NCBI GenBank assembly: GCA_001938485.1 | Contig: MQRK01254642.1 | Coordinates: 1 to 64,000 of the forward strand | From: Girardia tigrina | Lineage: Eukaryota | Reading direction: 5' to 3' | Length of the DNA: 64,000 bases | Part shown: positions 1 to 64,000 of the stretch, piece after piece | How positions within the stretch are numbered: position 1 is the first letter of the stretch | How the letters are laid out: every line of letters begins with the position of its first letter | Notes under the pieces: generated by a model | What the model was told of the DNA's origin: nothing | Database searches by the model: none | The model's input: the letters and a program-made list of their open reading frames with translations, nothing else | Translations under genes and position numbers: made by a program

Positions 1-659
1 GGATGATTATTTCGATCATAGAAAGAACTGACGTTTATTGACTAGAAATATCTTTAAATTTCATACATTTGTTCTAACTTTATTGATTTAATAAAACAAA
101 TTTATATCTTTGCAAATTACAGTTAATTGTTTTTTTTACATTAGCAATTATTGGGCAACGAAAATTCAATGTTTTTCGGTAATGTTTTTTTTGATCATTC
201 AAAAATTTTCATTTTTTTTAATGTGCATCTGAAATTTTCAGTTTTACAAATTTCAGGGGTCGCAAATCCAATTAAGAAATTTTTTAAAAATTAAAAATCA
301 AAAAATTAAATTACATATCACTTAAAAAAACTCTTAATTGGTTGCTACGGCTGATGCGATTTAGTGAACACTACACCTCCTATCCCAGTTTCAAAATTTT
401 ATTTTTCGTCGCTTTCGCTCTTTGATTTTTTCACTCAGTTTCAACAAATGTCCATTGTAGCGCTGTACCGTGATTGTTTCTCCGGGTTTAAGTAACTCAT
501 AACAGAGGACTCCCTTCATGTCCCACTATATGCAGAGCAACAATTTCTTGCTATGAAGATTAGGTTTTGGCGTTGAAGTTGAAGGTTGACCTTTAAATGA
601 GAAAAACAAATCAAATATCAGTTACATTTAATACATTTATTACAGTACAAAAAATTCTT

Positions 660-915
660 CTTAAAATTCATCTCTTATTATTCCTTTAACTGCTAATTTG
701 CGCGTATGTTGAAAATAATTTTATATAGTTTTCAGATATAAAATCTGTGCTTTGCTTGGTTGAACCCATGAACTCCTACATATTTGTACTTTTGCCATTG
801 TTAATTTAATCTTTCATTTGGAGAAAACCTCTTCAATCGGGTTTAACTGTGGGCTGTATGGTAAAAAGAGATGATCTCATGACCACAGTTTGCAACCGCA
901 TCCTTTATTTCCGGT
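660..915 (-). mobile_element. Tc1/IS630-like transposase C-terminal remnant
   Basis: Minus strand reads PYSPQLNPIEEVFSK*K, the DDE_3 catalytic-E motif; frameshifted. Confidence 0.75.
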
Positions 916-1879
916 CATTTATATGTTGGATTTTATATTAGTATTTTAATTTTATTAATTTTTTCTACTGTGAGTTTTCTCATTTGACCCAAGATATTAT
1001 TTGGAAATGTCTCTCCACTAAGTGTCTCTAACTTACACTTATTAGAAATCCATATCGTACCCAATCAACCCCATCTGGCCCTTTGATCTCGCCAGTGAAA
1101 TTGATGAAGTACCTATTGAGTTCTCCATAATATTATAGTTAAATATATTAAGTATATGAAAGTTTGCTCATGCTACTTCTATTTAATTAATGATAATCTT
1201 ATTTTTTTCTCAAGATGATTTTTTATTTGATTATTATATTTCTAATCATGATTTTATCACTTTCATAACAGAGCCTAAAGCTAAAAGAACATGAACAAAT
1301 TGTAGACATTGTTTTATTAAAATATAAGAAAACAAAAGAAAATGTTAATCAAAAGCAATTACCCATCGTCCCCAGTCATCAAAATCTGATAGATTGATAA
1401 ACTCTTCATCTTTAACCGTTGTGATAGAGCAGAACTGGAGACGATCACGATTCTCCTTCTGAATCTCAAGTTTTGACTTGAGGTCCAGTCATCTTATTGT
1501 TCTTTAGTCTCTTGGAAATTATTTGTTGGGGAAAACGACCAATTTTTATTAAAAGTATCAAAATCAGGGACGCTGTTTGACTGGTTGTAAAAAACGCAAA
1601 CTACATAATAAAATTTATCATATAAAATATTGATCGGGATTTGCTAACCAATTAAACTTGGAAATCTTCCCCTTTTATATTAAGGCAATATTATATAATA
1701 TGCCCCGCGGTCAGTTGATGCTATTGAAATTGACCTTGTAATTGCACATTCCGGTGATGTCATGACATATGAAATCACCGGAATTTAAACTCTAGTGATG
1801 TCATGAGATTTGACATCATTGAAGTTCAATATTACTGAATGTGGTGAAGAATGACATCACCACACTGGTGTTATCTCTG

Positions 1880-2402
1880 ATTACAATCTTTCCATCTTGG
1901 CCTATCACTCTTGACAATCCCTCTAGGCCTGTCGAAACATATGAGCTTTTCGCTTCCTCTGCTCACGCCGCTTCTGGAATCTGCTGAGCACCCCAGATGA
2001 AGATGATACCATATCCTCTTTCATAATTGATCCATAAATGTGTGGGTTCGTCACCAGAGGTTTTTTTCCGCATATGACCCAATCTTGTTTGCTGTATCTA
2101 GAATTAACTCCGGTTGCTCTTCTGAGACTTTTTCAATCACCTTCTTGTAGTAGCTAGACATATTTTACTGTATTCTAATCTCTGTGGCCTCGTTTTGTAA
2201 AGACTTTGTTTTGTCCTAGCAAATTTTTATCTACAACCGGTTTATGAACCGATAGAGGGACTGAATGTTTTCTGTATTCCTCAAATTCGGTTGTCCTCCT
2301 TGTCAATTCGTCATTCAGCTTTACACATTATCCTTTCCATTTCTGCAACTCCAGAAGCAGTTATCTTTGTTGCTCTTCGCTTTCATTAATTTTTCTATCC
2401 AT
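1880..2402 (-). pseudogene. Decayed ORF of unknown origin (coiled-coil-like start)
   Basis: MDRKINESEEQQR*LLLELQKWKG*CVKLNDELTRRTTEFEEYRK...; coding-like composition with several stops. Confidence 0.3.
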
Positions 2403-3191
2403 GCTGAAGAATGACGATGATGGGATTACAATTGAAAGAAAAAAAAACTACACAAAAAATAATTGATGGAGGCTGAGAGAAAGGAAATCTCTTCTAGATA
2501 TGAAACTTGGCAAGGACTTCCTCAAACTTCCAGATAGTCAATAGTCTCGGCAGGAATTATAAACCCCTACCATTATCTATCGACAAATCGGCAGTCTTGA
2601 GAATGTTCCCCAACCTCCATCAACTGCAAAAAAAAGAAATAAAATCTAAAAATTACCTAGGTTCAAAACAATATTTAAAATAAAATTTATTCAATGAAAA
2701 AAAGTATGATCAAGTGCACAAATTCAGATGAATTTATACAGTTTTTCTTTACACAAAATTTCACAAAGCCCATAACCGGATAATTGTCATAATCAACCTT
2801 CAATCATCCATTACTAAGTCAATAGTCCTCAGATATAAACAACCCGGAGACGGCCACAATTCCGATTAAACCCATGTCAACATATCAGTATATCATATTC
2901 TCACAAGAAAATATTCAAATCGACAGGATCCAAAGGTCAAAATCAATTAAAAGTTTCTTTTATTAATTAATTAAAATTATAAATTATAATCTTTTATTTT
3001 TCGTTTCTTAGGTTCGGGGAGTTTTTTCTTTGCTCGCCTCGGTGCCGGTGTAATGAATAGGCCCGAGGCCAAGTTGAAGGAAAAACTCACTTGTCTCAAG
3101 ATATGAATACTACAGTTATCCATGATGACTTTAAAATTATCCTAGGATTAAATTATTTGCACATCGGATTAAATTAAGTGAAAAATCCTGT

Positions 3192-3387
3192 TGTGGTGCT
3201 CTGGTCAAACGACCAAAATAAAAAACAATTTTAAAAATTAATTAATTAATTTAATTAATTAAAATTAGTTAATTTGGCCGGTAACGCGGTACGGGAAGCC
3301 GCGGTCGATTAATTCCTCTCTCTGGCATTTTCCCGCACAATTGAGAGGTGCTGGCCACCACCACTCGGTCCGGCAGCCGGCACCTCA
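3192..3387 (+). mobile_element. Solo LTR family A, internally deleted
   Basis: TGTGGTGCT...GCACCTCA; TSD CCTGT/CTTGT; both ends shared with 16639-17128. Confidence 0.7.
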
Positions 3388-4405
3388 CTTGTATAAGCAG
3401 TGAGAAACCATAGTCCGATTCAAATGAAATTTATTTTCCATAACTAGTAAGTTTAAACAGACATCATTTCTCTTAAACATTTATATTTATTAAATTTTCT
3501 TTATTTTTGAAAGCATTTCTCTTTAACCTAACAAAATTGTTTTTTACAAAAATGTGACATTACATTCATTAATTTTCAATATGAAATACAAAGCGGTTCT
3601 CTAAATCATATTTAAATGAACAGGAAATCCCAATGCAACAAACTCGTTTGTCTTAGAAATGGAGTTAAGAATGGGAAATTATATGTTAAAAAACCGAAGT
3701 AAATAGTTAGAAAAATCTTTTTTTTCAAAAAAAATCGAAGGCAAAGCAGTTGAGTTGTGAGATGTGAGAGTGAAAATCAATTGATCAAGAGACTCATTTT
3801 ATCAGATTGAATTATCATTTGTGTGAAGAGACATCAAATGGGTTTCTTTCAAGGGGGAAAGGAATTGAGGAAATTAAATCAGTCGTGAATGTCAGTTTAT
3901 CAATCTTGTTTCTGGTAGAAATTCGTCAGAGTTAATCACGTTAATAAAAATACGATGATTATTGCTGTCAGATATGATAAAACACGTTAAACTTGAAACT
4001 TTGCTCTTCTTTTTATCCACATTTTTATTCTTTTTTCATTTCGCTTGAATAAAAACGACAGATTTAATTTGTCCTATTCATCCATTCAGAGAACTCTTTG
4101 GTCGAATTTTTCTGATTTCTGGCGGAATATTTTTAATAAATTTAAAATTGAAAATAAATTATTTATTTATTTTTATAAAAGATTTATTCAGGTATATAAA
4201 AATTTTTGAAAAATATACACGGAGGTAGAACATACTTTACTCCGGCTGAGTATACGGAAATAGTTACGAAAAATAAAAATTTTAAATGAAGATAATATTT
4301 CATTAGTTTTAAAAACATTATTATGAATTTCAACATTTTTATTAATATCACAATTCAAATTTTCAAAATTTAGATCATCAGTTGACGTCAAACTAAATTG
4401 ATAAT

Positions 4406-4896
4406 TGTGGTGCTCTTGAAAATTTTAAAAAACAATTTTTTTAACGGAACTAATAAAATAATAAAATGTTTAGCAAGTTCAAATTGTATGTTATGGAGAA
4501 ATAAATATGTGATAATTCGATATTATATTTTGTCAATTTGAAATTTTAAAGGATGGTAATTTGAACCGCACTGTGCGACAGTGACCTCAATCGATCAGAT
4601 CACATGTGCCATCGCCTTACACAATTTGGCAACGCGTGGCGGATCCCCACAACCTCACCGACCACGCACGATGAACCATCCACCTTTTCGGGTGACATCG
4701 GCATTCACAGAGACGATAAAGCGATCCGGGAAGCAGCGTCGATTTGAACGAGATACCGCTACTAAGCAGTACTCCGGTCGGGTCCAATCAAATTCTGCTC
4801 GGCACTAGACCGGCTAATTCGTCCCGCCGAGTAAATATTTCCCGCACATTGAAGAGGTTTTGGACTCCACAGCTCGATCCCGAAACCAGCACTTCA
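4406..4896 (+). mobile_element. Solo LTR family A
   Basis: TGTGGTGCT...GCACTTCA; TSD ATAAT/GTAAT; shares TTTCCCGCACA..GAGG motif with 3192-3387. Confidence 0.7.
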
Positions 4897-5231
4897 GTAA
4901 TAATTTAGAATAATCGTTTAAAAAACTACGCAAACAAAGATTTCCATTTGACAGAATTAAATGAACTTTTATGATTTTATTTTAAAACTTCTAATTGATA
5001 GATTTAATAATTTCATCTTCAATTTTTACTTAGAAATTGTTATAAAGATTTTTATTCAAAAAAAACTTTCATTCAATCGGTTTTAAAAATTTAGATCAAA
5101 TTTTTTTTTACTTTAACAAAATTAATAATTCCTTTTTAATAGTTGAAATTTTTAAAAATCTTACGTTGTAATTAAATATAAATCATTTTCGAACAATTAA
5201 TCATCGCGAACATTCAAAATACCAATTTTCC

Positions 5232-5530
5232 GGTTCTAGGTTAAAACATCACATGACAAAATATCACTAGAACAAGATATCACAATTGCGAAGAATTACA
5301 AATGAAATTATTGCAATATATTTGAAACATTTAAAATCTAAATGCTGATTGTGAGGAAGTTTTGGATTGTGTCTCTCCTACCCAGATGGTTGATGAATAT
5401 TTAAATTCTTATTATCTGAAACTAATTTAATTAAATATAGATTCTATACGTTTCAGTAACCTAACCCTAAAATTATTTGTGATATTTTGTCCTAGTGATA
5501 TTTTGTCGTGTGATGTTTTTTCCGGTCACC
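5232..5530. mobile_element. Mutator-like MITE containing a fragment of LTR family B
   Basis: ~55-bp imperfect terminal inverted repeats (TIRs) built of GACAAAATATCAC units; 9-bp TSD CAATTTTCC/CAATTTTCA; interior from 5350 is TGTGAGGAA...CCTACCCAGATGG. Confidence 0.65.
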
Positions 5531-5655
5531 CAATTTTCAATATGGGAGGAAGGAACATATTTCCAAATATTCCTCCCTATTTGAAATCTCTATATTGAAA
5601 TTGTCTATTTACGAAATTTGATATTAATCAGTATGGAATATAAATTTCCATATTT

Positions 5656-6307
5656 TGTAAGGTTCCGAGTGATAAGTTTTATATTAGGGGTATTTATAAG
5701 TATAAATTAAATGAAAATTTACTAACAGATTAATAATAATTATATAAAAATAAAAAATAATGGTCAGTTCAATGAATAAAAAGAGTTATCTGCAGTATCC
5801 CTTGCTCGATTTGTTGGGAAAGGGACTCAAATTAGAATAAGAAACATTGGTATCGTTTAGCTGCGGAGCAAACGTTTGAGGCGACAACTTTCGGTCAATG
5901 TACGTATGAATTATTTCCGTTTTCATTTCCACAGAGAACTCTTTGCTCTTTCTATTCACATAGTTTGTTTCGAAAATTGATGTTTCGTCGATTTATTTGA
6001 AATGGGTAGAGAAGGACTACGTTGGAAATAATTTTATTAAATTGACGAAATATTAATTATCGAAATTTAATCATTTTTTTCAAAATGTTTGATTCAATAT
6101 TATTAATAAATATTATAATAAATTATTGTAAAATTATAACTATTTGAATTTATTTTATTCATGCCTACAAATTTCATACTTTACAACCTCATACAAATCT
6201 ATATACAAAGGATAAAAAGAAAACGACCCGTTTCGAGATAAAAGTCTCATAATAAGGCCACTCTACTCTATGTATTAAATTAACACATTTTTCAGGACTT
6301 TACTACA
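5656..6307. mobile_element. Possible solo LTR
   Basis: TGTAAG...ACTACA flanked by TATTT on both sides; the TSD is low-complexity and could be chance. Confidence 0.35.
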
Positions 6308-6396
6308 TATTTATTATATAAGGATTTGCAGAGACGTGTAGAAAATTTACCCAAAAAGATAACACTTCATCAAGGTTCTCAAAACACAGCAAAAAG

Positions 6397-6421
6397 TATA
6401 TATATATATATATATATATAT
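6397..6421. repeat. (TA)n microsatellite
   Basis: About 12 TA units. Confidence 0.95.
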
Positions 6422-6759
6422 TAGACAAGGAAATTCTTTAAAAATCAATACACAGATATTTTTTTTATTTTTGAATAATAAAGAATAAATAAACACTTAA
6501 TAAAAATTAATTGAAATTTTCTGAACAAAAATAAATATTTGCAATTTTATTTATTAATTATTATAAAAGTAGACAAACTGTGCAAGAGACAAAATTAATA
6601 TGACGGATTTTACGGTGACACTTATTAGTTTGTCATAATCAAAAGAACAAATATTACATCACCGTCATCATGACCATAATTCAGACTCTGATTATCAATA
6701 CAATGACGAAATATGCGTTCAGACAGATCAAAGTGAAACCCTATGTCTTACAGTTACAA

Positions 6760-6990
6760 CATCAAATCAGCATTTATTATTAATAAAAATGTCTAGTTCA
6801 TACTCCTTAGTTACTATCTTACCTGCACATCCTAACGGCATATTATTATATTATCCACTTATAAAAAATTTCTTTGCCAACGAAGCAGATGTTGTAAAGG
6901 TTGAAGTTCAAAGGCTGGTTTAGGAAAGCCATGCTGTTAGGAAGTGCTAATTCATCATCGGACAAATGTATAAGGAAGACATCTCTACCG
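6760..6990 (-). mobile_element. Possible PIF/Harbinger transposase remnant
   Basis: LPYTFV-DDELAL...KEIF...LGCAGKIV loosely resembles LPYVFVGDEAF...IFNYRLSRARRIVE; heavily decayed. Confidence 0.3.
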
Positions 6991-7721
6991 AACGATCTAA
7001 GTGCTACTAGATGTAAATGTTAAGTAACAATACATAATGCACATAATTTAACATTTCAAAATAATTTAATCGACTTAAATGTGATAATTTCCTTTTTTAA
7101 TGTAATATTAAAATAATTCTCCCCGGGGTAAGCTAAATCAGGGTCCCAGACAATGGTTTCCTCCTCAAATTGTATGTTTCCTAACGGAATGCTTTATCAA
7201 ATACTTACATGGTAAAGGTCAGTTTTTATGTCATTTACTTTGAAAAAGGTCTTCGGAACTCGGAATATTATAATAATCTATAATTTTAGAAGATGATATA
7301 TGGAATATAAAAAGTTATTAATAAAATTCTAAAAATAAAATCAAAACTAAAAATGATTTACTTTTTTTAAATTTATTGATCCTACTTATGTTCAGATTGC
7401 TTTTTGCTACAATTAAAAATCATACCCCTCAGATGCTTTATATTATTTCGTCTATCATGGTCACAAGCTGCAGAATGAATTCTTTGTAAGATGTATGATG
7501 TTTCTTGTCGTGACTGATTATCCCGAATTTGGCTGTCAGCGATCATACTCATGTATATATTCTGAGAACTTTTATTAATTGATATATTTTGAGATTACAT
7601 CTTAGTGAGAATCAATTATGACTTTTTTCAATGTAATTATTTAAACATAGATACTAAACATTAGATAGTCGGTATTGATTCCATATTTTCATTTCAAAAA
7701 TAAAAGATCGATATTTACTTG

Positions 7722-8159
7722 TGTGAGAAATATTTTAGATATTTGATATTTTGTGTGTGAATGTTGTATGTTGATTTGGAATTGTGTCTCTCCTACCCAG
7801 ATAGATGATTAATATTGTAATTCTTATTGTTTGAAAATATGTAATGCTTAAATTTATTTCTCATTTAAAATAATTGTAAAATTTAAAATAAGTTTATTAA
7901 TTTTATCTACAATTTTTAATAAATAAATTGAATTAATATTTTTTAAATAATTTATAAACATTTTAATTTTTATCCAATAAATTTTGAGTAAATATTTTAA
8001 CAAATTATTTATTTCTCTATTTACTCAGATAATAAGATTAAAGTCAGGAATTAATAGACTGATGCAAACTTACGAAAGCTATAACAAAGATGGTCCTAAG
8101 TACGAAAAAACCAGTTGTAATAATAAAAAATGTTAAAAGTCATATTGGTGTTCTTAATA
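7722..8159 (+). mobile_element. Solo LTR-like family B (TG...TA ends)
   Basis: TGTGAGAAA...GTTCTTAATA; perfect TSD ACTTG; internal CTCCTACCCAGAT motif. Confidence 0.75.
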
Positions 8160-9039
8160 ACTTGTATGCGACTATTGAAAGTACTTCAAGTTGAAATTCG
8201 TGACTACCAAGAGGAAAATAGATGCAAACAAAATTATTCTAATCCGTATTACATAATTTGTATTTGTTTCAGAAGGTTCCTTTAGACCCTTAGTTTGAAC
8301 ACATTTATAAATATTCTACTTGTTTGGTTTTGAAGTAATTTAATTTGGTATTATATATTTTAAATAAGTGTAAATCTATGTTCGCATTCCTTTTGTTAAT
8401 CACTAACATACCATTTTGGTACGAACCCAATCAGAAACAATTTTCTGGTGTTGGTGAATGGATCATACCATACCAAGTTAAGCTCATCTGTCTTTTCAAT
8501 ACTTCCAGTGAACGAAACCAAATACCTTCCGATTTCCTCGTTATAATTGTTATTCTATATATCTGAACATAACTCTGTCTAAGGGGTTTAATAAATCACA
8601 ATGCAAAAATGTAATGTTTTTTTTTATATTTTGTGTTTTAAATGATTGTGATTTGGATCATTTCTAACCCTGGTGGTATAATACCGTTGAAATTAATTAA
8701 TTTTTAATTAACTTTTAATTAAAAAATATTCAGCTCAAAAAATATGAATAAAACTCTGAAGAGGGCTTATTAATTTATCAATTAATAGAATAAAAAATAG
8801 ACAAAAACTGAAGGAACTGTAAACGGAGAATGATAGAGGTTTTTACTATCAGATTTACCTTTTCCCAACAATATTAAATATGTTAAATGGTGTATCGTCT
8901 CCTCTTCAATGCCAGATCTTCCACCGTCTCGACTGGTACTATGATTTTATGGTTTAAATTTGCAAATAAATGCTTTCCAACAAAATCGACTTTTCAATCT
9001 TGTTTCCATTATTTTGATGTTTTGATTTTGTTTGTAGCC

Positions 9040-10770
9040 ATACGGGATTATTTCAACGAAAATAATATCAGCATGGAAAATCTTAGGGCAATAGATTCAG
9101 ATGGCACAAAAGTTAAAACAGAATTCAACAATGGTGTTATCAGATTATTAGAATCGCATCTGAGGATACCGTTATAGAGGCTGATATGTCTTTTCCAGCT
9201 CAATGAGCTGCCTCTAAGACACCTTCTATTACAACTTGATGGATGTGCTGCTGGTCCGAACGCTTTCAACCGGGAAATAGTAAAGAAACTGCTTAATAGT
9301 CATGATATGAATATTTTTAATTTCGAGGTAAGGGAAAATTGCCTGCCATGTCAAATCCAACCTGATGTTCGGAAAGAATTGAGTAAAGATCAAGAGTACC
9401 TTTACAAAATATGCGAGATAATAAAGTTTGGCTCTGTTTCTTCCACTCTTGAAAAGAGAGAGCAAGATAAATTGGTAAATTCACGATGGCTCACTGCTGC
9501 AAACAGAATTCTGCGACTTTATATCTCAACTGCGTCACAATCAGAGGAGCTTCTTGAATTAACAGATTATAATCTTCTCGTTTATGCGCCGATGTGCTTT
9601 CGTATGGAGCCTACTTAAATTCTCCCATTTTCTTCCTGATGATAGTCGTCATGTTGTGGATACATGCATAAAAGGAAATACTTATTTTATTCACCCAAAA
9701 AACATCATTTTAGCCATGCTAGTTGACGAAGAAAAAGAAGTAAGATAAGTGGCACTAAGAGGAATCAAAGAAGAAAGACAAGGTATAAAGACTTGTCATG
9801 GTGTAAGAAGATTTCGCATTCCCTCTATAAACTTTCAAGGTGAGAGCTACTGTGATCTGGTGAATTTGGATAATTTTGAACGAAGAGAGCTTCCATTGCT
9901 AGCTGTGAGGGGGCGAGTGTGAGGCTGAAGTTTGCACGCGCACGAACGCCTGGAACCACGCTGTTTCTGCTGGGAAGACAGATGAGCAAGACTGGCTCCG
10001 GTAAAAATTAAATTACCATATTTGGATGGTGCGTCATCAATCAGAATCGGGCCGCCATCTAGCCCACATGCGAAGCAGCTTGAATTGCCGCGGTCAATAA
10101 CCGCAGTGCCGCGAGCCGAGCAGTGATACGCTGGATTGAGCTCGATACGTCGGTAAAACGCACAGAATCTCTCGTTCGCTCCGATGTCGCGAGAAGCAAT
10201 TTTGAGATTGTTCGTCGCCGCTAATTCATCCGAATGCGCGTGTTCATCAGAGTTTAAATAAAACTCCAATTTCTCAACCGGTGACGGTTGAGAAATAACC
10301 GCTTTGAAATAATTCGGGAACATGAGTGAGTTAGATTCAGTCATTCGTAACATATCAAAAAAATATATATTTATTTAATTCAAATAAACAAAATTGTCCG
10401 ACATTTTTTTTAATTAATAATTTTTATTTATTCTCGCTCCACATCACCGCCAGCCATTCTCATTTTCGATCAGTCTTTTACATTTTTTTATCGTTTTTGT
10501 TATTAAAAAATTTATTTTCGATTATTTTTTAATTCACTACACTAGCCAAAATTAGTGATGAAGATAGGGTGAAGATTAGTGAATTAGGGTGAAGTTGATG
10601 TAGCCTTAAACAAATCTCAGAAGTTCGAATTTCCGAATATTCCGTGTCACTCACAAACTGTTGAACGTCATGTCAAACTGGTAACGGAAGCCAAAAGTGC
10701 TATACATGATCCTATGCGAAGAGATGGCTATATCCGAGCTAGACTTTTTTCTGGAAAAGCTATTCCTATT
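9040..10770 (+). mobile_element. hATm-type transposase pseudogene, split by a solo LTR
   Basis: AIDSDGTKVKTEFNNGVIRLLE, NELPLRHL..LDG..GP, LSKDQEYL, SRWLTAANRILRLY, PCHSQTVERHVKLVTEA, RDGYIRARL. Removing 9904-10541 and one TSD copy restores PLLAKISDED. Confidence 0.8.
9904..10541 (-). mobile_element. Solo LTR inserted in hATm transposase
   Basis: TGTGAG...ACTACA with perfect 5-bp TSD CTAGC; orientation inferred from the AT-rich/GC-rich halves by analogy with family A. Confidence 0.85.
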
Positions 10771-11610
10771 CTCTAAAAAATACGTTAATTTAATATAATA
10801 ATTCTTAATTAATAGTATCTTCATACGTTTAAAATTGAATGGATTCGATTGAAGATCTAATGGTACACATATCAATCATTAGGCGCAAAATGGTTAAACT
10901 AACGCTCAAGAGTCTCAATCGATTGTAAATGTTTCAAACTATTGACGAGATACCTCTCACCCTTTAACACCTGAGTATTTCGGGTTCGAAAGTCAAACTC
11001 AGAAATAAGACCCCGTATATTAGATTTAGTGTCCAGTGAAAAGATTTTAAATACATGCTTCAATAATAATTATGATTATAAATTTTAAAGAAACGTTCAT
11101 TGAGTAGTAACTATATGAAGGAAATGATTCTCACTGCGGTATGTTTCATAAGTAATCTAATAAACTTTCAGTTGTGAAGTGCTCATATTTTGATGTAAAT
11201 TACTTGTCCAACTAAAATAATAACAGAAGTAATTAAATAATAATAAAAAACAAGATAGAAAAATATTAACAATAATTTTAAAATATATATATATACGTTA
11301 CAATTAAAAATAGTTAATGAACAGATGGTGTGAAGAAATTAAGGATCACACAGATAAGAAAGAGCAACGGATGAAGGATAATGAACTTCTTGTGTGAATT
11401 CTTTGGTCAGGTTAGAATCGGCTAGCAATTGGCACGGAGCAAATTGTGGTTGAATCCGGATCGGAACGTAACTTTCGAGTAATAGAGTGGAGTTTCAAAT
11501 AATATTCTACGGTAGCAACTGTAACGCTTGGATATAAAAGCAAATGAATTTTGTTTTATGATTATTTGAGAGACAAAAAAAGAAATTTGTCTCTCTAGTG
11601 GAATAATCGT

Positions 11611-12012
11611 TGTAGCACGGGCAGTCTTTCGGTCTCAGTCGTTGGCCTGTCCTTTGAAAGTCGGCGGGTTCTCACGATCTCACCCAGACAGTAGAGGCAT
11701 GCCGGTTCGCTCGTTGTTTTTGGCAAGTTTTAGAAAGTGTACTAACTCGAAGGATTAAAATTAGATGATGTGACCAAATGTCGACCGAAACGAAAACAAC
11801 TTTTGAGTCGGCGATAAAGTGCCATTTATTTTCGGAAGGAATAACAAACATCTTTGTTTTATAACATTTATGATTTTTTTAAAATTTACACCTTTTACTG
11901 TAAAACTTTTTATGCGTTTAAACAAGCGTCTTTATTTGCAATTTTTATTAATTATTATCACACAATTGTTTAAAGTTTATTTTATTTCTGTTTCAATTAT
12001 TAAAGCACCACA
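11611..12012 (-). mobile_element. Solo LTR, family A-related
   Basis: TGTAGCAC...AGCACCACA with perfect TSD ATCGT. Confidence 0.8.
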
Positions 12013-12147
12013 ATCGTAGTTATGAATTTTGAATTAGGAATTGTTTGATCAATATCAACTTTAAATCGATATTGCCATACGAGATTTAATTTATGATTTA
12101 TAATTTAATAATAAGATATATTATATTCTGTATATATATATATATAT

Positions 12148-12469
12148 TAGGGTGGTGCTTATTTTTCGATTTTTGATTTTTTCACGGGACACCTCTTCAT
12201 TTGGTGACATTTGTTACAAAAACTATTCCCTGCAATTTTTATCATAATTGGTTAATGTTTAGGGGTCGCTACCAGCTTCGCAACATATCCTGAAATGTCT
12301 TTGTTTTTTATATNNNNNNNNNNNNNNNNNNNNNNNNNNNNNNNNNNNNNNNNNNNNNNNNNNGTGAAATTTTCACAGTTTCATTTTTATAGACAAAGAA
12401 ACAAAATGAGAAGGTGTCCCGATAAAAATTCAAAAAAAAATTTTTTTCTTCATTATAAGCACCACCCTA
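12148..12469. mobile_element. MITE with TIR TAGGGTGGTGCTTAT (hATm-like) in a (TA)n site
   Basis: Perfect 15-bp TIR plus subterminal GGGACACCT/AGGTGTCCC; flanks ATATATAT fit either an 8-bp or a TA TSD; spans an N gap. Confidence 0.75.
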
Positions 12470-13517
12470 ATATATATACATAGGTAAGTTTTCCTTTTTT
12501 CTTTTCCCCTCTTCAGGAGACGCCCACTTTAAGTATGACCTTCCTTTAGAAACTGAAATGGAGAGAACTTACCTCTATTATAAATAAAAAATATATGATG
12601 TTTTTTATAGATAAAAAAATTAAGTAGTTTGCTTTTGAAGTGAGTGTTACACGTAGTAACTTTCAGGGATAGAAATATCTACAGTTGGTTTTTGAGCAAC
12701 AAGTTTAAGAAAAGATATCATATATTGTAACGATTAGAAAAACACGTGTACATCGGTAATCAATTATTTGACGTTGTCGTTAACAAAGATTCTAAATTGA
12801 CGTTTTCCTAGAGGAAGGCGCCCCTGAAATAAACAACTATTTTAGGTTTTGCTTTTTTATGCTTTTAAAGATTGGATAATCAGCGACTGCCTATTGTAAG
12901 CATGGATTGGTTATAATATCTGTTCTATTAGTGACCTTTTGTCACAACTCTAGGTTTATTCAGCTGTAGGAAATACAAAAGGGTTGGGGAACACATTTAG
13001 ATTTCATGCGAACACTATAACCTATAACTTTGAGAAGATAATCAATTCCTGATATCTAGAATTATGATTGTTAATCCATGCATGAACGAGAATACCATAA
13101 TATAACTGATTAATGTAAAAAAAACAATGGAATCAATCTAACAATTAATGTCAAATTAACTTTCCGGTAAACTAAATGAAGTAACTGACGACAATTAACA
13201 ACCATTCCCTATTGTCGTTGAACATTCTGTCAATAATATTTCATTCTTCTTTTTCACATCCCCTGTATAAAGTTTTATTATTTTATCAGTTTTATTATTT
13301 CCATCAGTTTTTCTTTCAATTTTCCTATGTAAAATGAATAGCAAAAAAATGAACATTTAGAACAAGACATTAATTAAAAGACAATAAATTTTAAAAACAT
13401 GGATCTAGGCAGGGCCAACATCTAATTAACGAATTCTTTAATAAGTTCAGAAGACAAAAAAAATTAGACAAAAGTTCTCAAATAAACCTAACAAAAATAT
13501 TATCAAGAGATCAGAGT

Positions 13518-14460
13518 TGTTAGGGGTTTTTTGGTTACTTTTAAATTTTTGAATAATTAATTTGTAATATTATATATTATAATTAAATAAGTTTCAATAA
13601 TTTATTTATATAAATTTTTTAAAAATAAATATTTCGTATTAATAATAAAAATTGTAATTAAATTTTAATTTATTAGACATGACTTTTTGAAAATAAATAA
13701 TACGGAGTATCAAACATAAGTAAAATAAAAATCTTAATGTTTATAACAATTAATTGTAACTCAAAATTTGTATTAAAAAATAATTATAATTAAATGTTTT
13801 TAAAAAAATTAAGTTGTAAAATAAAAAATCATAATGTTTTATTACAATTAAAATTTTATTAAATTTGAATTAAAAAATAATTATAATTGAATGTTTTAAA
13901 CAATTAAAGAAAAATAAAAGATATTTGGAAATTTAATTTTAACAGTAGATGTACCATTCAAATATTTTAAATATCTAAAATTATATTGAAGTTAAATGGT
14001 TTTAAATAAATAATATTCTCTCATCTCATAAAAAAGAGTATTTGATTAATTAAGAGAAGTCAGTACTAATTACATTGATTAAACCTTATAGCTCACGTAA
14101 AAAATATATAAATTTATACATGTTCTTACAGATAGTAATACATTATTATATACAATCTTCTCATTTCTTAAGTTATTGTACTAAATAACTTATATATTGA
14201 AGTTATAATTATATTGAAGTTAAATGGTTTTAAATAAATAATATTGAAATAACAGCATCTAAATAATTAATAAATTCAATTTTTAATTAACATTTTTAAT
14301 AAGTTATCAGTATTATAATCCAGTATTTTTATGTATAATTAATCTGGCCAAAGGAAAACAAAAGAAAGTTTCCTCAAGAAAAATTGTTTAAATAATTGTT
14401 ATTGTTATAGAAATAAAATTTTGATGGTAATGAATTCTTATCTTGATCAAGAACCCAACA
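13518..14460 (+). mobile_element. Solo LTR family C
   Basis: TGTTAGGGG...GAACCCAACA; perfect TSD AGAGT; 3' end shared with 20018-20922. Confidence 0.85.
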
Positions 14461-15219
14461 AGAGTAAAAAATGAAAAAGAAAATTTTTACCTTTAAACAT
14501 TTTTTAAAACATGTCATAAACTAAACATACCAATCCAAAGGTACTTGTTGATTCGAATTTGTACTTACAAAGTCAAATTTTCTCTTAAAGGGATTTTAAG
14601 TCACACATGATCCTATTTAGTTTCAAATGGGCCCTAGTTCTTCTATATCTCTTTCTAACAAAACTCACAAATATACAGATCTATTAGGTGGACAGGAAAG
14701 TAATGTCGTTCTTTTACATTATAACATAAGTTATCCGTACTAAATCATCTGATTTTATCACTCGAAAAATAGAAACAAATACAATTATCAATTCTAGAAA
14801 ACACTAATTCCACGGATTAGTGATTCACGTTTGATGTAAGACTAGATTATTCCTTTTATTTGCAGTGGTAGTAAATTAAGTATATCCAATTACTCATTTC
14901 CATCGCCCTATGGAACCTTTAAACGGGTTGAAGAAGGTTAGTGACACGGTAGATCTCATATTGTGCATTGCTAGATTGAACTAACATTATATTATAATTC
15001 TAATAATCTATAACCAGTTATATGTGCTATAAAATTGCAATTTTAATTTATTTAACAATTTCAACCTGTTAATCATATTTTTCCAATTATTTGGGTTTAA
15101 AAATACGGTTCAGTAATTTCAAAACTTTTTGCGAAAGATTTTTTTGTAAACCATTATTTATCAAATCATTTAAATCAACAATTATATCCAAACAAGTCTC
15201 TCTTCGTCTTTGTTTAGAG

Positions 15220-15519
15220 CAGCGGTTCTCAACCTTTATAGAACCACGACCCTTTTAATACAGTTCCCAATGTTGTGGCGAACCCCAACTGTAAAAGAAT
15301 TTGTCAATAGACTTAAGTAATTAAAATATTACTACTCAATGCTGTTATCAATCGTAATGTAAATATATGATATGCGGGAAAATTTTTACAATAATATACT
15401 ATACAATTGACACATTAGAATATGCACAAAAACACATTTTTTCAATGATCTTGGGCGACCCCTGGCAAATCGTAATTCAATACTCGACGTGGTCGCGAAC
15501 CCCAGGTTGAGAATTACTG
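15220..15519. mobile_element. hAT (SPIN/Charlie-type) MITE, URR1-like
   Basis: TIR CAGCGGTTCTCAACCT/AGGTTGAGAATTACTG; 8-bp TSD GTTTAGAG/GTTTAAAG; interior resembles the URR1/SPIN non-autonomous consensus as I recall it. Confidence 0.85.
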
Positions 15520-16226
15520 GTTTAAAGTATGTAATTAGTTGTTACGTTGGTAGATTGAGTAATATCAGATAAAATTTTTTTATTTTAAATTTAAAAAAAT
15601 TGATCACTGTAAAATACAAATGTTTTATAACACTAACCATCATTTAATAGACAAATCTCAGTAGAATAAACCAATCACAGTATTATACATTACTGTTCGC
15701 ATAAAACACATTTCGAAGTAAAAACAATAAGAGAAAATGCGTTATGCCACTCGCCGCAGTGAGTACTGATCTATTTTTTTTTATAATTTGAATTCTAACA
15801 TTTGTCGTTGAAAATAATATGCAACAAATGGCACTATATATAGAAATATATTTTATGTAAAGAAGCACCTTGTCGTCTTATAAAATGTGTAAGTTGATTT
15901 TTTACTTTTAAGAAATTCAGGATGTTTTGTTTTATATGAAATTTAAATAACCTTTTCAACATCACGGAAATCAGAGAAGAACAATAGATGAAAGAAAATT
16001 AAAAATATAATGAACATAAAGTGATGATGAAGTCTATAAATTTGACTCAGGAGTTTGTTGGGAAATCAAAATTTGGAGAAGTGAATTCACCGATCGATTT
16101 AGTTTTTGTTGATAAAATTGAAAGTTGTCTAAGATATGGAAGGATCGAAGAAAATGAATGTGGTAAATCTGTAATTTTGAGAGCAATAGTGTGGAAATTA
16201 TTTAATTTTCCTGGAGATTTAAAAAT

Positions 16227-16342
16227 CTAGTTGGTAGAAGAAGAAATTGTTGTTGATGGAGTGAGAGTGATTGCATGTTTTGTAGAGAATACCGAAGTGG
16301 AAGCTCTTCGACAAGAATTCAAAGAGGCCTCAATAAAGGTAT
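16227..16342 (-). CDS. Candidate orphan terminal exon (Ser/Thr-rich)
   Basis: Strong acceptor TTTGTTTCCTTTCAG; only the phase-1 frame is open: TFIEASLNSCRRASTSVFSTKHAITLTPSTTISSSTN*. No partner exon found. Confidence 0.3.
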
Positions 16343-16638
16343 CTGAAAGGAAACAAAATAATAAACACATAAATTTGCAAACAATTTTTGTAAATAAACA
16401 AATTCTTTCTTTCCATCTTTCTACAAATATAAAATATTGTTAAATATTTGACTTGAAATTTTTATTTATATGTATATGCGTGTGTGTGTGAATAAATATT
16501 TTGTGAAATATAACAACTGTTTCATGTATTCAGAAGAAAGCTATTTTAAAATATATTTTAGGATATTATATTTTGCGATGCTGGTCGTCATCTCTACAAA
16601 TGAGTAATTCATCTGATCATCGGAAAACTTGTAAGTGT

Positions 16639-17128
16639 TATGGTGCTTCCGTCAAACGACCGATATAGAAAAAAAACTTTTAAAAAAACTGATTAATTAA
16701 ATTAATTTGTTTAATTAAAGTAAACAAATATGGAATTGTGTCATAGTTTTAAATTTTAATGTTATGAATTTTCAAATACAATGTTTTTCAACGTAATAGT
16801 CATTTTTTATTCTTTATCGATAATATTTTGATTCGTTCAATCGATCCACAAATGAAACCGTCCGGTTCAGTTCAACCGACACCTCATTTGAGGTATTGAT
16901 GTACAGATCAAACACAAATCGATTGAATCATCGAACCGATCGCCAAATGGAGAACGAAACACAACTCGGAACTTCCGCGAGACGGTCATTGGAACAACAT
17001 CCGATGACATGTCGACCGATCGGCACATGGACGCCATCGAACTGACACGGCGATCTTTCCAGGTGCCAAGTCCCGGCCCTTTTAAGAGGTGCTGGTCGCC
17101 GCCACTCGGTCCGGTTGCCGGAACCACA
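16639..17128 (+). mobile_element. Solo LTR family A
   Basis: TATGGTGCT...GGAACCACA; TSD AGTGT/AGTGG. Confidence 0.75.
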
Positions 17129-17889
17129 AGTGGAATTTGAATATTAATGATATAAAAATTTTGTCGAGCATTCTAAAAATTAGTGTGTTTGAGATTAAAA
17201 ATCATTAAATAATAAACGAAATAAAATGATTAATTGTTTGTTGTTCTGAGCTTTCCATTGAAGAAATAATTGAAATCTAATACTGTTAGGTCCATTCATT
17301 AATATAAAGTATTCATTTGATAATAAATCCATGTCTAAAATTTAAAGATAATGCAAAATTAACCAATTAAAATGCTTATATAAAATACATACTTACTCAA
17401 ATGTCCATTTAAAAATAAAATATTCATTTGATAATGTAAATTAAAATGTATATAAAATAAGTTTTTCTATCCATTAACACACATGCATACACACAACATA
17501 CACACATGATATTAGGACCATTTATTAATACAATGCCCATTTAACAATATAAAATTAAACATCTTTATATTTAACTTCAGAATATATTTGAGCATATATC
17601 AAATTTACACTTAGCTTCCAGCTTAAGAATTGAACTGACGGTTAATATCAGCCCAGGTAAAGCGAAAAAAACCCCTTGAAAATCGTAAGTTTTCCACATG
17701 AAATAATTTTTATTAACAAAACGTTAAGAAAAAGAAGTACTTAAAAATATATTTATTTTTATTGATACAGTGTCAAAAGCAATTCTAGTCTCTCTTATCG
17801 AATCTCCGTTATCAAAAATCCGGGATATCATCTCTGATCGAAAGAACTCTTCTGGAAATAACTGGAGTCATTACATCCGGACTGAATAA

Positions 17890-19270
17890 TGCTCACATTT
17901 GGCATAAATCAAAAGAAATTTCCTGCCCGGATTCTCTAACCGGTCTTCTATTCAGTTCATGATATTTTTTTCCAGTCACCAAAGGTGAAAAAACGACTGA
18001 AAGCAACATTACAACGGTAAAGGCGGTTCTGGCAAGTAGCCAATGATACCCATGTAACCATGTCAATTTCACTGTTTGGGCATGCGACATTGAGACCATT
18101 CCAGTTTCAGTCGAGTAATGTCTTGTCTTTCGGTTTAGATTCACTTTGGATATTCTACGAGAAAAAGATTTACCCGATATAAACTGTTTGGATTGCGATA
18201 GATCTACACAAATTGTTCTTGGTTTTCTTCCATAATTTAGATTTATTTCGATATATTTCTATATCGAATGATTATTTTATGCTTATTATATAAAATAATT
18301 TAAACATTTATTAATAATTGAATACTTGTTATTAATAAATGGACCTCGCTGTATTAAATGTAAAAACAGAAAATGATTTTGTTTTAATGTGACGTATGGC
18401 TAAATATGTGAATGTAAATTTTGAATTAGATAACAATTGCATTTCAGAAACGACTTTCATATTGCCCCCCATAAATTGTGTAATCAATGTAGATATTTTT
18501 CCTTAGTTATTTCCCATGTATATACATTTGTATGTGCCACAAATCTTGTTAAACGATTTTTATCGACTTCTTGTTCGATTTGGTTGAAAATTTGCCCGTG
18601 TGTGTAATTCCGATTATGATACATGAATCAAATAAAAAATCCACTATTTGAATGATTAATTGGATTGATTAATCTAAAGGAAAATCGAATGTATCGTTTG
18701 CTTGGATATATGGACCCAAGCAAAAATAAAAATATGACAACATATAAAAAAGTAACCTAATCGTAAGGAAAAATATCTAAATTGATTACATAATTCGTGA
18801 GGGCAATTTAAAAGTCATTCATATATTGAATAGTAAATTTTGGGAGTTGAAAACGAGTTATTTTATTTGCTTTGATATTTCAAATAAATTAACTTCATGG
18901 AACTAATTGTTTCTTAAAATATATTGACAATAATTCGAATAAATTTTATGGTATGAGATTGGTTTATATGCAAACAGAAATTTTAAATAATATATTTACT
19001 GGCGGTTAAAATAGATATCTTTATGGATTGTTGAGTTATAAAGGACTCTCATCACATGAAATGTATGATATTAATCTTGAATTGTTAAATAGATTGAATA
19101 TTTGTGGAGATATTAATCAGTCTAGCAGTTAATGTTTTCGATGATTTTGCTGAGACAGCTGATTCAACGATGATGTTTGCAGTCTTAACAATAATAACTG
19201 CAGCAAAAGCAGAGTATAATGCCAAGTGAGTCTTTTTCAATAAGATATCGAGATCCACAATGTCCAAACA
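17890..19270 (-). mobile_element. Possible decayed hAT (ZMYM1-like) fragments: TTF zinc finger-like ~17950-18070, dimerisation-like ~19020-19200
   Basis: WLHGYHWL..NRLY...GDWKK and VSAKSS..RL...IHKDI weakly match hAT motifs across frameshifts; their order suggests two separate fragments. Confidence 0.25.
18452..18816. mobile_element. Decayed MITE / inverted repeat
   Basis: ~55-bp imperfect arms (ATTGCCC...TGTAATCAAT.TAGATATTTTTCCTTA), possibly extending outward. Confidence 0.55.
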
Positions 19271-19947
19271 GCACTATCAAACACTTTGTTAAGAGGTTTC
19301 GATTAGTTTAACACGTTTGAGTATTTGAACATATATTCGTCTCATTTGAACGGCATGGAATCAAATAACCGCGAGTCTGATGATGACAGTAAAACTACAA
19401 AGGAATATTATCAACAATATCTTTTTAAATAGTGTTCATTTGTTGATATAATATAAATAAATTTCCAGTTTGTAATTTTTGATCATTATTTAATATTTTA
19501 TTTTTTAAGCTTTAAAATAAGATATTAATAAGGTTTTAGGATATGGTGCACAGTGATGAGAATGGTGAGATGTTAAAATAAAAAAAATTAAAATTTAGTA
19601 AGCAAAAGATGAAGTTAGATATTTTTTGGATTTGAAATTTTGCTGAAATGAAAAATTATTCATTAAGAAGAGAATTTTTATCCATTTTAAATTTCAAATA
19701 CTTGAAGTAAATTTTAAACTTGTACAATAAGACATTTACTCTATCCCAACATTTGTTGACAGAAGTTAGACGTATTTATTTTAAGCGATCCTATACAGAA
19801 GAATAAGCTATCAAACACTTCAACTTATCTCGACCGAATAATTCCTAAAGTACTGAGTGAAAAATAAGTTACTAACAATTCTCTCGTTATCATGTCGTAC
19901 TCAGTTACATACAACTTCATACAATGAGTACATACCGTTTCGGTACC

Positions 19948-21673
19948 GCCATTTTGGTCCCAAACCGTTTTGGTCCTTGGTAAATTTATTTATAAAATAT
20001 TTAGCTCTAGTAAGTATTGTGAAGGACTCATGTGAAAAGCTCATTCTTTAAATTTTTGAATAAATAATTTTTATAAATAATATTGGAAATAAGTAAATAT
20101 TTAAAATCAAAAGTGGTCTAAACATTTATAATGTAAAAATATATCGTAATTAATTTTAAAAAGTTATTTTCGAGAATAATCGAATTTTATTTGTAGAGTA
20201 AAAAAACTTAAAAGAAAATTAATTTGGAAATAATGAATTTTTAAATAATTGATTAAAAAAATATATATAAATACAAGGATAAAATAGGTTGTAATAATTT
20301 TAAAAAATATTCTAAATAGTTTTGTAAAAAAAATTAATTAAGACTTTTATCATTAACGTATCGTAATAATAATAAAATTTGTAAATTACTGTAAAATACT
20401 ATAAATTATTTTTTGGTATTTAAATTGTATGGTATTTAAAATAATTGTATGTAAAAATGCTTTTAAATATTAATAATAAAATTTTTAAATATTAGAAAAA
20501 AAATAAAACGTTAAAATCTTTATTAATTAGAAATGTTTCACAAAAAAAAGAAATAACATTAAACTAATTCTAAAATAATAAAAAATCATTAAGGTTAATT
20601 TAGTAAAAATATGACAACAAAATTTTGTTGGTTTTNNNNNNNNNNNNNNGAATGTAAATTTTCAAATAAATAGAATTAAAAATTTTCAAATAAATAGAAT
20701 TAAAAATTTTCAATTTTAAAATCACTTATCAGTTATTTATATTTATAATTTCATATTTTTATATAAGAATCTGATCATAAAGAAAACGATAGAAAAGTTC
20801 CTCTACAAAAAATTTTTATTACAACAAAAATTGTTAACTAAAAATTATTTGAATAATTGTTAATTGTGTTATTAATAAATTTTTGGTGTTAATGAATTCT
20901 AATATTGATCAAGAACCCAACAAGTATGATCTGTTATGCCGAATTTGTATAATTACCGAAATCATGAATTTTTGCCGAAAAAAAGTTTTAATTCATTTGT
21001 GAAAAATATATGTATTTAAAATATTTAAATATGAAAAAAAAATATGTATTAAATATGAAAAATATCAATTTAATATTAAAAAAATCAATTTAATATGAAA
21101 ACAAGGTTTTAACAATACACGTTTGCAATACAGCTTACCACCAAGGAAGAATTGTAAATAACTATGAATAAAAATTTTAGATTTATAATCTGTTTGGAAT
21201 AACAAATTAAGATTTATTTTCAAATTTAATTTATATTTTTTCATATTAATTGTATTAAATATACAAAATATCAATTTAATATGAAAAAATAAGTATTTAG
21301 TATGAAAAATAATCAATTAAATTTGAAAAAAATCTTAATTTATTATGCCAAATGGACTCCAAATGTAAAACATTTATTGATAGTTATTTAAAATTCTTCC
21401 TTGGTGGTAAACTGAATTGCAAACGTGTAATGTTAAAACCTTGTTTTCATATTAAATTGATAATTTTTCATATTAAATACATGTATTTTCACATTTGAAC
21501 TTTTAAATACATATTCTTTTCATAAATGAATTAAAAATTTTTTTCGGCAAAAATTCCCTAATTAACGAATTCGACAATTATACAAATTCGGCATAACAGA
21601 TCATACTTACTAGAGCTAAAAAGTTTATAAATAAATATACCAAGGTACCATAACGGTCTGGGACCAAAACGGC
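19948..21673. mobile_element. Foldback / Mutator-like element with long TIRs; left arm interrupted by solo LTR C
   Basis: After removing 20018-20922, arms of ~300 bp pair (CCGTTTTGGTCC repeats, TAGCTCTAGTAAGTATGATCTGTTATGCCGAATTTG, TTACCACCAAGGAAGAATT). Confidence 0.8.
20018..20922 (+). mobile_element. Solo LTR family C
   Basis: TGTGAAGG...GAACCCAACA; perfect TSD AGTAT. Confidence 0.85.
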
Positions 21674-22169
21674 CTGCTCCCTCGCATGATGTAATCTATA
21701 TGCAATTACTTAATCATTTCCTTCGTCATCTTTTTGAGAAAAATCAATCTATTTTTTGATTTTATTGGATCCTATAAAGTTTTCTGAGCTGTCACTATTT
21801 TAAAGGGCAAATGAGATTGCCAAAATAACTATTTTTGATGAAAAATCCGCTCTCATTTTTTATAACTCCACCTAATAATAATTAGTTCCAAAGTCTTCTA
21901 AAAAACACAAAACTAGGTTAGAAGATCCAGCATTTCTTTCTGTTACCTCATTTAAATTACTTAAATTGAAAGTCTCATTTTATGCTTTTCTATTTTCCAC
22001 GCAAATTGTGGAGCGCATTAAAGTATGAATTGCGTCGTTTTATATTTTTTATCAATTATTTTATTTTATTCTCTAAAAAAGCTGGTTGTCTTTTGGATTC
22101 CCGTAAAATTGGATCAACTTTTGAAACAATATGTTTCAAAAGTTCTGTTATTTTAACAATGATAATTCG

Positions 22170-22265
22170 AGCGCTGTTTTACTGATGAGTCAGGGCTCAA
22201 TTTACGTTTAAGACGATATTATGCGTGTGCAAGAAAAGAATAACTGGTTAATATAAGAGTTCCCA
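22170..22265 (+). mobile_element. Tc1/IS630-like transposase fragment (first catalytic D)
   Basis: CFTDESGLNLRLRRYYACARKE resembles F.DE.GFNL...R.YG. Confidence 0.55.
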
Positions 22266-24769
22266 TAATGATGAACAGGAGTTTGAAGTCTCGAAAGACA
22301 ACTACAAACTGTATAGTTATAGCAAGCACATTTAGTTTTTGTCCTCTTATGTAGTTACATATTAAGTTCTATTCAAAACGCATTTTCTAAAAAAAATTCT
22401 CGCTCGTTCAAGATTAAGAACAAACGATGATTGTTGACTGAATTGATAATGGAAGAAGTCAATTGAATTACATGGTGTATGTTTTTAGACATATCGAAAT
22501 ATTACAAATTGCACCGCTGAAATGTAGATAAGTATCGATAAATTCTTACTGATTAGTAATATCAATTATAATTTTCATTATTTTTTTGTTTTTTTAAAAA
22601 TGCTTTTTATAAAATATTTAATTTTGATTTCAAAATGGTATAGATATAATATGAAATCGGTGCTGAGAATTTACATCTATTTTAGGATAAAAATTACGAT
22701 TGTTAAGGGAACCTGTTATTTTGGTAACCCTTGTTAACCCAATCGAACATACCTACACGCGGCGTCCCTGGGAAACTAGAGTTCGTCTCTACGCTAAAGT
22801 ATCCGAAGCTTGCCTTGTTGGGGTGCTGACCAATCCACTTGCAATCCACTACCGTAAAAGACAATGTTATCTGAACTGAATTATGGAAACGCGTAATGTG
22901 GTGACCGTAATCATTTGAGTACTTGCACGTAAGTATTTATACAATGATAGATCGATTCAGCTCCTGAAAAGCGCTATTACTTCCACGTATTACTCGTCTT
23001 GAGCCACTCGATGGAGGAGGAATACCATTGTTTATGACTTTTAGCAACATATTAAACTTTGTGAAATTTAATCCTGAATTTCGTAATCTTTGATTACTAT
23101 TTATTATGGAAACCTTTCAAGTTTCTAAGACACATGTGGATGTAGAGTTTCACTTAGAAGTAAAATATAAAAATAAACGAATCTGAACTTTTCGAAAATC
23201 ATATGAGTATTAAATTACGTATACTGAATGGTGAAGAAGTAAATAAAAATAATGTTTACAAAGAATGCATTTATCTGAAAAATAAAGAATAAAAATTTTA
23301 AAAGCTACAAAGAAAGTTTTCAGGAAACCTACCTTACATTCTTGAGATTATTAGGATATGCATCTGGTTTTATGATAGTTATCCCATATTTAAGAGGCTT
23401 TTCAAAAGATATAAAGTTTATACAGTCTCATCGTAAATCTTTTAAGATACAATTTTACATAGACAACGAAAAAATAGAGTTTTAAAGATAAAATTGTCAC
23501 TACCATACGCATATTAATCATTGAGTATTGCTGATTTTTTGATCCTTGTTCATCATTGTCAAATCATTTAAAAAAGTCCAACTAAGCCCCCAAAATGTTA
23601 TACTGACTACTAAATATTGACCTAAGTATATTCAACATATGTCAACTCAATCTCAAATAATTACTCCCAAAATGTCTTTAGCACATGTCTTTAAGGAATG
23701 CTTCTGTGGAACATGAACTGTTATAGATTCCTTGAGACTGCCGAAAATCTTTGGTTGTTCAGTTTTTTTCAGGTAATATACTTATAAAAATTCACAAATC
23801 GACCAAGTTTCTAGATGCTCGCGAATAACCTCCCAAGTACTACTATGTAAAAAAATAAATAAATAAAAGAAAATTTACTCTCACATAAAATAAAATCAAA
23901 ATAAGTCGAAAAATTCCCCAAAATATTCTTTCATTTCCATAATGATTCATCCTAAAATTTGTTCAGCATCTCATTTTATCTAAAAATTCAGAATTTATAC
24001 TCAACATAATTTTAGCAACAAATGTACAGAACAATCGGGGTAAACATTTTATTGGTTGCCACTGACAATCACTTAATATTGTTTTAATTGCCTACATTGT
24101 GTTTATAGACTGTTGATTAAAACAAATTATTTTTTATAAAATTTTCATAAACCTAATTTAATTCTTTAAACATATTTTTGTTAGTTGTGTTTATGTTGTC
24201 TTCGATATTCGAACTAGAAATCATGGTGATCAAAATTTATATTAATAATATTACACATAAATTTAAACAAATTTTCATTTCCTTTTCTTTAAAATATTTT
24301 ATCATTAATCTTTCTACTTTTTAAAAAAAATCGATATTCATTTCTTCAGGATGACTTATTTAGTAATGTTTTTTTTGTTTTAAAATTTATTAAAATTTTA
24401 GCACTTCCGATTATTTTAAATTAATTTTTTATTAAGTGTTTGAATTTGCTTCATGTTAAATTTTATTCAACGTATAAAAATTTTAAAAAATGTGTTTAAA
24501 AAAATACAAAATAAATATTTCGAAAATCTAAAAAATAAATGTTGGTAAATAAAAATAAATTTTATTAAATAAATGTTTGTTTTAATTAAATATACGTTAT
24601 TTCTTTTTGTGTGATTTTTAAATCACATGTTTTCTAATTTTTATACGTTTAATTAAATTTATAATAAAAGAAACATAAATACTTATTAAAATATTAATTT
24701 AAAATAATTAGAAGTAAATAAATAATAAATTTTAAAAGAAGAAAAAGAGATTACTAAATAAATCAAATT

Positions 24770-25271
24770 TGTGAGGAATATATTAAATTGTTTGAATGTG
24801 TAAATGTATGGATGCTGTATGTTGATTTAAGTATGTTGAATTTAGAATGGTGATTCTCCCACCCAGATGGAAATTGGTATTTTTTATTTAAATTAAAAGT
24901 CATTGACTATTTGAACATAATTAAAATAATCATTTGATAAGTTCATATTTTTAATTTCACAATTAAAATTAAGTTTAATAATTTTTAGTAAAGTTTAAAT
25001 TAAATGCATTTTTAATAATTTGATGACATTTTTATTATTTTGGGATTTATTGAGAAATTGTAAAAATTATTATTTTTTAATTAATAATTTTTAGCGGTTA
25101 AATATTTTAAAAATAATTTAGAAAAATTGTTCGAATAATCATGATTAAAAACAGAAATAAGAAAACCAATTAGAAGGATGACAAACGATGAAAGACTTTC
25201 TGAGAGTCATAATGACTCTAAATGCGATTGTAATAAAAATTCAAACGGGACTTGTTTAAATGTTCTTAATA
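24770..25271 (+). mobile_element. Solo LTR-like family B
   Basis: TGTGAGGAA...GTTCTTAATA; TSD AAATT/AACTT; close to the reverse complement of 60222-60709. Confidence 0.8.
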
Positions 25272-25295
25272 AACTTGAAAAAAATGAATATTGAT

Positions 25296-26803
25296 TTTTT
25301 GACACATCAGCTTCCCAAAAATTCTTATTTCTTCAATCTTGGAGAGGTCCGCTTTTACACTGCCTTCGTTGACTAAAGGACAAATGAATTTGATTACCCT
25401 TTTCAAAATTGACATTTTCGGGTTCATCTACTATCTGGCTTTCCTATTATTTTCGAAAATTCTGATTCAGAACAATATAGTTCTGTTAAGGATCTCCTAT
25501 GTACACCAAGGTGTCATTTAAGTATATAGTAGCGCCCTTAATTCTTCCGATTACCTTTGCCATCATCTCTAGGAAATTACCCCGTGCAGCTGCTGTACCA
25601 AAAGACATACGAGTATAACAGTGCTCTCCTTACTTTGTAGAAAATGCTGTTTTCTCCTAAGATTGTTTGTCCAACTCGATCTTGTAATAAGCATTTCATA
25701 GGTCGATCAAGCTAAAGTACGTTGTGCCTTCTAAAGTATCCAACATCTCAGCAATGATGAGTATCGGAAAAGCTTGCCTTGCAATGATTACTTTTAAATG
25801 CTTAAAACTCAAACAGAACCAAATATTTCTCTTCTCTTTTTCCACATGCAAATTAATAGTGTGTCCCAGGGGTAATTATTAAGTTGTTGCAAAAAAAAAT
25901 TTTCCACTGTGACACTCGTATGTCCCTGCATTTTACGATTGCATATCTTCAATTTCTCATTCTTTGTCAATGCCCTAACATAGAATTCATTTTCTTTTTA
26001 TCGAAAAGCTGTAAACATTTGACATCGTTCACACATCCGGCTTGCATTCAGCTCTAAGGAAGTTATCTTCTTGAATCAATGGTTTCCGCCTTCCAGCAAT
26101 TTCCCAATTGGCTGAGCCCGATCGTTTGGATACGGTTTATCCTTGTTTTCTTCATAATCATCATCCACTATTCGTTCTTCTTCTTCGATCATTGTATTTA
26201 TTTTAAACTTCCGGCCCTGATACAGATTTTTTGGCTTTTCATTATCACATAGAATAATCTGCTTTTTACACAATTATTGGTTTTCAACAACATCTCGATA
26301 ACTTCTCACTCTATTGATCTTCTTTGCTTGGTTTGTTTCATCTACAAGGATAAGTAATTCTAATATTTCCTTGACACTCTTTAGTTTTCATAATTTGATT
26401 TCACGGAAAACAGAATTATTGTCAGTATCATAAATTAACATTTGAGTCATTATATCTTCTTCTTCGAATCTATGCGACATGGAATTCTTAACAAGTTGGT
26501 CTACTTTTTTGAAACTTTCTGTGAGTTACAGAACCCTTGAGATAACTCAGCAGTTTTTCCCAAGCGGCTTCTTGAAAGTTTGTCTTAAGCGATACTCAAA
26601 AATATCATCTTTACCAGTTCTATTTTCATAGGCTTGTAAAAAATCTTAATGTATCATTGAGTAAACATGTTGCCAATTTTTAAGGATTAATTTCTCCTGC
26701 TTCAAAATATCTTCTGCAATGAGAAATAAATTTCTCGATACCTTCACCCAACTGAAATATGTTTTGAATCAAACGGTTTGTAAAAGAATCCCACGACTGC
26801 CAT
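25296..26803 (-). mobile_element. Ty3/Gypsy remnant (gag with decayed zinc knuckle, partial RT)
   Basis: AFPI..MLDTLEGTTYFSLIDL*NAYY.IEL...KTAFST....YTRMSFG...FLEMMAKVIG...IYLND; same lineage as 60741-62643. Confidence 0.85.
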
Positions 26804-27605
26804 TATGTTTTGTTGTGTATTTGTTTTTATTCTCTAAATCCAAGACAACATCAAAACGTCCAAAATTTATTAAATATACAAAAGGTAAAAATTTCCATTT
26901 AAACAAATTTTCTTTTATTTTAATATTTTTTTATTTTCAATTCTAATTATTTTGTGGAATTTCGATTATAATTTAATATTTTAAATGACTCGATTTCTGT
27001 AAGAATCACTGTATTTTTTGAAAATTAAAATATCAACAATACTCTCTTACAAGGTTAAAATAACTGCGGCGAGATCGGTACTGTATAGATGGGTTAGGGT
27101 GACAGTTGAGTCACCCGTGATAATCCATATGAATCAATTGTTGCTGTTGTCAGGTGGGATTTGTGGATTGGACCATTGTCATGCAATTTAGCAGGAGTTT
27201 ATTCTTTACTTCTTTTGCTGCCTTTATCAGTTGTACTTAATAATCGGAGTTCATTTTGAAATCTGATGCAGCGAAATCTACTTTGATTGCCTGCAGAATT
27301 TCTTTCTTCGCATTTCAAACTTCAACGTGTCTTTCAAATTTTTCCTAATCATAAGTAATCGTTCGCCTAATTTCAACACATTAACACAATAACGAAACAC
27401 ATTGTAATAATAATATTTCTTAAAGGATTTTATATAATTAGATCTATGTACCTGGATAAACTGCATAAGAAACTTTGTCAATTTTTCGCAATATAGAAAA
27501 ATTGTCAAAAATAAACTTTTTTGTTTGATAATATTTCTTTCCTGTACTTCAAATTTTGAATGAATTACTATAACTCTTTTCAGTATAGTGTCTTTTCCCT
27601 ATATA

Positions 27606-28275
27606 ATGTCAACTATTGATGATTTGGAGAGCATATTTGATAAGCTTCTGATTAACAATGATGTTGAAAAAGAAATGAGGGAAGATGAATCGGAAGAGGG
27701 TAAAATAATGAAGATTCTACTTCAAATTCTAACCAAGAGTTTTGGCGAAATTATACAGAAATAAGGAATAATTTACCTTTTACTGACGATGATTCTGATT
27801 GGAGAGATGACAAGAATGGTGTTGAACGTGTTATGGAATATATAGCAAGAAATCAATCTGAGGAACGTATATGTCAACACAGAGATTTTAAGAATTGCTG
27901 CATGTAATGTCTGCACATGAATTACAATAAAACGAATATGAACCGAGATAGACCGAACAAGGTACGACCAGTTTGTGGAAATTTTCAATATTAACTGTAG
28001 TCGCCTGTTTCCCTGAAATAGGGAAGTGTACATTAACGAATCATAAATTCCGTTTCGAGGACGTATCCTTTTCAGGCAATTTATCCCTAATAGACGTTAC
28101 AGTTATGGATTAAAACTTTTCAAGTTATGGAGGAAATGTGGATTTACCTGCCGAATATAGTTGTTCGCAGGAAAAGTCGTGAATAGAGTTTGATCAGTAG
28201 CCGATGCAGTGGTGATGAAGTTGATGGACGACCATTTGGATTAGGGACGCCCGACAACTGATTCAGCAGTGTGAC
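27606..28275 (+). mobile_element. piggyBac (PGBD4-like) transposase remnant
   Basis: KVRP...INES*IPFRGRILFRQFIPNRRYSYGLKLFKL...VVMKLM...GR..DN*FSS. Confidence 0.85.
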
Positions 28276-29299
28276 TATCAATTTGCTCTTCACAGGTTCT
28301 GTTCGGATTTAAAATCCTTTGTATTATAATTTGAATTATCATATTACTATTATATTTCAATTCCAAATCCATCTTGCTAAGTCAAATTCAAAACCGACAT
28401 TTATTAGATTATATATTCAAGTATTGAATTGTTGTCGTTGATTAGTCCGTTTCAACTCCATAAAAAATTCTAATCGATTCGGTCAGAGAACCAGTATGTA
28501 TGTGTCAACAGAGTCTGAATAGTGAAGAGAGAAAAAACTGGTTCTAACTCATTTGGATTGGCTAGCCAATCAGAGCGAGTAGTTGAAGAAAGAAATCATT
28601 TAAAAGTCAATATTTCTGTAGTATGAAAATTTTATGATAAGTGATTTCATTGTACAAAAAAAACGATCTGTTCTAATGTTTTAATAGTTTTGCATATACA
28701 ATTTATGATTATTTTCAATTTTTGAATTTTTGCCGATTGTAAATGACGATATTTTTTACGAATTGTTTATTTTTTTTATTGAAACAGCATTAATATTTCT
28801 CGTTACAAAAACTTTTGATATAAAGATTGTATTTTATTTGAATTAAAATAAAATATTAATTTATGAATGAACTCTCCAGACTACTATACAAAATGGGCCT
28901 AGAACTACTAATCTAAGCTCCTTATGCGCACCTCTGCTACCCCCGTCTGGTATTTGGGGCAATCTTGGTATCAAGCAGAACAGGCCTCTTTAATAAAATT
29001 AGGGCTTAAAATCACTTTGACCCACCCGTGGTTAAGCCACCCCATATATCCACATTTACTTGAACCACCGGTGGTCAAGACATCGTCAATGTGTTTAAAT
29101 TATGTGCATAGTTGTAAATGGTAGCTTTACTTAGGTACTCTCTTGTAATAGTCCTTCAGTTAAACAATAATTTATTGGTGTAGTGCCCATTATTGTGAAA
29201 ACTCGGTCATTCTGACAATCTTATTATCTTATCTTTATGTCATTCCTAAATCCGTTATACTAATTATAATATAATTCAAATTGGAATATCAAGCAAATT

Positions 29300-30562
29300 G
29301 GAATCCAAATAAATAACTTCCGCTCAGGTACACAGTATCTATTGTTATTGTTTACACATACAACGGGTTACCGAGACATGGGATTTTTGTTTTCGTTACG
29401 CAGGTAGGACTTTAGTTAGTCTTTAGACCGCTGTCTAGCGTTGTGGGCGTTACGTTGATGTTTTTTCACCTTTCAAATAGAGAATCAAAAAGTACATTTA
29501 CGCCATATTATGCGTTGGGAATTTAAACATGGCAATAGTTCTGCTGCTACGGCCGAAAATATATGCAGTATGTATGATTAGGGAGTGATAACCAATCTGG
29601 CAGTAAGAAATTGGTTTGTCAAATTCTGTTCTGGAGATGTGACCTTTAAAGACAAACCAAGGGGGAGTTCGCCCTTCAGACTTCGATGACGATATTTTGA
29701 AGTCAATATTGGAACAAAATTTACGCCAAACAACGAGAGAGTTAGCAGAGAAGCTTAATACGTCACAGTCAATTGTTTGCTCCCACCTAGAGAAATTGGG
29801 AAAAGTAAACAAACTGGGACAATGGGTAGCCATAATCTGAGTGAACACAATAAAGCGGATAAGATGTCGATTGCCACATGTCTCCTCTCAAGACAAAAAA
29901 TGATTCTTTTTGGAAGAATATTATCACAGGTGATGAAAACTGGGTCACTTACGAGAACATCGTCCTTAAAAGGCAGTGGCTTGATAAAGGCCAACCACCT
30001 CTACCGGATCCTAAAGCGAACATTCATGGGAAGAAAATTTTGTTGTGTATGGTGAGATCGCTAAGGGATCATTCACTATGAGTTCTTAAACAGGAATGAA
30101 ACGGTTACTGCAGATGTGTATGTTCAACAACTGCAAAGAGTACACGAAAACTTTTAAAGACGTGCCCTGCACTCGTCAACCGTAAAAACATCATTCTGCT
30201 CCACGATGAAGCAAAACCACATATATCGAGGATGACTCAAGCAAAAATTCTCGAACTTGGCTGGTCTGTTTTACCTCATCCACCATACTCCTAGGATCTT
30301 GGTCCGACAGATTATCATCTTTTTTGCTCCTTGTAGAATTTTTTTAATAGAATTTTTTTTGATTTAGACCAGACACTGAAGGAGGCTGTCCTTGGCTTCT
30401 TCCCCTCCAAACCGACTAAGTTTTACGAGGAAGGAATCAATAAGTTGAGTACAAGATGGGAACAGGTCATAGCAAATAGTGGAGTGTACATTTTAAATTA
30501 GTTTTTATTTTTTTATGTTATTGAAAACCAAAAAGAACGAAGTTATTTATGACTCAAACTGA
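29300..30562 (+). mobile_element. Mariner (DD34D) element, defective
   Basis: Transposase ~29477-30500: [48 protein letters not shown]; degenerate TIR core ATAAATAACTTC. Confidence 0.9.
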
Positions 30563-31149
30563 CAATTTCAAAAGTTAATGAAATTGGGTTAATACGAAAA
30601 ATAAAAAATTAAACAATTTTGTTTATATATTCAGAATTATGATTTTTTATGTTAATAAATTTTTAAGAAATATTTGTCGTTTTTCTTTACTTTTAATTTT
30701 TATCCGTGGTTTTTATTATGAAACGGTCACTTCAAAAAACGGCCGCCACAACAAAATTATGTCAGAAATTGGATCTATTGCTACTGTGTTTCTTACCTCA
30801 AATGGGCAACCCACAATCCACGGCAATCGTGAATTCAACAGTGGTGAAATCCCGAATACTTGATTACATTGCGGTTCTCCATGTCACCTGTCGATCGACT
30901 GTCTCAGAGTGTGTCTGGATTGATCGCCGTACACCCAATCAAATCCGGATCGATCGCATTTAACTTAACTGAATCCTAACCGAAAGACTACATTGACTCA
31001 TTTCGAACATCTCAGTGACATTAGTCTTACTTACGTTCCTGTCAGCTGTAACGAAGAAACAGTAACTATCTTGATCCGAAAAGCAGTGAGAGCTTTATAG
31101 CAGATAAAAATGGATATCATACAGACCAACAAGCTTTGATTTCCAGGTG

Positions 31150-31216
31150 GCTCTTTACAAATCACTTTGGCAACAGATGCATCCAACATCGCAATTGAGG
31201 CAGTTCAGATGCAAGT
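31150..31216 (+). mobile_element. Gypsy RNase H fragment
   Basis: QITLATDASNIAIEAVQMQ. Confidence 0.55.
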
Positions 31217-32350
31217 GCTGAATTACATTCCCGAACCAGATTACAGTTGGGAAGTATCACGGTCGAACGGACCTCATGTTGTGCCTCCCTAGTCAAATCC
31301 TGGAGATACAGGGGTTAGTTAGAGAACCCCGAGGTTGGTCAGGCAAAGAGGAGATGTTTTAGGTTCCATATTGTAGGGAACCTGACAAGATTCTGTGAGG
31401 CATCAAAATGAACCTGTTCTGTTTGAAAATACAAGATACATATGCCTGGCTAATGCTCACAAAGACGCACAGGGCCACAAAAAAATGAATAACGGAAAAT
31501 AATTATGTGCAGCTGGTTTTCCGTCTTGGAATACGCAGTTATCAGGGTTCGTTATCGAGATGAATGATGCAGTTACGTAGACGTTAGTGAACTCGTGTTA
31601 CTGCCGATCGATAATGGCTTGTAACATTGTCGGATCATGTAAGTTTGAAAATTTTAGCGCAGGTAGTTTGATGATGAGNNNNNNNNNNNNNNNNNNNNNN
31701 NNNNNNNNNNNNNNNNNNNNNNNNNNNNAAAATACAAGATATATATGCCTGGCTAATGCTCACAAAGACGCACAGGGCCACAAAAAAACGAATAATGGAA
31801 AATAATTATGTGCAGCTGGTTTTCCGTCTTGGAATGCGCAGTTATCAGGGTTCGTTATCGAGATGAATGATGCAGTTACGTAGACGTTAGTGAACTCGTG
31901 TTACTGCCGATCGATAATAGCTTGTAACATTGTCGGATCATGTAAGTTTGAAAATTTTAGCGCAGGTAGTTTGATGATGAGTGGAGAGTTTGTCACATAT
32001 ACGGTAAGCAAAAACGTTAGGGATGTTGCAATTACCGTGAGTTGTTTGGTTATTGCAAAGTGGTCAGGGTGTGATTTTATCATTGCTATTGACAGAATCG
32101 GAAAGTTATTGGGTGTTTGGTTCAAATATAATAAAAACGTGTTGTACGGAGTTGAGCAGAAACTATCCGAGACGGTAAACATATGGAAATGTTAGTATTG
32201 TGTCTCTGGATGTTAGTGATGATAGTATCGAGGAAATTCGTCTAGATTGAACGGAACTGCAGCCACGGATCTTTGATAAGGATTTTGAAGTCTATTTTGA
32301 CTGCAAAAGATGGATTATGAACTATCATTTGCTCAAAGAATGTTACATTC

Positions 32351-34454
32351 TGTTGTAGTCGAAAACTCATTCACACATTCACATGTAATTATATAACGAT
32401 ACACAAAAGAAAGGAAGAGATGACGAACAATACATTTATTTGATAGCATAATGTAACAAATCAGATCCCGAAACTGTTCTTGGTTCCCCTCACAATCCAA
32501 CGAAGTAAAGAAGACACCGCATGAGAGCTAAAAATGTAACATAAAGAAAATAAACAAAGCTGAATAAAAACCTACCCGATTATGAAAATCGAACAATCGC
32601 CCCTCCACAGTTAGAGCATCGCGAAGCACATATGTGACAGTGACCCGTCAGAACGTGGAAGATCCCTGAGAGAAGTTATAAACCTTAAAAGAATAAAAGT
32701 TAATTAAAATGAACCCGAAAAATAATAAAGTTCCTTACCGGATTACCCAGTGGGGTTAGGAGGTCATCCGGCTCCCTCCGAGTAGCTCTTCGCAAGGCAA
32801 ATCCATGAGTGGAATCCGTGAGACAGCGACATCTTCCTGAGAGAAGATATAACCCCTGAAAGATTAAAAAATTAATTAAAAATACAAAGACAGTTAATTA
32901 AGATTACCATGAGTCAGGCCCACAAAACGAAAATAGCATCACGTGATGAATAATCATTATTTATCGGTGACAAAGCAGGCTTTGTTTCGTTTGCACACCA
33001 TATAGAAGTCACTTGCTCTGGCGAATCGAAATCAAAAATTGGACAGACCAGCCAATCAGTAATAGACTCGAGTAGCATGCACCCCGACAAACCCAATATC
33101 GCTGTTATAAATATAACAGTTTTCCGAGACGAAATCAGAAAGTTTTTGAGAAAAAGTTTTAAGACAAAATAAGAAACTTTAAAAGAATTTTAAGAGAAGC
33201 GAAGAAGTTGTTAACAGAAGTTTCCGAGACAAAATTAGAGAAGACTAACCCACATTGTTTATCAACCAGAGGACGGGAAGCAACAATCTACAAAACGAAT
33301 AACAGAAAACCTTCCTCCTGAGACCGAACTAAAACTAATGTAATTTTAAGTTCAATGTTTATTTTTATTCAATATATGTATAATTTGATAATTTTATTTT
33401 TGTTATAATTTTGATAACGTAAATAGATTTACTCTTTTAGCTAAGTTTTAAGGAATTTAAGCCTCGTCGTCGTTGTGGTCGTCACTCTCGCCTATAAATG
33501 AATAACAGTAAATCGAGAACCGAGATGAGCGTCAGCAGACGGAGATGTAAGAGAGATATGGGATCGCCCCTACCGTCACTTATGCCTACTTTATCCCACA
33601 TAATTATGATGCCGCGGCACGTGAACAGTCTTCGTCAAGACTAATGATTGCCAGAAATTATGATTGTTAATAATAAAAGAAAGAGATTTAGTGTGATGAT
33701 TTGTAAATATATGAATTAAGCTCTTATAACTGAAATAAATTTTCACAAAGACTCCCTACTTATGCGAATGTGACGATGATAATAGATGACCTGATGACAA
33801 ATATCAAGATAGAATTTATATAAACCTGCTGTTGATATCAAGGTTGAAATGCCGGAAATGATGTAGATATTGACGGTCACGTAAATAATGATAATAATGT
33901 AACTATTGACGACGATAAAATGCCGAGGGTAACATAACAATAATGCAATAATATATGAATATATAATGATATATAATAATTTGTTATTGATTTTAGATAG
34001 ATAGAAACATAATATTGCCGTAGGCCAGACACGCAATTATAACTACGATACAATTATGCCTCAAGTTCCAACAAACGATATCACAATGCCGCAAGTCCGA
34101 CAGAACATAAACATAACAGTGCCATAATTTATGAACATCAGCACAACATTTGCATTTCAGACAAGCATGAGCGACGCACTCATCGAAGGAATACATGAAT
34201 ACATATGCTTTGAATCATACCCGAGCGACACTGAACTAGGTGGGGGCCCATAGCCTATCCTACCTTTAACCGAACCCGAAGACCCTCTGAACCTGGCACT
34301 GCTGGTCAGATGTCAGGTAAGCAGAGGCGTCCGACCCTATTACACAATAATGTCTAAAATCAAAATGAAATTGGAGTGGGTTGTGGTTGACCCTTAACAA
34401 TCACTGGGGGCTCTTGAGTTATCAAAAATATTTTCACTCGAAGGGGTCGCGAAA
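32351..34454. mobile_element. ~2.1-kb insertion (long LTR-like) inside the Gypsy pol
   Basis: Gypsy coding sequence stops at ~32350 and resumes at ~34460; insert starts TGT; possible TSD ATTC; right boundary approximate. Confidence 0.5.
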
Positions 34455-35961
34455 ATTCCTTGCTAAAAAAGAATGTTCCTCTCTACCCTGTCAAGTGACA
34501 AATTCAGAATGAGTTTGATGGTGAAGTTGAAAGAAGGATGGTCGCAGGAGTTTAAGGATCAATGCAAAGGAGTTGTTCCGTTAATGGCCGTTGTTCAGCA
34601 TAGTAAGCGAGTTGAACCAATACGCTTTCATTCATTCAATATCCAGTGATATTTGCACGGTGAAGATTAGGACACGGCGTTAAATGAGGAGAAATATCAG
34701 CATATTTGATTTAAAAGACGCATATTTACAGTTGCATGAGCAATTTCATGTGCAGTTGCCAACATGTTTCCTTAATGATACATTAAAATTTTTTAAAAGC
34801 CAATGAAAAAAACACCTGGTAATATTTTTGAGAATTAGCTTTCGAGAAGCCAGTTTGGGAAAAGCTGCTGAGTTATCTCAAATGTATTGTAAAGCACAAA
34901 TATTTTTTAAAAAGTTATAAAATGGTCAAGAATGTATTGTTGCATAGACTCGAGGAAGAAGAGCTAATGACTCAAATGTTAATTTCTTGTATTGACGAAG
35001 ATTCTGTTGTCCTTGAAATCAAATTACGAAAACTAAAGAGTGTCAATAAAATATTGTTATTCGTTACCCTCGTAGAAGAAATAAACAAAGCAAAGAAGAT
35101 TAATGTGGTGAATAGATATTGAGATGTTGTTAAAAACAGAATATTGTACATGGTATTGGTTGTACGATATAAAGGGAAGGTGTAGGCGTTAAAGAAGCTT
35201 GGTTTGTGGTTAAACGTTGCACCATAGATTATGTCTACTGTGATCAAATTTGAGTTGTCAAGTGAAATAAAAATTTAAGAGGCAACCGATTCTTCTGTAG
35301 ACTATATCATGGTAAATTTGAACAAGGTCACCATCCAGGATGTGTTGAATCTATTAAGGAAAATTGGCCTACACTCAAAAATGGCGGAGTAGTTGAGCTG
35401 GGGTCGGGTTCTGCAACTTCGAGAATACAAAGATGCTGTGGTAATGATATGGAAACGTGGTTGCATAAATCAAGATGTCAGTTCGGTGTTGACAAAAAGA
35501 CAAGTTTTCTCGTGCTGTGTGCAAATGATTGGGCGTTTCCTTATTGCCGGTTGGTTACGGTTGATGTGCAGTTTTTTTAAAAGGACGGTAAGGGGAAGAA
35601 GTAAGACGAGAACGTAGATGAGGTGGGTTTAGCTATTCTAGGCGCTACCAGGACCTAGTTACTTAGAATCGATCCCCTTGGCTGAGTGTTTAGTGATGCA
35701 AGGGTAGAGGATAATTGTTGGTTGTGGAAAAGAGATGACAAATGTCACATAAATCTGACTGAATTTGAAACCGTACTGAATGCAGTAAACATAGAACTGG
35801 TACTAGAAATGAGAGAAATTGAAATCATAATTGACTCCGCAATGGTTTGTTCGCGGATGAGGTCAGTTAGCGTAGGAGATAAACGGGTTTAATTATCCGG
35901 ACTTTCAGATGCGATAGTAAAGGGGCAGCTGTTTTTGCTGGAGAAAGTGGTGCATTATTGT

Positions 35962-37456
35962 TATTAAGAACACCAATATGGGTTTTCGAACTTTTATTTT
36001 CAATACAATTAGAATTGTCTTTTGGACAACTCTCAGCCAAGCTTTCGTAATTCGACATCGTTCTAAATTGATAAATTTTAGTTAATGTTTTTTTAATAAA
36101 CAATAATTCAAAGAAATTTTTGATTATTTTTAGATTTTATTTTTTAAAGTTCTAATTTTGTAATTTTTAATCTACATATTAATTTTATTTTAAAAATTAT
36201 TTTATTTAAAAAAAGAACATTTATTTAATTTAAAACTTAGTTGAAAGTTATTTACTTTTGTAAGTAGCGTTTATGCCACTTTCATTATTATCACATTCTA
36301 AAGTCATAATTTAACACCACCAAAAATTTATTAATATTCACAATTCATATACGTAAACAAATTTCTTGTTACTTCAATTATTTCGCCCAAAATTAGTTCA
36401 TTAAATTTTTTCGATTAAATTTTGAAAATATGCAAAAATTTAAATCTAAAATAATCTTATATTTTTTTACAAAAAAATTTACAATATTTACAAAAATTAC
36501 AATATCTTAATTAATCTTATATTTTTTTACAAAGAATTTTACAATATTTTGATCTTAAATAATCTTATATTTTTTACAAAAATTTTACCCTTAAATAATT
36601 TACATTTTCTTACAAAAAATTTACAAATTTTTAATGTAACCAAATTTTACATTCTTACGAAACTTAATCATAAAANNNNNNNNNNNNNNNNNNNNNNNNN
36701 NNNNNNNNNNNAAAAATTATTTCTGAAAATATTAATCCGTTAATTAAAATTTATTTAGCTTATTCTATAACTTTTATTAAAATATGTTAATTGTTATTAC
36801 TGTAAACATATTTTAAATAAGTATTTATTATCTTATTTTTACTCTACATTGTAATTGTTAATTTATTTCTTTTAAATTTTCAAATTAAAAAAAATAATAA
36901 ACTATTTTGGCGAAACTTAAAACTAACCCCTCATAACTTTATTTAAATTTTTAATATTAAAATTTGAAACGATTTGATATTTTTAAAGTTTTTTAAATAT
37001 CTTATGCTGTACTTTAAAATGCAAATTATACTCGAATAATTATTCATCGTGAACNNNNNNNNNNNNNNNNNNNNNNNNNNNNNNNNNNNNNNNNNNNNNN
37101 NNNNTAAGTATTTATTATCATATTTTTACTCTACATTGTAATTGTTAATTTATTTCTTTTAAATTTTCAAATTAAAAAAATAATAAACTATTTTGGCGAA
37201 ACTTAAAACTAACCCCTCATAACTTTATTTAAATTTTTAATATTAAAATTTGAAACGATTTGATATTTTTAAAGTTTTTTTAAATATCTTATGCTGTACT
37301 TTAAAATGCAAATTATACTCGAATAATTATTCATCGTGAACATCTAAAATATCAATTTTCTATCTGGGTAAGAAAAACATATTTCCAAATACTAAACTCA
37401 ACATACAAAATTCAACATACCAATTTTAACATACCAAATTTAAAATATTCCTCACA
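35962..37456 (-). mobile_element. Solo LTR-like family B (long variant, gapped) inserted in Gypsy pol
   Basis: TATTAAGAAC...TTCCTCACA; TSD ATTGT/AATGT. Confidence 0.75.
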
Positions 37457-38837
37457 AATGTGGTGTTGCTGTAACGATTTTATTTGTGAAATCTGTCGAA
37501 GATAAATCTGATGAGCTGATCAGAGTTCCGTTAAAATGGTGGAGAGTCCTAGTGGTGTTTTTTGGCAGGTAATGATGAAATAGCATCAACAATCTAGGAT
37601 GTAAAAGCAGTTCATGCGATTCACCATTGCTGCGTTGATAGAACGCTTTTTCTCAGTTTGAAAGATTTACGGAACTACATATAAATAGATGGTAGAGAGG
37701 GTGATTAAAGAATGTGATTGTTTCTTGTCGATAGATCCAAGTGCGGTGCAATGGAGTAAAAGCGAAGTATTAGTTTCGAAAAAATTTGGAATGACTTAAT
37801 GTAATATTACTCATTATGGGATTGCGATTTATTTCACGTGTGTCAACTGACGTCCAAGTCATTTCACAATTTGGAAAAGGGGGAACAGCGAGAGTGCTGA
37901 CTGGTTGAGGGAAACATTGGCCGAAATATTCAGAGGGATCCGCCGAATGAACTATTGTGCGAAGACGGTAAGTGTTTCCGATTAGATAAACTGCAACATC
38001 TGTGCAGTACGCTGTGCTTACAGACCCTCCGGGAACGGTATCGTTAGTGGATTAAATAAGGTCAAAGGGTTAAAAGTTAATAAAATATTATAATTATTAG
38101 AGATAAGTAATTAATTTTAATTGCTAATTAATCAGACAGATATCATAGATATATTGGTTGAACACAAAGAATGAATTATTTTTAATGCATTACTTGTTTA
38201 TCATATGATTGTATTTTGTTTTTTTTATATTTATTATTTTATTTTATTTCAGACAAAAATAGAAAAAAATGTTGATTTTTTAAAAATGTCCAAAAGAAGA
38301 CGTTTCATTGTTACAATTTTTTAAAAGTGGAACTTATAAAAGAATTCATAAGGATCGTTTGAAAAAGACGATTCGAAACGACAGCATTTTTAAACAACTT
38401 TAAAGCATACACTCAGCTATACATATAATAGAATAGTAAAAGACAAGTAGTTCAGAACCTGTATTCTTTACTTACTTAATTTAAAATCTTTAATGTGTTA
38501 AAAATTATTTTTTGCACCCCCAAATGAGAATTTCTGGTTGTGCCCCTGGTGTTAGATAAAACAAGAGCTCTCATTTTCAGTTAAATTAAAAAAATTTTAA
38601 AATAAAACATATTTTGTTTGATGCCAAGAGGCCTTATAACTAAAAGCCTGCAGATATTCATTGGTTTACGTCTCTTAAATAAACATTCAGAGAATTAACA
38701 AATATACATCAGCAATCTGATAATTTCGGAAAACAAAACCGGGTAAAATTAAAACCGCTTCTTGATAATTTAAGGGCAAAGTCATTCTTAAAATTTTGAA
38801 ATTTTTTTAATGAATTGAAAAAAAGGCATTGATTTTT

Positions 38838-40147
38838 ATATATGTTAAATAAATAGGTCTATATAAGAATATTTATAATATATTTAATATACTTAGTATT
38901 AAGAACAATAATATGATTTCCAATACTTTTATTGACATGACAACTCGAATTGTCTTTAGTACAATTCTCTGCAAAACTTTCGTAGTTAGACATCGTTCTT
39001 GATTGATAATTTAAATTTCAAGTTCTAAACCTCGAATTATTCGAACATAATTGTATTACAATTATTTACTAAAATATTTTAATTCATTTTAAATACATGA
39101 TATATGATTAAATATGTTATTTTCAATTTTTTTAATGCTGATTGGAAACAAAAATATAATGAAAAATAAAGGCCCATAGGCGTTAAAACGGAAATAGCAA
39201 CTGAATAAATGCCCATGAGAGTATTCGGATGGGCGTATTCTGAGAAAAATTCGGTAAAACAATTGTTGCAAATTTTGCATGAAGATAGTGAAAACGCCAT
39301 CGAAATATATCGAAATATATAAAAAAAAGAATATTTCAAAATTAATAAACTTTTCAGATTCAAATGGCGTTTTTGGTTAAATATTTTTATGTTACTCGGG
39401 TTTGGTTGAATAATTCCCTGTAATAAAAATCACTTAGAGAATAAAGATCTTTTTAAATAAATGCTCATTTAACTTAATTTTTTAACAAAACCTCTTTTAA
39501 GTAATTCACTTCATACGATTTAACATCACTGCAAATATGTATTCCTCTTAAATTTGGTTTTTAGTTCCTCCTAACTCCATCTATTTAATTTACTTAAATA
39601 TGTAAATCCAATATAAATCGTCTCATGATAATTTTTTATATAAAGAGAATGTTTTTACTTAATTCATTTCTTAAATCAACATTTTAAATTACTATATTTT
39701 ACCTTCTATATCGCATTGTGTTTCTCCAACCCAGATGGAAGATAGAAATTTTGAATGTTTTGAACCGGTGGATTATTTGGTCAATTTTGAAATGTAAATA
39801 ACAAATTTACAATTAAATTAATATATTTAAATCAATAAATATATATTTTAATAGTGGATTGTAAAAGATTTATTTAATCCTATATCATGTATTTAAAATG
39901 AATTAAAATATTTTAGTAAGGAATTGTAATATAAATATGTTCGAATAATTCGAGGTTTAGAACTTGAAATTTAAATTATCAATCAAGAACGATGTCTAAC
40001 TACGAAAGTTTTGCAGAGAATTGTACTAAAGACAATTCGAATTGTCATGTCAATAAAAGTATTGGAAATCATATTATTGTTCTTAATACTAAGTATATTA
40101 AATATATTATAAATATTCTTCTATAGACTTATTTATTTAACATATAT
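38838..40147. repeat. 277-bp inverted repeat (38838-39114 / 39871-40147)
   Basis: Near-identical reverse-complement arms with a 756-bp spacer; each arm is a family B 3' end plus ~59 bp of flank. Confidence 0.9.
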
Positions 40148-43100
40148 GATAATTTCTATTTCGTAAAAATTTACATAAATTATTAAAATTATCAGAAAAA
40201 AACGTAAAAAATTATAAAATATAAATAAATTTCTTTATTTGGTCACAAACGTAGGTAATTATTATTAGTTTTATAATTATTCTGAGTATAACTATTATGA
40301 GAATAAAGTTTCTCAATCTCAAACCAGTTATAAATGCCTGGAAGCGCATGAGTAAATTTTAGGCTTTAATTTTTAATATGAATCGAGACACAAAGTTAAT
40401 TAATCCAGGTATATAAACTATATAAACTATCAGAAAAAATGTTTTCCAATTAAATTCTTTTTAATATTTTTAAAATATTTCTCCAAATGTTGTGTCCAAA
40501 TATATAATAATAAATTATTCATTTTTTAAATATTATTCAAAATTTATTAAATTATTAATTGAAAAGTTTTATGGTAAATTATGATCAACAATATTGTGTT
40601 AAATGTTATAATTAATTACTATACAAATGTATAAATTAAAATTTTCCAGTGACAAAATAAAATTAAAATTAATTAAAATATAAAAATATTTTTTGTAATA
40701 ATAAAATGATTTTAATTAATATTCAAATTTCTCAATTTTTTAATTATTTAATTTTTTTATAATTAATGTTCAATTTTTTTCCTATCATTAAAAGAACCGT
40801 AAATAATTTTATATATATTAATTCAATTTGAATTTAAAATTGTTCAGATAAAAATCCATAAAATACTTTTTGAATAAATATTAAAAATCCTTTATTTAAA
40901 ATAAATAAAGTTTGCTTACAGAATTTAGAACGACAATAATAATTATGAGTTCCACGACTAATTTATTTCTTTTGTTGATAATAATTTATATATTTGAGTT
41001 TTGTAAATGTCTTTGGTAAAAAATATCATTTGAACTCGAACACAATTACTCTCTTTTGAAATGATTATTTTCGAATCAAATCTAATTTTTATTTATTTTA
41101 ATTTTATTGGTTTATACTCATGCGTTTTTACACATATTTTTTTCATTATTATTTTATTTTATTTTCAATCAAAATTTTTTTCTGTAAAAATATACATTTT
41201 GAATTATTATTTTTGACAAAATTATACAAGGTCTCAAGATTGGAAATTTATTCGATAATTATTTAAAATTATCATATTAATTCTCATTGATGTTGTATAT
41301 TAATTGATAATTTGCATTCATATAACTGTGACCATTTAAATATAAAAATAATAACAGAAATTCGACGAATATTAAAAGTAATCATAGATTATGACTTCAA
41401 AGTTACTTAATAAGCACTTAGGAAAATGGCTTTTGTAAAATTTATTAACATAATTGATAAATTATTTGTTTCCAGAGTTGAGGTTTTCCGTTTTCCGTTT
41501 TTGGAAGCATAAGTATAGAAACCCGTAACTACTAAAATATTAAAAAAATACAATATTTCGGTACACTAAAATAACAGCACTCAAAGACGGTATTTGCTAA
41601 ACATGAATTGTCTTTAAAAACAGCAATATTGTCTTAACACTATAATCACTGACCCATTCATTTTTATGAGGTCTAGGCTGTAAGATGTCACTACTTCATT
41701 AAATACATTTAAATTGAACGACAGTTCCTTCTATAAGAGTGTCTAAGGTTTTTGTAGATTAAAATTATTTGTCATTTTATTATTAATGACTGAAATATAT
41801 TCATGTTTATTTTTTATTACTTAATTATCCAGAATATTTTGTTTTTTCTTTGAAATTTTGAAATCCATTTTATCACAAATAATTTGTGGTCATATTTGAA
41901 ATTTTAAACGTTTTTCCATAACTTGTAACCGAAATTTTTGATTGTCTTTTTTCGTATTTGTCTTGTATTTAAAAGCTGCCTAAAATTCAATCTAGAACTG
42001 CTCTCAAGCATTGCCGGGGCGATATGATGCATCAGTGAACTCCAGCATACGATACTGTTTACTCGACATTTACGATTGTCTCAACAAAATATCAAAGAAC
42101 AGTAATATTTAGTTAAAAGATGATTTTTAAATAATTAGTATATGTTAGTGGAATTTAAATCTTATACGGTATTTATCAACATAATATCCGATAAACTTCA
42201 TTTTATTTAACAAAAATAAAATTATATTAAATACTTTTCCGGATTTTCGTTTTCATATTAAATTGTATCAATCTTCTAACAATTACTTCAATTCTCTAAA
42301 TCAAGTAAAAAAGTCATTTCTTTTGAAAACGAAAACTCATTTGAATTATTGCTAATGAATCTGAGTTTTTAAAATTAATTTATATTTTTAATATAATTAA
42401 TAATGTAAACGGTTGGTTAATAATAATTTGTAAATGTTAACACAGCTCCATTAATACTTTTTTTTAAAAAAGAAAGAATCAAAATGTCAATATTCGTTTA
42501 TTAATCTTTTGCAAAAACTCTATTGATATTGCTAGTCAAACCCAAATTACATGGCTAAGTCTTTAATTAAATAAATGAAAATGGATTATTGATGTACACA
42601 AATATTTAAAAAGAAATAAATATCTTAATTTAAATATTACTATTCTTATTAAAAATTATTCTAAATATTAATAAAAAATCAGGCTTATTCGATTTTTATT
42701 TTACTAAAAATATGAAGTCATTGTTTTCCATTATTATTATTATATTATATTTGAAATAAGTGTTTATGGTTTAATCGCTTAAAATGATCAAAGTGAATAA
42801 TCAATAATTATGAAATGAATATTGATGAAATCTATATTGAAATAGTTTTAAAGAAGAACCAGTCGCAAAATAATCATTAATAATAATCTAAGACTGATAA
42901 TAAATGTGAAAAATTGATTTAAATTATCGACAACATTTGTTTTTAACTGCCTTTGTTTTTTCTTAAACAATTATTTCGAAACACGTTTTCAACTGACTGT
43001 TGTTTAAAACAAATTTTTCAAACCGCCAAACATCTTTATCTTATCTCGACAAGAGTTTACTTTGAAATTTGAATATTTGAAATTCAAATATTTAAAATTT

Positions 43101-44503
43101 AAATATTTGAAATTTATTGTATATGCTTAAAACATTTCGAATAATAGTTTTTTAAAATGATTGGTGATTAAAAAAAAATTTTCGAAGCTTATCACAAAAG
43201 CATTTGTTTTAAATAAAGCATTAAAAATTCACTTTGTCAACCTCGTGATAAATACTCAACATTATTAAACTTACTCATCACTAAAATCAAGTATTAATAA
43301 AAAATTCGCTAATTCAATCCCAAATCCATCTTGTTCTATTGATATTTTAAATTATTGATCTTTAAAAATAAAAAACCAATTTTAAAACAACTGAAAAAAA
43401 AACGTTTTTGATTAACAGTTTAAAAATAATCCTAAACCGGTTACATAACAAGATTATAAAAAAATAAAAAAAATTCTTTCTTTTGAAAAAGAATAATAAT
43501 AATAAAATCAACACATTATAAAAATTTAATGCATACAAAGTCAAATGATGACTGTAATTGTTTCCAAGATACACTGTTAAGTTTTCATTTGTATAATTAA
43601 CATGCGGCCGTTTTTGTTAAAATGCTTTGTTCCAGTATTGGATATATAAACAATTTTTTGTGTTTAGACTTGAATTTTATTTTTTCTCTATCCAAAGAGC
43701 AGGAAGTTACAGTTAAAAGGAATTAAAACAACCAAAACGAAATGCTAGTTCTTAATAAATATCGATAATAACCTTGGCAGAACTTATACTAGCGTGCTTC
43801 ATACAATTTAGACAGTGAGATTTGTATTCTATTTAACTTGCCACACACACAACCGCACACACTCACTCACAGTATTAATCAAGATAGAAAAACAAATTAC
43901 GATTTTCCTACTCTGTCTCTCATTTATACACATTAGCAATTAAATCATGTATGTTTAATTTGTGTGTCAGGTCGTAATAACGGCCGCTTTCAATTTAAAC
44001 CCATCACAAATTGGCATTAACAAGCCTTTTCTCGCGTCATAATTTAAAAAGAATTTACTACTGCAAAAATACACACACCAAACTGACATATATATTAAGC
44101 AACAAGAAAATATTCTGACTCATAGTAGTATGTTGAGAAAATCTCGATTTTCATTGGCTACCTTTGTATCAAATTCGCTTCATTAAAAATTCTATCGATT
44201 GGAATTCTTTGTACATTAAAAACTAATAACACACACACATACACAAGCACAATACATAATAAATTATGATCGATGCAAACAACATACACACACGATTTAT
44301 TTAAAAGCATACACACAAACGTGTTTGTTTATTTCATCTATTTGTTGATTGTGTGTTTGCGCTATTTTAGAAAAAAAATTTTTTTTCGTTTAATAATTAT
44401 TGTTTATTTTTATTTTTTTTCGATTCAATTGGATCGTTAAATTGACGCAGTTAATATTATTTTGTATTTTCCAAATGCAATATTGATTTAAACGAGGAAA
44501 AAA

Positions 44504-46153
44504 ATGTCCAAACCAATCAATTCTCAACCGATTCAAAAGTCATCGAGTAATTCTAATATTAATAGTTTATCGACGACATCGACTGCAATTTGTTCGTCTA
44601 CAATCCCCAATGCGCCTTTGCAAATCCAACCGAAACCTGTCGTCACGTTTCTCCAAACGACAAATCCATCGAGAATCATTCCGTCTCAACCGGCGGCATT
44701 CGCAATCCAATCGAACAATCAGTATATCGCGAATATCCAACCGAATTATTCCCACCCGAGTCTCACCCGTCCCCAGCCGTACAATATGCCGACCGGGAAC
44801 TCGTTCACGTTCACTCTGGCGCCAATTGCCGCCAAACCAATCGATAATTCCACCAATAATAACAACAACAATCACGTTTCTGCGCTTCCATCGAACTTTC
44901 AACCGATCCAAATGCGTCCGTCGAACAGCAACGCTTCCAAACAACCTCCGACCGTTCTTCCGCCTTCATCGGCAAATATTTCGTCCGCGGCTGCCGGTGG
45001 TTATTATCGCGAATGGATTCTCGAAGCCATTGATAAATTACGTGAAAGAAAAGCGCGTCCCGACGCCGAACGAATCTCAACGTTAATGAAACGATATCAT
45101 AATATTCCGTTAGAAGACACGGTGATGTGTTTGAATAAATTAGCGGATTCTGGGGCGGTTGTTTGCGTTGATTATAAAGGTAATATTAGTTATAGAAATC
45201 CATATAAATGGAGAAAGAATAGCGCCAATGGTGGGGGAATTATGAATCCGCCGAGTATCACTAATCGGATCTTGGAGTCGTTCCGTCATATGGAAAAGAC
45301 TCGAAGTACGGATTCACAAAATCCCCATAAAGTCGGTTATTCAATTAATGAAATCGAACAGGCAATTTTGGCGACTCAAACGTCCGGTTCAATTGAGTTA
45401 TCGAAAACGCAATTGAGACATTGTTTGGAACGGGAAGCGGCGTATGGGAAATTAATGCGCCGGGCCGACTGTACGTATGTGATTGATGAAAACGGGGAAA
45501 AAAAGATCCGGAAAGCCGCTGCAATTCAAGCGAAGAAAACTGCCTTCAGTCATAAACCTCTGCCGAATAAAACGATCGCCGCAGCGCCTCATCCTATTTC
45601 TATAGCGACGACCACCCCGATGATAACCAATATTCAAACCCCGATCGTTAGTAATAATTCATTTACCGCTTTTTCCGTTCAACAGATTCAATCTTATAAT
45701 CCGCAAATGCCGCAATTTTTACCCCAAAATGAAAGATCAATATTGCCAATGTTAACGACAAATAATGCATTTACGAGTATTTCGTTAGCGTCAGTTAGTC
45801 AACCTAGTCCGATTTTACCGAAACAAACCCCACCCCATATGACTTATGTAAAATGTGAAGCATCTCTCACTCCGGAAATCAATTCCCTACCGCAATTGCC
45901 AGTCGTTGTGACGAAATCAACTCAAAATAACACTAATTGCGTTTCTGAAACTGAAATAAAAGAATCGCAATTTTCCAGTAGTATTTCAACGACAGTTCAA
46001 TCAATATCATCATCAGTTATCACTACTCCGACAATGGGAAATACAACAAATGCAGAAATTAAAACCACAACGAAAACAAGCAGGCGTGGCAGACCACCTG
46101 GATCGAAAAACAAACGATATCAAGAATCAGAAAATAATACTATCTCGAATAAG
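44504..46153 (+). CDS. SAMD1: Exon 1 of SAMD1-like gene (low-complexity N-terminus, WH1 ~45002-45201, probable WH2, AT-hook ~46081-46110)
   Basis: 565-aa ORF; donor AAG|GTTGGA after codon 550 (phase 0); the ORF tail beyond it is AT-rich and intron-like. Confidence 0.85.
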
Positions 46154-49100
46154 GTTGGAATTAATATTTTTTTGATTATTATTATTATTATATTTTGTTG
46201 ATTTTTTTATAATTTAAATATTCAAAAAAAAATAATATTAAAAAAACCCCGAGACTCAATATCACAATTTATTAACATACACACACACGCACGCAATGAG
46301 CGCGATTTGATTACAGATAAGACTCTATGACTAATGCAAGGGATTGAACAAGGCATGCAAACACGGACACACAATCACATTTAATTAATCGCGATTGAAC
46401 ACAAACATGATCATTGTGCATATAAATATTACATATAAAATAGAATTATGACAAGAGAAACTGAATTTCTATCTCGGTGTGTTTATTAATAAAGTATATA
46501 CGAAATATCTCTATTTGATATACAATCTCACAATCTCATAATACATCATATCGGTTTGCATCATTCTCTGATAAAAAACAAACTCTGCGATACTTGACAT
46601 TGATTTGTCAATGCATCATTCGAATGTTTTCTTGATTGGCTATATCGTTTTTTATCATAATAAAAAAAATTAAATTATAACTGCATTAATTTTCAAACGC
46701 ATCAATTAAACACAAAAATGAAAACAAAATCAAACGGAAAACTTTTTTGTTGTTTGTAAATCAAATTAACCAAATCGAAAAATTCATTCCGAATATTATT
46801 TCTAATTTTCTTTGAATTAAATACTATTGATATTTGATAGTAATAGAATTGAAAAATAATTTATTTTCGTGGTTTTTATTTATTTATTATTATTATTATT
46901 ATTAATAGTTTTATTGTTTAGAAACAAAAGATCGATGTAGAAAATCACGCGACAAACGTGTCGGCTCCGTCATCGTGTTCGGCGTTGAGTGTGAGCAATT
47001 CCGATCAAACGGTCCCGGCCATGGGAACGGTCATTGAAATGTGTTCCGAATGTAAATCGCCTCAAACTGATTATGAGAAATTTCTCTACTGTAAAGACTG
47101 TAATGTGAAAGGTATAATTATAATTCGTTACAGCGGAGTATTGTCCGCCCCCCCCTACCGAGAAATAATTTTTCTTCTAAATTGTTCGTTTAACTCTCAT
47201 ATTTCAAATGATTTTTTATTAAAAAAAATATTACAACAATATGTTTGAAATATTTTATTTCGTATTTTTTTCTTTAATTATATTAATTAAAATTATTAAT
47301 TTAAAAATAGTAATTTAAATTATTAATTAAATTATAGCAATAATAATTTCAGTAAAAAAATGAAGTTATTTTAATTTAAAAAAAAGAAATTTAAAAACAA
47401 ATAATGAGAAAAATAGTAATAAATTAATTAATTTATTATTATTTTTTGCGACATGCAAAATAATCTGTTCATAACTGTAGATTCCAGAAAATCAGATGGG
47501 GAATTGACCCCCCCTAAATATTATTATTGCGTTACCGAGTCTGTGATGGGACTTTTAATCGCCTATTAATTAATGTAAAATAACTGTTTTTTTCCATTTT
47601 TTGAAGTTTATCTTTTGATTTTTCATGTAACCTATGATTAAAGAGAGTTCTAGTAATTACCCCCACGCTTGGATTCTGCCATGTTTGCTAGTGATGTAAA
47701 ACGACACGGTGGAGAATCCTTAACTGAAATCCTAGGATCATAATAAGCAAAATAACGAAGTTGTCCTAATTAGTGTCACGCATATTTTCAATTATTTATG
47801 TTTCACTTTGGGTATTTCTATCAATTTCCGAAAGATTTTTATAATATGATCAAGTTAGGCTCTTTTGATATTCAAAAAAATATATTATTTACAATTATTT
47901 AATTTTTTTTTCTATTTGATTCAAATATATTTTAAAATTTTCTTTGAATCAGTGACTAATTTTGATCAAAAAAGCCCCTAGGCCCTCTTCTTTCTTTTTG
48001 ACCTTAGTCGTTGGGCCATTGGGTTCACCCAATTATAAACAAACCTTCGCAACATCTCTATTTGTAGTTTCAATTCTCAGACATTTCATACTCAATCCAC
48101 TCTATTCTTTAAAATTGTCTATCCATTGCCTCTTTGGTCTTCCTCTTGGTCTTTGTCCTTCCAGTCAATCATAACCTTTGCTAGTGATTGTTTTCTCATT
48201 TGATGGTCTTCTCGTGATGGTCACTTCTATTGATTACGGTCTTTTACCTAGTATATCTATCACTCTCCTCCAGACAAAGTCGTTTGTCTTCTTTTTTTTC
48301 CACGTGATCTTCAGCATTCTCCTGTAGCACTTCATATCAAACGCTTGAAGTCTATCCATGCTCTTCTGATTTATTGTCCAACTCTCGCATCCATAGAAGA
48401 GTGTTGCCCAGACAATAATCTTTTTGATCTTTATTCTGCTCTTGAGGCGGGTTGCTTTGAGGTTAAACACTGTGCTAAGCTTAATCATTGCGCTTGTTGC
48501 AATACCAGGAGCGCGCATATGCCCCCCTTATGCATGCTACTGCCTTGGCCACTATGTATTTAAAAGCTCCACAATTTGATTTAGTCATAATATGTTATAT
48601 AGTAAATAGTATATTTTTGAAATAGACAAAATACAAAAAAACAATACAAACAATAAACAAAAACATCAAGAACACAATAAAAAAACTAATATTTACTTTT
48701 ACGTAAAACATTAATAAATTGTTTCAAATTTTTTAAGTTAATTAATTTTATTTACATTCATTTTTTCTAATATTTCACTTTATATTAAAAAAAGGACTGA
48801 AGATGAAATATTTTCTTAACCCTTTCCAGCCCAAATTATTATTTTTGAAAAAAAAATTTTATATTGTTGTTTTGTTTCTAGAAACAAGTGAGAATCACGA
48901 TTTTTTGCATTCTAATATATGTAGTGTCTTCTATTAGACTTTTCAGAAACTATTACTATGTGTAAAATTTAAATTGGGTAAAAGAGATAACTGTAATTTA
49001 ATTTTTCAAATATGTTGCCATATGGCAACAATGGGCTGGAAAGGGTTAATAAAAACAATATACATAAATTATTTAATAGTAATCCAATAGCACAGTCAAT

Positions 49101-50165
49101 ATCAGTTCAATTATTCGCTCGTATTACCAAGATGGAGTGTGTAACTATGATTTATTTTTTCTAGAAAACAATTTTGATATTTTATTATTTCATTCAATTT
49201 CGAAACACTCTTGACCGGGGTCCTCTAATATTTTTGATTCCATACACTGTTCTCATTGGTAAAATGTGTCATGTCTGGAGTTTATAAATGAAATTGTTAA
49301 ATTTAGATACAACGAAAAATTGTTTTTTAATTTTTTTTATGAAAAATAAATTTAAATTATTTAATGTATTAAAGTAAATTGATTAAAAAAAATTCACGAT
49401 GGGGGTAAAATTTTTAATTTTTTTTAAAATTTATCTTATTGTAATTTGTCTTCAGTTCATCCTTCTTGTTTGCATTATTGGCCAGAATTAACAGAAAGAG
49501 CAAGACAGTCACCTTGGCAATGTAGTGCTTGTAAAACGTGTTGCGTTTGTAAAGATCGGAGTTCGAAAGTAAATTTTACGAATTATTTATTTATTTTATT
49601 AAAATATTTCTAGGAATCTGTGTATATTTGTGACGGTTGTGATAAAGGATTTCATTCAGCTTGCCATGAGCCTAAAATACAAGAACCAATATCTCGAAAT
49701 GCAGCTTGGATTTGTTCCAATTGCTATAAAGAAGGTTTTCGTATACGTTCAGAAGAATCAATGAAAAATTCCACGGAACCAGTAGCGAAAACCTATAAAG
49801 AAAGTCCTAGTGAAAAATCAGAAACAAGAAATTCTTCCGAAAAGCCTATTGTAGAAATTAAAAAAGAAAATGTAGTAGTGGAGGATAGTAGGAAAGAAAA
49901 CACAGTTACTAAAAAAAGTCGGCCAGACGATATCACGAAATGGTCAACGGATGATGTTTGTGATTGGTTGACTGAAGAAGGCTTTGGCGTCCAGTCGGGA
50001 TTGTTCAGGGAACAAGAAATCGACGGTGGCTCATTACTGTTGATGAAACGAATGGACGTGCTAACAGAATTGAACTTAAAGCTCGGACCGGCTGTGAAAA
50101 TTTACGAAAAGATTAAAAAAATTCAAAATGATGGATCAATATGGAAATATGACGATTGTTTCTGA
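44504..50165 (+). CDS. SAMD1: SAMD1/atherin-like chromatin protein (WH, WH2, AT-hook, double PHD, SAM); join(44504..46153,46922..47111,49456..49568,49614..50165), 834 aa
   Basis: Three GT-AG introns join four exons in frame (1650+190+113+552=2505 nt). YYREWILEAIDKLRERKARPDAERI...VDYKGNISYRN matches the SAMD1-type winged helix. RRGRPPGSKNK is an AT-hook. CSEC...CKDC..VHPSC...WQCSACKTCCVC...CDGCDKGFHSAC...WICSNC is a double PHD finger. WSTDDVCDWLTEEGF...FREQEIDGGSLLLMKRMDVLTELNLKLGPAVKIY is a SAMD1/SAMD13-type SAM domain. Confidence 0.88.
46922..47111 (+). CDS. SAMD1: Exon 2 (first half of PHD1)
   Basis: Acceptor TTTAG ends at 46921; reads KQKIDVENH...CSECK...CKDCNVK; donor G|GTATAA (phase 1). 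Confidence 0.85.
47985..48507 (-). mobile_element. RTE-type LINE 3' fragment in intron 2
   Basis: LFYGCESWT...RLQAFDMKCYRRMLKITW...TN, then G.RPRGRPKRQWID, and an AAAG/AAG-like tail. Confidence 0.85.
48820..49045. mobile_element. piggyBac-type MITE in intron 2
   Basis: Perfect 14-bp TIR CCCTTTCCAGCCCA; TTAA TSD on both sides; subterminal palindrome TGTTGCCATATGGCAACA. Confidence 0.92.
49456..49568 (+). CDS. SAMD1: Exon 3 (PHD1/PHD2 junction), absent from ORF track
   Basis: Acceptor TTCAG; reads (V)HPSCLHYWPELTERARQSPWQCSACKTCCVCKDRSSK; donor GTAAAT; followed by a 45-nt intron (49569-49613). Confidence 0.88.
49614..50165 (+). CDS. SAMD1: Exon 4 (end of PHD2, charged linker, SAM domain, stop)
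   Basis: Acceptor TTCTAG; ESVYICDGCDKGFH...; SAM domain; TGA ends at 50165. Confidence 0.9.
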   Translation, partial: ESVYICDGCDKGFHSACHEPKIQEPISRNAAWICSNCYKEGFRIRSEESMKNSTEPVAKTYKESPSEKSETRNSSEKPIVEIKKENVVVEDSRKENTVTKKSRPDDITKWSTDDVCDWLTEEGFGVQSGLFREQEIDGGSLLLMKRMDVLTELNLKLGPAVKIYEKIKKIQNDGSIWKYDDCF

Positions 50166-51122
50166 TGAGCTGAGCAAAGCTCTCGCGTTTGTAAATCAAA
50201 ATAGAATAACTTATTTTTCATTTTTTAAATTAATTAAAGAACTTTTTACTTTTACTACTATAAAAATGAGAACGGAAAACTTGGTCCTATTAAACAAACT
50301 CAAGAATTTAATTGTGGACCCTTAATTACCTCTATCGTTGTTGCATTTGATATTATGACACTCATCAGTAAAATTATAGTTACTATTAGAATCAAGAAGG
50401 GTACACTAATGGAATACCAGACTTTAAACGTGCAAAGAAGAGCTCTTGACTCGGAAATTCTGAGTACACCTTTTTCTTGAAGCAATTATAAGCTGTTCTA
50501 AAGAAATTGTACAAAATATCTCTTTAATTCCTGTGCAACGCTGTTAGGTTATCATGTGCCGCATTGAATGTAATAAGGGTTGAAAAGAATATGCATTTAT
50601 CATTTATACACGTATTAACAGAAAAATTAAATAATTAATCTACCATAAAATCCACATTTTCAATTCCTAAAAATTTTCAAAATTATAAATAATAACCCTT
50701 TCACGTGAATAAGGAAATTAGGAAGAAAATAAAATAATACGTAGTTTCTAAGAAATTCAAGGGGTCATGTATCCAGTGGCACAGCATGAGGCGGCATTTT
50801 TCAATGGGTAAAAAAAATACAGATAAAGTGAACAAATATATAACAAGAATTTAGATTCTGAAATTCTAGCCATTACAGAATGTTAAAACATGCTTAATTT
50901 AGTGAAATCTGCCAATGGCTAATAGAATTGTGTGCTATCAGAAATAGACAAATTCCTCACCGTTACTTATTTAGCAATGACAACGTTTTAATTTTTGTAT
51001 TTTAGTAAAGTACTTCCGGTTATTAGATTTTATTAGACTGAATTTTCTTACTTCATTTGTTTGTGAATTTGTACTGAATTTCTAAAAGGCAGTTTTGTAG
51101 TATGTTTGATTGATTCATTCTA

Positions 51123-52406
51123 TTAGGTTGATGCAAAAGAAATGTCGTTTTTTAACTGTCAACTTTAAATGAACATAACTTTCTTTAGAATTAACTTTAT
51201 TAGTCAAAATAAAAACCATTATATTGAACACCCTGTTGCCAGTGGATAACAAGTTTTTTTATTCTAGTTTCATAAAATTCTTGAGTTCTGGAGGCGATGA
51301 AGTCATCCAAGGCTCTTTCAGCATCTCCTTAGTTTCTGAAGCATTTTTCACGAAGGAACTGGCTGAAATGTTTGAAAAGGTGATATTCTGTAGGAGAAAG
51401 GTCTGGTGAGTACGGTGGATGAGGCAAAGTTTCATATCTCATTTCGTTTAACTTCAGCATGGTCTTTCTTGGAACATGTGGACGAGCGTTGACATGCACA
51501 AGAATTGCCCCCTTTCTATTGAGTAATGCCGGCCGTTTATTTGTAGTTCTTGGAGCATTTTGTCAATTTGCTGACAATACTTTTTCCGCTGTAATTGTTT
51601 CGCCTTGTTTTAGGAAGCTGTAATGGATTAAACCGTGTGTGGACCGCCAAACAATTGCCATGACTTTTTTGATGTAATTTTGACTTCGGGAAAGGCTTTG
51701 GAGCTTCATTGAAATCCAACCACGGAGTTGAATGTCGCCGGTTGTTGTATAGGATCCATTTTTCATCGCACGTTACAATTCGATCCAGAAACGAGTCGCT
51801 TTGATTACGCAAAAGCAGAGAAGAACACATGTTAAAGCGACGATTTTTTTGATTTTCTTTTAATTAGTGCGGCACCCACTTGTTCAGCTTTTTCACTTTC
51901 CCGATTTTCTTCAGATGGCGAACAACTGTTGATTGGTAAACGTTGAGTTCTTGAGCAACTTCCCGTGAGTTTTTATGCGGGTCGGCATTGATTAACTTCT
52001 TCAAATAGTTGTCGTCAACTTGTGATGGTCGACTACCGTGTTTTTCATCTTCAAGGCTCTCGTTGTCTCTACAAAACTTAAAAAACCAACGTTGAACTGT
52101 TTGTAAATTAGTGGTATGTTGTCCAAATACATTATTAATATTCCAAGCCGTTTCTGTCGCTTTTCGACCTAGTTTGAAATCGTAGAATAAAATTGTTCTC
52201 ATTTCCTTCTTTTCTAACATTTCTAAAATAAAATAAATATACCTTAAATTAACAACATTAATGTTATACTTGGTATCAAAATATAGAGTAAAGTTTAAAC
52301 TTTAAAGTAAATTTAAATATGAATCTATTTATTAATGTTTTTCTAAATATTTCAAACAATGAATATTAAATACATTAAAAACGACATTTCTTTTGCATCA
52401 ACCTAA
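51123..52406 (-). mobile_element. Full-length cecropia-subfamily (Hsmar1-like) mariner; transposase 52220-51200 disrupted
   Basis: Perfect 30-bp TIR TTAGGTTGATGCAAAAGAAATGTCGTTTTT; TA TSD; WVPH*L, IVTCDEKW, HPPYSPDLSPTEYHLF, GFYFD*. Confidence 0.95.
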
Positions 52407-52450
52407 TATAAAATGGAGCCGGATTCGATTTGTGCCGTTATTTATATAAG

Positions 52451-54955
52451 TAGTGTTCCCACCAGAGCTCTCTGGGGGAAACTTCCCCACAAAAATTTTT
52501 TACAGATTGTTAAAAAAATTTCAAAAAATATTTTAAAATTACAAATAAAAATGAAAAAGTATTTAAAAATTTAATTTATTGTAAAGTATATAGGTATTTA
52601 ACTTCAAGTTAAACTTTTTAAATTTTAAATTAAACTTTTATATTCCAACTAAATTCTTGAAACCCAAATTAACATTTCTTAATTTCAAATTCAAATGTTT
52701 TAAATTCCAAGTAACTTATATTAAATATAAATGCAATTTAATTATTAAGTTAAGTTATTTAGTTAAGTTGAACACTTCCTTAAATTTTAAAAATTGAAAA
52801 AAATAGGAGACACTGTTACTTATCTTTCTCATGACATTCCTGGTGAGCTTTTGCAAGTCATAAACGAACATTTAGAAACACATACACTAAAACAAATTAG
52901 ATCCGCCTCCCCATTGCAGTTATGGCTGATTAAGCAGCAGATTTGAGAAGATGAACTGTTTTGTCAGTTTGCATACGCGCTCTTACCATTAAAGGTGTTC
53001 CAGTGGAGACTTTCATCGGATTCAGAGAGTTGAAAAGTACTGAATCGGTGACAGTTACCGACGGTATTTTGGATGTGTTGGGAAAAATAGATATTCACCT
53101 CAAAGATGTATTGTATCTGTCCTTCGATAGTGTCAGGTACATGTCTAATAAAAAAATGGCAAGCAAGCTCTGCTGATTAAATATCACACCAAAGAGACGG
53201 TGTATATTCATTGTCCTAGCCACGCCTTACAGTTAGTGTGTGTGAATGCCACGCAAAGTATCCGGAAATTAAAAGGATCTTCTCCACTATAAAAAGAACG
53301 TGGCGGCTCCTCTACAACAGTCAGAAGAACCTCAGAAAATTTAAAGCAATTCAATACTTGCTTAATGGACCAGATAGAGATCTTATCCGGTCTGACAAAA
53401 CAAGATGGACATTCCGCTATCAGTGCAATCCATCGACAATCAAATATTTGGAATCAATATAAGTCACTTTGGAAGAAATTTATGCAGATGGTGACTTATC
53501 ATAAGAAGCTGCTGGTCTGCTGTTGAAACTTCAGACGTCAAAGGGAATTACTCTATTCTTTGCATTGAAACGTATTCTTCAGTCTCTCTTCGTTTTATCA
53601 AATCAGCTACAGTCTCCAAACTCTACTCTTGTGAGAATGGATGAGTTCATATCAACTGCCAAAGGCACTTCGAAAGAATTAATGGAAAATCCTTTTCTTT
53701 ATCAAGAAGAAACACAACACATCATTCAATCAAGGTCAACAGCTCTTTTTAGGGATATTAAATTCGATCTTGTTTCTATTCCTTCAAAAATTGTGAAACC
53801 TTTTATCATGTACCTGTTGAAAAAACTTTGCAGATCGATTTTTTGGTCAATTTATAGCGATGCACTCCATGAAATCATTATTTGACCCTTCATTAGATTG
53901 TCAAGGTGAGTACCTCAATTTTCTTGAGTTGCATACATTTCATACACAGTTAACATAACAATAAGCTTAGGTAAATATCGTATTGCAGTTGACTCGCCGC
54001 AAAATATGTAGCATTACTGATATCATCACAAACTTTGCTTTGCTGTTGTGTTAACTGTGTTAATTTCTGAAATGTAGTTAAAGAAAGGTTTTTGGTTTCA
54101 TATTAATTGTTTTTTTGTCGTTCAGATCGAGTGCGATCGGCCACACAGCAGAAAATGATTTGTGCAAGTCATACAGTTCTCAACAGCATAACAGAAAAAG
54201 CATTGGAGGAGTTCAATGTATTTCGCAACCATCTGGCGTTTCTTCAACAAAAGATAGTCATTCCTTTTTCTTAGGATGTGCTTCGATCTTTGGTGGATTC
54301 AACATAAGTTTTGGCTGGAACTTTTCTTAACATCTAAAAGGTGGTGTCAGTCATTTTTCTGTGTCCTTTAGAAATACCAAGTGTTGAGAGGTCGATCAGT
54401 GACATGAATAGGATCCTCACGCGTTTACGGCAACGTATATACGTCGAAAACTTGGAAGCATGTATGCTTGTCACGATGAGTGGTCCAGAAATGATGACAG
54501 ATGAGGAAGCGCGAGACATTGTCAAAAAATGGTACAAACAAAAGGAAAGAAGAATTCACATTCCACTTTTCCCATGTTATGATACACGGAATATTGTGAA
54601 CCAATGACCCACTTGTCGTTTTACTCTATTCTGATCTTTATTAGTGTGTTTCTTAGTTGAATTATAGTAAAAAGATGATCATCAATTTCTTTTTGTGCTT
54701 TTCTGGTGACTAATCACTATTGTGTTAATAACTCTCATGTGATGATATGGACAAAGTTTTTCCACTGGGAAAATAATTTCTTTCTTAATCAATTAAAAAC
54801 CCTTCTGTGTTTCTTTATGATAAATTATTATAATACCCCATTGCTTCATCATCAGTATCCGCTCTCATTTAGAATGGAAGAAACTGCATGCATATCGCGG
54901 TTCACCCATGTTTTCCGGTTTCCCCCTCAAAAGAAAAGTTCTGGCGGGAACACTG
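52451..54955 (+). mobile_element. hAT transposon (ZMYM1/Tip100-like), defective, both ends intact
   Basis: TIR YAGTGTTCCCRCCAGARC; perfect 8-bp TSD TATATAAG; LSVCIR..ETFIGF, SFDS, YIHCPSHALQL, TRW, SVERSISDMNRILTRLR. Confidence 0.93.
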
Positions 54956-56060
54956 TATATAAGTAAATGTTAGAATTTTGTATAATAAAAAAGCAAGTAG
55001 ACAATCATTTAAGAAATTAAGATAGCACACAAGCGGCCCTAGTCAGGACAATAAATTAAAAAAAACAGACTCCAAAAATATTGGTATTTATAGTAGAAGT
55101 AAAACATTCAAGTATCTTTCTCTGGCATCTGTGAGCAGTGCTAGAGTCCGAGCGCCTTCTAGTACTTTGGATCTGTAAAAGGAATAAGGCCCGACAGACC
55201 GACTCAGCGTGTGATTGGGATGATATAAAGTAAAATCCGAATAAAATTGATTAAATAAAATTATTAATAATTATTGTTACAACTGTCATTTCTACGCATT
55301 TGTATCTCCCACGAGGAACTTGCTATTATTGTTTAGATAATATTTTTAAATGTACATATTTGTTTAAATCATTAAAAATTTAATGAATATATATATTTCA
55401 TAAATGAAAATATTTATGTTTAAAAAAAGTAAAATTATATTTTTTCTATAAATAAATGGATAAAATAATAAGACTAGTAGGTAAAAGAAAAAACAAAGTC
55501 AAATTGTTTTAGAAGGATTCACTCTCAGAAAGTGAATTTCACCTCAGAATTAGAAATAAGAACTTAAAAAAACTTGACACGAGAATTCAGAATTCGTGAA
55601 ACTTGATCTGGTAAAGACTTCGTTTGCGTCGTTTACGTTAATATCTAAACTGATATTTTTGAATCACCTCCTGGATTGCAATTATTTGTATAAAAGTAGT
55701 TAAAAAGATTTAACAAGAGAGCGAGCGAAAATAAAAATTATTGAAGAAGAAAAAGTAATTGTTAAGAAATTTATATATTTATGAAATAAAGATATTTTCT
55801 TATTATTACTGCACTGAAAGGTGCTGTCTTATTTATTTCATGAAAGCATAATCCCGAATAGTCGCTAAGATTCTCTGCGAGACTAAAATCGGCTAGGAAC
55901 CAAATAAAGAACCATATATCATTATTCACTCAATTTTATAATCTGTAATTAAGTGTACATAAAAATAAAAGTTTAGAAAATCAATTACGTTTTGTTAATC
56001 AATTTTTAAAAAACACCAGATATATATTTACGTAATCGTATGCTTATTATGGGGATGTAT

Positions 56061-56063
<3 letters not shown>

Positions 56064-56095
<32 letters not shown>
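56064..56095. repeat. (AT)n microsatellite
   Basis: About 16 units. Confidence 0.95.
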
Positions 56096-56097
<2 letters not shown>

Positions 56098-56397
56098 CAA
56101 AAGAAAATTAGGTATTCTTTTCGGGATCTGATCGCACCTCGTTTTCGTCGCTCGTCGGCAGTCGTCAGATGAGTCTCGCCCTGGGTCGCAGTATGAAATA
56201 GAATATATTGATTGAATCAGTTGTCTTCGGATTCGCAAATGAGATAAGATTGTCTTAAGAGTTGTAAGCGATTGATAATGATTAGCTAAATATCTTGACA
56301 GAATATTTAGCAAAAGTTTAGCAAAGCAATTTATAAGTCCAAAGCTAAATGAGCACCGTTTTTATAGCAATATCAGTGTATGGAAGGACCGGAAGTC

Positions 56398-56786
56398 CAG
56401 TGGCGGNNNNNNNNNNNNNNNNNNNNGGGGGGGGGCATTCCGCCCCCCCCACGCCCCTGTTGGATTCTAAATGGCGCCCCCAAGATGACTTTTATAAATG
56501 TATAGTTTTGTGTACAAGAATTAGCTGCATTATGATTAAGTTTCATCCTTAATACTGACACAAGGTCTATGACACAGAAGAACTAAACAGATTGGTTTGG
56601 TATGTATTATTAAGTTAATAATAACATTTATTAACTGTACGCTCCCCGCAGTGGGAGCGTACAAATCGTGTATATTATAGTATTTACTCAATATTAAAAT
56701 TGGTATGGCTAGTACTACCTTTATCCTTTTTGGCGCCCCCTGAAAGTTTTCTCACCCCCACGCACCAAAATCTACATCCGCCACTG
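56398..56786. mobile_element. hAT-type MITE
   Basis: TIR CAGTGGCGG/CCGCCACTG; subterminal TGGCGCCCC and G/C runs; degenerate 8-bp TSD (5/8 match). Confidence 0.75.
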
Positions 56787-57489
56787 TGGGAGACTTTGGC
56801 GGCGCATGCAGTGTGTTACACAACCGTCATACCAGTGCCGCTAGAAATTTGACCACACTAGTTGACAACAAACTAATTCTATGAATCAGATCTTTGTTCC
56901 TGTCAGGTGGTGGCCATATTAAAAATGGTATGTTTTCCTTATTTGACCTTTGTATAATTAGTTAATTATTATGTTTTTCCAGAATTTTCCAAGGCTTTTC
57001 ACAGGTGATCGGACGGTGCAATCAGATGGCGAGGCACAGATATGAACTTCTGATGACACCCGCTTTTTCGAGGTTTTCAATTGACGTGTTGACTCAAAGT
57101 AGAACACCTGGAAGCAATATTGAAAATAAAGTAATTTATTATTATTGTAATTGAACATTTTGAACCATTTTTCAAACAGGAAAGGTGCTTGGAACATCAG
57201 AAGAGCTCACTGGGACGCAATGGATGACTTCCGACGACGGAAATGGTTTTTTTTAATTCAATAAATATTAATTCTAAAAATTCAGACTTTTGACTTATTA
57301 ATGTTCTTGTTGTTCTTATTATCATTTCGTTATTATTATTTGTTTTTAATAAATGCAGGTTTCTGTAAAATATGAGTACTGGTATATGGGTATTAATGAG
57401 CTAGATTAAGGAGCGTAAAGAATAATGAGGTACGACCACAACATAAAAATATACTGGAATAATGTACTTTTTGATAATTTTGGAGAAAT

Positions 57490-57841
57490 GGAACACCTCA
57501 AAGCAATTACACCTTCTAATTTTGAAGAAAGTCACACACCAATTCAACTACTTAACATAATTCTTGATCAAAAGCTTGGAAATATTTTTCATAATGTTTG
57601 AGTTGCTCTTCGCATCTTTCGTACTCTACTTGTATAAGTTGCTAAGACTGAAATGTCATTTAGTACACTGTCTAAAGTAAAGAACATCATGCGGTCAACA
57701 ACAATTCAGCAACGATTGACTGACTTGAGATTACTTGCAATGTACTCATCCTTAGTCCGGAAACTGAACTTTACCGATAATATTAACATATTTGCGTGCA
57801 AGACAGTTAGAATGGCGCTTTATATAAACAATGAATTTTAA
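57490..57841 (+). mobile_element. hAT dimerisation-domain remnant
   Basis: NV*VALRIFRTLLV*VAKTEMSFSTLSKVKNIMRSTTIQQRLTDLRLLA. Confidence 0.8.
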
Positions 57842-60221
57842 TTTAAAAAGCTTTGACATCCCTTTGTTTACAGGCATGCTTTTTAACAGTAAGTTTCAAA
57901 CTTATACGTAAAAAATTAATTTAATTATAATAAGAAATCATGTTTTTCAATCTCATGTTCTGTTCTTACTACCTTCAATTTTATAGTTTAACATTTATAC
58001 TGCTTTTGTGAGATTTTTGCAATTTCCTAAAAAATTCAAGAATTCATCCGACCTTCTCCTGCTCTGGGGCCCGTCTCTGTTATTGATGGCCCTCCGTGCT
58101 GGACCTATTTTAGAATATAAGTATTGATTAGACTGATCATCATCATCATTATTTTGATACTGAACAAGTTTTTATTCGAAATTTTAACAATTTTATTAAA
58201 AATATGTTCACAAAATATTAATAATCACTCTCACTGAAATGCATGAATCGTAACTCTACAAATTTACAAAGATTTTCAGGGTTCAAAAAAAATAAATTTA
58301 AATCTTAGCGTTTAAAAATAATTCAATTCTTTTCGGCATTTAAAATAATTCGCAAATTCGACTTAACTACAATCGTCCAAAGAAAACGCAATTCTACTCA
58401 CAAAAAATATTTAAGTGACAAAAATTATCTTTACCCCAAGACTCGGTCTGATTGGTTGACTAATCATTTCCTTTAATCTTACTCTGTGGAACAAAAATAT
58501 AAATTGGCATACACTGTCATGAATACACTATTACTACGCAATTGGTAAAACAAGACTCAATGAGTCATCGATTCAAACTCTTTGTTGAACAAAATTCAAA
58601 CTATTTTTTTAAATTTTATTATTTTTATTTTATTCTATTAATTATTTAATTTTCGTTTTAGTTTAATTTATATTATTATTTATCACATATTTATATTTAA
58701 GCAACAAGCGACAAAAATTTCAATGATTGTTAATCACGATAAATACAACAGCCAATGTCGATAATATTGAAGTTGTCTTATGCTAAGAGAGAGATGTTTT
58801 CAATATAATAATGATAACGAAATAATATTAATAAAGATTTATTCCGAAACACGATCAATTACTTCTTTTTTAAAACATTTAATTTCTTTTTCAGGTTTAT
58901 CCTCATTTTCTGGGAAATCCTTAATTGCATCTTTAACCTTTTCACATTCATTTTTCTATTCTTTACATTAGCTTACCATTTATATATATGTATCCATGGA
59001 ATTTAGAAACCTATTTTTAAAGGCCTTTTACTCAAGGCCTTTTCGCCTTTCACTAAAGAAATGGTAGAATTAATTAATAAAATACCGGTTAACCACTTTA
59101 ATAATAAAAATATCGAATTATTAATTGTGGTGGCCGAAGAGTTTCTGGATACAACTATAAAATCCATAAAATTTGACAAACAAACAATGGAGAACGAGCG
59201 TAAATGAACCCATGCCGATTGGAGGACTTTTCAGAAAGTTCAAATGCATGCGGTCATACTGGTGCCCGATTTGTGGACATGAACAAGGGAAACCTGAGAA
59301 ATCGACCGATATTCGACCGGCTAACCGACTGACCGGATAATGGAATAACGGAAATAGACGGTTTGAGTGATTCTAACGAAGGATATCGGAAGAATTTAAC
59401 TATTTTAAATAATAAAAACATAAATAGTCTAATAAATAAAAACTTTCATGATATATTTCTTCAGTTTTTAAATTATCAATCGTTTATAAAAAATTTAAAT
59501 AAATTATTTGATAATGGAAATATTAATTTGTCAATATTTGATAATTTTCTTAATGATAATTTAAAAAATGATATCTTTAATGAAAATAAAAGGACTTTTT
59601 AATCAAATTTGTCGAATTATTGAAAATATTCTTTAAAAGCAAAATAACAAAATAAATTTTAAAATGCTATTTATTGAATACTTTGTTAAATGCTTTTTTA
59701 AATTTATCAAAAGTAAACAATTCCAAACTAATTACAATACTGAATTTAATTCCGATGAAATAATTGAATTAAATAATGAAAATCTTAATTAATTATTTCT
59801 ATTATTTAGAAATAGAATCTTTGAAATTTTATTTAACAATTACATAGAAAATATTATTTTTAACGATGACGATGGCTGCACAACCGCTATTGATAAAAAT
59901 AAAAAGTATTTATAACAGTAGCGGTTTGAAAAACCAAAAATCGATTAATAATCATGAAATTAATAATATTGAAAAAATTAAAAATAATAATAAAAAGCAA
60001 ACATTTTCAGATCTGTTTAATAATATCAAATAATATCATTAATTCAAAAAATGGAAAAAAATTTTCCTCGCGAAAACCCTACGGGACCCGAAATAACTGG
60101 GGCGAGCCGTGCGGTCTCTAATGAGCTGCGTATAACTGTACAAAATAATACTAAAAATATAGAAAACTCTAGCGAGAAAAATGATAACTCTGAAAATAAT
60201 GAAAATAACACTATATTATCT

Positions 60222-60709
60222 TATTAAGAAAATTTAAACAAGTCTCATTTGAATTTTTATTGCAATTACATTTAGAGTCATTACAACTCTCAGAAGGTCT
60301 TTCATCGTTTGCCATCGTTCTAATTGATTTTCTTATTTCTGTTTTTAATCATGATTATTCGAACAATTTTTCTAAGTTATTTTTTAAAATATTTAACCTC
60401 TAAAAATATTAATTAAAAAATAATAATTTTTATCATTTCTCAATAAATCCCAAAATAATCAAACATGTCATCAAATTATTAAAAATGCATTTAATTTAAA
60501 TTTGACTAAAAATTATTAAACTTAATTTTAATTGTGAAATTAAAAATATGAACTTATCAAATGATTATTTTAATTATGTTCGAATAGTCAATCCTTTAAA
60601 TTTAATAAAAAAATACAAAGTTCCATCTGGGTGGGAAAATCACCATTCTAAATTCAACATACATCCTCAATACATTTACACAATCAAACAATTTAAAATA
60701 TTCCTCACA
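60222..60709 (-). mobile_element. Solo LTR-like family B
   Basis: TATTAAGAA...TTCCTCACA; perfect TSD TATCT. Confidence 0.85.
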
Positions 60710-60740
60710 TATCTAATGATCTAATATTATATAAATCTTC

Positions 60741-62643
60741 TGAGATTGCCGAAACACCTTTCCAAGAGATGATGACAAAGGTATTCGGAGGAATCAATGG
60801 TGCCACTGTATACTTAGATTATATCTTGGTATACAAAAAAGATCGGGAGCAACAGTATATTGTTTTGAATCAAGTTTTAGACATTATTAGGAAAGCAGGA
60901 TTGCGGGTGAACCCAGAAAAATGTCAATTGTTGAAAAGGGAAATTAAATTCCTTGGACATATAGTTAACGAAGACGGTGTTAAAACGGACCCGTCTAAGA
61001 TTGAAGCAATAAGAACGTTTGTGAAGCCAAAGTGTGTTATAAACTTACGCAGTTTTTTGGGCATTTGTAACTATTATCGACGATTTATAAAAGAGTATGC
61101 AAATAAAGCCAGAGTATTAGAATAATTATGCGGATCGAATAACTATAAAAAACTCAATTGGACAAGCGAGCTAGAGTTAGCATTCGAAGAGCTGAAGAAT
61201 GCATTAATTACAAGATCGTTATTGTGTTTTCCAGACATGAAAAGAGATTTTATTCTAGATACGGATGCTAGTTTCGACACCATTGGAGCCGTGTTAGCCC
61301 AGAGGGACGATCAATGAAAGGAAAGAGTTGTGGCTTATGGGTCGCGATCAATGAATAGCCACGAGAAGGGCTATTGTGTTACAAGAAAAGAATTGCTTGC
61401 CATGTATTATTTTTGTAACCATTTTATACATTTTCTGTATGGTAAACGGTTTATTTTGCGTACCGACCATAAAGCAATAACGTTTATGCTGAATACTAAG
61501 AAACTAATTACATCGCAGTTTCAAACGTGGATTAACTATCTGAGCAGTCTGGATAGGAAGTTAGAATTTCGAAAAGGATCTTTGCACACGAATGCTGATA
61601 TACTTTCAAGGATGAATTGTGATACGTGTACTCAATGTTTAATGCAACACGAGGAAGCTAAGAAAGAAAAAATCAAGACACGTGCACTAGATGTTGTATC
61701 AGAAGATGAAACCACAAAGCCACTAGAAAATATTATCTGGGAATGTTGGCACACGCGGGTGCAAGAAAAGTTGAGTATTATTTAAGAGACTTTAAGGATT
61801 TTGACAAGCTGAAAGGTAAGATCAAAGAGCTTGTACGCAGTTGTGAATCATGCCAAAAGTTTAAAACATATACGACAAAAACAAAAGAGAACACGATAAA
61901 ATTAGAAGCTACCTAGGTTTTCGAATGTATTTATGTAGATATTTGTGGACCGTTGAAAGAGACTTCTGGGAAAAAGAAATATATTCTAGGCATCATTGAT
62001 CAGTTCAGTAAATACATTACGCTATTAGCAATATCGAAACAAGATGAAGAGTCGATAATAAAAGGAATAATGCGGAATTGGATACTGAAATTTGGTTCTC
62101 CCAAGGCGATGAATGTGGATTGCAGTAAAGTTTTTGAATCAAAAAAGATGAAAGAGTTCGCAGAGAAACAGAATTTTGAAATTAGATTCTCCAGCCCTTA
62201 TCATCATAACACAAACGGACAAATTGAACGACAATTCCGTACGGTGAGAGAATTGATAAATGCAACATTGCATGAAAGAAAAAGTTCCGACTGGGCAGAG
62301 ATTCTACCGGATATAGAGTTCTCATTAAATGCCACATTACAGACGACTTTCGGGATGAGTCCAGCTGAAATCATTTTCGGAAGACGCATTAGCAGGGAGA
62401 AATGGGATGGAAAAAATAGCAAGACAATATGAGCGGGACGAGGGGCCTATCACACGAAGACAATTCTTCCCAGGAGATGATGTATTGGTAAAAGTAGAAT
62501 CTAGAAGAAATGATCAAGTGAGATACGACGGGCCAAATAAAGTAGTTCGAAAGTACATGATAGAAGATATGTGCTTGAAGATATGTCTGGTAAAACATGT
62601 GAAAGAAATGTGGAGAAAATTAAAAAATTCTTGAGTGCGGGGG
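60741..62643 (+). mobile_element. Ty3/Gypsy pol remnant (RT, RNase H, integrase) ending in a PPT-like tract
   Basis: YLDY (degenerate YxDD), LRSFLGICNYYRRF, LDTDAS, KELLA, RTDH, SPYHHNTNGQIER, YDGP; GAGTGCGGGGG then TGTAAG. Confidence 0.93.
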
Positions 62644-62850
62644 TGTAAGAGAGTGTTGTTGTTAATTTTTTAATTTTCAGAAATAAGAATTTTGGTTTTT
62701 AAAAATTTCGAATTATATTCGAAATTAAAAAAAATAATAGAAAATAGAATTAAAAAAAATAAAATAAAAAAAATAAAATTTGTTTAAATAACAAATTTAA
62801 ACTGTTGTAGATTAATAAATTTTGCAAGTTTTTAATTTCTTTTGATTTAG
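62644..62850 (+). mobile_element. Truncated 3' LTR of the Gypsy element
   Basis: TGT directly after the purine tract, followed by AT-rich sequence; end not defined. Confidence 0.5.
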
Positions 62851-62859
62851 AATGGAAGA

Positions 62860-63300
62860 TAATTCCCAACCTAACCATCATGAATCGAGAATGTGATTGG
62901 TCTGTGTCGGGAAGCCGGGTTGATTTACAAGTTTATAATCACGGAACCAAAGAACTCTGGCTTATAGATATAAAAACCACTTATGACACAACCAAAGCAC
63001 TTAAAGATGCTAGAGATAACAACAAAAAGAAATATAAAAGTCTTCTAACTGAATCAAAAGCGGCCCATAAAGGATGGACTGTAATATCAGAAGCAATTGT
63101 TGTCAGCTGTTTAGGATCTTGGCCCGACGATAATGATATACTGCTTAAAAACAAATTACATCTTTCAGGTAAAACTATAAAGAATTTAACCAAAATGAGC
63201 ATAGTGTAGAATATCAAATATTCCAACTCGACATGGCATAAACACAATATAGCCGGTCAATATAGCCCACTGATGTCAAATTCGGTGACGACAAATCTTA
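62860..63300 (+). mobile_element. REL-endonuclease C-terminus of an R2/NeSL-group non-LTR retrotransposon
   Basis: RVDL...LIDIK..YD.....AR..N..KY..L...AIVVSCLGSW...ND, continuing past a TAG as WHKHNIAGQY. Confidence 0.85.
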
Positions 63301-63695
63301 CCGACACAGTCACGACAGATGCACTAGTAGCCGGTTGATAACAATAATCTCCAACTCATGTCAAATATGCTCTATACAGCGACCATAGCTTTAAGCATTC
63401 AATGTATATCCCAGGATATCTTTACATATTTCAACTTGAAATTTTGTCACAATTTTCTCCAAACTTTGCACACTTAGTCATCTTCGATGACAATAAATGA
63501 TAATGGGAAAATTTGATCAAAAAACTTTTTAAGGTCACATTTGGGAAAAAACGGACCAATCGGAGTTCCTGAACAATATTAATTGAAATAGATTTACTTA
63601 TAAATAATAAGTAGTTTATATTACACTAAAAAATAAATTGAAAAATAAATAAAGTCTAGTAAACCGATTTAAAGTCTAACTAGTAAATCAAAAAA

Positions 63696-63851
63696 CGATT
63701 TTTTTATATCCATGCTTTATGCGGACGGTACTTTGCTTGGCCAACAGTATTTTTAAATTTTTTATTGTTTTTTTTGAAAATATTTTTTTAATTAAAATTT
63801 TCTTGGCAAAGTAGAGTTCTGTCTGCATAAAGAATGAATATAAAAAAATCG
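63696..63851. repeat. Imperfect ~50-bp inverted repeat (MITE-like)
   Basis: CGATTTTTTTATAT.CAT.CTTTATGC.GAC arms. Confidence 0.7.
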
Positions 63852-63853
63852 CT

Positions 63854-64000
63854 CAAGCCTCCAATGCCTACCTTTACTGCCCTGGTAAATTTGGTGGAGT
63901 TGGTCTTTCTTCTCTTGCAGATGAGTATCTAATTCAAATCATCTGTCACTCTTTCTTTATTCTCAAATCCCCTGATACAATTATTAAAGATGTTACTGAT
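63854..64000 (+). mobile_element. RT thumb region of a second REL-group non-LTR copy (runs off window)
   Basis: 49 open codons: QASNAYLYCPGKFGGVGLSSLADEYLIQIICHSFFILKSPD..., matching the YLY.P...GGLG motif. Confidence 0.75.

What the first reader, a model, noticed from the sequence alone, without database searches (positions are those of the whole stretch)
44504..50165. SAMD1 homologue carrying the KAT6-type WH-WH-double PHD module plus an AT-hook, but no acetyltransferase
Seen: the spliced protein has WH1, a probable second WH, an AT-hook, a double PHD and a SAM domain. Established: vertebrate SAMD1 has only WH and SAM, while KAT6A/B have WH1-WH2-DPF-MYST. WH1 (RKARPD, YKGNISYRN) and SAM resemble SAMD1 more than KAT6. 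Inference: a single protein could read unmethylated CpG, AT-rich minor groove and histone H3 tails and polymerise via SAM, possibly as an ancestral-type architecture. Similar invertebrate proteins may already exist in databases under KAT6-like names.
Basis: partly seen in the sequence, partly recalled or inferred. Interest (0 to 1): 0.7.

Follow-up and report, generated by a model that had tools for sequence, protein, structure and literature searches.

The report
Flatworm SAMD1/Lint-O orthologue with double PHD
This is a real, spliced flatworm gene for a chromatin protein with two winged-helix domains, a double PHD finger and a SAM domain but no enzyme part; the same design is common in invertebrates, it is the counterpart of vertebrate SAMD1/SAMD13 and probably of fly Lint-O, and it likely binds CpG DNA and silences genes together with L(3)mbt.

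Summary
Observation confirmed. Four exons give an 834-aa protein: WH1, WH2, RGRP hook, double PHD (DPF), SAM, no MYST. Transcript-like contigs in 4 of 4 runs join exons 1-2-3 and leave no room for a MYST exon. The design is not rare: 67 of 214 proteins held have WH1-DPF-SAM (flatworms, molluscs, annelid, brachiopod, nemertean, arthropods, tardigrade, starfish), often misnamed 'KAT6-like'. This scan already found it in another genome (e1-9528444). WH1 groups with vertebrate SAMD1/SAMD13, apart from KAT6 (100/100). 8 of 9 DNA contacts and 13 of 14 SAM interface residues of SAMD1 are kept. Two corrections: fish, coelacanth, lungfish and shark SAMD1/13 still keep WH2 (Pfam's 'small helical domain'), so vertebrates lost mainly the DPF; and this DPF keeps the H3R2 pocket but has an altered K14-acyl pocket. 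Best reading: a CpG-binding, SAM-oligomerising L(3)mbt co-repressor. Ordinary family member; of interest because SAMD1 is published as vertebrate-specific and flatworm KAT6 models lack WH1.

The parts
44504..46153 (+). Exon 1 (aa 1-550): low-complexity N-terminus, WH1, WH2, low-complexity linker, RGRP motif
   Evidence: covered by one contig in 4 of 4 runs, starting at 44314-44408
45011..45199 (+). WH1, SAMD1-type CpG-binding winged helix (aa 170-232)
   Evidence: PF21524 E 2e-24; SAMD1 6LUI 57 bits vs KAT6A 7Y43 31 bits; model vs 6LUI Z 13.2, rmsd 1.0, 67 aligned; tree
45251..45484 (+). WH2, second winged helix (about aa 250-327), homologous to vertebrate SAMD1_SHD and more distantly to KAT6 WH2
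   Evidence: AF2 model, fold search, independent invertebrate WH2 profile 34 bits
46082..46099 (+). RRGRPP AT-hook-like basic motif (aa 527-532)
   Evidence: a GRP motif lies between WH1 and DPF in 46 of 67 full-architecture proteins
46922..47111 (+). Exon 2: linker and first half of PHD1 (DPF starts about 47042, aa 591)
49456..49568 (+). Exon 3: end of PHD1 and start of PHD2
   Evidence: its first 30 nt are the loose end after exon 2 in 4 of 4 runs
49614..50165 (+). Exon 4: rest of PHD2 (to about 49724), linker, SAM, stop
   Evidence: joint to exon 3 inferred from frame and contig length
49938..50120 (+). SAM domain of SAMD1/SAMD13 type (aa 760-820)
   Evidence: SAMD1 SAM 65 bits vs L3MBTL3 42, Ph 40; 13 of 14 interface residues identical

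Best explanation
The gene encodes the flatworm orthologue of vertebrate SAMD1/SAMD13, probably also of fly Lint-O: a non-enzymatic chromatin adaptor that likely binds CpG-containing linker DNA with WH1, likely oligomerises through its SAM domain, and likely recruits L(3)mbt to repress genes. Shown here: gene structure, splicing of exons 1-3, domain order, family membership, conserved contact residues. Predicted: WH2 fold and SAM head-to-tail self-association. Inferred from relatives: WH1 reads CpG with its RK motif in the major groove and YK in the minor groove; WH2 adds nucleosome-dyad contact as in KAT6B; PHD2 holds the unmodified H3 N-terminus (A1-R2) while K14-acyl reading is weakened or lost; SAM-SAM contact brings in L(3)mbt and, through it, a demethylase/deacetylase co-repressor. 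With little or no DNA methylation in the host (inferred), CpG would act as a plain sequence cue for GC-richer gene regions in an AT-rich genome. History (inferred): a WH1-WH2-DPF module shared with KAT6 was joined to a Polycomb-type SAM before protostomes and deuterostomes split; vertebrates lost the DPF.
For: WH1 tree: 49 SAMD1-family rows (window, 38 other invertebrate, 10 vertebrate-clade) vs 16 KAT6 rows, split 100/100. SAMD1-diagnostic R45 in 67 of 67 and Y87 in 60 of 67 family proteins, 0 of 16 KAT6. Window keeps 8 of 9 DNA-contact residues listed for 6LUI (R56 is T, but R56 is kept in only 3 of 67) and 13 of 14 SAM interface residues. Three SAM copies scored 0.66, best of 3 controls 0.00 (mark reached by 21 of 30 solved pairs and 0 of 23 single chains in microbes; 17 of 29 in eukaryotes, 1 of 7 without an older solved relative); runs agree in at least 96% of contacts, partner pLDDT at least 88; the SAMD1 SAM pentamer is solved, so this shows likeness, not binding. 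The genome holds an L3MBTL1/3-type three-MBT gene. SAMD1 binds L3MBTL3 and KDM1A and represses (PMC8115922); Lint-O binds L(3)mbt through SAM and shares 816 repressed targets with it (PMC9535798). DPF keeps W257, D282, D285, W305 equivalents.
Against: No binding or knock-down data for this protein. Lint-O's sequence could not be examined; it has only 133 aa before PHD1 against 191 or more in full family members, so it may lack one or both WHs and work differently; its authors doubt orthology to SAMD13. Lint-O with eight PHD cysteines mutated still represses, which weakens any H3-reading step. No SAM was found on the fetched part of the L(3)mbt-type contig. The WH1 tree has 71 columns and no ZMYND11 root, so it shows a split, not an order of events; no SAM tree was built. 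The DPF alone does not single out KAT6: family profile scores KAT6A 129, PHF10 124, DPF3 122, KAT6B 119 bits.
Confidence: 0.66

Rival explanations
1. It is a full KAT6-style four-way reader (CpG, AT minor groove, nucleosome dyad, acylated H3K14) that marks active acetylated promoters and dampens them.
For: DPF zinc ligands and the W257-D285 inter-finger pair are kept; S210, L242, W257, C259 of the K14 pocket are identical. RGRP motif is conserved in 46 of 67.
Against: F211 is E, N235 is V, I260 is S in the window; the neighbouring S236-G237 (S in 21 of 21, G in 16 of 21 KAT6) is mostly K/R-A/V in 66 family DPFs. F211 is lost in the four other flatworm rows shown intact. Vertebrates dropped the DPF.
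Confidence: 0.14
2. It takes over promoter targeting for KAT6 in flatworms: KAT6 lost its CpG-binding WH1, and this protein brings the KAT6 complex (or competes with it) at CpG sites, so it acts in activation rather than repression.
For: 6 of 6 flatworm KAT6 models that include the DPF lack a WH1 hit (at most 3 bits, against 74-126 bits for complete sponge, mollusc and vertebrate KAT6). In the own genome only this gene matches PF21524 or the WH1 of a mollusc KAT6.
Against: Gene models may miss a first exon; the own KAT6 locus is fragmented. The family exists beside intact KAT6 in molluscs. Nothing links SAMD1 or Lint-O to KAT6 in the passages read.
Confidence: 0.08
3. Its SAM partners are mainly Polycomb proteins (Ph, Scm, Sfmbt), making it a DNA-binding recruiter for PRC1-type silencing rather than an L(3)mbt co-repressor.
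For: SAM is of the Ph/Scm/L3MBT class; the genome holds Ph/Scm-like SAM genes.
Against: SAMD1 loss did not change binding of classical Polycomb proteins in mouse ES cells (PMC8115922); both studied relatives bind L(3)mbt.
Confidence: 0.1
4. The architecture is a gene-model artefact or a broken KAT6 copy.
For: Exon 3-4 joint not seen directly; three identical copies in the assembly.
Against: Spliced contigs in 4 of 4 runs; 23 silent vs 2 replacement changes; same order in 67 proteins; a separate KAT6 gene exists in this genome.
Confidence: 0.02

Closest known systems
Vertebrate SAMD1 (atherin) and SAMD13
   Same: SAMD1-type WH1 with the RK and YK DNA contacts; near-identical SAM interface; WH2 kept in shark SAMD13 and in sturgeon, salmonid, coelacanth and lungfish SAMD1, where Pfam calls it SAMD1_SHD, PF24971.
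   Different: The window protein has a DPF (none found in 21 vertebrate-clade rows), an RGRP motif and a 168-aa low-complexity N-terminus. SAMD1 is described as vertebrate-specific (PMC8115922) and works on CpG islands in a methylated genome.
Drosophila Lint-O (CG2662)
   Same: Two PHD fingers then a C-terminal SAM; similar spacing of the fingers (C135 to C190 vs C591 to C642); BLAST best human match SAMD13; binds L(3)mbt via SAM (PMC9535798).
   Different: 446 aa with 133 aa before PHD1; no winged helix is mentioned (0 occurrences).
KAT6A/KAT6B/Enok (MOZ/MORF)
   Same: Same N-terminal order WH1-WH2-DPF; WH2 profiles align at hhalign probability 96%; KAT6A is the top PDB match of the family DPF profile, narrowly.
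   Different: No MYST domain; WH1 and DPF fall in separate clades; K14-acyl pocket altered; SAM instead of an enzyme; the genome has its own KAT6.
Invertebrate database proteins named 'KAT6A/B-like', 'atherin', 'SAMD13', 'PHD finger protein'
   Same: Same architecture and order; four ESM Atlas clusters of 63-90 members with PF21524 and PHD, three of them also listing SAM_1.
   Different: Flatworm members have a long low-complexity N-terminus and a more diverged PHD1 (F211 lost, shorter first loop).

Membership tests
SAMD1/SAMD13 orthologous family | SAMD1-type WH1 (PF21524) grouping with SAMD1 rather than KAT6 | tested here: met
   (100/100)
SAMD1/SAMD13 orthologous family | C-terminal SAM closest to SAMD1 with its ML/EH interface | tested here: met
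   65 vs 42 bits; 13 of 14 residues; no SAM tree built
SAMD1/SAMD13 orthologous family | Second WH homologous to SAMD1_SHD | tested here: met
   Invertebrate-only WH2 profile scores window 34 bits, 10 of 10 vertebrate tree rows 15-32 bits, KAT6 at most 11; hhalign 97.7%; fish model matches WH folds over aa 124-214, e.g. Z 9.5, rmsd 3.1, 86 aligned. The window itself does not hit PF24971.
SAMD1/SAMD13 orthologous family | Binds unmethylated CpG DNA | not testable with these tools
   Residue conservation only
SAMD1/SAMD13 orthologous family | SAM self-association | tested here: inconclusive
   Prediction passes (0.66 vs control 0.00) but a like complex is solved
SAMD1/SAMD13 orthologous family | Binds L3MBTL/L(3)mbt and represses | not testable with these tools
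   Partner gene present; its SAM not located
Lint-O | Two PHD fingers plus C-terminal SAM | tested here: met
   vs PMC9535798
Lint-O | Sequence orthology to CG2662 | not testable with these tools
   No Lint-O sequence came up under that name in the protein searches; not in the paper's readable supplements (three .ai files unreadable)
KAT6 (MOZ/MORF/Enok) | MYST acetyltransferase domain | tested here: not met
   None in the 834 aa, no room in contigs, 0 of 67 relatives with MYST motifs
KAT6 (MOZ/MORF/Enok) | WH1-WH2-DPF N-terminal module | tested here: met
DPF (double PHD) domain class | Face-to-back tandem PHD with all zinc ligands, W257-D285 pair and H3R2 aspartates | tested here: met
   PDB DPFs score 119-129 bits vs 72 for the next tandem PHD
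DPF (double PHD) domain class | Hydrophobic H3K14-acyl pocket (S210, F211, N235, L242, W257, C259, I260) | tested here: inconclusive
   4 of 7 identical; F211, N235, I260 replaced; the window DPF was not folded
AT-hook motif | RGRP core with basic flanks | tested here: met
   aa 527-532; no Pfam AT_hook hit
AT-hook motif | Binds AT-rich minor groove | not testable with these tools
   Motif only

The most novel reading that the evidence does not exclude
SAMD1, SAMD13 and fly Lint-O are one ancient bilaterian gene: a WH1-WH2-DPF-SAM protein that is the repressive twin of KAT6 and forms a conserved complex with L(3)mbt. CpG reading by this winged helix predates vertebrate CpG islands and persists in unmethylated genomes. 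In flatworms KAT6 lost WH1, leaving this protein as the only intact SAMD1-type CpG reader, where it silences germline/stem-cell genes in differentiating cells.
Probability: 0.35. Interest if true: 0.68.

Novelty: new member of a known kind. Interest (0 to 1): 0.43.

Why it matters
SAMD1 is published as vertebrate-specific (PMC8115922), DPF domains as a six-protein class in mammals (PMC8538644), and the Lint-O paper leaves open whether Lint-O has a human orthologue because SAMD13 lacks PHDs (PMC9535798). The four-domain invertebrate protein bridges these and would answer that question. It also shows that many 'KAT6-like acetyltransferase' annotations in invertebrates are not enzymes. A single-locus gene in an animal that is likely a planarian makes it testable by RNAi what a CpG reader does without DNA methylation. 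The gene itself is an ordinary member of a widespread family.

Tried and rejected
No run is on record as RNA; the spliced contigs are the evidence. PF00145 found no DNA methylase in the genome (3 candidates scored), but planarians have dnmt2 (section titles of PMC3824064), so the search is insensitive and I give it no weight. No WH was found in 6.7 kb upstream of the own KAT6 DPF exon: inconclusive, the contig ends. The WH2-like start of tapeworm KAT6 is by eye only; profile scores were not significant. Atlas search for PHD+SAM clusters without WH gave nothing at 0.9 or above. The first WH2 profile overlapped WH1 and was replaced by a cleaner one. DPF tree: 5 partial rows dropped, no DPF1-3 or PHF10 rows, sponge-type KAT6 unresolved. 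Xiong et al. 2016 is not held; pocket residues come from PMC3902925. Literature: 10 searches showed no paper describing WH-WH-DPF-SAM proteins or linking Lint-O to SAMD1's WH; most subscription papers are not searched, and orthology databases may already list the fly-human link (recalled, unchecked). Supplementary figures of the SAMD1 and KAT6A papers were not read.
Full report
GENE. Four GT-AG exons (44504-46153, 46922-47111, 49456-49568, 49614-50165) give one 834-aa frame; eight splice combinations were open, and the 834-aa one is the one the contigs support. In 4 of 4 laid runs from 4 studies a single contig of 2584-2701 nt covers exon 1 and passes directly into exon 2, and the loose end after 47111 is the start of exon 3. 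RNA status of the runs is guessed or unrecorded, but the contigs skip the introns. After exon 2 they hold 610-737 nt; exons 3 and 4 need 665 nt, so no MYST exon fits. The exon 3-4 joint was not seen; retaining the 45-nt intron would stop translation before PHD2 is complete. Contig variants in coding sequence are 23 silent to 2 replacement. The rest of the window shows only transposon pieces among ORFs of 130 aa or more. The nearest relatives are tapeworm, fluke and monogenean proteins (tree support 99/96). With the AT-rich 1.43-Gb assembly this points to a flatworm, likely a planarian (inference).

DOMAINS. WH1 matches PF21524 (E 2e-24) and SAMD1 better than KAT6A (57 vs 31 bits). A model of aa 169-335 from a 50-row alignment has mean pLDDT 89.7 and two three-helix, two-strand domains. 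The first fits 6LUI (Z 13.2, rmsd 1.0, 67 aligned). The second fits several WH domains at Z 8.1-8.8, including histone H1x; such Z values are middling, so the sequence evidence below matters more. The DPF spans exons 2-4 with all zinc ligands. The SAM is closest to SAMD1 (65 bits; L3MBTL3 42, Ph 40).

FAMILY. A search with exon 4 gave 56 longer proteins: 44 carry PF21524, 0 carry MYST PF01853, 15 have NCBI names KAT6A/B(-like) and 2 'atherin'. A search with WH1-WH2 over 1.84 billion representatives gave 337 hits at E 0.001; the best 150 were listed. Of 214 proteins then held, 67 (window and some isoforms included) have WH1, DPF and SAM, all in that order, none with MYST motifs; many of the rest are first-exon fragments. 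Named hosts cover flatworms, molluscs, Owenia, Lingula, Tubulanus, chelicerates, insects, a tardigrade and starfish. No named cnidarian, sponge, nematode or dipteran member came up; many rows are unnamed, so the range is a lower bound. An earlier report of this scan found the same design in another genome.

ORTHOLOGY. The WH1 tree (65 rows, 71 columns, no outgroup) separates 16 KAT6 rows from 49 family rows at 100/100, with 10 vertebrate-clade SAMD1/SAMD13 rows nested among the invertebrates (94/91). R45 and Y87 of SAMD1 are kept in 67 and 60 of 67 family proteins and in 0 of 16 KAT6. The DPF tree (54 rows, 5 partial rows dropped) gives the family its own branch (SH-aLRT 89) beside KAT6. Whether its sister is KAT6 rather than DPF1-3 or PHF10 is not settled by the DPF (129, 124, 122 bits); it rests on the shared WH1-WH2-DPF order. 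A WH2 profile built from invertebrates only (no flatworm, vertebrate or KAT6) scores the window 34 bits, 10 of 10 vertebrate tree rows 15-32 bits and KAT6 at most 11; hhalign gives 97.7% to the vertebrate segment and 96.4% to KAT6 WH2. That segment is Pfam's SAMD1_SHD, and in a salmonid SAMD1 model it folds as a WH. So vertebrates lost the DPF and kept WH2 at least to lungfish; mammalian SAMD1 was not examined.

LITERATURE. PMC8115922 (passages, sections 7 and 12): SAMD1 is called vertebrate-specific, binds unmethylated CpG, forms a SAM pentamer, binds L3MBTL3 and KDM1A. PMC9881136 (passages) and PMC9908889 (passages): KAT6 WH1 binds CpG linker DNA, WH2 the dyad. PMC3902925 (passages): DPF pockets. 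PMC8538644 (passages): six mammalian DPF proteins. PMC9535798 (abstract, passages, section 12, supplement search): fly Lint-O has two PHDs and a SAM, binds L(3)mbt via SAM, co-represses germline and piRNA genes, and its loss gives sterility and tumorous brains; BLAST points to SAMD13 but the authors doubt orthology. PMC11969672 and PMC8175269 (passages) mention no invertebrate orthologue. PMC3824064 (abstract and outline): no detectable 5mC in a planarian. Ten searches showed no description of the four-domain family; subscription journals are mostly outside the library.

MECHANISM. DNA: 8 of 9 contacts kept; only R56 differs, and it is rare in the family (3 of 67). SAM: 13 of 14 interface residues identical. 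Three copies score 0.66 against a best control of 0.00, runs agree in at least 96% of contacts, pLDDT at least 88, and the contacts are the mid-loop/end-helix pairs of SAMD1; since that structure is solved and the calibration used two copies, this shows likeness only. Histone: D282, D285, W257, W305 and P301 equivalents are kept, so H3 A1-R2 binding is plausible; F211, N235 and I260 of the K14-acyl pocket are E, V and S, E261 is A, and S236-G237 is K-V, so acyl-lysine reading is doubtful. Partner: a three-MBT L3MBTL1/3-type gene exists in the genome, though its SAM was not located. Context: no CpG depletion in the window (o/e 1.09). I therefore commit to a CpG-binding, SAM-oligomerising L(3)mbt co-repressor (0.66); family identity itself is about 0.95, Lint-O orthology about 0.8.

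SIDE RESULT. Six of 6 flatworm KAT6 models that include the DPF have no WH1, whereas complete sponge, mollusc and vertebrate KAT6 score 74-126 bits, and WH1 queries find only this gene in the own genome (lower bounds). Missing first exons cannot be excluded.

VERDICT. Real gene, correct architecture, ordinary member of a widespread and mostly misnamed family with studied relatives at both ends (SAMD1, probably Lint-O). New member of a known kind; interest 0.43, carried by the orthology bridge, the WH2 = SHD identity and the possible KAT6 WH1 loss.

Noticed in passing
P0219, P0220, P0222, P0223, P0248, P0267; G000:C251086 and C61168: Flatworm KAT6 models with DPF and MYST lack WH1 (6 of 6); a rotifer KAT6 (P0215) lacks both WHs. 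In the own genome only the SAMD1-type gene matches WH1 queries. Gene models may be incomplete.
   Followed up: partly
P0139, P0142, P0158, P0164, P0170, P0188, P0195: Pfam PF24971 'SAMD1 small helical domain' is the family's WH2; shark SAMD13 is a full WH1-WH2-SAM protein.
   Followed up: yes
G000:C26066, C56896, C254642: The gene lies on three contigs with no difference over the 3.2 and 3.5 kb compared: probably assembly redundancy.
   Followed up: partly
window 44001-47000: CpG observed/expected is 1.7-1.9 over exon 1 and intron 1, against 1.09 for the window; not compared with other genes.
   Followed up: partly
P0069, P0116, P0098, P0112, P0123: Derived relatives: tick-type proteins with 3-4 tandem SAMD1 WH copies, a tapeworm protein with two diverged WH1-WH2 units, and sea-slug paralogues that lost the DPF independently of vertebrates.
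   Followed up: no
P0009, P0066, P0067 and others: Several fluke gene models carry DUF3504 (PF12012) pieces inside the protein, possibly transposon-derived or mis-joined.
   Followed up: no
window 51260-52300 (-): Broken mariner-type transposase (Mos1 HTH, PF17906) about 1.1 kb downstream of the gene.
   Followed up: partly
window 60697-62432 (+): Broken LTR-retrotransposon pol pieces (RT, RNase H, integrase).
   Followed up: partly
window 48000-48530 (-): Stretch in intron 2 that looks by eye like the end of a LINE element; no Pfam hit at E 0.01.
   Followed up: no
L043:2610-5210 (G000:C251878): Single 867-aa open frame with MBT repeats and a diverged Scm-like SAM.
   Followed up: partly
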